Part shown: piece after piece, positions 1 to 64,000 of the stretch | How positions within the stretch are numbered: position 1 is the first letter of the stretch | How the letters are laid out: each line of letters begins with the position of its first letter | NCBI GenBank assembly: GCA_963771175.1 | Contig: CAVYSY010000044.1 | Location: forward strand, 32,001-96,000 | DNA: 64,000 nucleotides | Direction: 5' to 3' | Source: an uncultured delta proteobacterium | GTDB lineage: Bacteria > Myxococcota > Myxococcia > Myxococcales > Myxococcaceae | Made by a program: the position numbers and the translations under genes | The notes under the pieces: model-generated | Told to the model about the DNA's origin: nothing | The model's input: only the letters and a program-made list of their open reading frames with translations | Database searches by the model: none

Positions 1-482
1 ATGTCCTCGATGAGATCTCCGGCGTGATCGGGCAGCCCGGACAGGTGGCTCAACCACTGTCGGAGGGTCGTGCTCCCCGCCGCGTGGGCCAGTTTGTATG
101 GATGCTTGCGCTCATTGTCTTGATACACGACCTCGTCCCACTTGGGCTCTCCGCCCGTTCTGTCGACGAGCAGTGTCGTCGAGACGGACTTGGACACCGA
201 CGCGCAGGGGAACAACGTATCGGGGCCGGGCGTCGAGGAGGGATCGTCGAGCCTCTTCACGCCGTATCCGAAGTAGAGGACCTGGCTCGTCGGGCGGTGG
301 ACGACCGCGATCGACAGGCCGGGTGTCCAACACTCCCCCCATGGCCCCTGGCGGGTGGCGAAGTCCGCCGCCTCCTTGAGCACGGCGACGGCCGCGTCCA
401 CCTCGGCGGCGGTGCAGTGCCTCGTTTGCGGAGGCGGAGGGTCTTTGAGGTATTTGACGGCGTCGTAATCACTATTTTTCAT
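1..482 (-). CDS. Serine hydrolase, beta-lactamase class C-like (5' part; runs off the window edge)
   Basis: Manual minus-strand translation from ATG 482: MKNSDY...PGLSIAVV...FGYGV...PDTLFPCASVSKS (SxxK)...LRQWLSHLSGLP. Not in the ORF track because it is open at the edge. Confidence 0.8.
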   Translation of the reverse strand, partial: MKNSDYDAVKYLKDPPPPQTRHCTAAEVDAAVAVLKEAADFATRQGPWGECWTPGLSIAVVHRPTSQVLYFGYGVKRLDDPSSTPGPDTLFPCASVSKSVSTTLLVDRTGGEPKWDEVVYQDNERKHPYKLAHAAGSTTLRQWLSHLSGLPDHAGDLIED

Positions 483-538
483 CGTACGACTACATATGCG
501 CGCCCGGGCACCGTCAATAGGAAGAGCCTGTCTGAGAA

Positions 539-557
539 GGTGTCAAACACCTCGTAA
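539..557. repeat. REP-like end motif GGTGTCAAACACCTCGTAA
   Basis: Exact reverse complement of the copies at 2553-2571 and 2599-2617; internal hairpin GGTGT-CAA-ACACC. Confidence 0.85.
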
Positions 558-561
558 GCGG

Positions 562-649
562 CGGGGAAGGTGTCGGGGAAGGCGGGGAAGGTGTCAAAGG
601 ATTCGTTTCGACACCTCGTCTCCTACGAATCGTCTGACACCATTCCTGC
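562..649. repeat. REP doublet hairpin, copy 1 (GGTGTCAAAGGATTCGT...ACGAATCGTCTGACACC)
   Basis: Near-identical direct repeat of 1058-1136; each copy is an imperfect inverted pair of the motif that flanks the RAYT gene. Confidence 0.85.
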
Positions 650-695
650 CGCCACCTCGGGTCTGATTTCGAGCTGGGCGTGGGCGCAGGCCCCA

Positions 696-1046
696 TCATC
701 GGAGCAAGAACGTCCGGTGGGCCTCCGCGAGCCCATCGAACGCGGCCTGTTGCCGACGAATCGCCTTGAGGAGATCCATGCCGCAGTGAGGACAGTACTG
801 CAGCGGGAGCTCCATCATCACCTTGATGCCGAGGGCGCGCCCTTGCTCATCGCGGTTCAGGCGCCCCATCAGCTCTCCGTGCTCCTTGCCCAGCGCCCCC
901 AGTTCCTTCAGCTGCCACTCCGTGAAGGGTCTCGCCTGGACGACGAACCGGCGATAGTCCCCATCGCGGAAGGCCACCACGCCCAGGCCCTGACTCCCAG
1001 TGGTCGCGAGCATGTTCGTCAACCATTCGCAGCCTTCGAATTCCAT
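696..1046 (-). CDS. Hypothetical protein (116 aa, CPHC motif)
   Basis: GGAG RBS upstream of the ATG; protein-like composition; lies between two REP doublets. Confidence 0.7.
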   Translation of the reverse strand: MEFEGCEWLTNMLATTGSQGLGVVAFRDGDYRRFVVQARPFTEWQLKELGALGKEHGELMGRLNRDEQGRALGIKVMMELPLQYCPHCGMDLLKAIRRQQAAFDGLAEAHRTFLLR

Positions 1047-1057
1047 GACCGATTCTC

Positions 1058-1136
1058 CGGGGAAGGTGTCGGGGAAGGTGTCAAAGGATTCGTTCCGACA
1101 CCTCGTCTCCTACGAATCGTCTGACACCCTTCCTGC
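1058..1136. repeat. REP doublet hairpin, copy 2
   Basis: Direct repeat of 562-649. Confidence 0.85.
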
Positions 1137-1153
1137 GCAACCTCCGAGGCGCG

Positions 1154-1930
1154 TCACTCCGCCCAGGTGAGCACTTCCACCATGCGCACGAAGAGCCGGT
1201 CGTTGCTGACGGCGGCCACCACGAAGCCCGCCGACTCGCCCGGGCCGCCCCGGCCCATGGAGCGCCAGCTCGAGATGTAGAGCCGCTGGCCGGTGCCCGA
1301 AACCTGCTTGAGGTACGCCACCGCCCCATCCACCTCCGCCGCGGTCGGCGTGCCCGAGTACGTGCGCTGCTGCAGCCGGGTGCGCAGCTCGGCCTCGGTG
1401 ACGGGCTCGAAGAAGTACGGATAGTCGTAGTAGCTGCCGAAGGCCCACCCGTACGTCTCCAGCAGCGTCACCTGATTGGCCTCGCCGTCGCCCTCGGCGA
1501 TGGAGCCCTCCTGGATGCGCGAGCTGCTCGCGAGCGGTCCGCTCGCGCCGTACAGCTGGGCCGGCGTGCCCGACACCGCGTCCATCCCCAGCGGGTTTCC
1601 GTAGTCCGCCGCGTCGTTCAGCTCGTGGAAGGCGTTGAGGTACGTCTTCGCATCCGCCGCCACGCCGGTGAGGAAGGTGGCATTGCCCACCTTCGTGGCC
1701 AGGTGAGCATGCTCCGCCGAGTCCACCCAGTAGTCCGAGGCGAAGGCGTCGAGCGCGTTCACCATCTCCGAGCGGGTGACCGTCGTGCCACTGGTGCTGG
1801 TGCTGGCACGCGCGGCCGTCATCCTCGAGTCGAAGAGGGCAATGTTCGCGGCGCTGTCCGCCAGGGCGGCAGGCGCGGTCAGCAGCGCCAGTGCGCCGAC
1901 GAGGGACTTGAGAGAGGAGCTGGACTTCAT
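1154..1930 (-). CDS. Secreted hypothetical protein (258 aa)
   Basis: Signal peptide MKSSSSLKSLVGALALLTAPAALA; strong GC3 codon bias. Confidence 0.8.
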   Translation of the reverse strand: MKSSSSLKSLVGALALLTAPAALADSAANIALFDSRMTAARASTSTSGTTVTRSEMVNALDAFASDYWVDSAEHAHLATKVGNATFLTGVAADAKTYLNAFHELNDAADYGNPLGMDAVSGTPAQLYGASGPLASSSRIQEGSIAEGDGEANQVTLLETYGWAFGSYYDYPYFFEPVTEAELRTRLQQRTYSGTPTAAEVDGAVAYLKQVSGTGQRLYISSWRSMGRGGPGESAGFVVAAVSNDRLFVRMVEVLTWAE

Positions 1931-2064
1931 GGGGGGGGACCTCGCGAAGGCCGGGGGGGCCAGTAGGGGGGGGGGACTTCATCGAAGTTCCTACTATCGT
2001 TCAGAATGGCAGATCCAGCGGAAAAATCATGTTTCACTGCTTTTGCGGGTTCGTGACACAGGCT

Positions 2065-2552
2065 TCAAACGGCGCGACGCAGGGCGTCGAGGAGGGCGTC
2101 CAGGTCCGCGTCGGTGTGAGGGGATTGATGAGGGTGGTGCGCAGCTACACGCGCCCGCCGAGCGTGGTCTGCACCAGGTAGAAGTCCCCGCGGGTGACGA
2201 GCGACTCGCGCAGACGCACCTGGAGCGCGTCGAGCGCCGAGGCGGGGAGGCCCTGGGGGGGGTGTGGCGGAAGCAGACGATGTTGCAGTCGGGCGGCATG
2301 GCCAGCTCGAAGTCGCCGGAGGACTGGAGGCGCTCGGCGAAGCGGCGGGACAGGTCGAAGGGGTCGGTGACGGAGTCGGCGAAGAGCTTCGTGCCGAGGG
2401 TGCTCAGGCAGGTATACAGCTCGAGGGCCATCATCTCCTTGGTGCACTCGAGGGTGCGCAGCGCCACGTCGCTCCAGCGCCGCGTGTCCTGGCCGGTGAA
2501 GAGGTCGGAGGCCTCCTGGGCGAAGGCCTCGAAGGAGCGGTGGCCCTCGCCA
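2065..2552 (-). pseudogene. 3' fragment of a group II PLP-dependent decarboxylase
   Basis: LRTLECTK...PDCNIVCFRH...DFYLVQTTLGGRV*LRTTLINPL; internal stop and frameshifts; the 5' part is missing and the break falls at the REP copy at 2553. Confidence 0.75.
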
Positions 2553-2617
2553 TTACGAGGTGTTTGACACCCATTACGGGGACACCCATTACGAGCCATT
2601 ACGAGGTGTTTGACACC
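2551..2617. repeat. REP-like end cluster (TTACGAGGTGTTTGACACC x2 with stuttered CCATTACG units)
   Basis: Copies at 2553-2571 and 2599-2617, inverted relative to 539-557. Confidence 0.85.
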
Positions 2618-2676
2618 TGGGCCGGCGCCTGGGCCGCCTGGGCTGTGGCCGCCTGGGCCGCTCTCGAACAGCCTGC

Positions 2677-3447
2677 TCACTGCCCGAGCGATTGGGGCGG
2701 CGGCTTCACGCTGAACATGGGCAAGTAACACTCACCCTGGTGCTCGTAGAGGTTATCCGGGCAGGGGCCCTTCAGCTTATGAGGCACCCAGCAGGCGCCG
2801 ATGAGCTCTACCTCGGTGTAGCGCGTGCAGGGGGGACGTTTCTGTCCTTTGAAGGGCTCGCGTGGGAGAGGTCGGGCGAGCACGAACTCTCCCTGGGGCG
2901 TACTGTCCGCGAGCCAACCGTCGTTGACAGGGTCTGGCCTTCCAGTGGCCAGCGGAGCGCTCACTCCAGGCGCCAGACCGTTCGGCGGTTGGGACACGGG
3001 AGCCAGATGAACCAGGGTGAAGAGCAGGGCGCCCACCACGACGGCACCAGCCAATCCCACGTGCCACCAGGGGCGCCGGGGCGCGGGTGAGGCGGAGAAG
3101 GCGTGTGCCATGCGCCCCACGGCCTTGTGCACATCCTCCAAGGTGGACACCAGCGACTCCACCGATTGCCTGTCGGGAGCCACGGACCTCGGGGTTTGCT
3201 CCACCTCCATGGCATCGTAGCCAGACGTGGAGATGATGCGGACCCGCAGGTCGATCAGCGGCTCCGCCCTCTCCTCATCCCTGGCGGCGGGCTTGAACAC
3301 CAGGGCCGGCGCCCCACTCGTCTCGTGCGTGGCCCGGTAGAGCTCCCCCTGGCCGCAGTCGTCCTGCGGCACCTGCTCCTGGAGTTGATACGGCCCCACC
3401 TTCCCCGCTTCCTCCCAGCTCAACTCGGGCTTCTTCGGCTCATCCAT
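2677..3447 (-). CDS. Myxobacterial kinase-derived membrane protein with C-terminal Cys-rich domain
   Basis: GPYQL...GQGELYRA resembles a Ser/Thr kinase N-lobe but HRD and DFG are absent; one TM segment; C-terminus PFKGQKRPPC...GACW...CP...GECYLP. Confidence 0.7.
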   Translation of the reverse strand: MDEPKKPELSWEEAGKVGPYQLQEQVPQDDCGQGELYRATHETSGAPALVFKPAARDEERAEPLIDLRVRIISTSGYDAMEVEQTPRSVAPDRQSVESLVSTLEDVHKAVGRMAHAFSASPAPRRPWWHVGLAGAVVVGALLFTLVHLAPVSQPPNGLAPGVSAPLATGRPDPVNDGWLADSTPQGEFVLARPLPREPFKGQKRPPCTRYTEVELIGACWVPHKLKGPCPDNLYEHQGECYLPMFSVKPPPQSLGQ

Positions 3448-3570
3448 GCGCGATCCTCGCTGGCCTCCACTCCTGCCCGAGGCCCTGCCCCCGTGCTCGC
3501 ATGGAGCCGAACTCATGCACCAGGAGGCATGCGGTTCCCTCAGGGGCTCCCTACTCAACAAGAGACACGC

Positions 3571-3642
3571 CAGAGACGGTGTCCAGAGAGGGTGTCAAAG
3601 GATTCGAATCGCCCAGAGACGGTGTCAAAGGATTCGAATCGC
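3571..3642. repeat. Left REP end of RAYT (GGTGTCAAAGGATTCGAATCGC x2)
   Basis: Tandem copies at 3591-3612 and 3621-3642, preceded by CAGAGA(C/G) stutters. Confidence 0.9.
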
Positions 3643-3771
3643 AGGACTTGAGCCAGAACGAGACTCGGCGTGGACGGGTGAACCTACCGGCTCCCAAGTC
3701 TTTCTGCGGACTTGGAGTTGGCCCACAGGGTGCATCCGGCCTGGCCGAGCGCACGCAGGGGATGGGGATGG

Positions 3772-4704
3772 ATGGGCTGGCCGTTGAGGATGTTCCAGGA
3801 GGAGGGTCTCTATTTCGTCACGTCCAGGTGCTTCCAGGGACGGCTGCTGCTGCGTCCCAGCGCGGAGGTGAACGAGGTGGTTGGAGGCGTGCTGGCGCGA
3901 GCCGTCCAGCGGAGCGCCGGTCACGTGCGGCTGCACGCCTTCACCTTCGCTTCCAACCACTTCCACCTGCTGGTGTGGGCGCGGGGGGCAGCGCTCTCCG
4001 CCTTCATGCAGTACCTGCGTGCCAACCTGTCCAAGAAGCTGGGGAGGTTGGTGGACTGGAGCGGCGGTTTCTGGGAGAGGCGTTACTCGGCGGAGCCGGT
4101 GCTGGACGACGGGGCGCTGGTGGGGCGGCTGCGCTACGTACTGGCCCATGGGGTGAAAGAGGGGCTGGTGGAGAGAAGCACCGAGTGGCCGGGCCTCACG
4201 TGTCTACCGCAATTGCTGGGGCCGGCACGGCGACTGTTCCAGTGGTTCAACTGGACGAAGCGCTGGACCAAGAGGGGGAGCGAGGACATGGCAAGAGCGC
4301 AGGGGCGCTTTGCCAAGGAATGGGCTGAGCCAGTGGCGTTGGAGGTGGCTCCCCTGCCGTGTTGGGAAGGCCTGGGGGAGGAGGAGAGGCAGCGTGCGGT
4401 GCGGGGACTGGTGGAGGAGGTGGAGGCCGAGGCTCGCGCACGGGACAAGCCTGTCCTGGGGGCGCGAGCCGTGAAGGCCCAGCACCCGCATACCCGGCCC
4501 GAGCAGCTCAAGCGCAGCCCGCGGCCGTTGGGGCATGCCTCCACGCGCCAGGCGCTGAGGGAGTTGCGCGAGCAGTACCGTGCCTTCGTCGCGGCGTTCC
4601 AAGAGGCGGCGGCTCGGTGGAGGCGGGGAGACTTCTCGGCGAGCTTTCCTCTCTACTCCTTCCCGCCGCGTATCGTGCCGGGTCGTGTCGCGCGAATCCT
4701 TTGA
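3772..4704 (+). CDS. REP-associated tyrosine transposase (HUH/Y1, RAYT/TnpA-REP-like)
   Basis: YFVTSRC; ASNHFHLL (HUH motif); FWERRY; RYVLAHGVKEGLV...WP (catalytic Tyr region); flanked by inverted REP ends, with the stop codon inside the right end. Confidence 0.88.
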   Translation: MGWPLRMFQEEGLYFVTSRCFQGRLLLRPSAEVNEVVGGVLARAVQRSAGHVRLHAFTFASNHFHLLVWARGAALSAFMQYLRANLSKKLGRLVDWSGGFWERRYSAEPVLDDGALVGRLRYVLAHGVKEGLVERSTEWPGLTCLPQLLGPARRLFQWFNWTKRWTKRGSEDMARAQGRFAKEWAEPVALEVAPLPCWEGLGEEERQRAVRGLVEEVEAEARARDKPVLGARAVKAQHPHTRPEQLKRSPRPLGHASTRQALRELREQYRAFVAAFQEAAARWRRGDFSASFPLYSFPPRIVPGRVARIL

Positions 4705-4736
4705 CACCCTCTCCGGACACCCTCTCCGGGCACCCT
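4693..4736. repeat. Right REP end of RAYT (CGAATCCTTTGACACC plus stuttered GACACCCTCTCCG)
   Basis: 4693-4708 is the exact reverse complement of 3621-3636. Confidence 0.9.
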
Positions 4737-4899
4737 GCCTACCGGGCAAGCTCTTCATCACCCCTCCTCTCCGGGGCAGGGGAGTTCACTGCCGGGCGTG
4801 GGCATCGTGCCGCGGTGTTCCTCTCTGTCGTTGCAGTCGGAATCCCGTCTGCCCCCGGGGGCTCATGGTCGCGAGCGCATTCGGACGAATCCTTGGCGC

Positions 4900-6855
4900 A
4901 TGACTTCCTGCCCACGAATCCTCGTGGCCGTGGTGCTCCTGCTCGGTGGCACACGGTGTATGGACAAGCAGCCGCCCGTGGTGGATGACGGGTCTCCCCG
5001 GGAGGTGCTCGAGCCACCTCCCGCGGCGCCCGCGACGCCGCCGCCGCAATCCAGGTCGAGGCGGGAGGTCATGTACCGCTTCCTGGACGAGGGGGACCGG
5101 GAGCGCGCCAATCTCCTCCTCGCCAACCGCTGGCCCGTCACACGTTTCCCGGACGTCGAGCTGCCTCCGTCACCTACGTGGACGGAGGATCCGTTCCGCG
5201 AGAAGTTCTGGCGCTTCGAGTTCTACGGGCTGCGCCCCTTGCGCCACCTGATGCGGGCCTGGCTCGACACCGGGGATGACCGCTACCGCGTCCGGCTCAC
5301 CGCGGTGCTGGAGAGCTTCGTCGCGCACGGTCATGACTCCGCGTTCGCCTGGGACAAGCACACCACCGCCTACCGGGGTATGTCCCTGGTCAACCTCTAC
5401 GTGAAGCTGAAGTCGCGCGGGGCGCTCCCGCCCGGGTTGGAGCAGGGCCTGCGCGAGCGCATCCTCGAGGTCGGCTCCTTCCTCCACGACCCCAAGAACT
5501 ACGAGCCCGACTACAACCATGGCCTCGCCGAGGCCGGGGCGCTGCTGCTCATCGCGGAGAACTTCCCGGAGTCCCAGGCCGCCTCCTCCTGGCGCACCAC
5601 GGCCCTCGCGCGGCTGGACGGGCTGCTCGCTCAGGTGCTCGACGAGGACGGGGTGGAGGTGGAGCAGTCGCCCTTCTACCACTTCTATTTCATGACGGGC
5701 TTCTGGGAGATCTACCACTGGGCCCGCGAGAACGACGTTCCGCTCTCGCCCCAGGCGGAGACGCGCATCCGACAGATGATCCGCTACGCCGCATACATCA
5801 CCCTGCCCGATGGGAACGTCCCGATGCTCGGCACGAGCGTGGCGCGCAACGTGCGCAAGTCCCAGGACACGCCCCGGTACGCGGAGATGGCCGCCCTGGA
5901 CCCCGCCTTCGAGTACGCGCTGACGGCAGGCCGCTCGGGCACGCCGCCACCGGAGACGCGGATGCTCTTCCCCTCCTCGGGGCAGGCGGTGCTGCGCTCC
6001 AGCTTCGGCACGGCGGCGGACTTCCTCCAGCAGACGCACGTGATTGTCGACGTGGGCCCGTACCGGACGCTCCACAGCCACCTGGACGCGCTCGCGTTGC
6101 AGCTCTACTCGGCCGGCCGGACGCTGCTACCGGACTCGGGCCACTTCTCCCCCGAGCCCGGGCCCGACTTCGACTACTTCAACAGCACTCGCGCCCATAA
6201 CACCGTGGTGGTGGATGGGCGGGACCAGCGCGTGGGCGCGGCCCGGGCCGGGTTGTCCACGGGGGCGGGCGGTTGGGCCTACCAGTCGGGCGCGCACGAG
6301 CTCTACGACGGTGTCGTGCACCGGCGCGCGGTGTTGTTGCTCCGGCGCGACCTGGTGCTCGTCGTGGACGACCTGAGCAGCGCCACCCCGCATGTCTACG
6401 AGCAGACCTGGCACCTCTTCCCCGAGGCGGAGCTGCGGGTGGAGGACCTGCGGGCGACGGCCCTCGAGTCCGGCTCGGGCCGGGCACTGCTCACCCTGCA
6501 CCAGTTGATGCCCGCATCCGGCTTGGACCTCCAGTGGCGCAAGGGGCGCACCGCGCCCCTCGACGGGTGGTACTCCGCGCGCTTCGAGATCAAGCTCCCC
6601 AACTACGCGCTGCATTACCAGCGCAAGGCTGCGCAAGCGGTGTACGTCACCGTGCTGGCCTCGGGCGAGCTGGCGAGCCTGCCCCTGCAAGGAGGGGCGC
6701 GGGGCGACACCCGGAAGCTGGAGGCCACCGTGTGCCTGCCCTCGGGGGCTGGCTATCACGTCGCCATCACGAACCTGACCGGGCCCGGGGAGGGGGTCAC
6801 CGTGGACGAAGTGCCCGCCTCCTGCCAGGTGCCCGCCCTGGACTCGCGGCCGTAG
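4900..6855 (+). CDS. Heparinase II/III-family polysaccharide lyase, probably exported
   Basis: YNHG; DGVEVEQSPFYH; HSHLDAL; DSG; STRAHNTVVVDG motifs; hydrophobic N-terminus ending in Cys. Start uncertain (4798 or 4900). Confidence 0.85.
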   Translation: MTSCPRILVAVVLLLGGTRCMDKQPPVVDDGSPREVLEPPPAAPATPPPQSRSRREVMYRFLDEGDRERANLLLANRWPVTRFPDVELPPSPTWTEDPFREKFWRFEFYGLRPLRHLMRAWLDTGDDRYRVRLTAVLESFVAHGHDSAFAWDKHTTAYRGMSLVNLYVKLKSRGALPPGLEQGLRERILEVGSFLHDPKNYEPDYNHGLAEAGALLLIAENFPESQAASSWRTTALARLDGLLAQVLDEDGVEVEQSPFYHFYFMTGFWEIYHWARENDVPLSPQAETRIRQMIRYAAYITLPDGNVPMLGTSVARNVRKSQDTPRYAEMAALDPAFEYALTAGRSGTPPPETRMLFPSSGQAVLRSSFGTAADFLQQTHVIVDVGPYRTLHSHLDALALQLYSAGRTLLPDSGHFSPEPGPDFDYFNSTRAHNTVVVDGRDQRVGAARAGLSTGAGGWAYQSGAHELYDGVVHRRAVLLLRRDLVLVVDDLSSATPHVYEQTWHLFPEAELRVEDLRATALESGSGRALLTLHQLMPASGLDLQWRKGRTAPLDGWYSARFEIKLPNYALHYQRKAAQAVYVTVLASGELASLPLQGGARGDTRKLEATVCLPSGAGYHVAITNLTGPGEGVTVDEVPASCQVPALDSRP

Positions 6856-7043
6856 ACGGGGACCGGAGCTCGATTCTCACCTTCGTCTCGCGCTCTGGAC
6901 AAGTCCACCTCGGCTCCCGCCAAGAAGCCCGGCACCGTCTATCGGGTAGAGGGGCCGGAGAACCAGTGCGTTTCCTTCGACAACGGAAAGCCCCATGTCT
7001 CCAAGTCCTTCCATACCAAGACGGTGATGAAGGCCTCTGACAT

Positions 7044-7244
7044 GCTGGGGCGGTTGGTGGACTGGCGCGGCGGTTTCTGGGAGAGGCGTTACTCGGTGGA
7101 GCCGGTGCTGGACGACGCGGCGCGTGTGGGGCGGCGACTGCGTGTCGTGCCGGGTCGTGTCGCGCGAATCCTTTGACACCCTCTCCGGCGAATCCTTTGA
7201 CACCCTCTCCGGGACACCCTCTCCGGAATGTCGAGTTTGACACC
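7044..7244 (+). pseudogene. Internally deleted RAYT remnant with duplicated right REP ends
   Basis: 7044-7123 matches RAYT ~4038-4117 (4 mismatches); 7142-7187 matches the RAYT 3' end; CGAATCCTTTGACACC at 7165-7180 and 7189-7204; TTTGACACC at 7236-7244. Confidence 0.88.
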
Positions 7245-7313
7245 CGTCCGGCCCTTTCGAGCACGGCAGAAAGGGGAGCTGCCCATACGTTGGAGGGAGA
7301 AGAGGAATGGTCG

Positions 7314-10300
7314 ATGCCCCTCCGACTCCTGACGTACGAAGCAGTCGACGAACTCTACGAAAGCCGACGCACGCAGATCTGGCGAGGGCATCGGCTGGCG
7401 AGCGGTGAGCCGGTCGTCCTGAAGGTCCTGAAGCCCGAGGCGGCCACCGACAGAGAGCACGCCCGGTTCAGGCACGAATTCCTGCTCACCGCCAGGGCCG
7501 AGCTCCCAGGGGTCATCAAGACGTTCAGCCTGGAGTCCTTCGACGGAAGCCTGCTGATGGTGCTGGAGGACATCGGCGGCGAGTCGCTCGAGCGCCTCTG
7601 CGCACGGACGCCGCTCTCCCTGCCGCGATTCCTGGAGCTGGCGATCGGGCTCGCCGACACCGTGGCACGGCTCCACCAGCGGCGAATCATCCACAAGGAC
7701 ATCAATCCGGCGAACATCGTCCTCGCCCCAGAGACCGGCGAGTATCGGCTGATCGATTTCGGCATCGCCGACGAGCTTCCCCAGCACGAGGTCGCCCCGC
7801 GCCCACCGGCCGCGCTGGAAGGGACGCTCGCCTACATCTCGCCCGAGCAGACGGGGCGGATGAACCGCGCGGTGGACTACCGCACTGATTTCTACTCACT
7901 GGGCGCGACCTTCTACCAGCTGCTGACGGGGCGGTTGCCGTTCGAGGTCGACGACGCCCTGGGACTGGTGCACTGCCACATCGCCGGAACACCGAGGGCG
8001 CCGCATCTGCTCGATCTCCGGATACCGCAGACGGTTTCCCGCATCGTGATGAAGCTGATGTCGAAGCGGGCAGAGGACCGCTACCAGAGCGGCTGGGGGC
8101 TGAAAGCGGACCTGGAGAGGTGCTGGCGGGGACTGCGCGAGGAGGGGGGCGTCCCGGACTTCGAGCCCGGCCTGGAGGACTTCGCCGACCGGCTCCAGCC
8201 GCCGCAGAAGCTCTACGGACGCGAAGAGGAGGTCGGCCGCCTGCTCGCCGCCTTCGAACGGGCGGGCGCGGGAGGACGCGAGCTGCTCCTCGTGGCCGGC
8301 TACGCCGGCGTGGGCAAGACCACGCTGGTGCGCGAAACGCACCGCCCGATCCTGGAGAAGCGAGGGAGCTACATCGAGGGCAAGTTCGATCAGCTCCAGC
8401 GCAATGTGCCCTATTCCGGCTGGATCCAGGCGTTCGAGGGGTTCGTGAACGACCGCTTGATGGAAAGCGAGTCGGAGTTGGCGCGCTGGAGGCGAGACCT
8501 CCTGAGCGCGGTGGGAAGCAGCGGCAAGGTCCTGACGGATGTGATTCGGAACCTGGAGCTGGTCATCGGAGCCCAGCCCGCCGTTCCCGAGCTGAGCGGC
8601 GCCGAGGCGCAGAACCGCTTCAACTACCTGTTCCTCGCGCTCGTCGGAGCCATGGCCACGAGGGAGCATCCGCTTGTCGTCTTCCTCGATGACCTGCAGT
8701 GGATTGATGAGGCCTCGCTCGGCCTGCTGCGGACCCTTCTGACCAGCAGCGGCATCTCGAGCGTCCTGGTCATCGGCGCCTATCGCGACAACGAAGTGAA
8801 CGCGCTGCACCCGCTGATGAGGACCGTCGAGGCCCTGCGCAAGGAGGAGGCGAGGTTCGAACTGCTGACTCTCGGGAACCTCTCGGAACAGACGGTCGAC
8901 GAGCTCGTCGCCGATACCCTGCGGGATGAACGCTCGCGCACCAGGCCGCTCGCCCGTCTCATCTACTCGAAGACGGGAGGCAACGCGTTCTTCACGCTCG
9001 AGATGCTCACGAGCCTGGCGGAGCGGCGGGCCATCTCCTTCGACGTCGAGAGCCGACGCTGGCAATGGGACATCTCCGTGCTCGAGCGCATGGAGATCAC
9101 CGACAACGTCGTCTCCCTGATGCTCGGGAAGCTCCAGAAGCTGGAGTCGAACACGCGCCGGGTGCTGACTCTCGCGGCGTGCATGGGTTTTCGATTCGAC
9201 GTGTCGAACCTGAGCACCATCGCCCGGCGCTCCGAGGACGACACACGGGAGAGCCTGGAGCCCGCGCTGCGCGAGGGCCTCGTCGTGCCCGCGGGGTCGG
9301 AGTTCCAGTTCGCGCACGACCGCGTGCAGCAGGCGGCCTATTCGCTCATCCCCGAGGCCGACGAGAAGAAGACGCACCTGGAGATCGGTCGGCTTCTGCT
9401 TCGGCGTCCCTCGGAGCGCGACCACGAGGAGCAGCTCTTCACCGTGGTCGATCATCTGAACGTCGGAGCCGGGCTGCTCGAGACGGACGCCATGAGGCTG
9501 GAGCTCGCCGGCCTGAACCTGCGGGCAGGGCGCAAGGCCAAGGCCTCCGCCGCGTTCGCCGCGGCCGCGAGGTACTTCGAGGCCGGGGTGGCGCTGCTGG
9601 GCGAGGAGACGTGGGCGACCGACTACCGACTGACGCTCGACCTGCACTCCCTGGCGGCGGAGGCCGCCACCCTCGTCGGCGATTTCCGGCGGACGGACCT
9701 CCACTTCGACGCCGTCGTCCGTCACGCCCGCAATCCAGCCGACATGGTCGCGGCGTACATGAGCAGGATGATGGCGTTTTCGGCGCAGGGCCGGCTTCCG
9801 GAGTTCATGGATTGCGCTCTGGACATTCTCGATCGGCTCGGCGTCCACGTGGAGCCGCACCCGACCGCCGAGGACATCCAGCGCGCGCTGGCGGAGGTCA
9901 GGTCAGCCTACGACCCGAAGGCCATCGGGGCTCTCATGAATCTTCCGAGCGCAACCGATCCCTTCGCGATGGCGGCCATGTCAGTCCTGGATATGGCGAC
10001 AGGCAGCGCCTACAGCGGCAGACCGGACCTGTACGTGTTGTTCGTGTGCCAGCAAGTCAAACGCACCATCGAATTCGGCATCACTCCCGAGTCGATGCGT
10101 TCCTTCGCATGCCTGGGATTGCTCCTTTGCGGACTGCCGGGCGGAGACGTGGACCAGGGCTACCAGTTCGGCATGCTGGCAATGGCGCTCGCCGAAAAGG
10201 CGCCGTCCTCCGTGAGCGCCCCCGGGGCCATGGGCCTTACGGCGGGAATGGGCTTGCACTACAAGCGGCACCTGCGGGATTCGCTCGAGCTGCTCGCCCC

Positions 10301-13300
10301 GCTCTATCCTCGTTTGAAGGAGAGAGGGGATTTCGAGTTAGCGAGCTACATTGGCTGTTGGTACTGCTCCAACGCGTTGCTCTCCGGCAAGGAGCTGGTC
10401 GAGCTCGAACGCGAGATGGCCGCGTACTACCGGGACATGAAGCACATCCGGTCTGAAGTGGGCATCCGCTGGTTCTCCGCGTTCTGGCAGGCGGCGCAGA
10501 ACCTCCTCGGACGTTCCGCCTGTCCGTGGGTCCTGGACGGCGAGGTCTACGACCGACGGGAGATGCTGCGCGTCATCGTGGAGACCGGAAACCTCTCCGC
10601 CCAGACGGCCCTGCACGTCAACACCCTCGTGCTCTGCTACCTGTTCGAGCGCTACGACGAGGCGCTCGCCGCCTCCACCCTGGCTGAGGAGAACAAGGCC
10701 GGGATGGTCGCCATGCCCATCGAGCCGGTCTGGGTTTTCTACGACTCCCTGACCCGGCTCGCGCTCTGTTCCCGGGCCTCCCCTTCCGAGAAGGAGCGCC
10801 ATTTCGAGAGAGTGGCCGCCAATCAAGCCTATCTGGAGCTGAGGGCCCATCACGCTCCGATGAACTTCCGGCACAAGTGGCACCTGGTGGAGGCGGAGCG
10901 GGCCCGGGTGCTCGACGACCAACGGGCAGCCATCGAGCACTACGGCCGCGCGGTCGCCCTGGCGCGGGACAACGGCTTCGTGCAGGAGGAGGCGCTGGCC
11001 GACGAGCTGGCCGCACGGTTCTGGGCGGGCGCGGGGCAGGCGGACTACGCGCGGCTACACCTGGAGCGGGCACACCGCGGCTACGGGCGGTGGCAGGCGT
11101 GGGCGAAGGTGAGCGCCCTCGAGGCCAGCCACCCCGAGCTCGCCGCGCGGCCGGCCTGGCCGCCGGGTGAGCCGGGCGCACTCGACCTCGAGACGGTGAT
11201 GAAGGCCGCGCACGCGATCTCTCGCGAAATCGAGCTGGACCGGCTGCTCGGCACCGTGATGCGGATCGTCATCGAGAACGCCGGGGCGCAGAGCGGAGTC
11301 CTGCTCCTGGAGCAGGACGGCGAATGGATGGTCGCGGCGAAGGGAGACATCGGCGCCCAGGAAGTGGAGAGGCCGCTGCCGGTGGGCCTGGACCAGAGCG
11401 ACCGGGTCTCGCCCGCCGTCGTGCGCTTCGTGGCCCGCACCCGGGAGCGGGTGGTGCTGGACGACGCGGCGAACGAGGGGAGGTTCCTCGGAGATCCGCA
11501 CATCCGACGGGCGAGGACCCGGTCGCTGCTCTGTGCGCCGCTGTCGAGCCGCGGCAAGCTCGTCGGCGTCCTGTACCTCGAGAACAACCTGGCGACGGGC
11601 GCGTTCACCCGGGACAGGGTCGAGCTCCTCGAGATGCTCCTCTCGCCGGCGGCGACCTCGCTGGAGAACGCCCGAATCTACGAGGCGCTGAGAGAGAGCG
11701 AGGCCAAGTACCGCCGCATGGTGGACACGGCCACCGAGGGCATCTGGGCGCTCGGGCCGGACGACACCACGACCTTCGTGAACGACATGATGGCCGGGAT
11801 GCTCGGCTATTCCAGCGAGGAGATGCTGGGCCGCCCGTTGAGCGATTTCATGTTCGAGGAGGACGTGCCCAACCATCTGGAGAGGATGAGGAATCGTCGC
11901 CGGGGACTCTCCGAGAAATTCGAGCGAAGGCTGCGCCGCCAGGATGGGCAGGCGGTGTGGCTCCTGACCTCCGCCACCCCCATCTTCGACGAAGCGGGTC
12001 ATTTCCTGGGCTCCTTCGCGATGTTGACCGACATCACCGAGCGCAAGCGCGCCGAGGATGAGCTGCGCGCCGAGCGCAGGATGTTCGTGGGCGGGCCGAC
12101 CGTGGTGTTCAAGTGGAAGGCCATGGAGAGCTGGCCGGTCGAGTACGTGTCGCCCAACGTCGCGAACCAGTTCGGCTACGTCCCGGAGGACCTCATCAGC
12201 GGCAAGGTCCAGTATTCCGCCATGGTGCACCCGGACGACCTCGCACGCGTGGTCGCCGAGGTCTCCGCGAACAGCGAGCAGGGTGCGTCTTCGTTCGAGC
12301 AGCTGTACCGCGTTGTCCGGAGCGACGGGGTCTATCGGTGGATCAACGACTTCACGACGATCGTCAGGGGGCGGGATGGCTCCATCACCCACTATCTCGG
12401 GTACATCGTGGACATCACCGAGCGCAAGCTGGCGGAGGAGGCGCAGCATCGCTTGAATCGCGAGCTGCGGGCCCTCAGCAGCTGCAACGAGGTGCTGCTG
12501 CGGGCGGTGGACGAGCAGGCCCTGCTCGACGACATCTGCCGCATCGTCTGCGACGAGGCCGGCTACCGCATGGCGTGGGTGGGCTATGCCGAAGACGACG
12601 ACGCCAGGACCATCCGCCCCGTCGCCTGGGCCGGGCTCGAGAGCGAGTCCGACGAGCACATCAGGCGCTCCTGGGCCGACGAGACCGAGCAGGGGCGAGG
12701 GCCGGCGGGCTCCGTCATCCGCAGCGGCCGGACGCTCCACATCCAGAATCTCACGGCCGTCCAGCAGACGGCCCCCTGGCGGGAAGACGCCTTGCGGCGG
12801 AGCCATCGCGCCCTCGTCGCCCTGCCGCTCAAGGACGAGAGCGGCAAGGGCTTCGGTGCCCTCTTGATCTACTCCTCGACGCTCCAGACCATCACGCCCG
12901 ACGAAATCCGGCTCCTCGAAGAACTGGCTGGGGATCTCGCGTTCGGCATCGGCGTCCTGCGCGCCCGTATCGAGCGTAAGCGGGCCGAGCGCGCCGTGGC
13001 CCTCATGAGCTTCGCCCTGAACAACGTCCACGAGGCGGCTTTTCTCATCGACGAGCACTCGCGCTTCCAATACGTCAACGAAGAATCGTGCCGCATCCTG
13101 GGGTATTCGCGCGACGAGCTGCTCGGCATGGGAGTGGCGGACGTCGACCCTGACTTCCCCGAGTCCCGGTGGCCCGGTCATTTCGAGCGGCTCCAGGCCG
13201 AGCGCGCCCTCACCTTCGAGGGCCGCCAAAAGGCGAGGGATGGCCACGTCTTCCCGGTGGAGATCAACGCCAACCACTTCGAATTCGACGGTCAGGGCTA

Positions 13301-14498
13301 CAACATGGCCCTCGTGCGCGACATCACCGAGCGCAAGCAATCCGAGAGGGAGCGGGAGCGCCTGCTGGAAGACGTGCAGCGAGAGCGGAGTCTGCTGGGA
13401 GTGGTCCTCGACACCGCCCCGGTCGGCATCACCGTCTATCTGGCGCCGGATGGCCGCCCGAGGTTCTTCAACAAGGCCGCCGAGAGAATCCTCGGCCGAC
13501 CCGTGGGACCGCCGGAGCTGAGCATCGCCGAGAGGGCCGGCTTCCACGACCTCAGCCTGCCCAGCGGCGAGCCGTTCCCGGCCGAAGAGCTGCCGCTCAC
13601 TCGCTCGTTGCGCGGGGAGATGCTCGCGGGCGTCGAGTTGCTCGTCCGCCAGCCCACGGGTCGCGAGGTAAGCATCTTGGAGTACTCGGCCCCCATCCGC
13701 GACGCCGAGGGACGCATCGAGGGCGCGGTGCTCGCCTTCCAGGACATCACCCCCATCCGGGAGCAGGAGCGGCTGCGCGAGGAGTTCATCGCCGCGGCCG
13801 CCCACGAGCTGAAGACCCCGGTCACCGTGATACGGGTCTACGCGGAGGCGCTGCGGCGCTGGGCTCCAGAGGGGCGCGAGGGGCGCGAGGCGCGTGCCAT
13901 CGAGGTGCTCAACGCGCAGACCCACCGCATTGATCGCCGGGTAAAGGAGATGTTGGAGGTGGTCCGGTCCCGCAACGCGCCGACGGTGCTGATGCGGAGC
14001 CGCTTCGACCTGGGCGAGCTCGCCGAGCACATGGTTGAGAGGATGCAGGCCCTCACGACGAGCCACCGGCTGTCCTTGCGTCGCCAGGGTGCGATTCCAG
14101 TCGAGGCCGACCGCGAGCGCATCCAAGAGGTGTTGGCGCGCCTGCTGGACAACGCGCTCGAGGTCTCACCGCGGGGCGGAGACATCGAGGTCCGGGTGTG
14201 GTCGCAGCACGGAGAAGCGCTGGTTTCGGTGCGCGACCAGGGAGTCGGCATACCGAAGGAACGACAGCCGCACGTCTTCGAACCCTTCTACGAGGCATTG
14301 CCCTCCGGTGCCCCGGGCTATCGCAACGTCGTGAGTCTGAGTCTGTACTTGAGCTGGCTCGCCATCAGTCAACACCAGGGGCGCATCTGGCTGGAGAGCG
14401 AAGAAGGGAAGGGCTCGACCTTCTCCTTCTCGCTGCCGTTGGCGAAGAGCGGCGAAGAGGAGCTCTCGGCACCGGCTGGAGAGCAACAGCAAAGCTGA
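7314..14498 (+). CDS. Hybrid Ser/Thr kinase - AAA ATPase - GAF - PAS - GAF - PAS - histidine kinase (~2,390 aa)
   Basis: HKDINPANI, DFG, GTLAYISPEQ; Walker A GYAGVGKT and LDDLQWID; GAF LYLENN; several PAS/PAC (DITERK); H-box HELKTP; DQGVGI. Confidence 0.92.
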   Translation: MPLRLLTYEAVDELYESRRTQIWRGHRLASGEPVVLKVLKPEAATDREHARFRHEFLLTARAELPGVIKTFSLESFDGSLLMVLEDIGGESLERLCARTPLSLPRFLELAIGLADTVARLHQRRIIHKDINPANIVLAPETGEYRLIDFGIADELPQHEVAPRPPAALEGTLAYISPEQTGRMNRAVDYRTDFYSLGATFYQLLTGRLPFEVDDALGLVHCHIAGTPRAPHLLDLRIPQTVSRIVMKLMSKRAEDRYQSGWGLKADLERCWRGLREEGGVPDFEPGLEDFADRLQPPQKLYGREEEVGRLLAAFERAGAGGRELLLVAGYAGVGKTTLVRETHRPILEKRGSYIEGKFDQLQRNVPYSGWIQAFEGFVNDRLMESESELARWRRDLLSAVGSSGKVLTDVIRNLELVIGAQPAVPELSGAEAQNRFNYLFLALVGAMATREHPLVVFLDDLQWIDEASLGLLRTLLTSSGISSVLVIGAYRDNEVNALHPLMRTVEALRKEEARFELLTLGNLSEQTVDELVADTLRDERSRTRPLARLIYSKTGGNAFFTLEMLTSLAERRAISFDVESRRWQWDISVLERMEITDNVVSLMLGKLQKLESNTRRVLTLAACMGFRFDVSNLSTIARRSEDDTRESLEPALREGLVVPAGSEFQFAHDRVQQAAYSLIPEADEKKTHLEIGRLLLRRPSERDHEEQLFTVVDHLNVGAGLLETDAMRLELAGLNLRAGRKAKASAAFAAAARYFEAGVALLGEETWATDYRLTLDLHSLAAEAATLVGDFRRTDLHFDAVVRHARNPADMVAAYMSRMMAFSAQGRLPEFMDCALDILDRLGVHVEPHPTAEDIQRALAEVRSAYDPKAIGALMNLPSATDPFAMAAMSVLDMATGSAYSGRPDLYVLFVCQQVKRTIEFGITPESMRSFACLGLLLCGLPGGDVDQGYQFGMLAMALAEKAPSSVSAPGAMGLTAGMGLHYKRHLRDSLELLAPLYPRLKERGDFELASYIGCWYCSNALLSGKELVELEREMAAYYRDMKHIRSEVGIRWFSAFWQAAQNLLGRSACPWVLDGEVYDRREMLRVIVETGNLSAQTALHVNTLVLCYLFERYDEALAASTLAEENKAGMVAMPIEPVWVFYDSLTRLALCSRASPSEKERHFERVAANQAYLELRAHHAPMNFRHKWHLVEAERARVLDDQRAAIEHYGRAVALARDNGFVQEEALADELAARFWAGAGQADYARLHLERAHRGYGRWQAWAKVSALEASHPELAARPAWPPGEPGALDLETVMKAAHAISREIELDRLLGTVMRIVIENAGAQSGVLLLEQDGEWMVAAKGDIGAQEVERPLPVGLDQSDRVSPAVVRFVARTRERVVLDDAANEGRFLGDPHIRRARTRSLLCAPLSSRGKLVGVLYLENNLATGAFTRDRVELLEMLLSPAATSLENARIYEALRESEAKYRRMVDTATEGIWALGPDDTTTFVNDMMAGMLGYSSEEMLGRPLSDFMFEEDVPNHLERMRNRRRGLSEKFERRLRRQDGQAVWLLTSATPIFDEAGHFLGSFAMLTDITERKRAEDELRAERRMFVGGPTVVFKWKAMESWPVEYVSPNVANQFGYVPEDLISGKVQYSAMVHPDDLARVVAEVSANSEQGASSFEQLYRVVRSDGVYRWINDFTTIVRGRDGSITHYLGYIVDITERKLAEEAQHRLNRELRALSSCNEVLLRAVDEQALLDDICRIVCDEAGYRMAWVGYAEDDDARTIRPVAWAGLESESDEHIRRSWADETEQGRGPAGSVIRSGRTLHIQNLTAVQQTAPWREDALRRSHRALVALPLKDESGKGFGALLIYSSTLQTITPDEIRLLEELAGDLAFGIGVLRARIERKRAERAVALMSFALNNVHEAAFLIDEHSRFQYVNEESCRILGYSRDELLGMGVADVDPDFPESRWPGHFERLQAERALTFEGRQKARDGHVFPVEINANHFEFDGQGYNMALVRDITERKQSERERERLLEDVQRERSLLGVVLDTAPVGITVYLAPDGRPRFFNKAAERILGRPVGPPELSIAERAGFHDLSLPSGEPFPAEELPLTRSLRGEMLAGVELLVRQPTGREVSILEYSAPIRDAEGRIEGAVLAFQDITPIREQERLREEFIAAAAHELKTPVTVIRVYAEALRRWAPEGREGREARAIEVLNAQTHRIDRRVKEMLEVVRSRNAPTVLMRSRFDLGELAEHMVERMQALTTSHRLSLRRQGAIPVEADRERIQEVLARLLDNALEVSPRGGDIEVRVWSQHGEALVSVRDQGVGIPKERQPHVFEPFYEALPSGAPGYRNVVSLSLYLSWLAISQHQGRIWLESEEGKGSTFSFSLPLAKSGEEELSAPAGEQQQS

Positions 14499-14504
14499 CG
14501 GGGC

Positions 14505-15287
14505 TCAGCGCGCGGTGAAGCCGCCGTCCACCACGAGCTCGCTGCCCGTCACGTAGCGCGAGGCGTCCGAGGCCAGGTAGAGGATGGCCTCGGCGATGTC
14601 CTCGGGCTCACCCATGCGGCCCAGCGGCGAGGCGGCCTCCAGCTTCTTCCAGGCCTCCTCCTCGCTGCCCACCTGCTGCACGAAGCCCTCCCACCAGTCC
14701 GCGTTCTGCCAGATGGGCGTGCGCACCCCGCCCGGGAACACCGCGTTGACCCGGATGCCCTCCGGTGCGCACTCCACCGCCACCGCCTTGGTGAGCATGC
14801 GCACCCCGCCCTTGCTCGCCGAATACGCGCTCGTCCCCGGGCTGCCCACCAGCCCCGCCACCGAGGACACGTTGATGATGGAGCCCCCGCGCGTCCCCAG
14901 CCGCATGGTGCGCACCGCGTGCTTGGTGCCCAGGAAGACGCTGTCCAGGTTCACCGCCATCTGCTCGCGCCACTCGGCCAGCGTCATCTCCGCCACCGAG
15001 CGCGACACCTCGATGCCCGCGTTGTTCACCAGCACGTCCAGCCGGCCAAAGGACTCGAGCACCCGGGAGATGACCTTCAGCCACACCGTCTCGTCCGTGA
15101 CGTCGTGCGTGACGAAGATGGCCTGACCACCGGCCGCGCGAATCTCCTGCGACACCTGCTCGCCCGCCGGCGAGATATCCGTGGCCACCACCTTCGCGCC
15201 CTCTCGGCCAAACAGCAGGGCCGTGGCTCGACCAATACCCGACGCCGCCCCCGTCACGAGGGCCACCTTGTCCTTCAATCGGCTCAT
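14505..15287 (-). CDS. SDR family oxidoreductase
   Basis: TGAASGIG, NNAG, YSASK, VDGG. Confidence 0.92.
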   Translation of the reverse strand: MSRLKDKVALVTGAASGIGRATALLFGREGAKVVATDISPAGEQVSQEIRAAGGQAIFVTHDVTDETVWLKVISRVLESFGRLDVLVNNAGIEVSRSVAEMTLAEWREQMAVNLDSVFLGTKHAVRTMRLGTRGGSIINVSSVAGLVGSPGTSAYSASKGGVRMLTKAVAVECAPEGIRVNAVFPGGVRTPIWQNADWWEGFVQQVGSEEEAWKKLEAASPLGRMGEPEDIAEAILYLASDASRYVTGSELVVDGGFTAR

Positions 15288-15422
15288 AGCGGCTGTGCAA
15301 CCTTCCCTATCCCTCGGGGGAGGGATTTCAGGGCAGGGGCACCTTACCTGACTTGCACGATTTTCCAGCCCCGTAATTGGGGACGGGTGCGGGAGACGCA
15401 CACCCGGAGTGAGGCCCGCGCG

Positions 15423-15980
15423 CTACCGGCCCCGGGAGCGTCCTCCGCCCCGGCTGGTGCCGCGCCGCTCGGGGCTCTGCCTCGCGCCTCCCCGCTGCGC
15501 GCCCTGTCCCTTCGTCTTACCGCGTGACGGGGTGGAGCGAGCCGTGCGGCCCGCCGCACTCCGGGGGGCCCGACGCTCGCCACTCGCCGCCGTGCTCTTC
15601 CGGGTCGCCCGGCGCGGAGCGGCCCGCTTCGCCGCGGCCTCGGCCAGCTTCTGGTGATGGCGCGACGGCCCCACCTTCTCACCCGTCTCCAGGTCCACCG
15701 TCTCGCGGGCGATGAGCTTGTTGAAGTTGCTCCGGTGGCCGTGCGCGTGCGCCGAGTACACGAGCGCCAGCTGGTTCTCCTCGAACTTCTTGAAGAACTC
15801 GTCCCAGGAGATGGGCTCCAGCGTCCCCCTCCCCGCATAGCCCGGGAAGTCGATCCGCAGGATGCCCGTCTGGTCGCCCTTCGCCGTCCCCATCACCATC
15901 GACGGACGGCCACAGCGCGCATCCGCCCACTCGCGAATCTCCTCATGGTCAATCGTCACCCGAGAGCTCTTCATCGTCAT
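15423..15980 (-). CDS. Conserved hypothetical protein with basic, histone-like C-terminal tail
   Basis: TIDHEEIREWA...GILRIDFPGY...ISWDEFFKKFEE domain followed by an R/K/A/S-rich tail. Confidence 0.75.
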   Translation of the reverse strand: MTMKSSRVTIDHEEIREWADARCGRPSMVMGTAKGDQTGILRIDFPGYAGRGTLEPISWDEFFKKFEENQLALVYSAHAHGHRSNFNKLIARETVDLETGEKVGPSRHHQKLAEAAAKRAAPRRATRKSTAASGERRAPRSAAGRTARSTPSRGKTKGQGAQRGGARQSPERRGTSRGGGRSRGR

Positions 15981-16139
15981 GGCGCACCCCCTGTGCATGA
16001 GCGCCGCGCCTGACAGCGGCCCTCCCAGCAAGGGTGCACCTCGTCGACTCCGGGGACTACCCGTGTCCCCTCGGTGCAACCTCCCTGGGGCCTCGCGTGG
16101 CGGGTGTTGCCTCGGAGCCCGAGCGGACGGGCGGGGCCC

Positions 16140-16775
16140 TCACTTCCCGGTGGAAGAGGGGAGGGCGGCTCCGTGGCGGGCCAGGTCCTCCGGCGTGTTC
16201 ACGCTCACCACCGAGCGCAGCTCCGCGTCCACCGCGCGCAGGGCGTCCTCGGGCAGCAGCTTCGCCCGACAGCGGGACAGCAGGCTCCTCAGCGAGGGCT
16301 CCTCCCCCCTCAGTGCCTCGCCCCAGGGGCCGGACAGCGTCTTCCGGTAGAGTGCCAGCAGCGGCTCCACCCGGCCCCCCACCGTGAAGCACACCGCGTC
16401 CACCTCCGGGCCTCGCGCCTCCAGCAGCGTCCGCACCGCGGCCCCGGTCACGAAGGGCATGTCGCACGCCACCGCCAGCACCCACTCCGTCCGCGCTCCC
16501 TCCAGCGCCGCGTGCACCCCGCCCGGCGCCCCCCTCCCGCGCACCACGTCCTCCACCGCTCGCAGGTGGAAGCGCACATAGGGCGCCGGGTCGTTCGCCA
16601 CCAGCAGCACGTCCCCGAAGAGGCGCCCCAGCTCCAACAGCCGCTCCAGCACCGGCCTCCCCTCCACCTCCAGCAGGCCCTTCGCCACCCCGCCCAGCCG
16701 CTCGCCCCGGCCGCCCGCGATGACCGCCAGCGTCACCTCCGGGTACTCTGGCCCGCTCCGTCTCCTTTCACTCAC
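16140..16775 (-). CDS. mobA: Molybdenum cofactor guanylyltransferase
   Basis: IAGGRGERLGG-K, VACDMPF, EPLLALY, SVNTPEDL; GTG start inferred. Confidence 0.9.
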   Translation of the reverse strand: MSERRRSGPEYPEVTLAVIAGGRGERLGGVAKGLLEVEGRPVLERLLELGRLFGDVLLVANDPAPYVRFHLRAVEDVVRGRGAPGGVHAALEGARTEWVLAVACDMPFVTGAAVRTLLEARGPEVDAVCFTVGGRVEPLLALYRKTLSGPWGEALRGEEPSLRSLLSRCRAKLLPEDALRAVDAELRSVVSVNTPEDLARHGAALPSSTGK

Positions 16776-16895
16776 GCCGTGCCTCCTCGCGCCTCGCGCC
16801 TCCCCGTGCTCCGTCCGCTGGTGGAGGCTACCTTCTCCCCGGGCCCCCACCCGCCTTCCCCTTGGGCTAAAGCTCGCCGCACGACGCCCCCCACC

Positions 16896-18132
16896 ATGCT
16901 CACCCCGCTCGCCACCGCCCGGAAGGTCGCCCTCGACGCGCTCCGCCCCGCTCCCCCCGAGCCCGTCCCCCTCCTGGAGGCCCTCGGCCGCTTCCTCGCC
17001 CGGGACGTCGTCGCCGCGCGCTCCCTCCCCGGCTGCCCCGTCTCCGCCATGGATGGGTATGCCGTCCTCGCCGAGGAGACCGCCGGCGCCACCCGCGACC
17101 GCCCCACCCGCCTGCGCGTCGTCGACACCGTCTACGCCGGCCACCTGCCCGTGAGACCCCTCCGCCTCGGCGAGGCCTCGCGCATCTTCACCGGCGCTCC
17201 CCTCCCCGAGGGCGCCAACGCCGTCGTGCGCCAGGAGGCCACCGTCCCGGGGCAGGGCTTCGTCGACATCTGCGTCTCCGTCCCGCCCGACAAGGACATC
17301 CGCTCCGTCGGCGAGGACCTCCTCGCCGGCACGCCCCTGCTCCGCGCTGGACAGCGCCTCGAGGCCTCCGTCCTCGGCGTGCTCGCCTCCATGGGGGACA
17401 CCCGCGTCCTCGTGCGCCCTCCGCCCCGCGTCGCCGTGCTCGCCACCGGGGATGAGCTCGTGTCTCCCGGCGAGAGCGCCCTCCCCCACCAGGTGTACGA
17501 GAGCAACCTCGTCCTCGTCGCCGCCCTCGCCCGCGAGGCCGGTGCCCTGGTCGTCGCCCTGGAGCGCGCCCGGGATGAGGACGCGGAACTGCGCGCCGCG
17601 CTGATGCGGCTCCTCGACAGCGCGGACGTGCTCATCACCACCGGCGGCGCCTCCGTGGGCGAGAAGGACCGCGTCAAACGCGTGCTCGCCGAGCTGGGGG
17701 CCTCGTTCCTCGTGGACGGCGTCGCCCTCAAGCCCGGCAAGCCCGTCGCCGTGGCGCGGCTCGGCACCACCGCCGTCGTCGTGCTCCCCGGCACTCCCGG
17801 CGCCGCCACCGTCGCCTTCGACCAGCTCGCCCGGCCGCTCATCCTCCGATACCAGGGCGTCTCCGAGGAGCGCCAGCGCGTGCGCGTCCGCCTCGAAGAG
17901 GGGCGCCAAAAGCAGGCCGGCCTCACCTACCTCATCAGCGCCACCCTGGAGACGCGCGAGGACGGCTCAGCTCTGGGCCCGCATGCGCCAGCAGGGCGGC
18001 GGGCACATGCTGCAGAACATCGGCGCCGAGGGGTACGCCGTCCTCCCCCCGAGCCGCGCCGACTTCGCCCCCGGCGACGAGGTGGACTTCGAGCGCTTCG
18101 ACCGTCCCCGCTTCCTCCCCGTGGAGTCCTGA
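16896..18132 (+). CDS. moeA: Molybdopterin molybdotransferase (frameshift near 17970, probably a sequence error)
   Basis: SAMDGYAV, IFTGAPLP, ATGDEL, TTGGASVGEKD, KPGKP; the C-terminus LWARMRQQGGGH...LPVES* is in another frame and ends in a TGATG overlap with mobB. Confidence 0.88.
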
Positions 18133-18647
18133 TGCAGCCGCCCGCGCTCGCTGTCGTTGGTTGGTCCGGCTCGGGGAAGACGACGCTCCTCACGCGGCTC
18201 GTGCCCGAGTTGCGCCAGCGGGGCCTGCGCGTGGGCGTGGTGAAGCACACGTCCGACGCGCACCCGCTCCACCGCCGGGGCAGCGACACCGCGCGCTATG
18301 CCGACTCCGGTGCCGCGTTCGTCGCCTTCGCCACCCCGGCCGGCGTGCAGCTCTCCTTCCCCATGCCTCCCGACGACGTGCTGTCCCTGCTCTCCCGCTT
18401 CGCGGACACCGTGGACCTGGTGCTCGTCGAGGGGTGGAAGCACGGGCCGCTGCCCAAGCTCGAGGTGTGGCGCGAGGGGCTCGGGCCGCTGCTCGCGGCG
18501 ACGCGCCAGGACGTGCTCGCCGTGGTGGGGGAGGCGCCCGTGCCCGAGGGGATGAGACGCTTCTCCCGGGATGACGTGTCCGCGATCGCCGACTTCCTCC
18601 AGCAGTGCCTCCGGGACGGGGGGTTGCGCGCGACGGAGGACACATGA
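18132..18647 (+). CDS. mobB: Molybdopterin-guanine dinucleotide biosynthesis protein B
   Basis: GWSGSGKTT, VKH, DLVLVEGWK. Confidence 0.9.
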   Translation: MQPPALAVVGWSGSGKTTLLTRLVPELRQRGLRVGVVKHTSDAHPLHRRGSDTARYADSGAAFVAFATPAGVQLSFPMPPDDVLSLLSRFADTVDLVLVEGWKHGPLPKLEVWREGLGPLLAATRQDVLAVVGEAPVPEGMRRFSRDDVSAIADFLQQCLRDGGLRATEDT

Positions 18648-19543
18648 GTGAAGACACGCGCCCCCTCCCCCCGGGCGTCACCCGGCGGCCCGTGGTGCGC
18701 TACACCTCGGGCGGCCAGCTCGCGCCCGCCGAGCCGGACCCCGTGGCCCTCGAGGAGCCGCTCGACATCCGCCTCAGCGGGGACACCGTGGCCATCACCA
18801 TGCGCACCCCGGGAGCGGACCGCTTCCTCGTCACCGGCTTCCTCTTCGCCGAGGGCCTCATCCACTCCGCCGAGGACCTCGGGACCCTGGCCCACTGCGG
18901 GCGGCCCGGCGAGGAGGGTTACGGCAACATCGTCGAGGTGACTCCCGCTCCCGGGCTCGTCATCGACCTGGAGAAGGTGGGCGCCACGAAGCGAGGCACG
19001 CTCACCACCGCGGCCTGTGGCGTGTGCGGCCGGCGCTCGGTGGAGGACTTGATGGCCTCGTGCACCCCCGTGCCGCCGGGCCCGGAGCTTCCCGCCTCGG
19101 TGCTCGCCCGCGCCACCGAGCACCTGCGCTCCGTGCAGCCCAACTTCGCCCACACCGGCGGAGTCCATGCCGCCGCCGCGCTCGACGCGGAGGGCGAGGT
19201 GCTCGCCGCCTTCGAGGACGTGGGCCGCCACAACGCCGTGGACAAGGTGGTGGGCGCGCTGCTGCTCCAGCACGGGCTGCGCTCGGCGCGGGCCTCACGG
19301 CCGTCCACCTCGCGAGCCACCGTGCTCGTGGTGAGCGGGCGCGTCAGCTTCGAAATCATCCAGAAGGCCACCGTGGCCCGGGTGCCCGTGGTGGCCAGCG
19401 TCTCCGCGGCCAGCTCGCTCGCCATCGACCTCGCCGAGCGCGCGGGCCTCACGCTCGCCACCTTCGTGCGCGAGGGGCGCTTCAACCTCTACACCCACCC
19501 CGAGCGCGTGCGCGTCCACTTGGATGATGGGCTCCGCGAGTGA
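18644..19543 (+). CDS. fdhD: Formate dehydrogenase accessory sulfurtransferase
   Basis: EEPL, MRTPG, CGVCG, TGGVHAA, EDVGRHNAVDK. Confidence 0.93.
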   Translation: MSEDTRPLPPGVTRRPVVRYTSGGQLAPAEPDPVALEEPLDIRLSGDTVAITMRTPGADRFLVTGFLFAEGLIHSAEDLGTLAHCGRPGEEGYGNIVEVTPAPGLVIDLEKVGATKRGTLTTAACGVCGRRSVEDLMASCTPVPPGPELPASVLARATEHLRSVQPNFAHTGGVHAAAALDAEGEVLAAFEDVGRHNAVDKVVGALLLQHGLRSARASRPSTSRATVLVVSGRVSFEIIQKATVARVPVVASVSAASSLAIDLAERAGLTLATFVREGRFNLYTHPERVRVHLDDGLRE

Positions 19544-19588
19544 GAGGATGGGACACTCCCTGCCTCTCGTCGTGCCAGGAGCGTCGCC

Positions 19589-21244
19589 ATGCCCACCATC
19601 TCCTCCAAGCTGCCGGCCCCCATCACGACAAAGGCCTCCGCGCCCGCGCCCAAGCAGGTGCAGGCCCCGCCGCCTCCGCCGCCTCCCCGGCCCGCGCTGA
19701 ACACGGGCACCAGCAGCTTCCAGCCCGCGTCCACCTCGCGCCCGCCCGTGTCCCTCTCGCCGGCTCCCGCCACCACCCTGCGCAACGAGCGCCTCGGCGA
19801 TGGGCAGACCAACTGCCTGGAGCGCGCCAACCAGCTCGCCCGGCCCGGTGACACCGTGGTGCTGCTGGCGGATCGCCGCGATGCCTCGGGACATGCCGTG
19901 GTGCAGCACAAAGATGGCTCGGTGACCGACCCCAACCTGCCCGGCATGAGCTACCCCAGCCTCGCCTCGTGGCAGGCCGCCAATCCCCAGTACCACCAGC
20001 CGGTGGGCATCCCCCAGCAGTCCCTCTCCCAGGTGCTGCGCACCCCGCCCGGCCCCCAGCGCGATGCGCTCATCCGCGAGCTCGGCCTGGGCGCCATCGC
20101 CACGCGCGCCGTGGCCGACCCGCCCGAGAACCGCTTCGTCACCCCCAATGACGGCGGCCTCAACGTCCGCACAGAGGCCGGCACGGAGTACGAGTCGCGC
20201 GGCTACGTCCAGGACGGGCAAATCCTCGAGGTCACCGGCCCCACCGACGCGGAGGGCTGGGCCCCCGTCTCCTTCCTGCCTCCCGGCGAGGACGAGCCCA
20301 TCACCGGCTATGCCCACATCGCGGATCTCACCGCGCCGGTGAACGAGGCGGAGGCCGAGCAGGGCCTGCGCGCCCAGGAGGTCTACGTCCACCAGACGGA
20401 CGCCGAGATGGAGGTCTCCTTCGTCCCCGAGGGCAGCACCGACCCCGTGGCCGGCAACGGCGGCAACGCCAACTGTGGCCCCTCGTCGCTGGTGATGGCG
20501 TTCCGCCTGGAGGGGCTGGAGCTGCCCGCCATCCCCGGCGTCGAGCACAACGGCACCGACGGCGCGGACGTGCAGGCGGCGCGCTTCGCCATGTACGGCA
20601 TCTACGACGGCGCCAGCGCGCCCGCGAACGAGACCCAGACGGAGAACTGGGCCGGCCGCGATGGCGTGGTCGAGGTCCCCAACCCCGACGGCGGTCCGTC
20701 CACCTACCAGTACGCGAACATGAACCTCACCTATGCCCAGGGGGGAGAGAACAGCCAGAACACGGGCTTCGGAGGCATCCACCGCGCGGTGCACGCGGCG
20801 GGCGGCTACTCGGAGGACGTGCTGCCCCGGTCCGGCGAGACGATGAACGACGCCATCGCCCGCGAGCTCGCGGCCGGGCGCACCGTCATCATCTCCGGTG
20901 ACTTCACCATCCCCGAGCAGCAGCCGGTGATGGCCGGCGAGGGCCAGCCCCACAACGCCGAGGGCCACCTCCTCAATGAAAACCAGGAGGTCGTCTACCA
21001 GACCGTCTACACGCCCAAGACGGACACCTGGACGCGCGGCGGCGGCGCCACGCAGCACCTCGTGGCCATCGTCGGCACCGTGGGCAACGCCGAGGACGGC
21101 ACCCTGCGCTTCCTCGTCAATGACCCCATCCACCCGAACCAGGGGCCCATTCTCGCCACGCCGGAGCAGCTCGCGTCCTTCATGAACGCCTCCAACGCGG
21201 GGGCCGTCGCCATCGGCGGCACGGACGACCCGGCGCTCCAGTAA
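19589..21244 (+). CDS. Multidomain protein: Pro-rich N-terminus, papain-like module, SH3b, C39-like peptidase
   Basis: QTNCLE...GHAVV...DP; GLNVRTEAGT...GW...GY (SH3b); NANCGPSSLVMA...HLVAIVG...VNDP. Confidence 0.7.
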   Translation: MPTISSKLPAPITTKASAPAPKQVQAPPPPPPPRPALNTGTSSFQPASTSRPPVSLSPAPATTLRNERLGDGQTNCLERANQLARPGDTVVLLADRRDASGHAVVQHKDGSVTDPNLPGMSYPSLASWQAANPQYHQPVGIPQQSLSQVLRTPPGPQRDALIRELGLGAIATRAVADPPENRFVTPNDGGLNVRTEAGTEYESRGYVQDGQILEVTGPTDAEGWAPVSFLPPGEDEPITGYAHIADLTAPVNEAEAEQGLRAQEVYVHQTDAEMEVSFVPEGSTDPVAGNGGNANCGPSSLVMAFRLEGLELPAIPGVEHNGTDGADVQAARFAMYGIYDGASAPANETQTENWAGRDGVVEVPNPDGGPSTYQYANMNLTYAQGGENSQNTGFGGIHRAVHAAGGYSEDVLPRSGETMNDAIARELAAGRTVIISGDFTIPEQQPVMAGEGQPHNAEGHLLNENQEVVYQTVYTPKTDTWTRGGGATQHLVAIVGTVGNAEDGTLRFLVNDPIHPNQGPILATPEQLASFMNASNAGAVAIGGTDDPALQ

Positions 21245-21265
21245 CTCAGGCCACGGGCCCGGGGA

Positions 21266-21847
21266 CTACAGCAGCTGGCACTCGTAGACGCGCAGGTTGT
21301 CACACCGCGAGCCCGTGCAGGCCAGACCCCGCGCGTACCAGCCCGAGGGCAGGCTGTACGTGTTGGGGAACTCCTCGGAGAACTGGCGATCCGCCCAGCG
21401 GCACGAGCCAGTGCCGCGGTTGGTGACCCGCGTGCACTGGATGGAGATGTCGTCGCAGTTCGAGCCCCGACAGACGAGCCCCGTCATCCACCACCCCGCA
21501 CTGCAGGTCCGGTAGTTCGTTCCTTCTTCGGAGAAGTAGCTCGTCCAGGACGTATCGCCGAAGGTCGCGCCCACCGAGCTGCAGTAGGCGCCCACGTTGT
21601 CGCAGTTGCCTCCCGTGCACCTCATCTGGTTGATGAGATTGCCGGCACCGCACCCAATGGGCTGGAACTCCTCGGAGGTACTGATCGTCCAGCCGTTGAT
21701 GACGCCTTGCGCGAAATCCGAGTAGTCCACCGCGTTCTCGAGAGGGTCGGGCGGCAGCTCATCCTCCGACGCCGCACCGCCACACGCCAAACCGAGGGTG
21801 GCCAACGCCGACACCGCCGCCGCGAACAGTCCACTCCGTGTATTCAT
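21266..21847 (-). CDS. Cys-rich lipoprotein with three SEE...CxGxxCD repeats
   Basis: Lipobox GLAC; three internal repeats. Confidence 0.8.
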   Translation of the reverse strand: MNTRSGLFAAAVSALATLGLACGGAASEDELPPDPLENAVDYSDFAQGVINGWTISTSEEFQPIGCGAGNLINQMRCTGGNCDNVGAYCSSVGATFGDTSWTSYFSEEGTNYRTCSAGWWMTGLVCRGSNCDDISIQCTRVTNRGTGSCRWADRQFSEEFPNTYSLPSGWYARGLACTGSRCDNLRVYECQLL

Positions 21848-22071
21848 ATTCCGCATTCCTCAGGGTGAGAAAACACAGCCAGGAGCCGAGCCCCCCCGCG
21901 AAGGCCGTGGCGGTCAGCGAAGGATGCTCGAGCAGGGGGAGGTGGAAGCTGTGATGGGCCCGCACTCCAGACAATGCGACCGAGAGGGCAAAGCGAGTGC
22001 ATGCTCAACGACAGGAGAGCGCGGATGTTCAAGGTGGAACGGCGCGGGCGAGGGCGTAGGCTCCTCCCGCC

Positions 22072-22983
22072 ATGGCCCCGACTCCTCCGCTGCTCGATGA
22101 CATGCTCGTCTTCGCCGAAGTGGTGAGCGCGGGTGGCATCACCGCGGCGGCGACGCGGCTGGGGTTGCGCAAGTCCACGGTGAGCCGACGCCTGGCGGCC
22201 CTGGAGGAGCGGTTGGGCACGCGACTGCTGGAGCGCAACACGCGACGGCTGCGCCTCACCGAGTCCGGGCGCGAGTACCACGCGCACTGCGCCCGGCTCG
22301 TCGCCGAGGCCCGAGAGGTGAACCGGGCGCTGAGCGAGTCGCGCCACACGCCCCATGGCACGCTGCGCGTGGTGACCTTCTCGCTGCTCGGCGAGTTGCT
22401 CGCGCCCGTCATCGCCGAGTTCCTCCTGCGCCACCCCCAGGTGCGCGTGGAGGTGTCGCTCGCCCAGGCGCACGTGGACCTCGTCGCCGAGGAGTACGAC
22501 CTGGCCCTGCGCACCGGGCCGCTCCTGGACTCGTCGCTGGTGGCGCGGCGGCTCGGGAACGTGCGCACCGGCTATTACGCAAGCCCCGCCTACCTGAGCC
22601 GGCGCGGCACGCCCCAGTCGCCGGATGAGCTCGCGGGCCACGAGTGCGTGCTCGTCGCCGAGCCGGGCACGGACGAGGTGTGGTTCTTCACGGGCCCGCG
22701 AGGCGCTCGCACCGTGCCCGTGAGCGGGCGGCTGCAGGTGCCGAGCGTTCGCGCCGGCCATGCGGCGGCCCGGGCCGGACTCGGGCTGGTGCGCCTGCCC
22801 ACCGTGCTCGTCGCGGACGACGTGCGCGCCGGGGTGCTCGTCCCCGTGCTGGAGACGGTGACTCCGCCGGGCCTCCCCATCTACGCCGTCTACCCCAGCA
22901 GCCGGCAGCTTGCCCCCAAGGTGCGCGTCTTCCTCGAGACGCTCGCCCAGCGCAGCGCCGCGCTCCCCTGGGACAATCAGTGA
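22072..22983 (+). CDS. LysR family transcriptional regulator
   Basis: HTH TAAATRLG...STVSRRLAALEERLG; RNTRRLRLTESG. Confidence 0.93.
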   Translation: MAPTPPLLDDMLVFAEVVSAGGITAAATRLGLRKSTVSRRLAALEERLGTRLLERNTRRLRLTESGREYHAHCARLVAEAREVNRALSESRHTPHGTLRVVTFSLLGELLAPVIAEFLLRHPQVRVEVSLAQAHVDLVAEEYDLALRTGPLLDSSLVARRLGNVRTGYYASPAYLSRRGTPQSPDELAGHECVLVAEPGTDEVWFFTGPRGARTVPVSGRLQVPSVRAGHAAARAGLGLVRLPTVLVADDVRAGVLVPVLETVTPPGLPIYAVYPSSRQLAPKVRVFLETLAQRSAALPWDNQ

Positions 22984-23114
22984 GGGGGCTCTTCGCGGAA
23001 CAATCCATTGCGCGCCGGGCTCTCGTCCGGCCAGCGCGCCACCGTTAGTTCTCGTCGTGGAAGGTCGGGCAACGGCCATGGAGGCCGCACGCCCGCACAG
23101 ACGAGGGACACGCC

Positions 23115-23441
23115 ATGGCAGGAGACATCATCCACTTGAATGACCCGGACTTCCGGCGCGAGGTGCTGGAGGCCGAGGGGCCCGTGCTGGTCGACTTCAC
23201 GGCGACCTGGTGCGCCCCGTGCCGTGCCATCAACCCGACGGTGGAGGCGCTCGCCTCGGCGTACAAGGGCCGCGTGAAGGTGGCCAAGCTCGACATCGAC
23301 ACCAACCAGGCCACGGCGCAGGAGTACGGCATCCGCTCGGTGCCCACCCTGCTCCTCTTCAAGCAGGGCAAGGTGGTGGGACAGATTGTCGGCGCCGTGC
23401 CGCGCGCACGCATGGAGAGCGCGATTCAGCAGGTCCTCTGA
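23115..23441 (+). CDS. trxA: Thioredoxin
   Basis: VLVDFTATWCAPC; IRSVPTL. Confidence 0.9.
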   Translation: MAGDIIHLNDPDFRREVLEAEGPVLVDFTATWCAPCRAINPTVEALASAYKGRVKVAKLDIDTNQATAQEYGIRSVPTLLLFKQGKVVGQIVGAVPRARMESAIQQVL

Positions 23442-23451
23442 CCCGCGCGGC

Positions 23452-24237
23452 TCATTGGGGAGGCCGGGTCCCAGCGCCTCGCAGTCGCTCCAGCTCGGCC
23501 TGGAGCTCCGCCAGGCGCCGCTCGGCCTCCTCCCGCCGCCGCGACTCCGCCTCCGCGCGCCGAGACTCCTCCTCCGCGCGCCGCTGCACCTGCTCCAGCA
23601 GCTCGTGGGACTGCAGCAGCAGCGCGTTGCCCGCCCACAGCCGCAGCTTCCCCTGCGCCAACTCCAACTCCAGCCCCAGCACCTCCGAGCGGTAGCGGCC
23701 CGCCTCCGGGGGAATGCGCTCGTACCGCCTCGCCTCGGGCACCGGCAGCCGGTACGCCTCCAGCCGCTCCCTCGCCCGGTCGTAGATGAAGTATTCGGGA
23801 ATCCCCAGCCGGGCGTAGCGCTCCACGTTGAACTCGGCGTCCTTCTTCCGGTCGCCGCCCACGTGCACCTCCATCACCCACTCCAGCCCCTTGCCCTCCT
23901 GGCTCACCACCCACTTGCTGCGCGGGTGCGTCGGCACGTCCCGCACCGCCACCAGGTCCGGCGCGAAGCGTCGCTCGCCCGGGTAGTACACCGGCAGCTC
24001 CGTGCCCAGGTACACCTGCCGCCGCTGCCGCGAGAAGAAGCCCCGGAGCACGTCCAGCGTCTCCATCTTCGCCTGGGAGTGCAGGTCCCCCTCCGGCATG
24101 GCCATCTCGTCCCACGTCACCTCGCCGGGCAACGCCTCCACCACCCGCTCCCGCTCCTCCACGCTCATCCGCTCCCACTCTTGCTGCGTGGGCGCCCGAG
24201 GGAAGGCGTCTCCACGCTCCTGTGCGCGCTGTGCCAT
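23452..24237 (-). CDS. Uma2 (DUF820) family endonuclease-fold protein with coiled-coil tail
   Basis: MPEGDLH, APDL, VMEV, YARLGIPEYFIYD. Confidence 0.88.
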   Translation of the reverse strand: MAQRAQERGDAFPRAPTQQEWERMSVEERERVVEALPGEVTWDEMAMPEGDLHSQAKMETLDVLRGFFSRQRRQVYLGTELPVYYPGERRFAPDLVAVRDVPTHPRSKWVVSQEGKGLEWVMEVHVGGDRKKDAEFNVERYARLGIPEYFIYDRARERLEAYRLPVPEARRYERIPPEAGRYRSEVLGLELELAQGKLRLWAGNALLLQSHELLEQVQRRAEEESRRAEAESRRREEAERRLAELQAELERLRGAGTRPPQ

Positions 24238-24440
24238 GCCCCAAGCCTGGGGTGGCTCCTGGCGCGCGTCAATCGCCCCCGCCCGCTGCCTCAGCAAGTG
24301 TCGGGCCGGACACCCCAAGCCCCTGGCTCCGAGCGGAAGGCGCTCGCGGCCAGCTCCGGCTCCGTCTTCACCGTCTCTGTTCGCGGACGCCTCCGGTAGC
24401 GCCTCTCGCCAGCCGCCGACAGGGGCCGTAGGAGGTTAGC

Positions 24441-24572
24441 GAGAGGACGTACCAGGGCCCGAGCATGTCGATGAGAGCGGGCGCTCCAGCAGGTCCTCGG
24501 ACTCACGCCGCTCGGGGCGCGAAGAATCGCGCCCGGAACTGCTCCAGTGGGGTGGTCCAGTGGTCCTCCCAC
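24441..24572 (-). pseudogene. Decayed remnant of the YwaF/Coq4 gene pair
   Basis: 24496-24572 matches 30366-30442 (6 mismatches in 77); 24441-24475 matches 29726-29766 with a 6-bp gap. Confidence 0.8.
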
Positions 24573-24581
24573 TCCCGGGAA

Positions 24582-24603
24582 GGTGTCGGAGGATTCGAGT
24601 CGC
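24582..24603. repeat. Degenerate copy of the RAYT left REP end
   Basis: GGTGTCGGAGGATTCGAGTCGC versus GGTGTCAAAGGATTCGAATCGC (19/22), preceded by GGGAA as at the 562 and 1058 copies. Confidence 0.7.
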
Positions 24604-24768
24604 CGGACAACTCCTTGAAGCGACTGGAGGAGCCGGAGCGCCATCCGCCTGGAATGTGTCGGTGGACCCGAAGACCAACAGGACGGGAGGGCTCTTGAGC
24701 GAGCCTTCCCGGCCCAGTTGGGCAATGCTTGGAAGCATCCCATGCCCCACCCCAACTGGCTCGACTCC

Positions 24769-25394
24769 ATGAAGCCGGCCTTCCTCACGGGGTTCTCGGC
24801 CCTGCCGAAGCCCGAGGTGGCCCTCGTTCCCGCACTGTGCCTGCTGCTGCTGGTGCCGGTCCTGGCCCGAGCAGCCCCACCTGAAGTCGAATCCCGCCTT
24901 TCGATACTGCAGACCGTGACTGTGCGCGAACACCACAGCCCCACGCATGGCAGTGGGCTCAAGCTCACCTTCAAGCGCCTCCCGCCAGACCCGCTCCTGG
25001 CACGTTTCACGAGGGAGGAAGCGAGGGCATTCGTGGAGGCCATGGAGACGGCATTCCATGCGCCCGGGTTGCTGTCAGGGTCGCCCGCCGCGAGGAGATT
25101 GCCGACGTGTGTGGTCTCGGGAGCCATGGGCTGTGGCCCGCCGGCGAGCACGCACTCCTCGGACCTGGAGAGGAAGCTGCGCGCGGACTACGAGGAACTC
25201 TTCGGCCCTTCCTCGCTACCGCTGCCGTCCTCCCTGGAGAGCAGCCGATGGTTCCAGGCACTCAAGCTCTCGCCCCGCTACATGGACGAGGGCGCGCGCG
25301 AGGCCGCCATGGAATTGCTCGGCTCTCCCACCGTCGCATATTCCATGGCCCTGTCCATGATGCTGTACATGGCGGCGTGGGCCGCGCCGGAGCC
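24769..25394 (+). pseudogene. AHH-nuclease polymorphic toxin, 5' part (interrupted)
   Basis: Signal-like N-terminus; ends ...LYMAAWAAPEP, which continues in frame as VFSK at 28249. Confidence 0.8.
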
Positions 25395-25409
25395 TGCATT
25401 GAAACACCT

Positions 25410-27755
25410 CTATTCCTTGGAATGGGGGTGACTTCGGTGATGTTGCCTGGGACTGCGTGCGCTGCTTCTTCGGGCGAGGGCCGCCTTGAGGCGCCGCGCG
25501 AGGGCGGGGGTCAGCCGGAAGCAGAAAGAGCCCTTCGGCAGGTCGCGCTCGGGCGTGAGGACGTGGGTCTTCACCCAGTAACGCACCGTGCTCTCGGAGA
25601 CTCCGTACTTCTCGATGAGCCCACGGGTGGTGTAACGGCCATCTGGGAGACGCGCTGGCAACCGCGGGCGGCCAGAGAAGCCCGGCTGCTTCCCGGGTCT
25701 GTAGCCATGGCTCTGCGCGTTGGCCAGCAGCGCTTCCAGTTCGGGCGTCAGCTCGAACCAGAAGGGACCTCGCTTCTTGCTGCGCGCCGGTGTGATGCGC
25801 CCCTGCCTTATCCAGTAGCGGACCATCGGAGCCGATACCCCGTAGCGCGCTGTCAGGCCATGCATGGAATAACGTCCTTGCTCATCTCGCTCGGGCAAGG
25901 GCCCAGTTCGCCCCCCAGGACCATGTCCTGCTCGGATGCCATGTCCCCGGCGAAGCGCCCCCACCGTCGTGCTCTTGAAGGAGCGACCCAGGCCGTTTTT
26001 CAGGCCGAGCCGGTTGAGTTCAGCCGCTATCCGCGAGTCGCTGTACTTCCGAGCAGCCATCCTCCGGACGGCGGCGAGCACTGTCTTCGACGTCTTGTGG
26101 GAGTCCGCCAGGGTGGGTCGAGGTGCCAGCAATTCGCTGATGGCACCTGTCTTCCAGAGAATGCGAATGCGGGTTGCTCGCTCAGGCACGTCCACTGGAG
26201 AAAGCACGACATCCTGGATGAGGAGTCGAAGCATCCGCTTCTTGTCCACGGCTGCCGTGGTGGGGGCGTTCCACAGCCTCGGCAAGTCTCGAGCCAACGC
26301 GAGGATGCCTTTCTTGTCCTGTGCCGAGAGCTCGAGCTTCTGCCTGCCTTTGGCCTCCTCGTACGCATGCTCCACCTGAGCAAGCTCCTGGAGTTTCTCG
26401 TTCCAACGTGTCTCCAGCGTGCGTGCCACTATCCGGTTTTCCGGCTCGACAGCGTTGTACTGGCGCTCGGCACGCTGGGCCTCGTAGCGCGCGCGCTCCA
26501 GACGCAGTTGCCATTGCCGAGCCAGGCTGTCGGCCTGCCGCTCCACCTCCTTGAGCACGGCGAGCGAAAGGTCCAATTCGGGCGGAGCCATCGCCTGGAG
26601 AAAAAGCTCAACCACCTTGTCGTCAATGCGATGCGCAACGGTGGACCAGCAGGGGCCTTCGCCGTACGCGGTCCGCAGGCACTCGTAGACAGGGGTATTG
26701 GCATGGGGGAGGCTCGTGTACATCCGCCGTCCACACCTGCCACAGAGGACAAGTCCCTGCAGCAACGCCTCGCCATTGCGAGCCGCACCGCGCTTGTGGA
26801 CTCCATGGAAGCGGATTCCATTCTCCTCTATTCGTCTCAGATTCTCCGTATATTCCTCCCAGGAGATGTACGCCGGGTGGGCATCCCTCACGAAGGCGTG
26901 CCACTGCTCGGACGCAGCGAGCCGCTCATGCTTGCTCCGCACCTCTCCCTCCACCAGGACGCGTCGTTCGCGATTGCGGCCCCATACGTAGGCCCCCGCG
27001 TAGGTGGGATTGCGCAGAATATTCAGCGCGTGCTCGGTGGTGAGTGGATGCCATTGGATTTCGGCGTGGCCGCCGCGATGGGCATGTCGCGAGGGAAAGA
27101 GCAGCCCGTGGTGGTTGAAATAGCGTACGGCGCGAGCCACACTGCCATCCAGGCGGAAGCGCTCGAACAGGAGGCGGATGGCTTTCTGTACCTGCTCGTC
27201 CGGGTCGAGCACGAGCGCGCCATTGTCGAAGACATAGCCTGTTGGCGCGGGGTAGACGAGCTCGCCTTTCTTCGCCTTGTGCAGCAGCCCTCCGCGCAGC
27301 CGCTGGCGCATGAGGTGAATCTCGGCGTCGCTCATGGTTCCCTTCATGCCGAGCACCAACCGGTCATTGAAGTCGCTGGCATCGTAGACGCCCTCCTCAT
27401 CGATGATGAGCGTGTCGGCCAGCGCGCACAGGTCCATCAACCGGTGCCAGTCGGCCGAGGAGCGCGCCAGGCGCGACACCTCCAGCGAGAAGATGGCACC
27501 CACCTTGCCAAGACTGACGTCGGCGGCCAGTCGCTGGAAACCCGTGCGGTGCGCGGCACTGGTGCCACTCTGGCCGAGGTCCTCATCGATGACCTCTATG
27601 TGGGCGCTGTCCCAGCCAAGCTTCTTGGCGAGCTCGACCAGTGCGTACTGCCGCTCGGTCGACTGCTGGTGCTCATGGACCTGCATCAGGGTGGACTGGC
27701 GGATGTAAACCAGCGCCGGCCTGTCCAGGTGCTCGGACCGAACCTTCTCGCTCAT
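25410..27755 (-). CDS. Large serine recombinase (resolvase + recombinase + Zn ribbon + tandem C-terminal HTH), 781 aa
   Basis: VYIRQST (catalytic Ser), EDLGQSG, EVSRLARS, ILRNPTYAG, CGRCG...YEC...C. Confidence 0.93.
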   Translation of the reverse strand: MSEKVRSEHLDRPALVYIRQSTLMQVHEHQQSTERQYALVELAKKLGWDSAHIEVIDEDLGQSGTSAAHRTGFQRLAADVSLGKVGAIFSLEVSRLARSSADWHRLMDLCALADTLIIDEEGVYDASDFNDRLVLGMKGTMSDAEIHLMRQRLRGGLLHKAKKGELVYPAPTGYVFDNGALVLDPDEQVQKAIRLLFERFRLDGSVARAVRYFNHHGLLFPSRHAHRGGHAEIQWHPLTTEHALNILRNPTYAGAYVWGRNRERRVLVEGEVRSKHERLAASEQWHAFVRDAHPAYISWEEYTENLRRIEENGIRFHGVHKRGAARNGEALLQGLVLCGRCGRRMYTSLPHANTPVYECLRTAYGEGPCWSTVAHRIDDKVVELFLQAMAPPELDLSLAVLKEVERQADSLARQWQLRLERARYEAQRAERQYNAVEPENRIVARTLETRWNEKLQELAQVEHAYEEAKGRQKLELSAQDKKGILALARDLPRLWNAPTTAAVDKKRMLRLLIQDVVLSPVDVPERATRIRILWKTGAISELLAPRPTLADSHKTSKTVLAAVRRMAARKYSDSRIAAELNRLGLKNGLGRSFKSTTVGALRRGHGIRAGHGPGGRTGPLPERDEQGRYSMHGLTARYGVSAPMVRYWIRQGRITPARSKKRGPFWFELTPELEALLANAQSHGYRPGKQPGFSGRPRLPARLPDGRYTTRGLIEKYGVSESTVRYWVKTHVLTPERDLPKGSFCFRLTPALARRLKAALARRSSARSPRQHHRSHPHSKE

Positions 27756-28210
27756 CGCCTACCTCGCGTCGGCTGGGGGAGGGCCTTTCCAGCGCCTTCA
27801 GCAGCACGCTGGCCAGGACGCCGAGCCACTCGTGCTTCATCGCCTCTGGTAGTACGGCGTAGAGTGCGCCGGGGGGGCCCACCTGGGGTGGGCTCCCGGA
27901 GCCGCTTGTCTGCCGGGCTGGCTTCTTGGCCCTTCCCATCGGTGCTGTTGCTTAGGTCATCAATGAGCGCGCGTAGCTCGCGCAGTGCGCCCGGGTGCAG
28001 CTTTGGACACTTCCCACCAGCCTTGAGCGGCGCTGCCCGGGGGCGCAGGTTGGTCCAGTCAACAGGGAGGACCGCCGGATGCCCATCCGGGAAGAGGACG
28101 TTGACACAAGGGCGGCCGAGCTTGCGCTGGTATCCCAGCAGCGCTAGCTCGCGGCCTTCGAACGGATGGAGCGGGTGGGTGATGCGCACCGAATCTAACG
28201 GCGGCTGCAT
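27752..28210 (-). CDS. Recombinase-associated small protein (DUF5372/Y4bD-like)
   Basis: VRITHPLHPFEG...LPVDWTNL; ATGA overlap with the recombinase start. Confidence 0.65.
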   Translation of the reverse strand: MQPPLDSVRITHPLHPFEGRELALLGYQRKLGRPCVNVLFPDGHPAVLPVDWTNLRPRAAPLKAGGKCPKLHPGALRELRALIDDLSNSTDGKGQEASPADKRLREPTPGGPPRRTLRRTTRGDEARVARRPGQRAAEGAGKALPQPTRGRR

Positions 28211-28248
28211 CCATGACGGGGTATTTTGGAGATGGGCTTCCCCGAGCC

Positions 28249-29028
28249 CGTCTTCTCCAAGTCGTTCGCCGGGGCAGTGACCCTCTGGCTGTTGATGACA
28301 TACACGGCGACGGAACTCTACACCGTGGGGAGGGCCTGCCTGGAGTTGTACCGCGAGGCAGAGGCAGCGCGGAGCGAGGAGCAGTTGGAGGCGGTAGCCG
28401 CACGCTTTGGCAAGGCGATAGGAGGCGTAGGACTACGGGTGCTGGTGACAGTGGCAGGCGCAAAGCTCGCCAGCGCTCTGCCGGAGGTGCCCAAGGGAGG
28501 GATGTGGGCACGCCTCTCGCCTCCACGCTTTGCTTTCACGGGTGGGGGCGCCCGAATGGCTTTACGGTGGGGGCGGGCACACGTGCACAGGTGACCGTGG
28601 CCGACGGAACGGTGGTGCTCATGGGGGTCACGGCGGCGGCCGCGGCCAGTGCGGTCGTCAAGGCCCGGACAACGGGGGCCTGCGCCGAGTCCAAGAAGGA
28701 CGACAACCAGGCACACCATATCGCCACGGACAAGAATGACACGTCGGAGGTCAGCGGTGGCCCCTGGACGCCCCGGTTCAAGGCACTCTTCGAACGGGCC
28801 GGGATGAGCCTCGACGATCCGGCGAACATCCTCTACCTGCAGAACCACAAGGGTCCTCACCCCGAAGATTACCACGCGGAGGTCTTCAACCGGCTTCAGG
28901 ATGCGCTCGAGGACTGCCAGACTCAGCGAGAGTGCAGACGTAAACTCATGGACGCTCTGGATGAAATCGCAGGTGAGCTTTGCACACCTGGGTCAAGACT
29001 CCACAAGCTCGCCACGAAGACACGATGA
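28249..29028 (+). pseudogene. AHH-nuclease polymorphic toxin, 3' part (additional frameshift near 28545)
   Basis: QAHHIATDKN...GGPWTPRF...HKGPHPEDYH (AHH HNH/EndoVII-fold nuclease). Confidence 0.85.
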
Positions 29029-29603
29029 GCGCTCAAAGCAGACACTTCGAACTGCGGGACGACATGAGTCTTCCTGGCCGTTGGGTCTTGAAGCACGCCA
29101 GTCTCGATGATCAGGGCCGGCGACTGGACCCGTGGCAATTCAAGAGGGGAACGTCCATCACCTTGGAGGGAAAGCCCATCCTTGGCATCGCTCACCCCGG
29201 GCAGCCGCTCGATTTCAGCCTGACCGAACTGGCAACGCCCGTGGTCACCCAGCGCGTTGTCGCGCTCTTCGAGCGTCTGGGCCTCCAACAGGAGGTCCAG
29301 TCCATCCCGGCGCAAGTGGAGGGCTGTACGGAGCCCTACTTCATCCTCAATGCCCTGCGGGTTCTCCGGTGCATCGACGAGGCCCGGTGCGAGGAGGTCA
29401 AACTCTGGGAACCCAGGCACGGGGACCCCAACAGGGTGGGCGAGTATCGCAATGTCGTTGGAATGAAGGTCGACCCGAAGAAGATAGGGGATACCCACAT
29501 CTTGCGTCCCTGGGGTTGGAGGGGAGCGCTCATCGTCTCGGAGCATGTGAAGCAGGCCCTGGAGCAGGAAGGCATCACCGGGACGAAATTCATCGAGGTC
29601 TGA
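29025..29603 (+). CDS. Immunity protein (Imm11/DUF1629-like)
   Basis: ATGA overlap with the toxin stop; GRW...LDPWQF...PLDF...YFILN...CIDE...LIVSEHVK. Confidence 0.82.
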   Translation: MSAQSRHFELRDDMSLPGRWVLKHASLDDQGRRLDPWQFKRGTSITLEGKPILGIAHPGQPLDFSLTELATPVVTQRVVALFERLGLQQEVQSIPAQVEGCTEPYFILNALRVLRCIDEARCEEVKLWEPRHGDPNRVGEYRNVVGMKVDPKKIGDTHILRPWGWRGALIVSEHVKQALEQEGITGTKFIEV

Positions 29604-29631
29604 CCCCGTGGGACCGAGCGGAGGCGTTCCC

Positions 29632-30363
29632 TCATCGCCTCCGGCGCCCGGACCCGGCCAGCCAGTCCTTGAGGGCGATGGGCAGGTAGAGGACGACGAG
29701 CGTGGCGAAGCCCACGCCGACGAGGGAGAGGATGTACCAGGGCCAGGGCCCGAGCTCGTCGATGAGCGAGGGGAAGTCCGGCCTGCGCCCGATGAACAGG
29801 TAGTTGCTGCCGAGCAACAGGTTCAGTCCGAAGATCGCCGCCGTATACGCGAGCATCCAGCCCGCCACGCGCCACAGCGAGCCCCACGTCGGTCGGAAAC
29901 CCTCCACCACGGTGAAGTAGACGCCGGTGGTGATGATCCCCCCGTGAACGCTCATGGAGGTGAAGAAGTACAGGTGCGGGTAGCCGTAGATGCCGACGTT
30001 GGACGTCACCAGCGCCTGGAGCGCGCCGCCGATACCGAGGAAGTAGATGAACTCGTAGAGCAGCCGGCTCCGCGTCAGCAGCAAGGCGATGCTGAGCAGG
30101 GCGGTCAGGTCGCACAGGTGAAGGGGGAGATCAACGCGGACGTCCCAGAGTCCGACCAGCACTCGCCACACGGCGTGCGCGCCGAAGCACACGGAGATCA
30201 GGGCCGCCAGCCCGAGGCGGAAGGCGCGGCGCCCCGCATCGCCCAGCACGCTCCGCAGCGGAACGAGCGCCACGTTGACGGCCAGTACGATTCCCAGCAC
30301 GACGAGGTGCGGAGGAGCGAACATCTTGAACTCCATCCCCTCCGGGTGGGCGCTGAAGTCCAC
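29632..30363 (-). CDS. YwaF/TIGR02206 family membrane protein
   Basis: LPLHLCD, GSNYLF, LGPWPWYI; multiple TM segments. Confidence 0.85.
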   Translation of the reverse strand: MDFSAHPEGMEFKMFAPPHLVVLGIVLAVNVALVPLRSVLGDAGRRAFRLGLAALISVCFGAHAVWRVLVGLWDVRVDLPLHLCDLTALLSIALLLTRSRLLYEFIYFLGIGGALQALVTSNVGIYGYPHLYFFTSMSVHGGIITTGVYFTVVEGFRPTWGSLWRVAGWMLAYTAAIFGLNLLLGSNYLFIGRRPDFPSLIDELGPWPWYILSLVGVGFATLVVLYLPIALKDWLAGSGRRRR

Positions 30364-30372
30364 GTCTCGGAC

Positions 30373-31056
30373 TCACGCCGCTCGGGTCGCGAAGAACCGT
30401 GCCCGGAGCTGCTCCAGCGGGGTGGCCCAGTGGTCCTCCCACAGGACACTCGCCATCTCCGGCGAGCTCCTGCCCCGCTGGTACGCGGTGCGAATCCGCC
30501 GCAGGTACTCGCGCTTCGGTACCGTCACCTGCTCGTTGCTCCACCCCGCGAACACCGCGAAGAGCGAGGTGGGGGTGCCCAGGTTCCCGAACTGGAACGC
30601 CTGCAGCTCCATCTCCCCCAGCATGTCCGTGCCGTAGCCGGTGAGCAGGTGGTGGAGGTCATGGCTCTCGCGCATGCGCTTGCCGAGGTACTGGCCATCG
30701 CTCATCTCGCGCGCGAGGGTGAAGATGGGCTCGACGCCCGGGTTGCCCTCGTAGAAGCGCGCGAACTCGCGCCCGAGCGTCCCCGGGGGCAGCTTCGCGA
30801 GCGCCTCGAAGTCCACATGGCCCCTGCAGAGCTCGGGGCGCTGCCCCAGGAGGCGGCGGCCCGCGGGGAGCTTCGCGAACCCCCGGGCCATGGAGGCCAG
30901 CTTGCCGCCGTCGAGCGCGTCCTGGAACAGCATGCCGTAGACGGGCTCGGCGGGGTTGCGCATCAGCACCCGGACGGAGAGGACCCCCACCCGGAGGCGG
31001 GTGAAGAGGGAGGCGTTCGGGGGAAGCGACGGGTACTGCGAAGCACGCTGCTCCAT
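30373..31056 (-). CDS. Coq4 family protein
   Basis: LPPGTLGREF; HDLHHLLTGYGTDMLGE (HDxxH...E). Confidence 0.85.
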   Translation of the reverse strand: MEQRASQYPSLPPNASLFTRLRVGVLSVRVLMRNPAEPVYGMLFQDALDGGKLASMARGFAKLPAGRRLLGQRPELCRGHVDFEALAKLPPGTLGREFARFYEGNPGVEPIFTLAREMSDGQYLGKRMRESHDLHHLLTGYGTDMLGEMELQAFQFGNLGTPTSLFAVFAGWSNEQVTVPKREYLRRIRTAYQRGRSSPEMASVLWEDHWATPLEQLRARFFATRAA

Positions 31057-31245
31057 CGAGGCTCCTCGCGGACTCGGACTCCAGGCGGGCCCCCATCGGA
31101 GCGCGCGACAGTCGACACTGTACCCGAACCCGGGGGAGGCGCTGGCTCACGGAGTTCGCCCCTCCGGTCCCCCGGAGGCAGTGGGCACGAGGCCCCATGC
31201 GACGCATCGTGACGCCCTGCAATCCCATGAAGGGGGAGGGGAAGC

Positions 31246-32805
31246 ATGCGTGTCTGGCTTCGTGTGGCGTGGGTCTGTACCCTGGTGGTGGGATGCGGTG
31301 GACCACTCCCGGAGGAGTCGCCTCCGGAAGAGCCCTCGCAAGAGGTCACCTCGGACGAGGGCGCTCCGGACGAGGTGTCCGAGCTGTGGAAGAAGCCGCC
31401 GAGGCTCGGCACGCCCTTCCTGGTGGAGGACATCTTCCCGCCCCCTTCAACGCCCCCAACCTTTCCCATCCTGGGGCCTCTGCCCACGAACCTGGTGGAC
31501 TTCCGGGGGACGCTCTTCTTCGCGGCCAACGGCAACGCGCTCGGGGCGTCGGCGCTGTGGCGCAGCGACGGCACGGCCCCCGGTACCTTCCCGGTGGGCG
31601 AGCCCGAGGCTCCCGGCTCCGTCGGAGAGCTGCTCGTCGTGCGGAACCGGCTCTTCTTCACCGCGAGCGATGCGGCCCACGGCTCCGAGCTCTGGGTGAG
31701 CGACGGCACGTCCGCGGGCACCCGGTTGCTGAAAGACATCACCCCGGGCTCCGAGGACTCGACGCTGGGGGCCTTCACCCGGGTGGGAGACACGCTGTTC
31801 TTCTCCCGTCGGCTCCCGAGCGACCCGCCCGGCGAGGAGCGCCTCGAATTGTGGAAGAGCGACGGCACCCGGTCCGGCACGGTGCGCGTGAAGGAGCTGG
31901 GCCCGGGCTTCATCCTGTTCAACACGGCAGCGCTGGACGACGACACGCTCTTCTTCGTCTTCAATGATGAGGCGCACGGCGTCGAGCCGTGGGTGAGCGA
32001 TGGCACCTCCCGGGGCACCCGGCTCCTGAAGGACATCGTCAAGGGCCCCGACAGCTCGTTCCCGGACCGCCCGACGCCGGTGGACGGCACCCTCTACTTC
32101 TCCGCCGAGGACCCGGCCCACGGGCGCGAGCTGTGGCGGACGGACGGCACCACCCGGGGCACCGAGCTGCTCGAGGACACCGTGCCAGGCCCCACGGGCT
32201 CGGGTGCGCAGCCCATCGCCCTGTTCAAACGGCGCCTCTACTTCGTGACCTTCGACACCGCGGACCGAGGGGCGCGGCTGCGCAAGCTCAACCCGGACCC
32301 CACCTGCCGTCCGCGCTCGACCGTCGTCGAGGACCTGCCCAACCCCTTCCCGGACCGCCCGGAGGTGGAAGCCTTCCTGCCCTCCGGCGGCGTCGCCGAG
32401 GTGAACGGCAGGCTGCTCTTCACCCTCGCCTACTCCACCTCCGGGCCCGCGCTGGCGGACGTGCAACTCTGGGCCACCCGAGGCACCCGCTCGACCACGG
32501 AACTGCTGCGCCGACGGCTGCTCAACGCCATCGACGTCCCCACCACGACGCTCGCCGCCGTGAACGACCGGCTCGCCCTCTTCGCCGCCGCGGACGACGA
32601 GCACGGTCAGGAGCCGTGGGTGACCGATGGCACGCCCAGGGGCACCCGGCTGCTCGCGGACATCCGCCCGGGTGGCAGCTCGTCGTTCCCGATCGAATTC
32701 ACGCGCTCGGGCGACTTCATGTTCTTCGCCGCCAACGACGGCATCCACGGCCACGACCTGTGGGCCGTTCCCGTCGAGGACAGAGCACACCGGAACGGAC
32801 GCTGA
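31246..32805 (+). CDS. ELWxxDGT repeat lipoprotein
   Basis: Lipobox VVGC; repeated [24 protein letters not shown]. Confidence 0.92.
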
Positions 32806-32852
32806 GCGGGGACTCTCGGAGGACAGGACCCCCCTCCGGGCTCGGTCTGGAG

Positions 32853-32879
32853 AAACCTGTCCGACAGTCGGACAGGTTT
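32853..32879. repeat. 27-bp palindromic intergenic repeat, copy 1
   Basis: AAACCTGTCCGAC-A-GTCGGACAGGTTT inside a longer CCGGGCTCGG...CGCGCCCGGG unit. Confidence 0.9.
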
Positions 32880-33002
32880 TTTGAAAGCGCGCCCGGGAGG
32901 TGTCCCGCATTCTCCCAGCAGGGCGACTCAGCGAGGCAGGTACTTCTTGAAGGGGCCCCGGCATCCGAGGGCTCGGCCTCGCGAATCCTCCCGGCCCGAG
33001 GC

Positions 33003-34651
<1,649 letters not shown>

Positions 34652-34752
34652 GCGGCGAATCTACCGCCGCGAGCGCGGCCGTGAGGGCCCTTGTTTTCGC
34701 CAAGTGTCGCCTCGGTCACGAGTCCGGGGCGGTGCGTGGCGAACGCCTCGCG

Positions 34753-35049
34753 CTAGTCACGGTTCTGCGAGCGGTTGACCCGCTCGTTGTCGCTCGGGAA
34801 GCTGTCGCCACCGAACTGCTGCTGGTTGCCCTGGAAGTCCTCCTTCTCGTAGCCATGGGTGTCATCGCGCTGGGACTTGTCCTTCGCCTCGTCCTGGGTG
34901 TCCGTGCCCATGGAGCCGCCAGTGCCCCCGTCCTCCTGCATGGGCTCGGTCGGTTCACCGCGCTCCGCCGCCTTGTCCGACTTGCACGCGGTGCCGAGCG
35001 CCATGGTGCCTGCGATGAGCCCCGCCAGAATCAGCTTCGTCCGGGTCAT
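34753..35049 (-). CDS. Small lipoprotein
   Basis: MTRTKLILAGLIAGTMALGTAC lipobox; acidic low-complexity body. Confidence 0.75.
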   Translation of the reverse strand: MTRTKLILAGLIAGTMALGTACKSDKAAERGEPTEPMQEDGGTGGSMGTDTQDEAKDKSQRDDTHGYEKEDFQGNQQQFGGDSFPSDNERVNRSQNRD

Positions 35050-35268
35050 GAGGTGACTCCCTGTGAGCGTTGAGGTCCGCCGTTCCCTGGTCGGGAACGT
35101 GGGCAGCAGGTGCCCCCCCGGCAGGGAGCCCCCTCCCGGCTGGCCGCTCATCGGGGTGGCACCGCCTCGCTCGCTCCTCCTGACGCATCGCGACTCGCTG
35201 GGTTTGAGTCTTTTTCGTGAACTCCCCGTGGACGAAAACTCCGCCACTGGTACAATTTTCCAACCATC

Positions 35269-35736
35269 ATGAAGCTCTCCGCCCCGGTTTCCGTGGATGA
35301 CTCGCTCTGGCCGCTGGTCATCGTCCATCTGGTGGGCACCGCGTCCCTGGCGGACTTCGAGGCGTACCTGGAGAAGCGCCTCGAGTTCCTTCGCCGGGGC
35401 CAGCCGCACCTCGTGGTGGTGGTCGTGGACGCATCGCGGGGCATCACGATGCCCACCGAGCATCGTCACAAGCAGGTGGAGTGGTTGAGCCGGCACGAGG
35501 AGCTCATCCGCCAGACGCTGCTCGGCGTGGCCTACGCCACGGACTCGGCCCTCTTCCGGCTGACCCTGAGCCTCGTCTTCCACATCAAGTCGCCCGCCTA
35601 CCCGTACGTCATCATCCCCAGCCAGGAGCTGGCCGTGGCGTGGGCGGCGAGCCGGCTGGACGAGGCGGGCCTGCACGCGGACGCCGAGCGCATCCGCTAC
35701 CACTTCGGGCCGCTGCACCACCGGAGCCATGCCTAG
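35269..35736 (+). CDS. Hypothetical protein (STAS/SpoIIAA-like)
   Basis: [10 protein letters not shown]...VVVDAS...LLGVAY pattern typical of myxobacterial proteins. Confidence 0.65.
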
Positions 35737-35810
35737 GGTCCGCCCGCGCGTCCGACACCACGCCTTTCCCGAATGGCCCCTATACTGCGCGTCAGGGGGT
35801 ACTCCACCAC

Positions 35811-37077
35811 ATGAGCAGCAAGCGCATCCTCGGCAAGCGCATCCTCGGGATGATTCTCGCGGGGGGTCAGGGCACGCGCCTGGCTCCTCTGACGTCCAAG
35901 CGCTCCAAGCCGGCCGTCCCCTTCGGGTCGAAGTTCCGCATCATCGACTTCGCCCTCAGCAACTTCGTCAACTCGGGCGTCTACTCCATCTACGTGCTGA
36001 CGCAGTTCAAGGCGCAGTCGCTCACCGAGCACATCCAACGCGGCTGGCGCTTCGGCTCGGGCCTGCTCGACGACTACTTCATCACGCTGGCGCCGGCGCA
36101 GATGTACCTCTACGAGGAGCTGGGCAACGTCTGGTACCGGGGCACGGCCGACGCCATCTACCAGAACCTCCATCTGGTGGAGAACTACCGCGCCGACGAC
36201 GTGGCCATCTTCTCGGGAGACCACATCTACAAGATGAACGTGGCGCACATGCTGGAGCAGCACGAGGCCCAGCGCGCCGACATCACCATCGCCGCCTACC
36301 CCACGCCGGTGGCGGAGGCCTCGCGCTTCGGCGTCATGCAGGTGGACGAGCGCAGCCGCGTGCTCGAGTTCCAGGAGAAGCCCCAGGAGCCCAAGGCGAT
36401 GCCGGGCAAGCCGGGCATGGCCCTGTGCAGCATGGGCAACTACATCTTCAGCCGGCAGCGTGCTCACCGAGTTGCTGGAGGTGGACGCGCGCACCGAGGG
36501 CTCGCAGCACGACTTCGGCAAGGACGTGCTGCCGCGGGCGCTGCGCGACGGCTACCACATCCACGCGTACGACTTCCAAACCAACCCCATCCCCGGCCAG
36601 ACGCGGCCCAACACCTACTGGCGCGACGTGGGAACGCTGGAGGCCTACCACGAGGCCTCGATGGACCTCGTCTCCATCAACCCCGAGTTCGACGTCTTCA
36701 ACCCGGAGTGGCCGCTGCGCAGCGCCGTCGAATACAGCCCCCCGGCCAAGTTCGTCCACGAGGCGGGCGAGCGCGTGGGCCGCGCGCTCAACTCCATGGT
36801 GGCCGGCGGCTGCATCATCTCGGGCGGCACGGTGCGCGAGAGCATCCTCTCCCGCCGGGTGCGGGTGAACTCCTACGCGCTGGTGTCGCGCTCGGTCCTC
36901 TTCGACGAGGTGGACATCGGCCGGCACGCCCAGGTGAAGAACGCCATCATCGACAAGGGCGTGCGCGTGCCGCCCGACACGAAGATTGGCTTCGACCTGG
37001 CGGCCGACAAGGCGCGCGGCTTCACCGTCACCGACAACGGCATCGTCGTGGTGCCCAAGGGCTACAAGTTCGACTGA
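35811..37077 (+). CDS. glgC: Glucose-1-phosphate adenylyltransferase (frameshift near 36455)
   Basis: [38 protein letters not shown]; second frame HDFGKD, YWRDVGT. Confidence 0.92.
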
Positions 37078-37083
37078 GGCCGC

Positions 37084-37130
37084 ACGGAGGCGGGCTCCTG
37101 GCCTCGCGAGGGGCCGGAGCTCCGCCTACC
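37084..37130. terminator. GC-rich hairpin between convergent glgC and protease genes
   Basis: AGGCGGGCTCC...GGAGCTCCGCCT imperfect stem; no U tract. Confidence 0.4.
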
Positions 37131-37953
37131 GCAGCGTCACCTCGCGCGCCTCCGGGTAGCGCACCTGCTGCTTCTTCATCTGCCCGGCGATGACGGCGAA
37201 GACCTCGTAGACGCGCTTCCGCGTCACCGGCAGCACCACCCTCGGGCCCGTGCCCACCATGGTGCCGTCCACGAAGACCGGCACGCCCTCGGGGGCATTC
37301 ACCACCAGGCACTCGCAGGCCCCCGCCAGCGTCGACAGCGCCTTGCGCGCCACGTCCATGCCGATGCCGAAGTTGATGGCGCTCGCCCCTTCAATCCCAG
37401 CGGTGACGATGCCCACCACCGTCCCCCGCCAATCGAAGATGGGGCCGCCCGAGTTGCCCGGGTTGAGCGGTATCTGCGTCTGGAAGACGGGGCGCTCGGC
37501 GCCGTCCGGGTAGATGTTGGACACCATCCCGCTGTTGAACGTCCACACCGCGCCCCGGCCGTGGCCCACCGCCCCCACCCAGCTCCCCACCCGCACGTCC
37601 CCCACCCCGCCCAGCGGCGGCACCGGCGTGTCCTTCAGCGGCACCCGCACCAGCGCCACGTCCACCTCCTTCGCGCCCCGCTCCACCACCGTGCCCTGCA
37701 CCTTGCGCCCGTCGTGGAGCACCACCTCCACCTTCTCGCGCCCCTCCACCACGTGGGCGTTGGTGAGCACCAGCCCGTCCGTCCCCACGAAGAAGCCGCT
37801 GCCGAAGCTGTCCCCCTTCGAGATGAACACCACGCTCGGCGTCACCTTCTCGAAGAGCGCCTGCTGCTGGCGCTCCATCGCCAGCAGTGCGTCCTCCTCC
37901 GCCCGGGCCGCGACGGACAGCCCCAGCACGAGCGCGACGAGCAGGTGCCTCAC
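37126..37953 (-). CDS. Trypsin-like (S1C/HtrA-type) serine protease
   Basis: [27 protein letters not shown] overlap with the upstream gene. Confidence 0.9.
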
Positions 37954-39053
37954 AGCCGCACTCCCACCACCAGCGCCCCGCCGCCCCGGGGCAGCAGCGC
38001 CCCGCCCACGCTCACCTCCACCCGCGTCCCCCGGGTGCGCGCCGGAGCGGGCGCCTCGGCCAGACCGAGCTCGCCCTTGAGCTTCTCGTTGTACTCCTCG
38101 GCCAGCCGCCTGGCCTCGAGCACCTCCACCGGGTGGGACTGCAGCGCCGCCCCCACCACCATGGCGACCGCTCCCGCCGTGCCCAGTAGGATGCCCGGGA
38201 TGAGCAGCTCCTGGTGCTCGCGCTGCAGGCAGTCGTACGAGGCGGCGTTCTCGCGCACGCACCGGCCGCCAATCCCGCCCAGCATCATCGCCGTGCCGCC
38301 CAGCGTCACCGCGCCACCGCCCAGCAACAGGCCCAGCCGCGTCCCGCTGCGCGCACGGTAGCTGTCCGCGAGGTCCGTCCGGCCGATGGCCTGGTAGAAG
38401 GCCTCGCCCTCCAGCGGCACCCGGCTCTTGCCCTGGTAGGCCACCGAGAAGCGTGACACCACCCCGCCGTAGACGTTGACGAAGGCGCCGTCCTCGAACC
38501 AGACGTACTTCTTCTCGTACTCGGCCTGGGCGTCCTTCGCCACCCGCGTCACCGAGTCCACCGTCGACTTCGCGGTGTTGGTCAAGGCCCCGATTCCCCC
38601 GCCGGCTCGCGTGGACACCGCCTGCCCCTGCTGCGCACTCAGCGCCGCCAGCACCTTGCCCGCCTTGTCGTAGAAGGTGACGACCGCGGTGGGCGACGTC
38701 CCGGCGGCTCCCGCGAAGACGCGCACCACCACCACCGTGTCCACCGGCAGGGCGGCGACCTTCCGCACCACCTGCGCGTCACTGTCGGCGGCGAGGTTGC
38801 CCAGCGGCGCGTCGTTCATCACCAGTTGGGCCCGCCCCGAGTCGCGCAGCGCCGCCTCCACCGCCGAGGCGGCCGCCCGGCTCTCGGCGGCGGGCTCACC
38901 AGCCCCGGCCACCAGCACGCCCCGGTGGGAGCTCTCGAGGTAGCTGCCCGTGGCCTCGGGCGGGAAGCTGTCCTTCCACTCGGCGGCGAGCGCGGGAAGG
39001 GACAGGAGGAGGAGGAGCGCGGCGGTGGCTCGAGCGGACATGGCGTATCTCAT
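37950..39053 (-). CDS. Exported/membrane hypothetical protein
   Basis: Signal peptide; two C-terminal hydrophobic segments. Confidence 0.75.
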   Translation of the reverse strand: MRYAMSARATAALLLLLSLPALAAEWKDSFPPEATGSYLESSHRGVLVAGAGEPAAESRAAASAVEAALRDSGRAQLVMNDAPLGNLAADSDAQVVRKVAALPVDTVVVVRVFAGAAGTSPTAVVTFYDKAGKVLAALSAQQGQAVSTRAGGGIGALTNTAKSTVDSVTRVAKDAQAEYEKKYVWFEDGAFVNVYGGVVSRFSVAYQGKSRVPLEGEAFYQAIGRTDLADSYRARSGTRLGLLLGGGAVTLGGTAMMLGGIGGRCVRENAASYDCLQREHQELLIPGILLGTAGAVAMVVGAALQSHPVEVLEARRLAEEYNEKLKGELGLAEAPAPARTRGTRVEVSVGGALLPRGGGALVVGVRL

Positions 39054-39064
39054 GGGAGGGAAGT

Positions 39065-39559
39065 TCACCGGCACTTGAGCGTGGAGTCGTAGCTCTCGGT
39101 GCGGCAGGTGAGTCCGGAGCAGCACTCGGCGCTGGTCGTGCACGAGCTGTATTTCTGGGTGCAGCAGGCGCCCGCCTCGCAGGTCTTGGTGTACGAGCCA
39201 CCCGCGTTGCAGTCCATGCAAGCGGCGCCACCCTTGCCGCACGTGAAGGAGGTCTGATTCGCGAAGGGCCGGCAGGAGCCGTACTCATCGCAGCAGCCGG
39301 TGGAGCAGTTCTGCGGGTTGCACTTCGGCTCGCACCTGCCCGTGGCGCCGCACGTCTGGCTGTACTCGCACTGCTGGCAGCTCCGCCCTTGCAGGCCACA
39401 GGCGCGGTCGACATTGCCCACCTGGCACACGCCGTCCGCGTCACAGCAGCCATCCGCGCACGTCTCGGCGGTGCACTCCCAGGGGGTGCACGCCGGCAAC
39501 ACCACACTCAACAACGAGAGCAGCAACGCTCGCGCAAGCACGCTTCGAAGAAGATTCAT
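39065..39559 (-). CDS. Cys-rich lipoprotein
   Basis: Lipobox LPAC; repeated CxxxxCxxGCCD units. Confidence 0.8.
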   Translation of the reverse strand: MNLLRSVLARALLLSLLSVVLPACTPWECTAETCADGCCDADGVCQVGNVDRACGLQGRSCQQCEYSQTCGATGRCEPKCNPQNCSTGCCDEYGSCRPFANQTSFTCGKGGAACMDCNAGGSYTKTCEAGACCTQKYSSCTTSAECCSGLTCRTESYDSTLKCR

Positions 39560-39617
39560 GGGGTGCGCTACAAATCGCAGCCCCCACATTCGCCTGTCAA
39601 CCCATCGCCGCTCGTGC

Positions 39618-40754
39618 TCACACGAGCGGGGCGAGCAACTCCAGCAGCCGCTCCACGTCGGCCGCCGTGTTGTAGAGGTGCGGCGACACGCGAATGCTGT
39701 CCCCGCGCACGCTCACGTACACCTGGCGCGCGGCCAGCTTCGCCGCCACGTCCGGCGCATAGCCGCCCCGCCGCTTGAGGCCCACCAGGTGGCCCGCCCG
39801 CTGGGACTCGGGCGGCACCTCCAGCCCGAGCGCCCTCGCCCCCTTCGCCACCCGTCCCGTCAGCTCGCGCAACGTCTCCTGGGTGTTGTCCACGCCCCAC
39901 GCGAGGAGCTGCCGCAGCGCCGCCATCGCCATGGGCACCAGCACGAAGTTGCTGCGCTCGCCCACGTCGAAGCGCCTCGCGCCCGGCTGGAAGTCGTCCC
40001 GGTAGTCCACCAGCCGCGAGAAGTCCTCGCTGCCCCCGCGCAACAGCCAGTTGTGCTCGATGGGTCGGCCCTCGCGGAAGCGCGGCGCCACGTAGAGGAA
40101 GCCCAGGCTGTAGGGCCCCATCATCCACTTGTAGCCCGCGGCCACCAGGAAGTCCGGCCGCACCTCCGCCACGCTCAGCGGCAGCGCGCCGAGCGACTGC
40201 GTCGCGTCCACCGCCAGCGCCGCCCCCACCTCGCGCGCCCGCTCCCCCACCCGCACCAGGTCCACCCGCCCTCCGTCCGTCCAGTGGCAGTGCGGCACCG
40301 CCACCAGCGCCGTGCGCTCGTCCAGCTCCGCCAGCAGCGCGCGCGTCCAGTCCCCGTCCTCGGGCCTGCCCACCGCCACCACCTGCCCTCCGGCGCGCTC
40401 GGCCAGCTCGCGCCACGGGTACACGTTGGAGGGGAACTCCTCGGCCAGCACCAGCAGCCGCTGGCCCACCCGCACCGGCACGTTGGCCGCCGCCACCGCC
40501 ATCCCGTAGCTCACCGAGGGCACCAGCGCCACGCCGTCCGCGTCCGCCCCCACCAGCTCCGCGAAGAGGCTCCGCAGCGCCTCCGAGCCCGTGAAGAAGT
40601 CCTCGGGCCGGATGAGCCACGGCCTCGCCTTGGCTTCCACCGCCTCCTTCCCCGCCTCGGTCACCGCGCGGAGCTGCGGAGACATATAGGCGCAGTTGAG
40701 CCAGGTGACATCGTCGGGCAGGTCGAAGCGGTGGCGCTGGGAGGGAAGCATCAT
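39618..40754 (-). CDS. Aminotransferase class V / cysteine desulfurase-like
   Basis: WLNCAYMSP, VDATQS, AGYKW, RVSPHLYN. Confidence 0.9.
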   Translation of the reverse strand: MMLPSQRHRFDLPDDVTWLNCAYMSPQLRAVTEAGKEAVEAKARPWLIRPEDFFTGSEALRSLFAELVGADADGVALVPSVSYGMAVAAANVPVRVGQRLLVLAEEFPSNVYPWRELAERAGGQVVAVGRPEDGDWTRALLAELDERTALVAVPHCHWTDGGRVDLVRVGERAREVGAALAVDATQSLGALPLSVAEVRPDFLVAAGYKWMMGPYSLGFLYVAPRFREGRPIEHNWLLRGGSEDFSRLVDYRDDFQPGARRFDVGERSNFVLVPMAMAALRQLLAWGVDNTQETLRELTGRVAKGARALGLEVPPESQRAGHLVGLKRRGGYAPDVAAKLAARQVYVSVRGDSIRVSPHLYNTAADVERLLELLAPLV

Positions 40755-40779
40755 GGGCGCGCGAGCATAGCGTGCCCGT

Positions 40780-41445
40780 CTACAGGCGGGAGGCCGAGGC
40801 GTACCCGGCGAAGAGCTCGCTGGTGAGACGCCCGCGCTCCCCGCCCTCGGCGCGGCGGAGGTAGTCGTTGAGCACGTGCCCGGCCTTGTCCCGGTGCTGC
40901 GCGGCGAAGCGCAGGTTCATCCGCGAGCGCCTCACCCCACTGCCCCCGCGGTGCACGAAGACGACGGTGCCGTCGCGCTCCACGGCCTCGATGACGCCCA
41001 CGTGCGTCAGCCCGTCGTTGCGCAGGCCGTCGCGGTTGCGGTCGTACGTCTCGCGGAAGAAGAGGACATTCCCCGGGCTCGGGTTGCGCTGGTGCAGGGC
41101 CCCCGCGCGCTGGGCGCGCCGGTAGATGGCGCTCACCGCGTTCTCCCCGGGCAGCGTGCCCTGCGACAGCAATTCGATGCCCACCGAGTGGTAGGCCAGC
41201 CGCACCAGTCCGGAGCAGTCATCGGGCACCTTGCCCTGCGCGGCCAGGGGGCGGCCCACCAGGGTGCCCACGCGATGTGCGACGCGTCGCCCCCGGGTGA
41301 GCTTGACGCGAGGCCGCTTCTTCTTCGAGGCAGTGGCCTTCGCGACGACCTTGGTGGGCGTCACCGACGCACCCGGGGCGGCCACGGCGGGAGCCGTGCC
41401 CAGCACCCCGAGCACCAGTGGGAGCAGGAGATTGCGAAGCATCAT
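40780..41445 (-). CDS. NlpC/P60 (CHAP-like) peptidoglycan hydrolase
   Basis: Signal peptide; DCSGLV, LFF, THVGVI, FVH. Confidence 0.85.
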   Translation of the reverse strand: MMLRNLLLPLVLGVLGTAPAVAAPGASVTPTKVVAKATASKKKRPRVKLTRGRRVAHRVGTLVGRPLAAQGKVPDDCSGLVRLAYHSVGIELLSQGTLPGENAVSAIYRRAQRAGALHQRNPSPGNVLFFRETYDRNRDGLRNDGLTHVGVIEAVERDGTVVFVHRGGSGVRRSRMNLRFAAQHRDKAGHVLNDYLRRAEGGERGRLTSELFAGYASASRL

Positions 41446-41522
41446 GCGCTCGGACGAGCGTACCGCCCCGCGCATTCACCCGACCAGGGGCCGCACCCGC
41501 GCCTACATGCGACCGCCAACGA

Positions 41523-41927
41523 CTACGTGCGCAGGCGGCCCAACAACCAGCCTCCGCCCACGAGCCCCAGCACCGCGCCCAGCACCCTCCCCGGGCGCCC
41601 GCGCAGCCGCGACTCCACCACGTCCACCCGGTCCGCCATCAGCAGCAGCATCACGCGCCGCACCAGGTGCTCCGGAATCTCATACGCCCTCCGGCGCATC
41701 CGTCCGCTCAGCCCCCGGGGCGGTGCCGCCGTGCCGAACGTGGGCGTCAGCTCGTCCAGCCCCACCCGCTTGAGCACCGGGAAGTCCGGCGGCGGCTGGC
41801 GCTCCGGCACCTCCCAGTGCGCGCCCTTGCGCACCGGCGGCTTCAGGAGCATCGGCACGCCGGGCCGGTTCCTCGGGTCTCCGTCCACTCCCCATCCGGG
41901 GATTTTCGTGTGCTCCGGGTCCGCCAT
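41523..41927 (-). CDS. Conserved hypothetical protein
   Basis: IPGWGVD...RPGVP...TPTFGT...LLLMADRVD; GAGG RBS. Confidence 0.75.
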   Translation of the reverse strand: MADPEHTKIPGWGVDGDPRNRPGVPMLLKPPVRKGAHWEVPERQPPPDFPVLKRVGLDELTPTFGTAAPPRGLSGRMRRRAYEIPEHLVRRVMLLLMADRVDVVESRLRGRPGRVLGAVLGLVGGGWLLGRLRT

Positions 41928-41940
41928 CTCGCGCCTCCTC

Positions 41941-43090
41941 TCACGCATGCCCGTGCGGCAGCAGCACGCACTTGATGCACCCATCCAGCTTCTTCTCGAA
42001 GAGCTCGTAGGCCCGCGCCACCCCGCCCAGCGGGAAGCGGTGGGTGATGATGCGCCTGGGGTTGAAGCGCCCCTCGCGGATGTGCACCAGCAGGTGCGGC
42101 ATGTAGCGCTTCACGTTGCACTGGTTCATCCGCAGCGTGAGGCCCTTGTTCATCGCCGTGCCAATCGGCACCAGGTTCCACGGCGGCCCGTACACGCCGA
42201 CGATGGAGACGGTGCCGCCCTTGCGCGCCGCTTGAATCGCCCAGTTGAGCGCCGTGGGCGAGCCCGCCTCCAGCTTCAGCTTCGCCCCCAGCACGCTGTG
42301 CAGCTTGGAGCCCTCGGCCTCCATGCCCACCGCGTCGATGCACACGTCCGGCCCGCGCCCTTCCGTCATCTCCTTCAGGGTGGGGACGATGTCCTCGCTC
42401 CTTGAAGTTGAGCGTCTCCACCAGGGCGTACTTGCGCGCGAACTCCAGCCGGTAGGGGATGTGGTCCACCGCGATGACGCGCTCCGCGCCGAGCAGCCAC
42501 GCGGACTTCATCGCGAACAGGCCCACCGGGCCGCAGCCGAACACCACCACCGTGTCCCCGGCCTGGATGTTGCCCATCTCCGCGCCCTGGTAGCCCGTGG
42601 GGAGGATGTCGGTGAGGAAGAGGACCTCCTCGTCCTCCATGTCGTCCGGAATCCTCATCGGCCCCACGTCCGCGAAGGGCACGCGCACGTACTGGGCCTG
42701 CCCGCCCTCGTAGCCGCCCGTGGTGTGCGAATACCCATACACGCCCGCGGCCAGGTCACTGTTGGGATTGGTGTTCTCGCAGTTCGCCGTCAGCCCGCGC
42801 TGGCAATAGAAGCAACTGCCGCACGAGATGTTGAAGGGCACCGCCACCCGGTCCCCCGGCTGCAGCGCGCGCACCGAGGAGCCCACCTCCTCCACCACGC
42901 CGACGAACTCGTGGCCGAACGTGCAGCCCACCCGCGTGTCCGCCACCAGCCCGTGCAGCAGGTGCAGGTCCGAGCCGCAGATGGCCGAGCGCGTCACCCG
43001 GACAATCGCGTCGTTCGGGTGCTCGATGACCGGGTCCGGCTTGTGCCCCACCTTCACGCGGTAGGGCCCTTCGTACACCATCGCTTGCAT
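41941..43090 (-). CDS. Zn-dependent alcohol/formaldehyde dehydrogenase family (frameshift near 42397)
   Basis: CGSDLH, GHEFVG, CGSCFYC, GCGPVG; the C-terminal half GPDVCIDAVG is in a second frame. Confidence 0.9.
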
Positions 43091-43459
43091 GTCGCCCTCT
43101 CCTGTCCCGCCGCCCTCCCGGGGCGGGGGTGATGGACTCCCTCGCACTGGGGAAGGTGGCCCCCCGGCCGAGTCGCACCGTCAAGCTAGGCACAGGGTCG
43201 GAGAGGGCGAGCCCGGAGGGACCCACGCCCGGCCCCCGTTCCGGCCCAGTGACGGCCGCCGGAGGGCTCTTCCGCTCGGCAGCCTCCCGGCGTCCCCACC
43301 GGAGAAGTCGCACGCGACCTTCTCGGAACCGAGCGGTCCTCCACCCGCCTGGACACGGGGGACACGTCGACCGTGGAACAATGGACACGCCGCCGACGCT
43401 GTTCGCCATTCATCGGGGTCCCGAGCGTAGACTCGACTCCTTCCGCGAGGAGCCGCGCC

Positions 43460-44401
43460 ATGTTGCCCTACTTCCCCTTCGCGCAAGACACCTACGCGAT
43501 GACGCTGGGTGTGCGTGCGCTGCGGCCCGAGGAGTCCCTCATCGAGGTGGACGCGCCCCACTACCGGGACGAGCTCGCGCTCAAGGCGGCCCTGCTCGCC
43601 GACAACCCCCGCGCCCACTTCCAGGCCGAGCCCGGCACGGAGCCACTCCAATGGGAGACGGTGACGGAGGTGCTCCCCGTCATGGCGCGCCAGTCTCCCC
43701 AGCACTTCACCCTGGAGGTGGAGGGAGAGCACTGGCGCTGGCGCAACCACCTGCTCGGCACGGAGACGCGCTTCACCCCGGGCGAGGCGGACAGCCTGCC
43801 CCGCGCCCCGCTCGACTGGCTCGGCCTGCAGGTGCAGGAGGACCTGCTGCTGCTGGACGGAACGCGCGAGGGCTTGCCGCTGGTGGCCGGGCAGCTCTGC
43901 TTTCCCTCCATGTGGTGCCTCGACGACAAGCTGGGGCGCTCGCTGTTCGAGGTGCACGCGCCGGTGCCGGGGCTCAACGCGCAGCTCGGCGCCGCCACCC
44001 AGCGGCTGATGGAGGGGCTCAAGGCCGGGCGCTCCGTCACCCGGTGCAACTGGGCCCTCACCGTCACGGACCGGCTGGACCTCGCGCCGTGGACCCTGCG
44101 CGAGTGGGTGCACCTCTTCGAGGGCCTCACCGCGCGCGACGCGGGCGAGCGGTGCTTCCTGCGGCTGGAGCGGCAGACCCTCACGCGCATGCCCCGCACG
44201 GGCGCCATCCTCTTCACCATCCACACCTACCGCGCCCCCGTGGCCACCGAAGTCACGGACCCCGAGCGCCGCCGCCGCCTCGCCCACGTGCTGCGCACCG
44301 TCCCGCCCGAGGTGAGCGACTACAAGCGGCTCACGCCCCTGCTCGCGCCGCTCCTGGCGTACCTGGAGGCCGAGCCCGTGCCCCAGGCCGCCAACTCCTG
44401 A
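43460..44401 (+). CDS. DUF3445 / heme-dependent oxidative N-demethylase alpha-like
   Basis: VQEDLLLL, CFPSMW, VHAPVP, NW, RLERQTLTR...LFTIHTY. Confidence 0.85.
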   Translation: MLPYFPFAQDTYAMTLGVRALRPEESLIEVDAPHYRDELALKAALLADNPRAHFQAEPGTEPLQWETVTEVLPVMARQSPQHFTLEVEGEHWRWRNHLLGTETRFTPGEADSLPRAPLDWLGLQVQEDLLLLDGTREGLPLVAGQLCFPSMWCLDDKLGRSLFEVHAPVPGLNAQLGAATQRLMEGLKAGRSVTRCNWALTVTDRLDLAPWTLREWVHLFEGLTARDAGERCFLRLERQTLTRMPRTGAILFTIHTYRAPVATEVTDPERRRRLAHVLRTVPPEVSDYKRLTPLLAPLLAYLEAEPVPQAANS

Positions 44402-44515
44402 GCATGAACAGGGTCCTCGTCGCCGCGTTCATTGGCTCCCTCGTGGATTCGGCGCTCGCGGCCGGGAGGTCGGCGGGTCCCGGCGGACAGAGGACCCTCC
44501 GGGCTCGGTCTGGAA

Positions 44516-44542
44516 AAACCTGTCCGACAGTCGGACAGGTTT
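44516..44542. repeat. 27-bp palindromic intergenic repeat, copy 2
   Basis: Identical core to 32853-32879 with a shared flank. Confidence 0.9.
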
Positions 44543-44735
44543 TGGAAGAACGCGTCCGGGAGTCCGACGTTTCTCGAGCTACATGACGAGCGGTGTATCC
44601 GCCTCATGCCCTGACCCCGCTTCATCCCGAAGGCAGGCGAGCGAGAGGAGGCGCCTCCTCTCGGGAGCCCTGGTCTCCTGGCCGAAGCATCCCCACCCTG
44701 TCCGGAAGGGACACCCTCACGAGGAGGCTGGGCGC

Positions 44736-45212
44736 ATGGAACGGACCGAGGTGCTGACAGCGGCGGGTTTAGGCGTCGTGGCGGGGATGCGGTCCGTCAG
44801 TGCCCCCGCCTTCCTGAGCCAACGGCTCGTTCGGGACAGCGGGGTTGCCGGGGGACGCCTCGACCGGGCGCTGTCATCGAAGGCGGGCGCGTGGACGCTC
44901 GCGGTGCTGGCCCTCGGCGAGCTCGTGGGCGACAAGCTGCCGAAAACTCCCGCGCGCATCGCGCCCCCCGCACTGGCAATGCGGCTCCTCTCCGGCGCCG
45001 TCGTGGGCGCGGCCGTGGCCCGGCGGGACAAGCGCCCCGTGCTCGGCCCGGTGCTGGTGGGCGCGGCCGCCTCGCTGGCCTCCACCTTCGCGTTCTACGC
45101 GCTCCGCAAGTTCGCCACGCAGCGGCTGCGCGTCCCCAACGTCGTCGCGGGCCTGCTGGAGGACGCGCTCACCGCGACGCTCGGCGTCCGATTGCTGGCG
45201 GCACTGAAGTGA
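44736..45212 (+). CDS. DUF4126-like membrane protein
   Basis: GVVAGMRS, GELVGDKLPKTPAR, GLLED; GAGGAGG RBS. Confidence 0.78.
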   Translation: MERTEVLTAAGLGVVAGMRSVSAPAFLSQRLVRDSGVAGGRLDRALSSKAGAWTLAVLALGELVGDKLPKTPARIAPPALAMRLLSGAVVGAAVARRDKRPVLGPVLVGAAASLASTFAFYALRKFATQRLRVPNVVAGLLEDALTATLGVRLLAALK

Positions 45213-45237
45213 AGTCCCGGGCGGCCGGAGCCCCCAC

Positions 45238-45826
45238 TCAGGGCCTGGCCTGAGCCCCACCGCCGCCCAACCAGAGCGCACCCAGTGCGAGCGGCACCGC
45301 GTCGAAGGGCTCGGCGCGCACCACCTCCCCGTTGCCATGCGTCGCGGTGAGGAGCCAGCCGGCGGGCTCTCGCCGGAACACCTCCAGCGTGCGCGTGCGC
45401 GGCTCCACGAGCCAGGCGTGCGCCACGCCTTCCCGGTGGTAGATGGGCAGCTTGCGCGTCCGGTCAATCCGGGCGGTGGAGGGCGAGAGCACCTCGCACA
45501 CCCAGTCCGGAGCGAGCGTCATGAAGGGCTCGTCCGGAGCATGGCGGCTCCGGCAGTCGCTCGTGGCGCCATGCCGCGAGGTCTGGCACGAGGACGTCCC
45601 GGCCGAAGTGCAGCTCCGGCTCATACAGAATCCACCACCCGCCGGGCCCTCCGCTTCCAATGGAGAACGGGTTGAGCAGCATGGCACTCAACACGGAGGT
45701 GGTATGGGCATGCCCCATGGCGGGCCTCGGCGAGGCCACCAGCTCGTCCTCCAGAATCTCCCCCACCCAACCGACCGGCAGTGCCTCGATGTCCTCGTAG
45801 GTCGCCGGCTTCTTCCCCTTCCCCAT
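45238..45826 (-). CDS. Uma2 family endonuclease-fold protein (frameshift near 45545)
   Basis: ATYEDI...SPRP...EPEL...VPDLAAW; second frame APDWVCEVLSPST...K. Confidence 0.85.
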
Positions 45827-46028
45827 CTCTCGCCTCCTGGTGGTTCCAACACGGGCGGGACGGTGCCCCATCCCAACTCCCGCAGTCTACCCGGCCGTCT
45901 GACATCCCAGGTAGGGACGAGCAGCCCCCGCCACGCCAGGCTCCAGCCCTCGGAGGACGGCGCACCGTGGGCGTGGAGCCTCCGATGACCGGGTAAGCTG
46001 ACTCGGACACTTCGCGGGAGAGACAGGG

Positions 46029-46798
46029 ATGGGCGACACACCTCCATGGAGCGGCGGCAGGCTGGGGCCGTACCACCTGGGCAGGCGTTACTGGGACCTC
46101 GGCCCGTACCTGGGGCGGCTCCACGAGGCGCACAACCTCGAGACGGGGGCCTTCGCCGTGGTGCTGACTCCGGGGCAAGGGGCTACGTGGAGCGAGCGCA
46201 CGGCCTGGACGGTGCGCGCCACGAGCGGAGTGTTGCCCTCGCTCATCTCCGTGGAGCTGGAGCACGCGCCGGATGCGGAGGCTCCCGCCTTCCACGAGCT
46301 GCCGCTGATGTTCGACCTGCTCACGGGCACGCTGGGGAACCTCCGCACCAGGGACCGGGCGGAGGTGCATGCCCACCTCACCCGGAAGCCCCGGGGCGCG
46401 TGGCCGAGGCGACTGCTCGCACGATGGCCCTGGCTGCTCGCGGGAGCCGGAGTCGCCGTGGCGGCGGGGCTCACGCTGTCGCTCTGGCCACGTCCTCCCG
46501 ACCCCGCCGAGGCGAAGCAGTCTCCGGGGATGGCCGAGGCCGCGCTCGACGAGCCCATCGCCTTCATCGACATGCAGGACGCCACACCGAGGTCATCGGC
46601 TACCCGATGCCGGATGCACCCTTCAAGGAGCAGCAGAAGCCGCCATGCCTCAAGGGGACGGCGGTGGAGCTCCGCGGCGGCTGCTGGGTGCAACTCAAGC
46701 AGGACGCTCCATGTCCCAAGAGCACCGCCGAGTTCGAGGGCAAGTGCTACATGCCCGTCCGGAAGAAGGACCCGCCACCAAGCTCCTTCCAGCCCTGA
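46029..46798 (+). CDS. Kinase-derived membrane protein with Cys-rich C-terminus (frameshift near 46585)
   Basis: Same architecture as 2677-3447: LGPYHL, TM segment, PFKEQQKPPC...GGCW...CP...GKCYMP. Confidence 0.7.
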
Positions 46799-46819
46799 GG
46801 TGCCGGGCGCGGTTTTCAA

Positions 46820-46846
46820 AAACCTGTCCGACTGTCGGACAGGTTT
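46820..46846. repeat. 27-bp palindromic intergenic repeat, copy 3
   Basis: AAACCTGTCCGAC-T-GTCGGACAGGTTT. Confidence 0.9.
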
Positions 46847-46873
46847 CGCGACACGCGGCCCGGGGAGTCCCCC

Positions 46874-48277
46874 TCACACGATGGCGGCCAGGGGCTCGGG
46901 CCCGGCGTCGAGCACCTCGCGCAGCCGCCGCAGGCCCCGCTCCAACTGCGCGCGCGTGCGCGGCGCTCCAATGCACACCCGCACCGCCGCCGACACCGGC
47001 CCCGCCCCCGCGGTGAACAGGTCCCCCGACGTCACCGACACCCCGGCGCGCCTCGCCTGCGCCACGAACTCCTCGCTGCGCCGGCCCGCCGGCAGCCCCA
47101 GCCACAGGTGGTACAGCGGCACCCCTCGCACCCGCAGCGCCTCGCTCCCGAGCACCTGCCGCGCCAACTCCATCCGCTCACGCACCTCCCGCCGCTGGCG
47201 CACCACCAGCTCGTCCGCCGTGCCGTCCTCCACCCAGCGCGCCAGCACCTCGGCCATCAGCGGCGTCGTCATCAGCGAGGCCAGCCCCACCTCCTCGGCC
47301 AGCCGCTCGCCCCGCGCCCGCGCCGGCGCCACCAGGTAGCCGATGCGCAGCCCCGGCGTGAGCAGCTTCGACACCCCGGCGATGAAGTAGCTGGCCTCGG
47401 GCAGGAACGCGGCCAGCGGCGGCGGACGGCGCTCCGGCAACAGCCCGTACGCGTCGTCCTCCAGCACCAGCACCCCGTACCGGCGAGCCACCTCGGCGAT
47501 GCGCTTGCGCCGCTCCTCCGGCAGCACCGCCCCCGTCGGGTTGTGGCACGTGGGCTGGGTGTAGAGCAGCCTCACCCCGCCCCCCCGACACACCGCCTCG
47601 AAGGACTCGGGCACCAGCCCCTGCGCGTCCATGGCGATGCCCTGCAGCCTCAGCTGGAAGCGCCTCGCCAGCACCTTCAGCCCCGGGTAGGTGAGCGCCT
47701 CGGTGACGAGCGTGTCCCCGGGTTTGGTGATGGCCGCCATCGCCACCTCCATGGCGTGCTGTCCTCCCGCGCACACCACCACCTGCTCCGGCTTCGCCTG
47801 CAGCCCGAAGCGCGCGGCCCACGCCGCTCCCGCGACGCGGTGCGCATAAGGACCCGCCGCCGGCTGGTACGCGAGCAGCTCCGCCAGGCGCGACGAGCGG
47901 CCCAACTCCTCCAACGAGCGACGGAGCGCCTGGCTCGCCGGGTCCCCCTCGGGCGTCGCGGGGGCGTTGATGCCCAGCTCCACCGGCGAGTCGTCGCTGG
48001 CATCCATCGGGAGGGGCATGTGCGCGGGCACCGCGAGGTCCCTCACGTACGTGCCGCGACCCACCTCGCCCTTCAGCAGGCCTCGCTTCTCGGCCTCGGC
48101 GTAGGCGCGCGTCACCGTCCCCACCGTGACGCCCACCCGCTCGGCCAGTTCCCGGTGCGTGGGCAGTCGGGCGCCGGGGGCCAGACGCCCCGCGTCAATG
48201 TCCTCGGAGAGCGCGTCCGCGATGGCCCGGTACAAGGGCCCGCTGCGTCCCCGGAGTTCCGGCGTCCAACTTGTCAT
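46874..48277 (-). CDS. GntR/MocR family regulator (HTH + PLP aminotransferase domain)
   Basis: LPTHRELA...TVTRAY...GRGTYV; NPTG, EDDAY, SKLLTPGLRIG. Confidence 0.93.
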   Translation of the reverse strand: MTSWTPELRGRSGPLYRAIADALSEDIDAGRLAPGARLPTHRELAERVGVTVGTVTRAYAEAEKRGLLKGEVGRGTYVRDLAVPAHMPLPMDASDDSPVELGINAPATPEGDPASQALRRSLEELGRSSRLAELLAYQPAAGPYAHRVAGAAWAARFGLQAKPEQVVVCAGGQHAMEVAMAAITKPGDTLVTEALTYPGLKVLARRFQLRLQGIAMDAQGLVPESFEAVCRGGGVRLLYTQPTCHNPTGAVLPEERRKRIAEVARRYGVLVLEDDAYGLLPERRPPPLAAFLPEASYFIAGVSKLLTPGLRIGYLVAPARARGERLAEEVGLASLMTTPLMAEVLARWVEDGTADELVVRQRREVRERMELARQVLGSEALRVRGVPLYHLWLGLPAGRRSEEFVAQARRAGVSVTSGDLFTAGAGPVSAAVRVCIGAPRTRAQLERGLRRLREVLDAGPEPLAAIV

Positions 48278-48361
48278 GGTGACAATCGATACACTTGACG
48301 GAATACGGCTCACCCCGTAACTGATTGTCTCGATTCTACCCGGGGATTGTCACCCACAATC
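48271..48361. promoter_or_regulatory. Putative MocR operator boxes and ilvE promoter
   Basis: TTGTCA-N3-TGACAA (48271-48285), GATTGTC (48323-48329), GATTGT-N5-ACAATC (48345-48361); TTGACG-N17-TAACTG (48295-48323). Confidence 0.6.
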
Positions 48362-48443
48362 GTCGGGGGAAGCGCGGGCCACTGGGGCAGTCCCGGGCCC
48401 CGGACGGAGAGCACCCCGTCCCCTCAGCACGAGGAGCCGAAGC

Positions 48444-49511
48444 ATGTTGCCCATCGAAATCCAGCGCGCCGCCACGCTCAAGTCCAAGCCCTCCACCGAG
48501 GGCCTCGGCTTCGGCAAGTACTTCACCGACCACATGTTCCGGATGGACTACGCGCCGGAGCGCGGGTGGCACCAGGCGCGAATCCTGCCGCACGGCCCGC
48601 TGGGCCTGGACCCGGCCGCGGCGGTGCTGCACTACGCGCAGGCGGTGTTCGACGGCTCCAAGGTGTTCCGCGGCAAGGACGGGCTGCTGCGCGCCTTCCG
48701 CATCTCGGACCACTGCAAGCGCCTGGCGACGAGCTGCGAGCGGTTGAGCATGCCGCCGGTGCCGTTCGAGGTGGCGCGCGAGGCGATTGAGTCGCTGGTG
48801 AAGGTGGAGGCGGACTGGGTGCCTGGCGTCCCGGGCACGGCGCTGTACGTGCGGCCGACGGTGATCGCCTCCGAGGCGTTCCTCGGGGTGCGCCCGGCGG
48901 ACAAGTACATCTTCTTCGTCATCCTCAGCCCGGTGGGCAGCTACTTCGCCGGCGGCGCCGAGCCGGTGCGCATCTGGGTGGAGCAGGAGCACACGCGCGC
49001 GGCGCCCGGGGGCCTGGGTGGCGCGAAGGCGGCGGCCAACTACGCGGCGGGCCTGAAGGCCTCGATGGAGGCCAAGAAGCGCGGCTACGCCCAGGTGCTG
49101 TGGCTGGACGCGCTCGAGCACCGCTACATCGAGGAGGTGGGAACGATGAACCTCTTCGTGCGCATCGGCGATGAAATCATCACCCCGCCGCTGGACGGCA
49201 CCTTCCTGCCGGGCATTACCCGCGAGAGCGCGCTGCAGCTGCTGCGCGACTGGGGGATGAAGGTGAGCGAGCGCAAGCTGTCCATCGACGAGCTGCGCGA
49301 GGCGCACAAGAAGGGCGAGCTGCGCGAGGTGTTCGGCACGGGCACCGCGGCGGTCATCTCGCCGGTGGGCGCGCTGGGCTTCGCGGACGGCGAGCTGCGC
49401 ATCGGAGACGGCAAGGTGGGCGAGGTCTCCCAGCGCCTCTACGACACCGTCACCGGCATCCAGTACGGCACGCTGCCGGACCGCCACGGGTGGATGTCCG
49501 TCATCAAGTAG
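48444..49511 (+). CDS. ilvE: Branched-chain amino acid aminotransferase
   Basis: FGKYFTDHM, LHYAQ, LYVRP, KAAANYA, EEVGTMN, LPGITR, GTAAVISP. Confidence 0.93.
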   Translation: MLPIEIQRAATLKSKPSTEGLGFGKYFTDHMFRMDYAPERGWHQARILPHGPLGLDPAAAVLHYAQAVFDGSKVFRGKDGLLRAFRISDHCKRLATSCERLSMPPVPFEVAREAIESLVKVEADWVPGVPGTALYVRPTVIASEAFLGVRPADKYIFFVILSPVGSYFAGGAEPVRIWVEQEHTRAAPGGLGGAKAAANYAAGLKASMEAKKRGYAQVLWLDALEHRYIEEVGTMNLFVRIGDEIITPPLDGTFLPGITRESALQLLRDWGMKVSERKLSIDELREAHKKGELREVFGTGTAAVISPVGALGFADGELRIGDGKVGEVSQRLYDTVTGIQYGTLPDRHGWMSVIK

Positions 49512-49613
49512 TCGCGGAGTGGTAGGACTCGGGCCCGGGGCCGCATCAGCCCCGGGTCCGTTGCGCGGTACGCGGTCCCAGCAGGTCGAGACTCCCACCC
49601 GAGAGGACTCCCG

Positions 49614-50048
49614 ATGGAGCCGAGGAACCCGGACTACGCCCAGCAGGTGGCGGACATCTTCCGCAAGGCGGCGTTCGTCACGGACGTGGGCTACGAGTTG
49701 GTGCGCGTCACCCCCGGGCAGGTGGAGACGCGGCTGAGGGTGAAGCCCCGGCACCTGCAGCAGGACGACGTCATCCACATGGGCGTGCAGGCGACGATGG
49801 CGGACCACACCGGAGGCTCCGCGGCGGGCTCGCTCATCGCCGCGGACCAGATGGTGCTGACAACGGGCTTCACCATGAACCTGCTCCAGGCGGCCGTGGG
49901 CGAGGAGCTCCGGTGCCGCGCGAAGGTGCTGCGCGCCGGGCGCACGCTGTCCGTGGTGGAGTCCGAGGTGTATGCCGTGGCCCGAGGCGAGGAGACGCTC
50001 GTGTCCAAGGCCACGGTGACGCTGGCGGTGCTGGCCAGGAAGCGCTGA
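49614..50048 (+). CDS. PaaI family thioesterase
   Basis: HLQQDDVIHMGVQATMAD hotdog motif. Confidence 0.88.
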   Translation: MEPRNPDYAQQVADIFRKAAFVTDVGYELVRVTPGQVETRLRVKPRHLQQDDVIHMGVQATMADHTGGSAAGSLIAADQMVLTTGFTMNLLQAAVGEELRCRAKVLRAGRTLSVVESEVYAVARGEETLVSKATVTLAVLARKR

Positions 50049-50085
50049 GCTCGAAGGGTGGGGGTCTGCCGGGCTCGGTTTCGAA

Positions 50086-50112
50086 AAACCTGTCCGACTG
50101 TCGGACAGGTTT
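50086..50112. repeat. 27-bp palindromic intergenic repeat, copy 4
   Basis: Same core with CCGGGCTCGG...GAACGCGCCCGGGAG flanks. Confidence 0.9.
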
Positions 50113-50196
50113 GTGAAGAACGCGCCCGGGAGGTCGGCGGTCCGAGGAGCCGAGGCTGGCGTGTGCGGTCCAGAGGCACTGTGTTATCCCCGGCGC

Positions 50197-51279
50197 ATGA
50201 ACACGGATGTGCTCCTGGAGACTCGCGGGCCCATGGGCCTGGTGACGCTCAATCGCCCCAAGGCGCTCAACGCGCTCGACCTGGGGATGATCCGCGCGCT
50301 GCACCCGGCCCTGGAGGCCTGGGCGAAGGAGCCCGCGGTCAAGGCGGTGGTGATTCGTGGGGCCGGAGGTCGCGCGTTCTGCGCCGGTGGTGACGTGCGC
50401 GCCGTGGCCGCCTCGCGGGGCTCGCCCGCTCCCGAGGGACAGGAGCCCCTCTCGAGCGCCTTCTTCCGCGAGGAGTACCGGCTCAATCATCTCATCCACC
50501 ACTACCCCAAGCCGTACCTCGCGCTGGTGGACGGCATCAGCATGGGCGGAGGGCTCGGGCTGTCCGTGCACGGCTCGCACCGAGTCGTCACCGAGCGGCT
50601 GGTGCTGGCCATGCCCGAGACGGCGATTGGCCTGTTCCCCGACGTGGGCGGCGGCTGGTTCCTCCCGCGCTTCCCGGGCGAGGCGGGCACGTACCTCGGG
50701 CTCACCGGCACCCGGTGCAATGCCGCGGACGCGATGTGGCTCGGGTACGGGACGCAGCTCGTGACGCACGACAGGCTGGACGCGGTGGTGGACGCGCTCG
50801 CGGCGGCGGACTGGAGCTCGGGGCCGGCGCGCGACGTGGCCACGCGGGTGCTGTCCGGCTTCGCCACCGAGCCCGGGGAGTCCCCGCTGCGGGTGCACGC
50901 GCAGGCCATCGACCGGTGCTTTGGGAGGGACCGGGTGGAGGACATCCTCGGGGCGCTGGAGGCCGAGGGCACGCCGTGGGCCGAGGAGACTCGGGCCACG
51001 CTGGGGCGCATGTCGCCCACGAGCCTGAAGGTGACGTTGCGCCAGTTGCGGCTGTGCCGGGGCAGGAGCTACGACGAGGTCGTCACCGTGGAGTACCGGC
51101 TGAGCCAGCACGTCACCGCGCTGCCGGACTTCCGCGAGGGCATCCGCGCCGTGCTGGTGGACAAGGACAACCGCCCGAAGTGGAACCCGCCCACGCTGGC
51201 CGAGGTGCGGGACGCGGACGTGGAGGCGTGCTTCGCGCCGCTCGGGGACAGGGACCTGGTGCTGGCCGCGCCGAGATGA
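50197..51279 (+). CDS. Enoyl-CoA hydratase family, 3-hydroxyisobutyryl-CoA hydrolase-like
   Basis: LNRPKALNAL, FCAGGD, MGGG, MPETAIGLFPDVG, DFREGIRA. Confidence 0.9.
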   Translation: MNTDVLLETRGPMGLVTLNRPKALNALDLGMIRALHPALEAWAKEPAVKAVVIRGAGGRAFCAGGDVRAVAASRGSPAPEGQEPLSSAFFREEYRLNHLIHHYPKPYLALVDGISMGGGLGLSVHGSHRVVTERLVLAMPETAIGLFPDVGGGWFLPRFPGEAGTYLGLTGTRCNAADAMWLGYGTQLVTHDRLDAVVDALAAADWSSGPARDVATRVLSGFATEPGESPLRVHAQAIDRCFGRDRVEDILGALEAEGTPWAEETRATLGRMSPTSLKVTLRQLRLCRGRSYDEVVTVEYRLSQHVTALPDFREGIRAVLVDKDNRPKWNPPTLAEVRDADVEACFAPLGDRDLVLAAPR

Positions 51280-51336
51280 GGGACGAGCTGGCGCCTTGGA
51301 CCACCGGGGTCGAGGGGAGCCATGCTCCCCAGCACC

Positions 51337-52826
<1,490 letters not shown>

Positions 52827-52877
52827 CAAGTGCCGCTTGGACCGCCGGGGTCGAAGGGAGCCATGCTCCCCGGCACC

Positions 52878-54367
<1,490 letters not shown>

Positions 54368-54398
54368 ACTGCGGGGTGAACAGCGGGCCGCACCGGTT

Positions 54399-56333
54399 CT
54401 ATCCGGCCCGGCGAGTGCCTTCGCGCAGCTCCGTGTCGAGTCGCTCCACCAGCGTGCTCCACGCGACCGTGTCGCCGGGCTCGCCCCGGTAGCGCGCCTC
54501 CCGGTAGTGCGCGAGGAACGCCGCCGCCACCTCCGCCACCGCGTCCCCTCTCGCCGCGCGCAGCCGGGACAGCAATTCGTCATCCGTCTCCGAGGGCAGC
54601 GGCACCAGGCCCACCCTCCGCTTCAGCGTCTTCAGGTAGCGCGCGTAGGCCTCGGCCAGTTTCGCGTCCCGCGTGTCCAGCGCCCCGCGCCGCGCTCGCG
54701 CCCGTCCGCCCCGCCGCCGCGCCCGGAAGCGCCACACGACTCCCGCCGCCACCAGCAGCCAGAACACCGGCGAGCGCCCCACCGCCCTCACCTGCTCCAG
54801 CGGCTGGTAGCGCACCGCCGCCACCACTCGACGGAAGAACGTGCCCACCGCTCCCGTCAGCTTCCCGAGGAAGCCCGCCTTCGACAGCCCCAGCGCCTCG
54901 TCCCGGCTCCGCCACGGTGTCGGGTCGAACGCCACGAAGCGCCCCTCGTCCGCGAGGTACACCTCCACCCAGGCGTGCGCGTCCCGCTCGCGCACCAGCG
55001 TGCTCCCCGTCAGGTCGTTCGGCTCCTCGGGCGCGAAGCCCCCCACCACCCGCGCCGGCACGTCCAGCGTGCGCAGCAGCGCCGCCATCGCGCTCGCGAA
55101 GTACGTGCAGTACGCCGCGCGTCGCTCGCGCACCAGCACCGCCAGTGGGCTCCCCTCTCCCCGCAGGTCCACGTCCAGCGAGTACAGGAAGTGCTCGTGG
55201 AAGTAGGACTCCAGCGCTCGGGCCTTCTCGCGCGGCGTGCGCGCCTCGCGCGTCAGGGACTCCGCCAGCGGGCGCAGCTCCGCCTCCAGCGTCTCCGGGA
55301 GCGCCGTGAGGGACTCCCCGGGCACGCTCTCCGCGGGCAGGCGCTCCCGCGCGTCCGTGTGCAGCGCGAGCGTGGTTCCCTCCAGCCCCTCCCCCTTCAA
55401 CACCCAGCCGCCCAGCACCTCCAGGGGCGCCCCCTCCACCTCGCGCGTCCCCGCCGGCGCCGGCAGCCACGCGCCCAGCGGCGCCAGCACCGTCATCGCC
55501 AGCAACCGCTCCGCCTCCGCTCCCTTCGTCGGCGGTGCCAGCCGCGTCCTCGCCAGCTCCTCCGAGGTCGTCCACCGCTCGCCATCGAACGCGTCGAATA
55601 CCCGTGTCCGCAGCCGCTCGGGGGCTCCGCCGGAGACCACCAGCAGGGGTTTCTCGGAGCCTCGCCGATTGCGGGACACGGCGCGGATGCCCACCTCCGA
55701 CTGGAACTCCGCGCCGGTGGGAGGGCTCGTGCCGCTCGTCAGCCGGTACACCGCGTCCACCAGCATGCCCTCGCTGGCGTGGACGGTCCGCCCCAGCACC
55801 ACCGACAGGCCCGCCAGCAGCACCGTGAAGACGGCGAAGCCCACCCCGCCGCGCCAGCCCGTGCGCGGGAGTCCTCCCTCCACGTAGGCCACCAGCAGCA
55901 CGCTCAGCACCACCGCCCCCAGCACCCACTGCATGCCCGGCAGCGTCCGCACCCGCATGCTGAGCGCCACCAGCAAGCACGCGTACGTCCACGCGTAGTA
56001 GCGGTTGCGGCCCAGTCCGCAGAGCACGGACAGCCCCACCAGCGCTCCGCACAGCGGGCCGAAGATGGCGGGCGGGAAGGGCGCCGTCGGCGGCGTGCTC
56101 ACCCAGAGCATTCCCAGCCCCGCCCCGAAGCCCAGCGCTCCCGCCAGCAGCAGGCGCCCCGGGGTGTAATCGACTCGCACTCTGGCCAGCGTGGCGCCCA
56201 CCAGCACCACCATCATCGGGGCGCACAGCAGCCACCGCTCGTGCGCCACCGCGTGCAGCGCGAGTGCCGCGAACACCGGAGTCAGCTCCACCAGCCGGCC
56301 GAGCCGGGACACGTTCTCGACGGGCTCGCTCAT
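54399..56333 (-). CDS. Membrane transglutaminase-like protein
   Basis: N-terminal TM segments; YCTYFASA...VPARVVGGF...DAHAWVEVY...FDPTP. Confidence 0.9.
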   Translation of the reverse strand: MSEPVENVSRLGRLVELTPVFAALALHAVAHERWLLCAPMMVVLVGATLARVRVDYTPGRLLLAGALGFGAGLGMLWVSTPPTAPFPPAIFGPLCGALVGLSVLCGLGRNRYYAWTYACLLVALSMRVRTLPGMQWVLGAVVLSVLLVAYVEGGLPRTGWRGGVGFAVFTVLLAGLSVVLGRTVHASEGMLVDAVYRLTSGTSPPTGAEFQSEVGIRAVSRNRRGSEKPLLVVSGGAPERLRTRVFDAFDGERWTTSEELARTRLAPPTKGAEAERLLAMTVLAPLGAWLPAPAGTREVEGAPLEVLGGWVLKGEGLEGTTLALHTDARERLPAESVPGESLTALPETLEAELRPLAESLTREARTPREKARALESYFHEHFLYSLDVDLRGEGSPLAVLVRERRAAYCTYFASAMAALLRTLDVPARVVGGFAPEEPNDLTGSTLVRERDAHAWVEVYLADEGRFVAFDPTPWRSRDEALGLSKAGFLGKLTGAVGTFFRRVVAAVRYQPLEQVRAVGRSPVFWLLVAAGVVWRFRARRRGGRARARRGALDTRDAKLAEAYARYLKTLKRRVGLVPLPSETDDELLSRLRAARGDAVAEVAAAFLAHYREARYRGEPGDTVAWSTLVERLDTELREGTRRAG

Positions 56334-57541
56334 GACAGCTCCACCACCTCGTCCGGGGCGAGCCCCGTGGGCTTGCGCTCCGGCCGCACCGAGAGCACCC
56401 GCACCGCCACCCCGTGCGCCTTGAGCTTCTCCACCAGCGCCGCGCGCGAGGGCTCCCAGTCCATCACCACGAAGACGACGGCCGAGAGCTGGCTGGACTC
56501 GGGCAGCAGCGCGGACTCCAGCGCCTCCAGGTCCAGGCTGTCCCCCGGCTCCAGCGCGGCGAGGATTTCGAGAATGTGCTCGAAGTGCGCCAGCGCGCGG
56601 CCCGCCTGGAAGTGGAACACCTGGGGCCCGGCGGCGAACAGGTCGATGATGTACTCCTGCCGCGCCAGCGCGTCCGCCATGCCCGCCGCCAGCGAGAGCG
56701 CCTTCTCCAGCAGCGCATCCTCCTTCGCCGAGCGCGACTGCACGTCCAGCACCAGGGCGAGCCGGACGAAGAACTCCTCCTGGAACTCCTTCACCACCAG
56801 CCGGCCGGTGCGCGCGAAGGAGGGCCAGTGGATGTCCCGGGTGCGGTCCCCGTCATGCCAGTCGCGAGTGCCGAAGAACTCGGTGGACTCGCCCACCTGC
56901 GAGGCCACGGCGATGCCTCCGGGCTGGTAGTTGCGCCCGTGCGGCACGTCGAAGGACTCGAGCGGGGTGAAGCGCGGGTAGACGAGCACCCGGTCCCTGC
57001 CCGGCGAGCGCCTCGACCACTTCACCAGCGCCGAGGGGAAGAGGCTCGCGGCCTGGAGCGCGGACAATTCGTAGACGCCGCGGGTGGTGCAGGTGAGGCG
57101 CAGCGTCACCTCGGTGCGCTCGCCGGGCGCGAGCGAGTCGATGACGGGGGGCTCGCCCACGGAGCGGAGCTCGGGGGGCAGGTCGCGCTCCTCGATGACG
57201 AGGTGGCGCACGGTGCGCCGGCCGGGGTTCTCCACGCGCACGCGGTAGGTGAGCGTGTCCCCGGCGGACACGGGGGGCGGGAGCAGACGGGTGAGGGAGA
57301 CGCGAGGCCGGAAGGGCAGGCCCACCACGGCGGCGGCGAGCAGCGCGGAGACGGAGAAGGAGAAGAAGAGGATGAGGGGCGCGACGAGCCCGCCGAGCAG
57401 CAGCAGCGCCGCGGCCAGCGCCGCCCACAGCACCACGCGGCCCACGGGGGTGAGCAGGCCGTGGTACCGGTCCTTGAGGAAGCGGATGAACCCGTGCTCC
57501 TCGGCCGGCATGAAGAAGGACCAGCGGCGACGTCGGGCCAT
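56330..57541 (-). CDS. DUF58 domain protein
   Basis: RGVY, LVYP, EFFGTRDW-HDGD, IHW...ARTG...VKEF. Confidence 0.88.
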   Translation of the reverse strand: MARRRRWSFFMPAEEHGFIRFLKDRYHGLLTPVGRVVLWAALAAALLLLGGLVAPLILFFSFSVSALLAAAVVGLPFRPRVSLTRLLPPPVSAGDTLTYRVRVENPGRRTVRHLVIEERDLPPELRSVGEPPVIDSLAPGERTEVTLRLTCTTRGVYELSALQAASLFPSALVKWSRRSPGRDRVLVYPRFTPLESFDVPHGRNYQPGGIAVASQVGESTEFFGTRDWHDGDRTRDIHWPSFARTGRLVVKEFQEEFFVRLALVLDVQSRSAKEDALLEKALSLAAGMADALARQEYIIDLFAAGPQVFHFQAGRALAHFEHILEILAALEPGDSLDLEALESALLPESSQLSAVVFVVMDWEPSRAALVEKLKAHGVAVRVLSVRPERKPTGLAPDEVVELS

Positions 57542-57741
57542 GCGCGGCGTTTTCCTCGGGAGCCAGGAGGGGACGGGACGGGAGTCGGCCCGCATTGGAG
57601 CAGACCGCCACGCCCCGTTCCAGGGACCGGAGGACCACCAGGCGAGCAGGCGTACTACACGCGGATGGACTTTGTGCGCAGGTGACCCGACCTGTGACTG
57701 TCCGGCCTGCCGTCGTGCGCATTTCGGCCTAAACTTGAGAC

Positions 57742-57976
57742 ATGGACCCGCGCGCATCTCCTACGGCAGGCCTTCCCGAGCTACGGACCGGATTGGGATG
57801 CGGCCATCGAGGCCGGAGTCGATGTGTCCCTGCTGGAGGAGAACCTGCGCCTCACCCCCACCGAACGGCTCGAACAGCTCCAGCGAATGACCGAGCTGTA
57901 CGAGGCCCTGCGTCCGAAGGAGTCGCCCGACGATGCAGCGGACACCCGAGCTGACCGGCAGCGAGGACCTCAGTAG
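57742..57976 (+). CDS. Small antitoxin-like protein (needs a +1 shift near 57750)
   Basis: Manual translation: [46 protein letters not shown]; this motif is usually found upstream of nucleotidyltransferase genes. Confidence 0.55.
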
Positions 57977-58203
57977 CCAAGATCGAGTTTCTGCGCCTCG
58001 GCAGCCAGCTCGCTCAATACCTCCTCCTGGCGTTGCTCCTCTCGCCGCTTGTAGGCAAACAGCTCCTCGAAGCGGATACGGCGATGAGCCCCCACCTTGT
58101 GGAACGGAATCTTCCCCTGGTCGAGCAGCCCGATGAGAAAGGGATGCGACACGTTCAACAGGTTGGCTGCTTCCTGGGTCGTCAGCGTGGCATCGAGTTC
58201 CAT
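57970..58203 (-). CDS. Excisionase-like HTH protein (HTH_17 antitoxin type)
   Basis: [37 protein letters not shown]...EAQKLDLGY. Confidence 0.85.
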
Positions 58204-58301
58204 GTCAGCTCCTGTCTCCGGTCCACACCTTACCTGAAAGGTAACTGGAGCCATCCGACTTTCAAGAGCTGAAAGGGGCTCGGGTACAGGGAGCGAGGCG
58301 G

Positions 58302-59278
58302 CTACCTCGGCACCGGCACGGAGCCGACCAGGTCCTTCGTCATGGCCCGCTTGTCCGCTCCCGCGTAGCGCGCCCGCGTGTCCAGCACGAGCCTGTGCGC
58401 CAGCACCGGCACCGCCAGCACCTTCAGGTCCTCGGGCAGCACGTAGTCCCGCCCCTGCATCAGCGCCCTCGCCCTCGCCATCCTCCCGTACAGCAGTGCC
58501 CCTCGCGTCGACACGCCCAGCCGGATGCTCGGGTGTCCGCGCGTCGCCTGCACTATCCGCAAGAGGTAGTCCGCCACCGACTCCTCCAGCTTCACCTCCT
58601 GCACCCGCCGCTGCAGCTCCCCCACCTCCTCCAGCGAGCACACCGGCGCCATCCCCTCCAGCGGCGGCGGCCCCGAGCGCGTCATCAGCAGCGTGCGCTC
58701 CTCGTCCTCCGGCAGGTACCCCAGCGACAGTTGCACCGCGAACCGGTCCAGCTGACGCCTCCGGCAGCGGATACGTGCCGTGAAACTCCACCGGGTTCTG
58801 CGTCGCGATGCACAGGAACGGCGGCGCCAGCACGTGCGTCTGCCCGTCCACCGTCACCTGCCCCTCGCTCAGCGCCTCCAGCAGCGCCGATTGCGTGCGC
58901 GGCGAGGCCCGGTTGATTTCATCGGCGAGCAGCACGTTGGCGAACAGCGGCCCCGGCCGGAAGCGGAACGTGCCCTCCTGTGGGTTGAAGATGGACGCCC
59001 CGACGATGTCCGTGGGCAGCAGGTCCGGCGTGAACTGCACCCGCTTGAAGCTGCCTCCGACGCTCAGCGCCAGCGCCTTGGCCAGCGTCGTCTTCCCCGT
59101 GCCCGGCACGTCCTCCAGCAGCACGTGCCCGCCGCGCCGCCACCGAGCACAGCAGCAACTCCAGCGCCTCGCGCTTGCCCCGGATGACGCGCTCGAGGTT
59201 GTCGACCAGCCGGGACACCAGCACGCGCGTCGGAGCCGCTCGCTCGGGGACAGGGACCTTCACGGGGGAAGAGGACAT
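58302..59278 (-). CDS. MoxR family AAA+ ATPase (frameshifts near 59135 and 58755)
   Basis: [30 protein letters not shown]...YPLPEA; C-terminus GRDYVLPED. Confidence 0.9.
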
Positions 59279-59323
59279 TTCGGACGCGCAGCGTAGCAGC
59301 CACGGGTAGGCTCCCGACACTCC

Positions 59324-60599
59324 ATGGCCGCCTCCGCCACCGTCCGGGACCTGTTGCTGCTGCTGCGGCGCAACCCGGACTACCGACGCCTCTTCTGCGC
59401 CACCGTCGTCTCCCTGCTCGGCGACTGGTTCGCCTTCGTGGCCATCAGCGGCTTCGTCACCGAGACCACCGGCCGCCCCGGCTCCTCCGCCGCCGTCTTC
59501 GCCGCCAGCGTCCTGCCCGCCTTCCTGCTCTCCCCCCTGGCCGGCCTCATCGCCGACCGCGTGGACCGCAAGCGCCTCATGGTGGCCGTGGACCTGCTGC
59601 GCGTCCTCCCCGCGCTCGGCCTGCTCGCCGCCCTGCACTGGCGCTCGCCCGTGCTCGCCATCTCCTGCGTGGCCCTGCTCGCCGCCCTCTCCTCCTTCTT
59701 CGACCCCGTCGCCGAGGCCTCCGTCCCCAACGTCGTCGCCCCCGAGGAGCTCTCGCTCGCCCAGGCCGCGCTCGGCAGCGTCTGGGGCACCATGCTCTTC
59801 ATCGGCGCCGCCGTGGGAGGCCTGGCCACCCTCGCCTTCGGCCGCGAGGCCAGCATCCTCCTCAACGCCTCCACCTTCCTCGTCTCCGCCCTGCTGGTGT
59901 GGGGCATCCGCCGGCCCCTCCAACACCACGGCGCGCCCTCCACCCAGGGCGTGGGGGCCCAGCTCGGCGAGGTGTGGACGCTCGCCCGCCAGAGCCGGCT
60001 CACCCGCTCGCTGCTCGTCACCAAGGTGGGCGTGGGGCTCGGCAATGGAATCGTCGGGCTGCTGCCCGCCTTCGCCACCGGCCGCTTCGAGGCCGGAGAC
60101 GTGGGCGTGGGCACGCTGCTCGCCGCGCGCGGGCTGGGGGCGCTGCTCGGGCCCTTCCTCGGCCAGCGCTGGGCGCGCGACGACGGACGGCGCCTGCTGC
60201 TGGTGTGCGGCGCCTCCATGGTGACGTACGGGCTGGCCTACGCGCTGCTGCCCCTCGCCCCCTCGCTGCCCCTGGCCGCCGTGTGCGTGCTGCTGGCCCA
60301 CCTCGGCGGCGGCGCGCAGTGGGTGCTGTCCACCTACGGCCTCCAGGTGTCCACCCCGGATGGGCTGCGCGGGCGCGTGCTCGCGCTCGACTTCGGGATG
60401 GCCACGCTCGCCGTCGGGGTGTCCTCGCTCGCCGCCGGGGCCGCCGCCGAGGGCGTGGGCCTCGCCGCCGCCTCCTGGGGCCTCGCCGCCGCCTCGCTCC
60501 TCTATGGCACCTGGTGGCTGTGGTGGACGCGCGAGCTGTGGCGCGGCTCACGCGGACGTGCTCGCCCGCTTCCGCCCCTCCCCGCGTCAGCCGGGCTGA
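59324..60599 (+). CDS. MFS transporter
   Basis: GDW, ADRVDRK, NASTF, RGRV; about 12 TM. The track ORF ends at 60685; a likely indel near 60550 gives ...ARFRPSPRQPG* at 60599. Confidence 0.85.
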
Positions 60600-60611
60600 G
60601 ACAGGAAGCCC
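60572..60611. repeat. 40-bp direct repeat, left
   Basis: CCGCCCCTCCCCGCGTCAGCCGGGCTGAGACAGGAAGCCC, identical to 61665-61704. Confidence 0.92.
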
Positions 60612-60718
60612 GAGGACTGCCACGCCGCACGAGCAGCGGAGCAGGCACGTGCCTCGCCGGGCTTGCCCTCGACCTCAGGGGGTGAGTAACTTTCTACTCA
60701 CGCGAACGAAGGTGAGCC

Positions 60719-61117
60719 ATGTCCCGCTTTCAAGCCCAGACCAACGCCGTCCTCGATCAGGAACTCGAAGAGCTCCGGAAGCGACTCGGACTGGCTCCAA
60801 GCCAGAAGGCGGATCTCCTGCGCGAGGTGGCGTCTCTCGCCGCGTGGGTCGTCCGGCAGGCGGAAGAGGGGCGCAGCGTGGAGGCCCGGCGAGGCACCGA
60901 GGTCGAGACACTCACCCATCCCGTCATCGAGCGACTGCGCGCGCGCCATGAGACGGCGGAGGTGCCGCGCATCACCCTCACGAACGCCGAGGCGGAGCGG
61001 CTGGCTCGCATCCTCGACCGGGGATTCGAGCCGACGCCCGCGCTGCGCGCCGTGCTCCAACGCCTCGCCAACCCCAAGCGCCGTCCACCGAAGCTTCGTT
61101 GGAAGAAGACGGCGTGA
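60719..61117 (+). CDS. DUF1778/TacA-like antitoxin with extended N-terminus
   Basis: C-terminal ITLTNAEAERLARILD...EPTPALRAVL; directly upstream of a GNAT gene. Confidence 0.7.
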   Translation: MSRFQAQTNAVLDQELEELRKRLGLAPSQKADLLREVASLAAWVVRQAEEGRSVEARRGTEVETLTHPVIERLRARHETAEVPRITLTNAEAERLARILDRGFEPTPALRAVLQRLANPKRRPPKLRWKKTA

Positions 61118-61120
61118 CCG

Positions 61121-61653
61121 ATGGGCCTCCGCGTCGAGCCTCTCGGGCGCCAGCACCGCACGCTGCTCAAGGGCTTCCAGAATCAGCACGACTCCCTCGT
61201 CGAGTACCTGCAGCGCTATGCGCTCCGGCATCTCGAAAAGGACCTGTTGGCGAGAACCTATGTGGCCATCGATGAGAGCCCGGAGGGGCCACGTCTCGCG
61301 GGCTACTTCAGTCTCTCGACGGTGAGTGTGGAACGGAGCGCGGCACAGAAGGTACCCACGCTCGATCGGCTCCCGCGATTTCCCATTCCCGGGTGCTGCT
61401 CGCGCGGCTCGCCGTGGACCAACGCGCCCAGGGACAGGGGCTCGGGCGATTCCTCTTCGAGGAAGCACTGGGCCTGACCCTCGAGCTCGCGCAGTCGGGC
61501 CCCGTCGCGTTCCGCCTCTTCGTCACCGATGCCATCGACGCTCAGGCGGCTCGCTTCTACGAGCGGTTCGGCTTCACGCGACTGTCCGACGAGTACCCCT
61601 GCCGCATGGTGCTCGACCTGCTGCCCTTGCTCACCACGACCGGCACGACGTAG
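61121..61653 (+). CDS. GNAT acetyltransferase toxin (TacT/AtaT-like; frameshift near 61392)
   Basis: LAGYFSLS...PRFPIP / LLARLAVD...QGQGLG...DA...AARFYERFGF. Confidence 0.85.
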
Positions 61654-61664
61654 GCCGCCGAGTC

Positions 61665-61704
61665 CCGCCCCTCCCCGCGTCAGCCGGGCTGAGACAGGAA
61701 GCCC
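61665..61704. repeat. 40-bp direct repeat, right
   Basis: Contains the 3' end and stop codon of the inositol monophosphatase family gene. Confidence 0.92.
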
Positions 61705-62684
61705 CACTCCTCGCCGGCCACCCGCCTCATCGCCTCGACGACGTGCAGGTGGAGGGGCCCGTTGCTGATGATGAGCCCCACGGTGTGCCGCAGCTCCGTG
61801 CCCTGCGTGAAGTCCACCGCCCGCCCATCCAACCCCGTCACCTGGCCTCCCGCCGCGCGCACCAGCGCCGTGCCCGCCACGTGGTCCCAGATTTTGTGCG
61901 GGCTCTTCCTCGTGTCCCGAGGCCCTCGCACGTACAGGTCCGCCGCCCCCGCCGCCACCAGCGCGTACTTCACCATCCCGTCGTAGCGCTTGATGCGCCG
62001 CACATCCAGGCCCGCCTCCGCGTACACCCGGTCGGCGATCTCCCGCTCGCGCCGCCCCATGACGTAGCTCTCCACCGCGCGGATGCTCTTGGGGTCCACG
62101 CGGTCGGAGACGTGCAGCGCGCGCGGCTCGGTGCCGTCGGGGGCCTCGAGCGGCTCGGCCCAGGCGCGGCCCCCCTCCGTGAAGAAGAGCGTCCCGCTGT
62201 CATCCAGCGGCGACAGGGGCACGCCGATGATGCCGTCCACCGGCTGGCCCTCCTCCAGCGTCCCCACGCAGACCGCGTACGCGCGCCCGTGGATGAAGCC
62301 CTCCGTCCCGTCGATGGGGTCGATGACCCACGTCCGGTCCACCCGCCGGTTCCGGCCATGGTCGAGCCAGCGCACGAAGTCCGCTTCGCTCACCAGCTCG
62401 CCCAGCAGCTTGCCCACCAGCCGGACCACCTGCTCGCGCTCCGCCTGCGGCACGGTGAGGAAGGCCTCGCCGCCCTCCTCGGCGATGACGCCGTCCCCGG
62501 GGAAGTGGCGGCTGATGGCGCGGCACAGCAGCGCCTGCGCGCCGTAGTCCGCGACGGTGACGGGGCTGGCGTCGCTCTTGCGGGTGACACCCGCCTGGGA
62601 GGCCTGCACCCGGCGGCTCAGCTCACATGCCAGTCGGACCGCATCGATGATGGGTTGTAGCTCGCGCACGCTCGGCTGCTCCAT
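61680..62684 (-). CDS. Inositol monophosphatase / 3'(2'),5'-bisphosphate nucleotidase family
   Basis: SPVTVADY, IAEE, WVIDPIDGT, KIWDH. Confidence 0.92.
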   Translation of the reverse strand: MEQPSVRELQPIIDAVRLACELSRRVQASQAGVTRKSDASPVTVADYGAQALLCRAISRHFPGDGVIAEEGGEAFLTVPQAEREQVVRLVGKLLGELVSEADFVRWLDHGRNRRVDRTWVIDPIDGTEGFIHGRAYAVCVGTLEEGQPVDGIIGVPLSPLDDSGTLFFTEGGRAWAEPLEAPDGTEPRALHVSDRVDPKSIRAVESYVMGRREREIADRVYAEAGLDVRRIKRYDGMVKYALVAAGAADLYVRGPRDTRKSPHKIWDHVAGTALVRAAGGQVTGLDGRAVDFTQGTELRHTVGLIISNGPLHLHVVEAMRRVAGEEWGFLSQPG

Positions 62685-62898
62685 GGGGGGAGGGCTCCTT
62701 CTCTCATGGAGAGGAGCTCCTCGAAAGCAACTCTAGCCATGCACTGTCAGGAGAGCAGCGGAGCGGGCCCGGTCCCTGGCTCGTGCGACTTCAGCGCCTC
62801 CTCCCGGGTCCAAGGAGCCCGATCTTCAGGCTGGTTGTACTTCTCCTCCAGACGGCGGCCCCCCTCGAGGAGGGCGGTGTCGCCGGGACCGGAGCCGC

Positions 62899-63907
62899 TC
62901 ACCCCACCGCCCTCGAGGCAGCCCCCGAGCCCTCCAGCATCCGCCGCGCGGCCGCCACGGCCTGCTCGAAGGCCTCGCGCCCTCGCGGGGACATCGCGGC
63001 GAGCCCACAGGGCACGTGCGGCAGGTCCTCGTACAGGTCCAGGGTGACGGGAATGCCCTCGGTCCGAGCGCGCTCGGCGAACTGGCATACCGCGTCCCGG
63101 AAGAGCTCCACGCCGCCCACCTGGACGTAGAGCGGTGGCAGCCCGCGCGGCGAGGCGTGCAGCGGTGAGACGCGCGGGTCCGTCAGGTCCAGGGGCCCGG
63201 CGTAGAAGCGACCCCACTCGACCAGCCCCTCGCGCGTCAGCAAGTCATAGGGCGCGTTCTCCACGTGGCTCGCCGCCGCGCACGAGAGGTCCACCCAGGG
63301 CGACAGCAGCACCGCGCCCGCGGGCAGCGGCTCGCCGGCCTCCACGAGCGCCCCCAGCAGCGCCAGCGTCAGCCCGCCACCCGCCGAGTCCCCGGCCACC
63401 ACCACCCGCGAGGGCTCCACGCCCGTGCTCCGCAGCCACCGCCACACGGCGAGCGCGTCCTCCAGCGCGGCCGGGTAGGGGTGCTCGGGCGCCAGGCGGT
63501 AGTCCGGCACGAGCACCCGGACGCCCGTGCCCACCGCGAGGCCGGAGGTGGTCGCGCGGTAGGAGCGCGCCGAGCCCATCACGTAGCCGCCGCCGTGGAG
63601 GAAGAGGAGCACCGTCTCTCCCGCCCCCGCCTTGGGCGTCACCCACATGGCCGACACCCCGCCCGCGTCCACGCTGCGAGAACTCCACGAGCTTCTGGGC
63701 CGGGCTCCTGGGAGTCAGCTCATCCATCACCTTCCGGGTCGCCTGGATGGTCGGGACGTCGCGCATCAAGGGCATGCCGCGCAGGAAGGCCGCGAAGGTC
63801 TCGACACCATGGGACCAACCGGGACGCAGCGGACCATGGCGCACGCGGCGCAGCGTGGTCCGAGCCGCGGCACGGGCATAGCCAAGGAGCATCTGGAGAC
63901 GGGTCAT
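62899..63907 (-). CDS. Alpha/beta hydrolase, HSL/GDXG esterase (frameshift near 63675)
   Basis: HGGGY, DYRLAPEHPYPA, GDSAGG, SPW. Confidence 0.88.
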
Positions 63908-64000
63908 GCCCACCAGCCTACGCGAACCCGACAAAAAGGCCGTTCGAAGAGGCTTCCGTTATGCTCCCCCGACCACTTCACGGAGCCGAACATGAGAATC

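Follow-up and report, generated by a model that had tools for sequence, protein, structure and literature searches.

A SitA5-like toxin gene is split by a large serine recombinase element

In the window, by which we mean the whole 64,000-nucleotide stretch of myxobacterial DNA that was analysed, a 2,854-bp element made up of a DUF5372 gene and a large serine recombinase gene splits a SitA5-like AHH toxin gene upstream of Imm11. The question that this locus raises is whether the element is a programmed switch for the toxin or a selfish parasite that lands in it. Both junctions were found where the initial annotation had placed them, the core-to-core distance as assembled equals the 2,854 bp that it gave, and the SitA5-like AHH nuclease toxin gene is truly split.

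The 5′ half of the toxin gene (24742..25388, forward strand) is 83 % identical over its last 69 aa to an uninterrupted homologue (L104), while the 3′ half (28241..29028, forward strand) carries the remaining SitA5-like escort region (NF050093 positions 182–258) and the AHH nuclease domain (PF14412). The true start is uncertain, the candidates being TTG 24718, ATG 24742, ATG 24769 and GTG 24817. The N-terminus has a signal-peptide-like hydrophobic stretch with A-R-A at its end and no lipobox, and, judged by eye, the lipobox Cys was absent and the signal of A-x-A type in the window toxin and four homologues. Against the NF050093 escort domain, uninterrupted members of this subfamily stayed below the cut-off (58.6–64.6 bits vs 160, profile positions 134–258). 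The C-terminal AHH nuclease and the adjoining Imm11 were both over their cut-offs in this locus; the Imm11 immunity gene (29025..29603, forward strand, PF07791), whose start overlaps the toxin stop (ATGA), is intact, as had been claimed. No sigma-70-like and no terminator-like sites were predicted between 24400 and 29800. A restart of the 3′ half at ATG 28232 was considered and rejected, as this codon is ATG in this lineage, TTG or TTT in others, and not conserved.

The crossover core is a CC dinucleotide

The initial annotation had taken GAGCC as the crossover core. Comparison of element ends replaced it with CC, located at 25387..25388 (attL, forward strand), where it supplies codon positions one and two of the first Pro in PEP, and at 28241..28242 (attR, forward strand), where the element arm rebuilds the PEP frame and a contig of run X1 stops exactly at 28242. 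CC was present in 26/26 left and 25/25 right ends of the CC group (C32 placed by hand), and GAGCC was rejected on the base that follows CC, which is G in 25 of 26 left ends and C, G, A or T (16, 5, 2 and 2) in the 25 right ends. In sister elements the dinucleotide at this register is TG, TT or TC, matched between the two ends. An exception is G013 (C72/C28), an end pair in which the post-CC bases are exchanged, which would suit a crossover to the right of this one.

The left element arm (P′, 25389..25412) is an imperfect inversion of the right arm (P, 28217..28240), in agreement with the inverted repeat noted previously; 11 of 24 positions match as assembled (reached by 636 of 20,000 shuffles), and dropping base 28228 raises this to 13 of 24 (77 of 20,000 shuffles). 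This base is probably an assembly insertion: the G is missing in the covering contigs of runs X1, X2, X3 and X6, which puts the probable true length of the element at 2,853 bp, and one X5 contig terminates at base 28228 and shows no gap there. Outside the element, a TAC at −21 of the target site (25366..25368, forward strand, a Tyr codon) is likely part of the recombinase recognition motif. T, A and C occupy these positions in 24, 24 and 23 of 26 left arms, and the triplet also occurs at the −21 position of a DUF4230 target and of another lineage's antisense targets; the motif was derived from the same sites that it helps explain.

Precise excision would restore the toxin gene

When the element was removed computationally from the window, the toxin read in frame through ...AAPEPVFSK..., as the initial annotation had claimed. 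The restored protein would have 452–485 aa depending on the start, or 468 aa from ATG 24769, close to the approximately 470 aa proposed, given one extra base near 28556, by which the window assembly is short in the toxin 3′ half. The corresponding frameshift had been placed at 28545 and treated as a sequence error; it maps to about 28556 and is probably an assembly error, as judged from sequence comparison, in which a near-identical contig has the absent base and all seven homologues compared have it as well (net +1 modulo 3). Because that frameshift is probably artefactual, the toxin gene would be whole again after precise excision.

A dead-end copy, in which the toxin was already or is now a pseudogene (a real frameshift at 28556, a lost lipid anchor) and excision restores nothing functional, is very unlikely. 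It would fit a base that is absent from the assembly and present in all seven homologues, a subfamily that lacks a lipobox, and the fact that the only contig with the base also has a 108-bp in-frame gap and is therefore a related allele, not necessarily from this strain. Against this, the assembly is rich in indels, with at least 12 single-base indels over 1.87 kb of pgm relative to a 91 %-identical orthologue, the recombinase is intact, and full-length uninterrupted subfamily members with the same type of N-terminus occur in three other genomes.

No circle junction was found in 196 loci or 58 contigs, and neither a circle nor an excision joint in the contigs of the seven runs X1–X7, contigs being prone to drop rare variants. 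A loose end at 25394 in two X1 contigs was rejected as an excision product; it represents an unoccupied PEP allele with 3′ letters unlike those of the window, indicating a related gene and not proof of excision. In well-assembled interrupted genes the frame of the empty site is open, and a downstream gene is retained in most cases, a pattern that would also fit selection for restorable genes.

Most insertions fall in SitA5-like genes

The initial annotation had offered, besides a switch, site-specific insertion into a conserved motif shared by a multicopy toxin family. This second proposal is strongly supported: 24 of 28 CC-core insertions lie in SitA5-like genes at the PEP codon, three of them in this genome (G000), each at the PEP of another toxin gene with another C-terminal domain, and 4 of 28 lie in other DNA. 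The 28 sites, counted without G068:C430, which has no flank, span nine genomes and two metagenome contigs and are not independent, since they come from kin or shared lineages; alignment A1 was made without two frameshifted G017 recombinases, and the distant loci L006, L007, L009 and L026, whose left ends are not placeable, were omitted. The off-family landings comprise a DUF4230 and a PA14 gene, a remnant in G009 and one non-toxin site, which lies in G017. In G012, six left ends were found, in five SitA5-like genes (41–77 % local identity to L104) and one PA14 gene. Identical copies occupy separate loci in G092 (two) and G094 (three), G017 has two copies with 2 differences, and runs X2, X3 and X6 contain near-identical right ends that are followed by other PEP sites. 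In G000, 27 of 6,297 CCNGARCC sites fall in SitA5-like frames; adding TAC at −21 leaves 51 sites, including 13 empty and three occupied SitA5-like ones.

Relatives of the element have other targets. Sister lineages use a TG core in DUF6310 genes and TT, TC or TG in another nuclease-like family, and relatives at 50 % identity occupy a kinase motif and DUF6310-type genes. The family hit by the TT/TC lineage had no Pfam or NCBIfam match, and a by-eye reading of its motifs suggests a restriction-nuclease-like toxin. Some distant targets are presumably IS91-like. No relatives of the element were found in viral contigs.

These distributions bear on the switch that the initial annotation had offered by analogy with skin and fdxN, fdxN/XisF being a gene-interrupting element of the same kind as skin. 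Under such a domesticated, regulated switch, a host signal such as starvation, contact or sporulation would trigger excision and arm the toxin. A frame that precise excision would restore, a frameshift that is probably an error and an intact immunity gene speak for it, as do similar elements in related AHH-subfamily genes of G012 and G013. Other targeted genes are canonical SitA5, unlike the window's subfamily. However, there is no single fixed target: the element is patchy, interrupts different toxin genes in each genome, lands off target and occurs as identical multiple copies, while the close relative G011 lacks the whole toxin segment. Copies are also damaged, G000:C32 lacking 10 bp of arm including the ATG, G090:C29 carrying a stop and G009:C116 being a remnant, and the recombinase scores only 94.4 bits with the XisF equivalog model, against a cut-off of 375. 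We consider a regulated switch highly improbable.

An element of selfish origin whose stochastic excision and insertion have become a selected phase-variation or barcode-shuffling device is also unlikely, though not to the same degree. Here clonal cells would gain or lose the toxin (perhaps also immunity), and recombination between same-codon copies in different paralogues would exchange the 3′ halves of their toxins. The 26 sequences scanned included 17 SitA5-hitting halves, every one of which breaks at NF050093 position 180–183, and with this shared escort breakpoint such swaps would stay in frame. The open empty-site frames, the choice of toxin-like families by three separate lineages and the metagenome copy L051, whose two flanks belong to unrelated genes, as copies that had recombined with each other would leave them, speak for the same device. 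Opposed to it are the 27 PEP-type SitA5-like sites of G000, of which only 3 are occupied, the presence of element ends in only 12 of 208 family genomes, the kinase and non-toxin targets in related lineages, and the fact that the analysis showed no chimeric SitA5 gene.

The DUF5372 gene has its start at the opposite end of the element

The recombinase and DUF5372 frames take up the whole element, and a relaxase or mobilisation gene and cargo are absent. The large serine recombinase (781 aa, 25410..27755, reverse strand) has Resolvase, Recombinase and Zn-ribbon domains (PF00239, PF07508 and PF13408, all over cut-off) followed by two C-terminal MerR-like HTH; Y17, R19, S21 and C338/341/359/369 are invariant in six clade members, and the domain search gave no match to DUF4368. 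Directly upstream lies the DUF5372 gene body (27752..28210, reverse strand, 152 aa from the internal ATG 28208–28210), whose stop overlaps the recombinase ATG. Its Pfam match is just under the threshold (21.7 bits vs 25), 3 of 5 homologues have PF17342, and the Atlas value is 0.94. A second open frame over the DUF5372 tail and recombinase start (27673..27939, reverse strand) has a helical Leu pattern, conserved by eye in 17 of 18 loci, the remaining locus being without the region, and is possibly a third gene.

At the other end of the element, an orphan Shine–Dalgarno (25405–25410), touched by the recombinase stop codon, and an ATG (25397–25399) form a start (25397..25410, reverse strand) that joins the DUF5372 frame only in the circle. 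Of 17 end pairs, 16 have the ATG at −11 and 15 have it in frame with DUF5372, and the layout recurs in two distant lineages. Since the start is joined in the circle, DUF5372 would be made mainly or only from that form. An internal GTG (28187–28189), conserved in all 17 DUF5372 frames, could start the gene without the circle, which would count against a circle-dependent start, and the orphan Shine–Dalgarno matches the symmetric motif of the arms in reverse complement, so that its conservation may reflect binding.

Structure prediction suggested that DUF5372 is a recombinase-binding cofactor. The predicted complex scored 0.72, against 0.00 for the best control, three runs shared at least 91 % of contacts with partner pLDDT of at least 76, and 116 of 157 solved pairs attained this mark, as did 2 of 215 mismatched ones, rough counts that rest on our own alignments. 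The fold model of DUF5372 alone (pLDDT 67.5) has four strands and one helix, and a PDB structure search with it gave no match at E 0.001 or below.

A probable transposon with a proposed toxin landing pad

We conclude that the locus is probably best explained by a minimal IS-like element that inserts at SitA5-like PEP codons and carries a predicted split-start cofactor, toxin loss and return being by-products of transposition and not a host programme. The element is likely parasitic and selfish, not a programmed switch of the toxin, and is likely moved by its own large serine recombinase, with the redundant SitA5-like family likely serving as its safe landing pad. In the mechanism that we propose, the recombinase would excise the element precisely at the CC cores, restoring the toxin frame and closing the circle, which would join the far-end Shine–Dalgarno and ATG to the DUF5372 frame. 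DUF5372 is predicted to sit at the base of the recombinase coiled-coil, around residues 388–418 and 507–540, where it may set the recombinase for integration, and the circle would then enter a new TAC-N18-CC-N-GA-R-CC-like site, most often a SitA5-like PEP. Toxin lost by insertion and regained by excision would be side effects of transposition.

The SitA5-like targets likely serve in kin recognition, and insertion into SitA genes that is precise and, in principle, reversible offers a concrete, PCR-testable route by which social group could change among clonal relatives. A bolder idea, which we regard as doubtful, is that a transposon family specialised on self-identity toxins acts as a reversible, heritable editor of myxobacterial social identity: insertion would silence a barcode, excision re-arm it and same-codon copies swap toxin–immunity halves, with direction set by the circle-completed cofactor gene, the opposite of known directionality factors. 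For recombinase biology, the family provides 28 natural target sites, core-dinucleotide switches that arose in nature and a predicted cofactor with a circle-supplied start, all in a compact system. Should the element be no more than a parasite, it still gives a clear example of a transposon sheltering in a redundant toxin family.

Comparison with known systems

The y4bA–y4bD repeats of Sinorhizobium NGR234, for which our literature search found no paper, are elements that we take to be of the DUF5372–recombinase type. The present element shares with them the placing of DUF5372 immediately ahead of the large serine recombinase gene, and would differ in belonging to a myxobacterial clade that specialises on polymorphic-toxin genes.

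As to the target, the accessible text of PMC8546572 gives 25–80 sitAI loci per myxobacterial genome, often on mobile DNA, and describes SitA toxin–immunity sets as deciding which cells cooperate or kill. Like SitA5/SitI5 (PMC8546572), the interrupted gene has the C-terminal half of the escort domain, an AHH nuclease, a downstream immunity gene and many paralogues; unlike them, its subfamily reaches 59–65 bits vs a cut-off of 160, matches profile positions 134–258 only and has no lipobox. SitA5 toxins are further marked by killing that depends on delivery through TraAB. The literature search, whose scope excluded supplements and the primary SitA papers (2019, 2020), returned no paper on such elements in SitA genes.

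Multi-targeting large serine recombinases, as set out in the main text of Durrant et al. (PMC10083194), enter several genes around a conserved core dinucleotide, the class being defined by more than three target clusters per 90 %-identity recombinase cluster, and some clades target a single conserved coding site. DUF4368 occurs in 63 % of the multi-targeting clade, unlike in our recombinase, which is without it. The word 'toxin' is absent from that main text; the supplements may list such elements.

Tn4451/Tn4453 (TnpX) and Tn5397 (TndX) likewise use a large serine recombinase, 2-bp identical sequences and several targets, according to the available part of PMC5704250, which attributes to the group low specificity, no need for a directionality factor, and mobilisation and resistance genes, and cites a title that names a circular intermediate. 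The present element resembles them in recombinase type, 2-bp identical core and several targets, while it is 2.85 kb long and cargo-free, occupies one codon of a toxin family and has a predicted cofactor with its start on the far side of the attachment site.

In skin, which interrupts sigK, a large serine recombinase mends the split gene by precise excision, a small partner protein binds the recombinase and drives excision, and one fixed target is used with cell-type-specific excision, as described in the accessible text of PMC5025042. Our element is like skin and fdxN in its large serine recombinase, in a split gene that precise excision can restore and in a partner protein, here a predicted one; unlike them, it has many paralogue targets, multiplies its copies and gives its partner a strong start only after excision.

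Results

In the host assembly (9.8 Mb, 69% GC, 82% complete), the SitA5 escort model matches 40 times. Checking of the window sequence placed both junctions of the insertion where the initial annotation had put them. Between them, on the minus strand, lie a large serine recombinase of 781 aa (25410–27755; PF00239, PF07508, PF13408 and two MerR-like HTH units) and a DUF5372 frame (27752–28210), while the interrupted toxin gene resumes at 28241 with the end of its SitA5-like escort region and the AHH nuclease, beyond which lies Imm11. Within this assembly, the nearest paralogue, on contig C25, spans the empty site in alignment. An Archangium violaceum record (L046) encodes a recombinase 94% identical to that of the window, which together with the 40 escort matches marks the host as a myxobacterium. 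The two HTH units (residues 637–660 and 708–739) form the recombinase C-terminus (25410–25900, minus strand), and relatives at 40–50% identity mostly align only up to about residue 690. Over the last ~55 codons before the recombinase (27673–27939, minus strand), 17 of the 18 loci keep two frames open; a helical pattern of Leu residues is conserved in the second, possibly a third gene.

GAGCC had been taken as the recombining core. Among CC-core elements, G follows CC in 25 of 26 left ends and the base at this position varies across 25 right ends, GA at +2/+3 and CC at +5/+6 do not vary in 25/25 target arms, and sister elements carry TG (G092, L051), TT (G094) or TC (G009) in the same register at both ends. 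Because the +1 base differs between the ends and the sister cores match at both, comparison of the ends assigns the crossover to CC at 25387–88 and 28241–42 instead. As an exception, a contig pair of genome G013 (C72/C28) has its +1 bases swapped and gives no clean fit. Near-identical recombinases in the G009, G094 and L051 lineage bear different cores (TC, TT and TG, respectively), and in every case the two ends agree with one another and with the codon of the targeted paralogue.

Two further copies in the window's assembly (contigs C32 and C39), 73% identical to the window's and 96% to each other, each lie at the Pro-Glu-Pro (PEP) codons of another toxin gene, with other C-terminal domains. 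In a survey that scored few candidates per genome, 12 of 208 family genomes yielded element ends. The carrier genomes and two metagenome contigs provided 28 CC-core sites (26 left ends and two known by the right end only), of which 24 are in SitA5-like genes, and the break fell at profile position 180–183 in 17/17 SitA5-hitting halves (26 sequences scanned). These counts uphold the proposal of a site-specific element aimed at a conserved motif of a multicopy toxin family; the expectation that homologous elements share the same toxin codons held at those 24 sites but not at the remaining four, which are a DUF4230 gene, a PA14 gene, a non-toxin site in G017 and a ~320-bp remnant in G009. CCNGARCC occurs 6,297 times in the assembly, and SitA5-like frames hold only 27 of these sites, three of them occupied. 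TAC at −21 is kept in 23–24 of 26 left arms; the triplet is seen again in the DUF4230 target and, in another lineage, in antisense targets, which points to recognition at the DNA level. TAC-N18-CCNGARCC, a motif derived from the same, mutually non-independent 28 sites, occurs 51 times in the assembly, including 13 empty SitA5-like sites and three left junctions. An empty site at C30:250527 (minus strand) of this assembly resembles the DUF4230 target of G005 and matches the full target motif; it is a predicted off-family landing site.

The window's toxin gene falls into a divergent subfamily, of which three other genomes hold uninterrupted members. These scored 59–65 bits against NF050093 (cut-off 160), aligning to profile positions 134–258 only, and have an A-x-A-type signal and no lipobox, as judged by eye; many of the other targeted genes are canonical SitA5. 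The toxin probably works like SitA5, but it falls short of the NF050093 cut-off and of the lipobox, and outer membrane exchange is its putative delivery route. AHH toxins of this type (24742–24900 in the window; loci L102, L104 and L106; contig C25) are widespread and combine the C-terminal portion of the escort with an A-x-A-type signal peptide that lacks a lipobox. A ~96-bp direct repeat (87.5%; 24479–24572 and 30348–30442) flanks the toxin, immunity and TMEM164 genes, at the syntenic position genome G011 has neither the repeat-bracketed segment nor the Uma2 gene next to it, and one contig of sequencing run X1 omits 29612–30370. The cassette itself appears to be a recent acquisition.

The initial annotation required a frameshift near 28545 to be a sequence error for a switch to work. 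Alignment with each of seven homologues calls for a net +1 (modulo 3) around 28538–28582. One X1 contig (depth 5.6) has an extra C behind 28556, but it is a related allele because of its in-frame 108-bp gap. The assembly is noisy: over 1.87 kb, pgm differs from a 91%-identical orthologue (G011) by at least 12 single-base indels, although three other aligned stretches have few or none. The G at 28228 is missing from the covering contigs of four runs. We estimate that the frameshift is very probably an assembly error. At 32717–34703 and 35481–37193, pgm is indel-rich and glgC also appears frameshifted; frameshift claims anywhere in this assembly need read support.

Of 17 end pairs, 16 carry an ATG at position −11 relative to the core, with AGGT-G/A five bases ahead of it, and in 15 this ATG is in frame with DUF5372; the two exceptions to this layout are the window (extra base at 28228) and the C32 copy (10-bp loss). 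Two distant lineages are arranged likewise, their ATGs standing at −15 and −17. Counting against such a split start, an internal GTG is conserved in 17/17 DUF5372 frames and the Shine–Dalgarno sequence overlaps a symmetric arm motif. ESMFold2 modelling of DUF5372 (1–95) with the recombinase (1–765) scored 0.72, compared with 0.00 for the best of three controls, with at least 91% of contacts agreeing between runs and a partner pLDDT of at least 76. The mark that this model reached was attained by 116 of 157 solved pairs and 2 of 215 mismatched ones, counts that are rough because the alignments were our own. The prediction supports binding of DUF5372 to the recombinase, through residues 337–366, 388–418 and 460–540 of the latter, which from the domain layout may be read as the zinc ribbon and coiled-coil base.

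Identical elements occupy separate loci in G092 (two) and G094 (three), and the copies in G017 differ by 2 bases. The window's own lineage has six left ends in G012, and in runs X2, X3 and X6 near-identical right ends lead into other PEP sites. From these copies the element appears to transpose actively. In a recombinase tree (19 sequences, first 465 aa), whose basal forks are open, the TG/DUF6310 and TT-TC-TG/nuclease-like lineages fall among or beside the CC/SitA5 ones. Relatives at ~50% identity are found at a kinase HRD motif and at a different position in DUF6310-type genes, and the wider recombinase family is large, with 2,522 representatives at E ≤ 1e-30, a count that takes in other serine recombinases. 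The C32 copy (65085–67926) has lost 10 bp of its left arm, orphan ATG included, and has a stop within the recombinase match; it is probably immobilised, or the damage is assembly noise. One flank of the L051 element holds a nuclease-like toxin gene and the opposite flank a VapC/PIN gene, as would be expected if two copies had recombined or an adjacent deletion had occurred.

Discussion

The mechanism proposed here goes beyond the anatomy, core, target preference, multiplication and split start that the sequence comparisons demonstrate. By established serine-recombinase chemistry (PMC5704250), the element would excise precisely to a circle, on which the DUF5372 cofactor would be made and would favour integration. 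The redundant sitAI family, with 25–80 loci per genome, often on mobile DNA (PMC8546572), would serve as a cheap landing pad and vehicle. No circle or excision joint was found among the loci and contigs scanned or the contigs of the runs compared.

We consider it likely that the element is selfish. The empty-site frames are open in well-assembled cases, as a function for excision would have it, but recent insertion predicts this equally, and a selected stochastic barcode switch or shuffler seems improbable to us. The recombination-controlled toxin switch of the initial annotation, in its regulated form, is still harder to credit, given the many targets, the patchy spread, the off-target and damaged copies, and the absence of the whole toxin segment from G011. 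We regard a dead copy in the window as equally hard to credit.

The paper listings searched gave no account of elements of this kind within SitA genes. Serine-recombinase transposons (PMC5704250) and gene-targeting recombinases (PMC10083194) are already known. The element differs from skin, whose excision is restricted to a single gene and cell type (PMC5025042), whereas the window's element has many targets and a patchy distribution.
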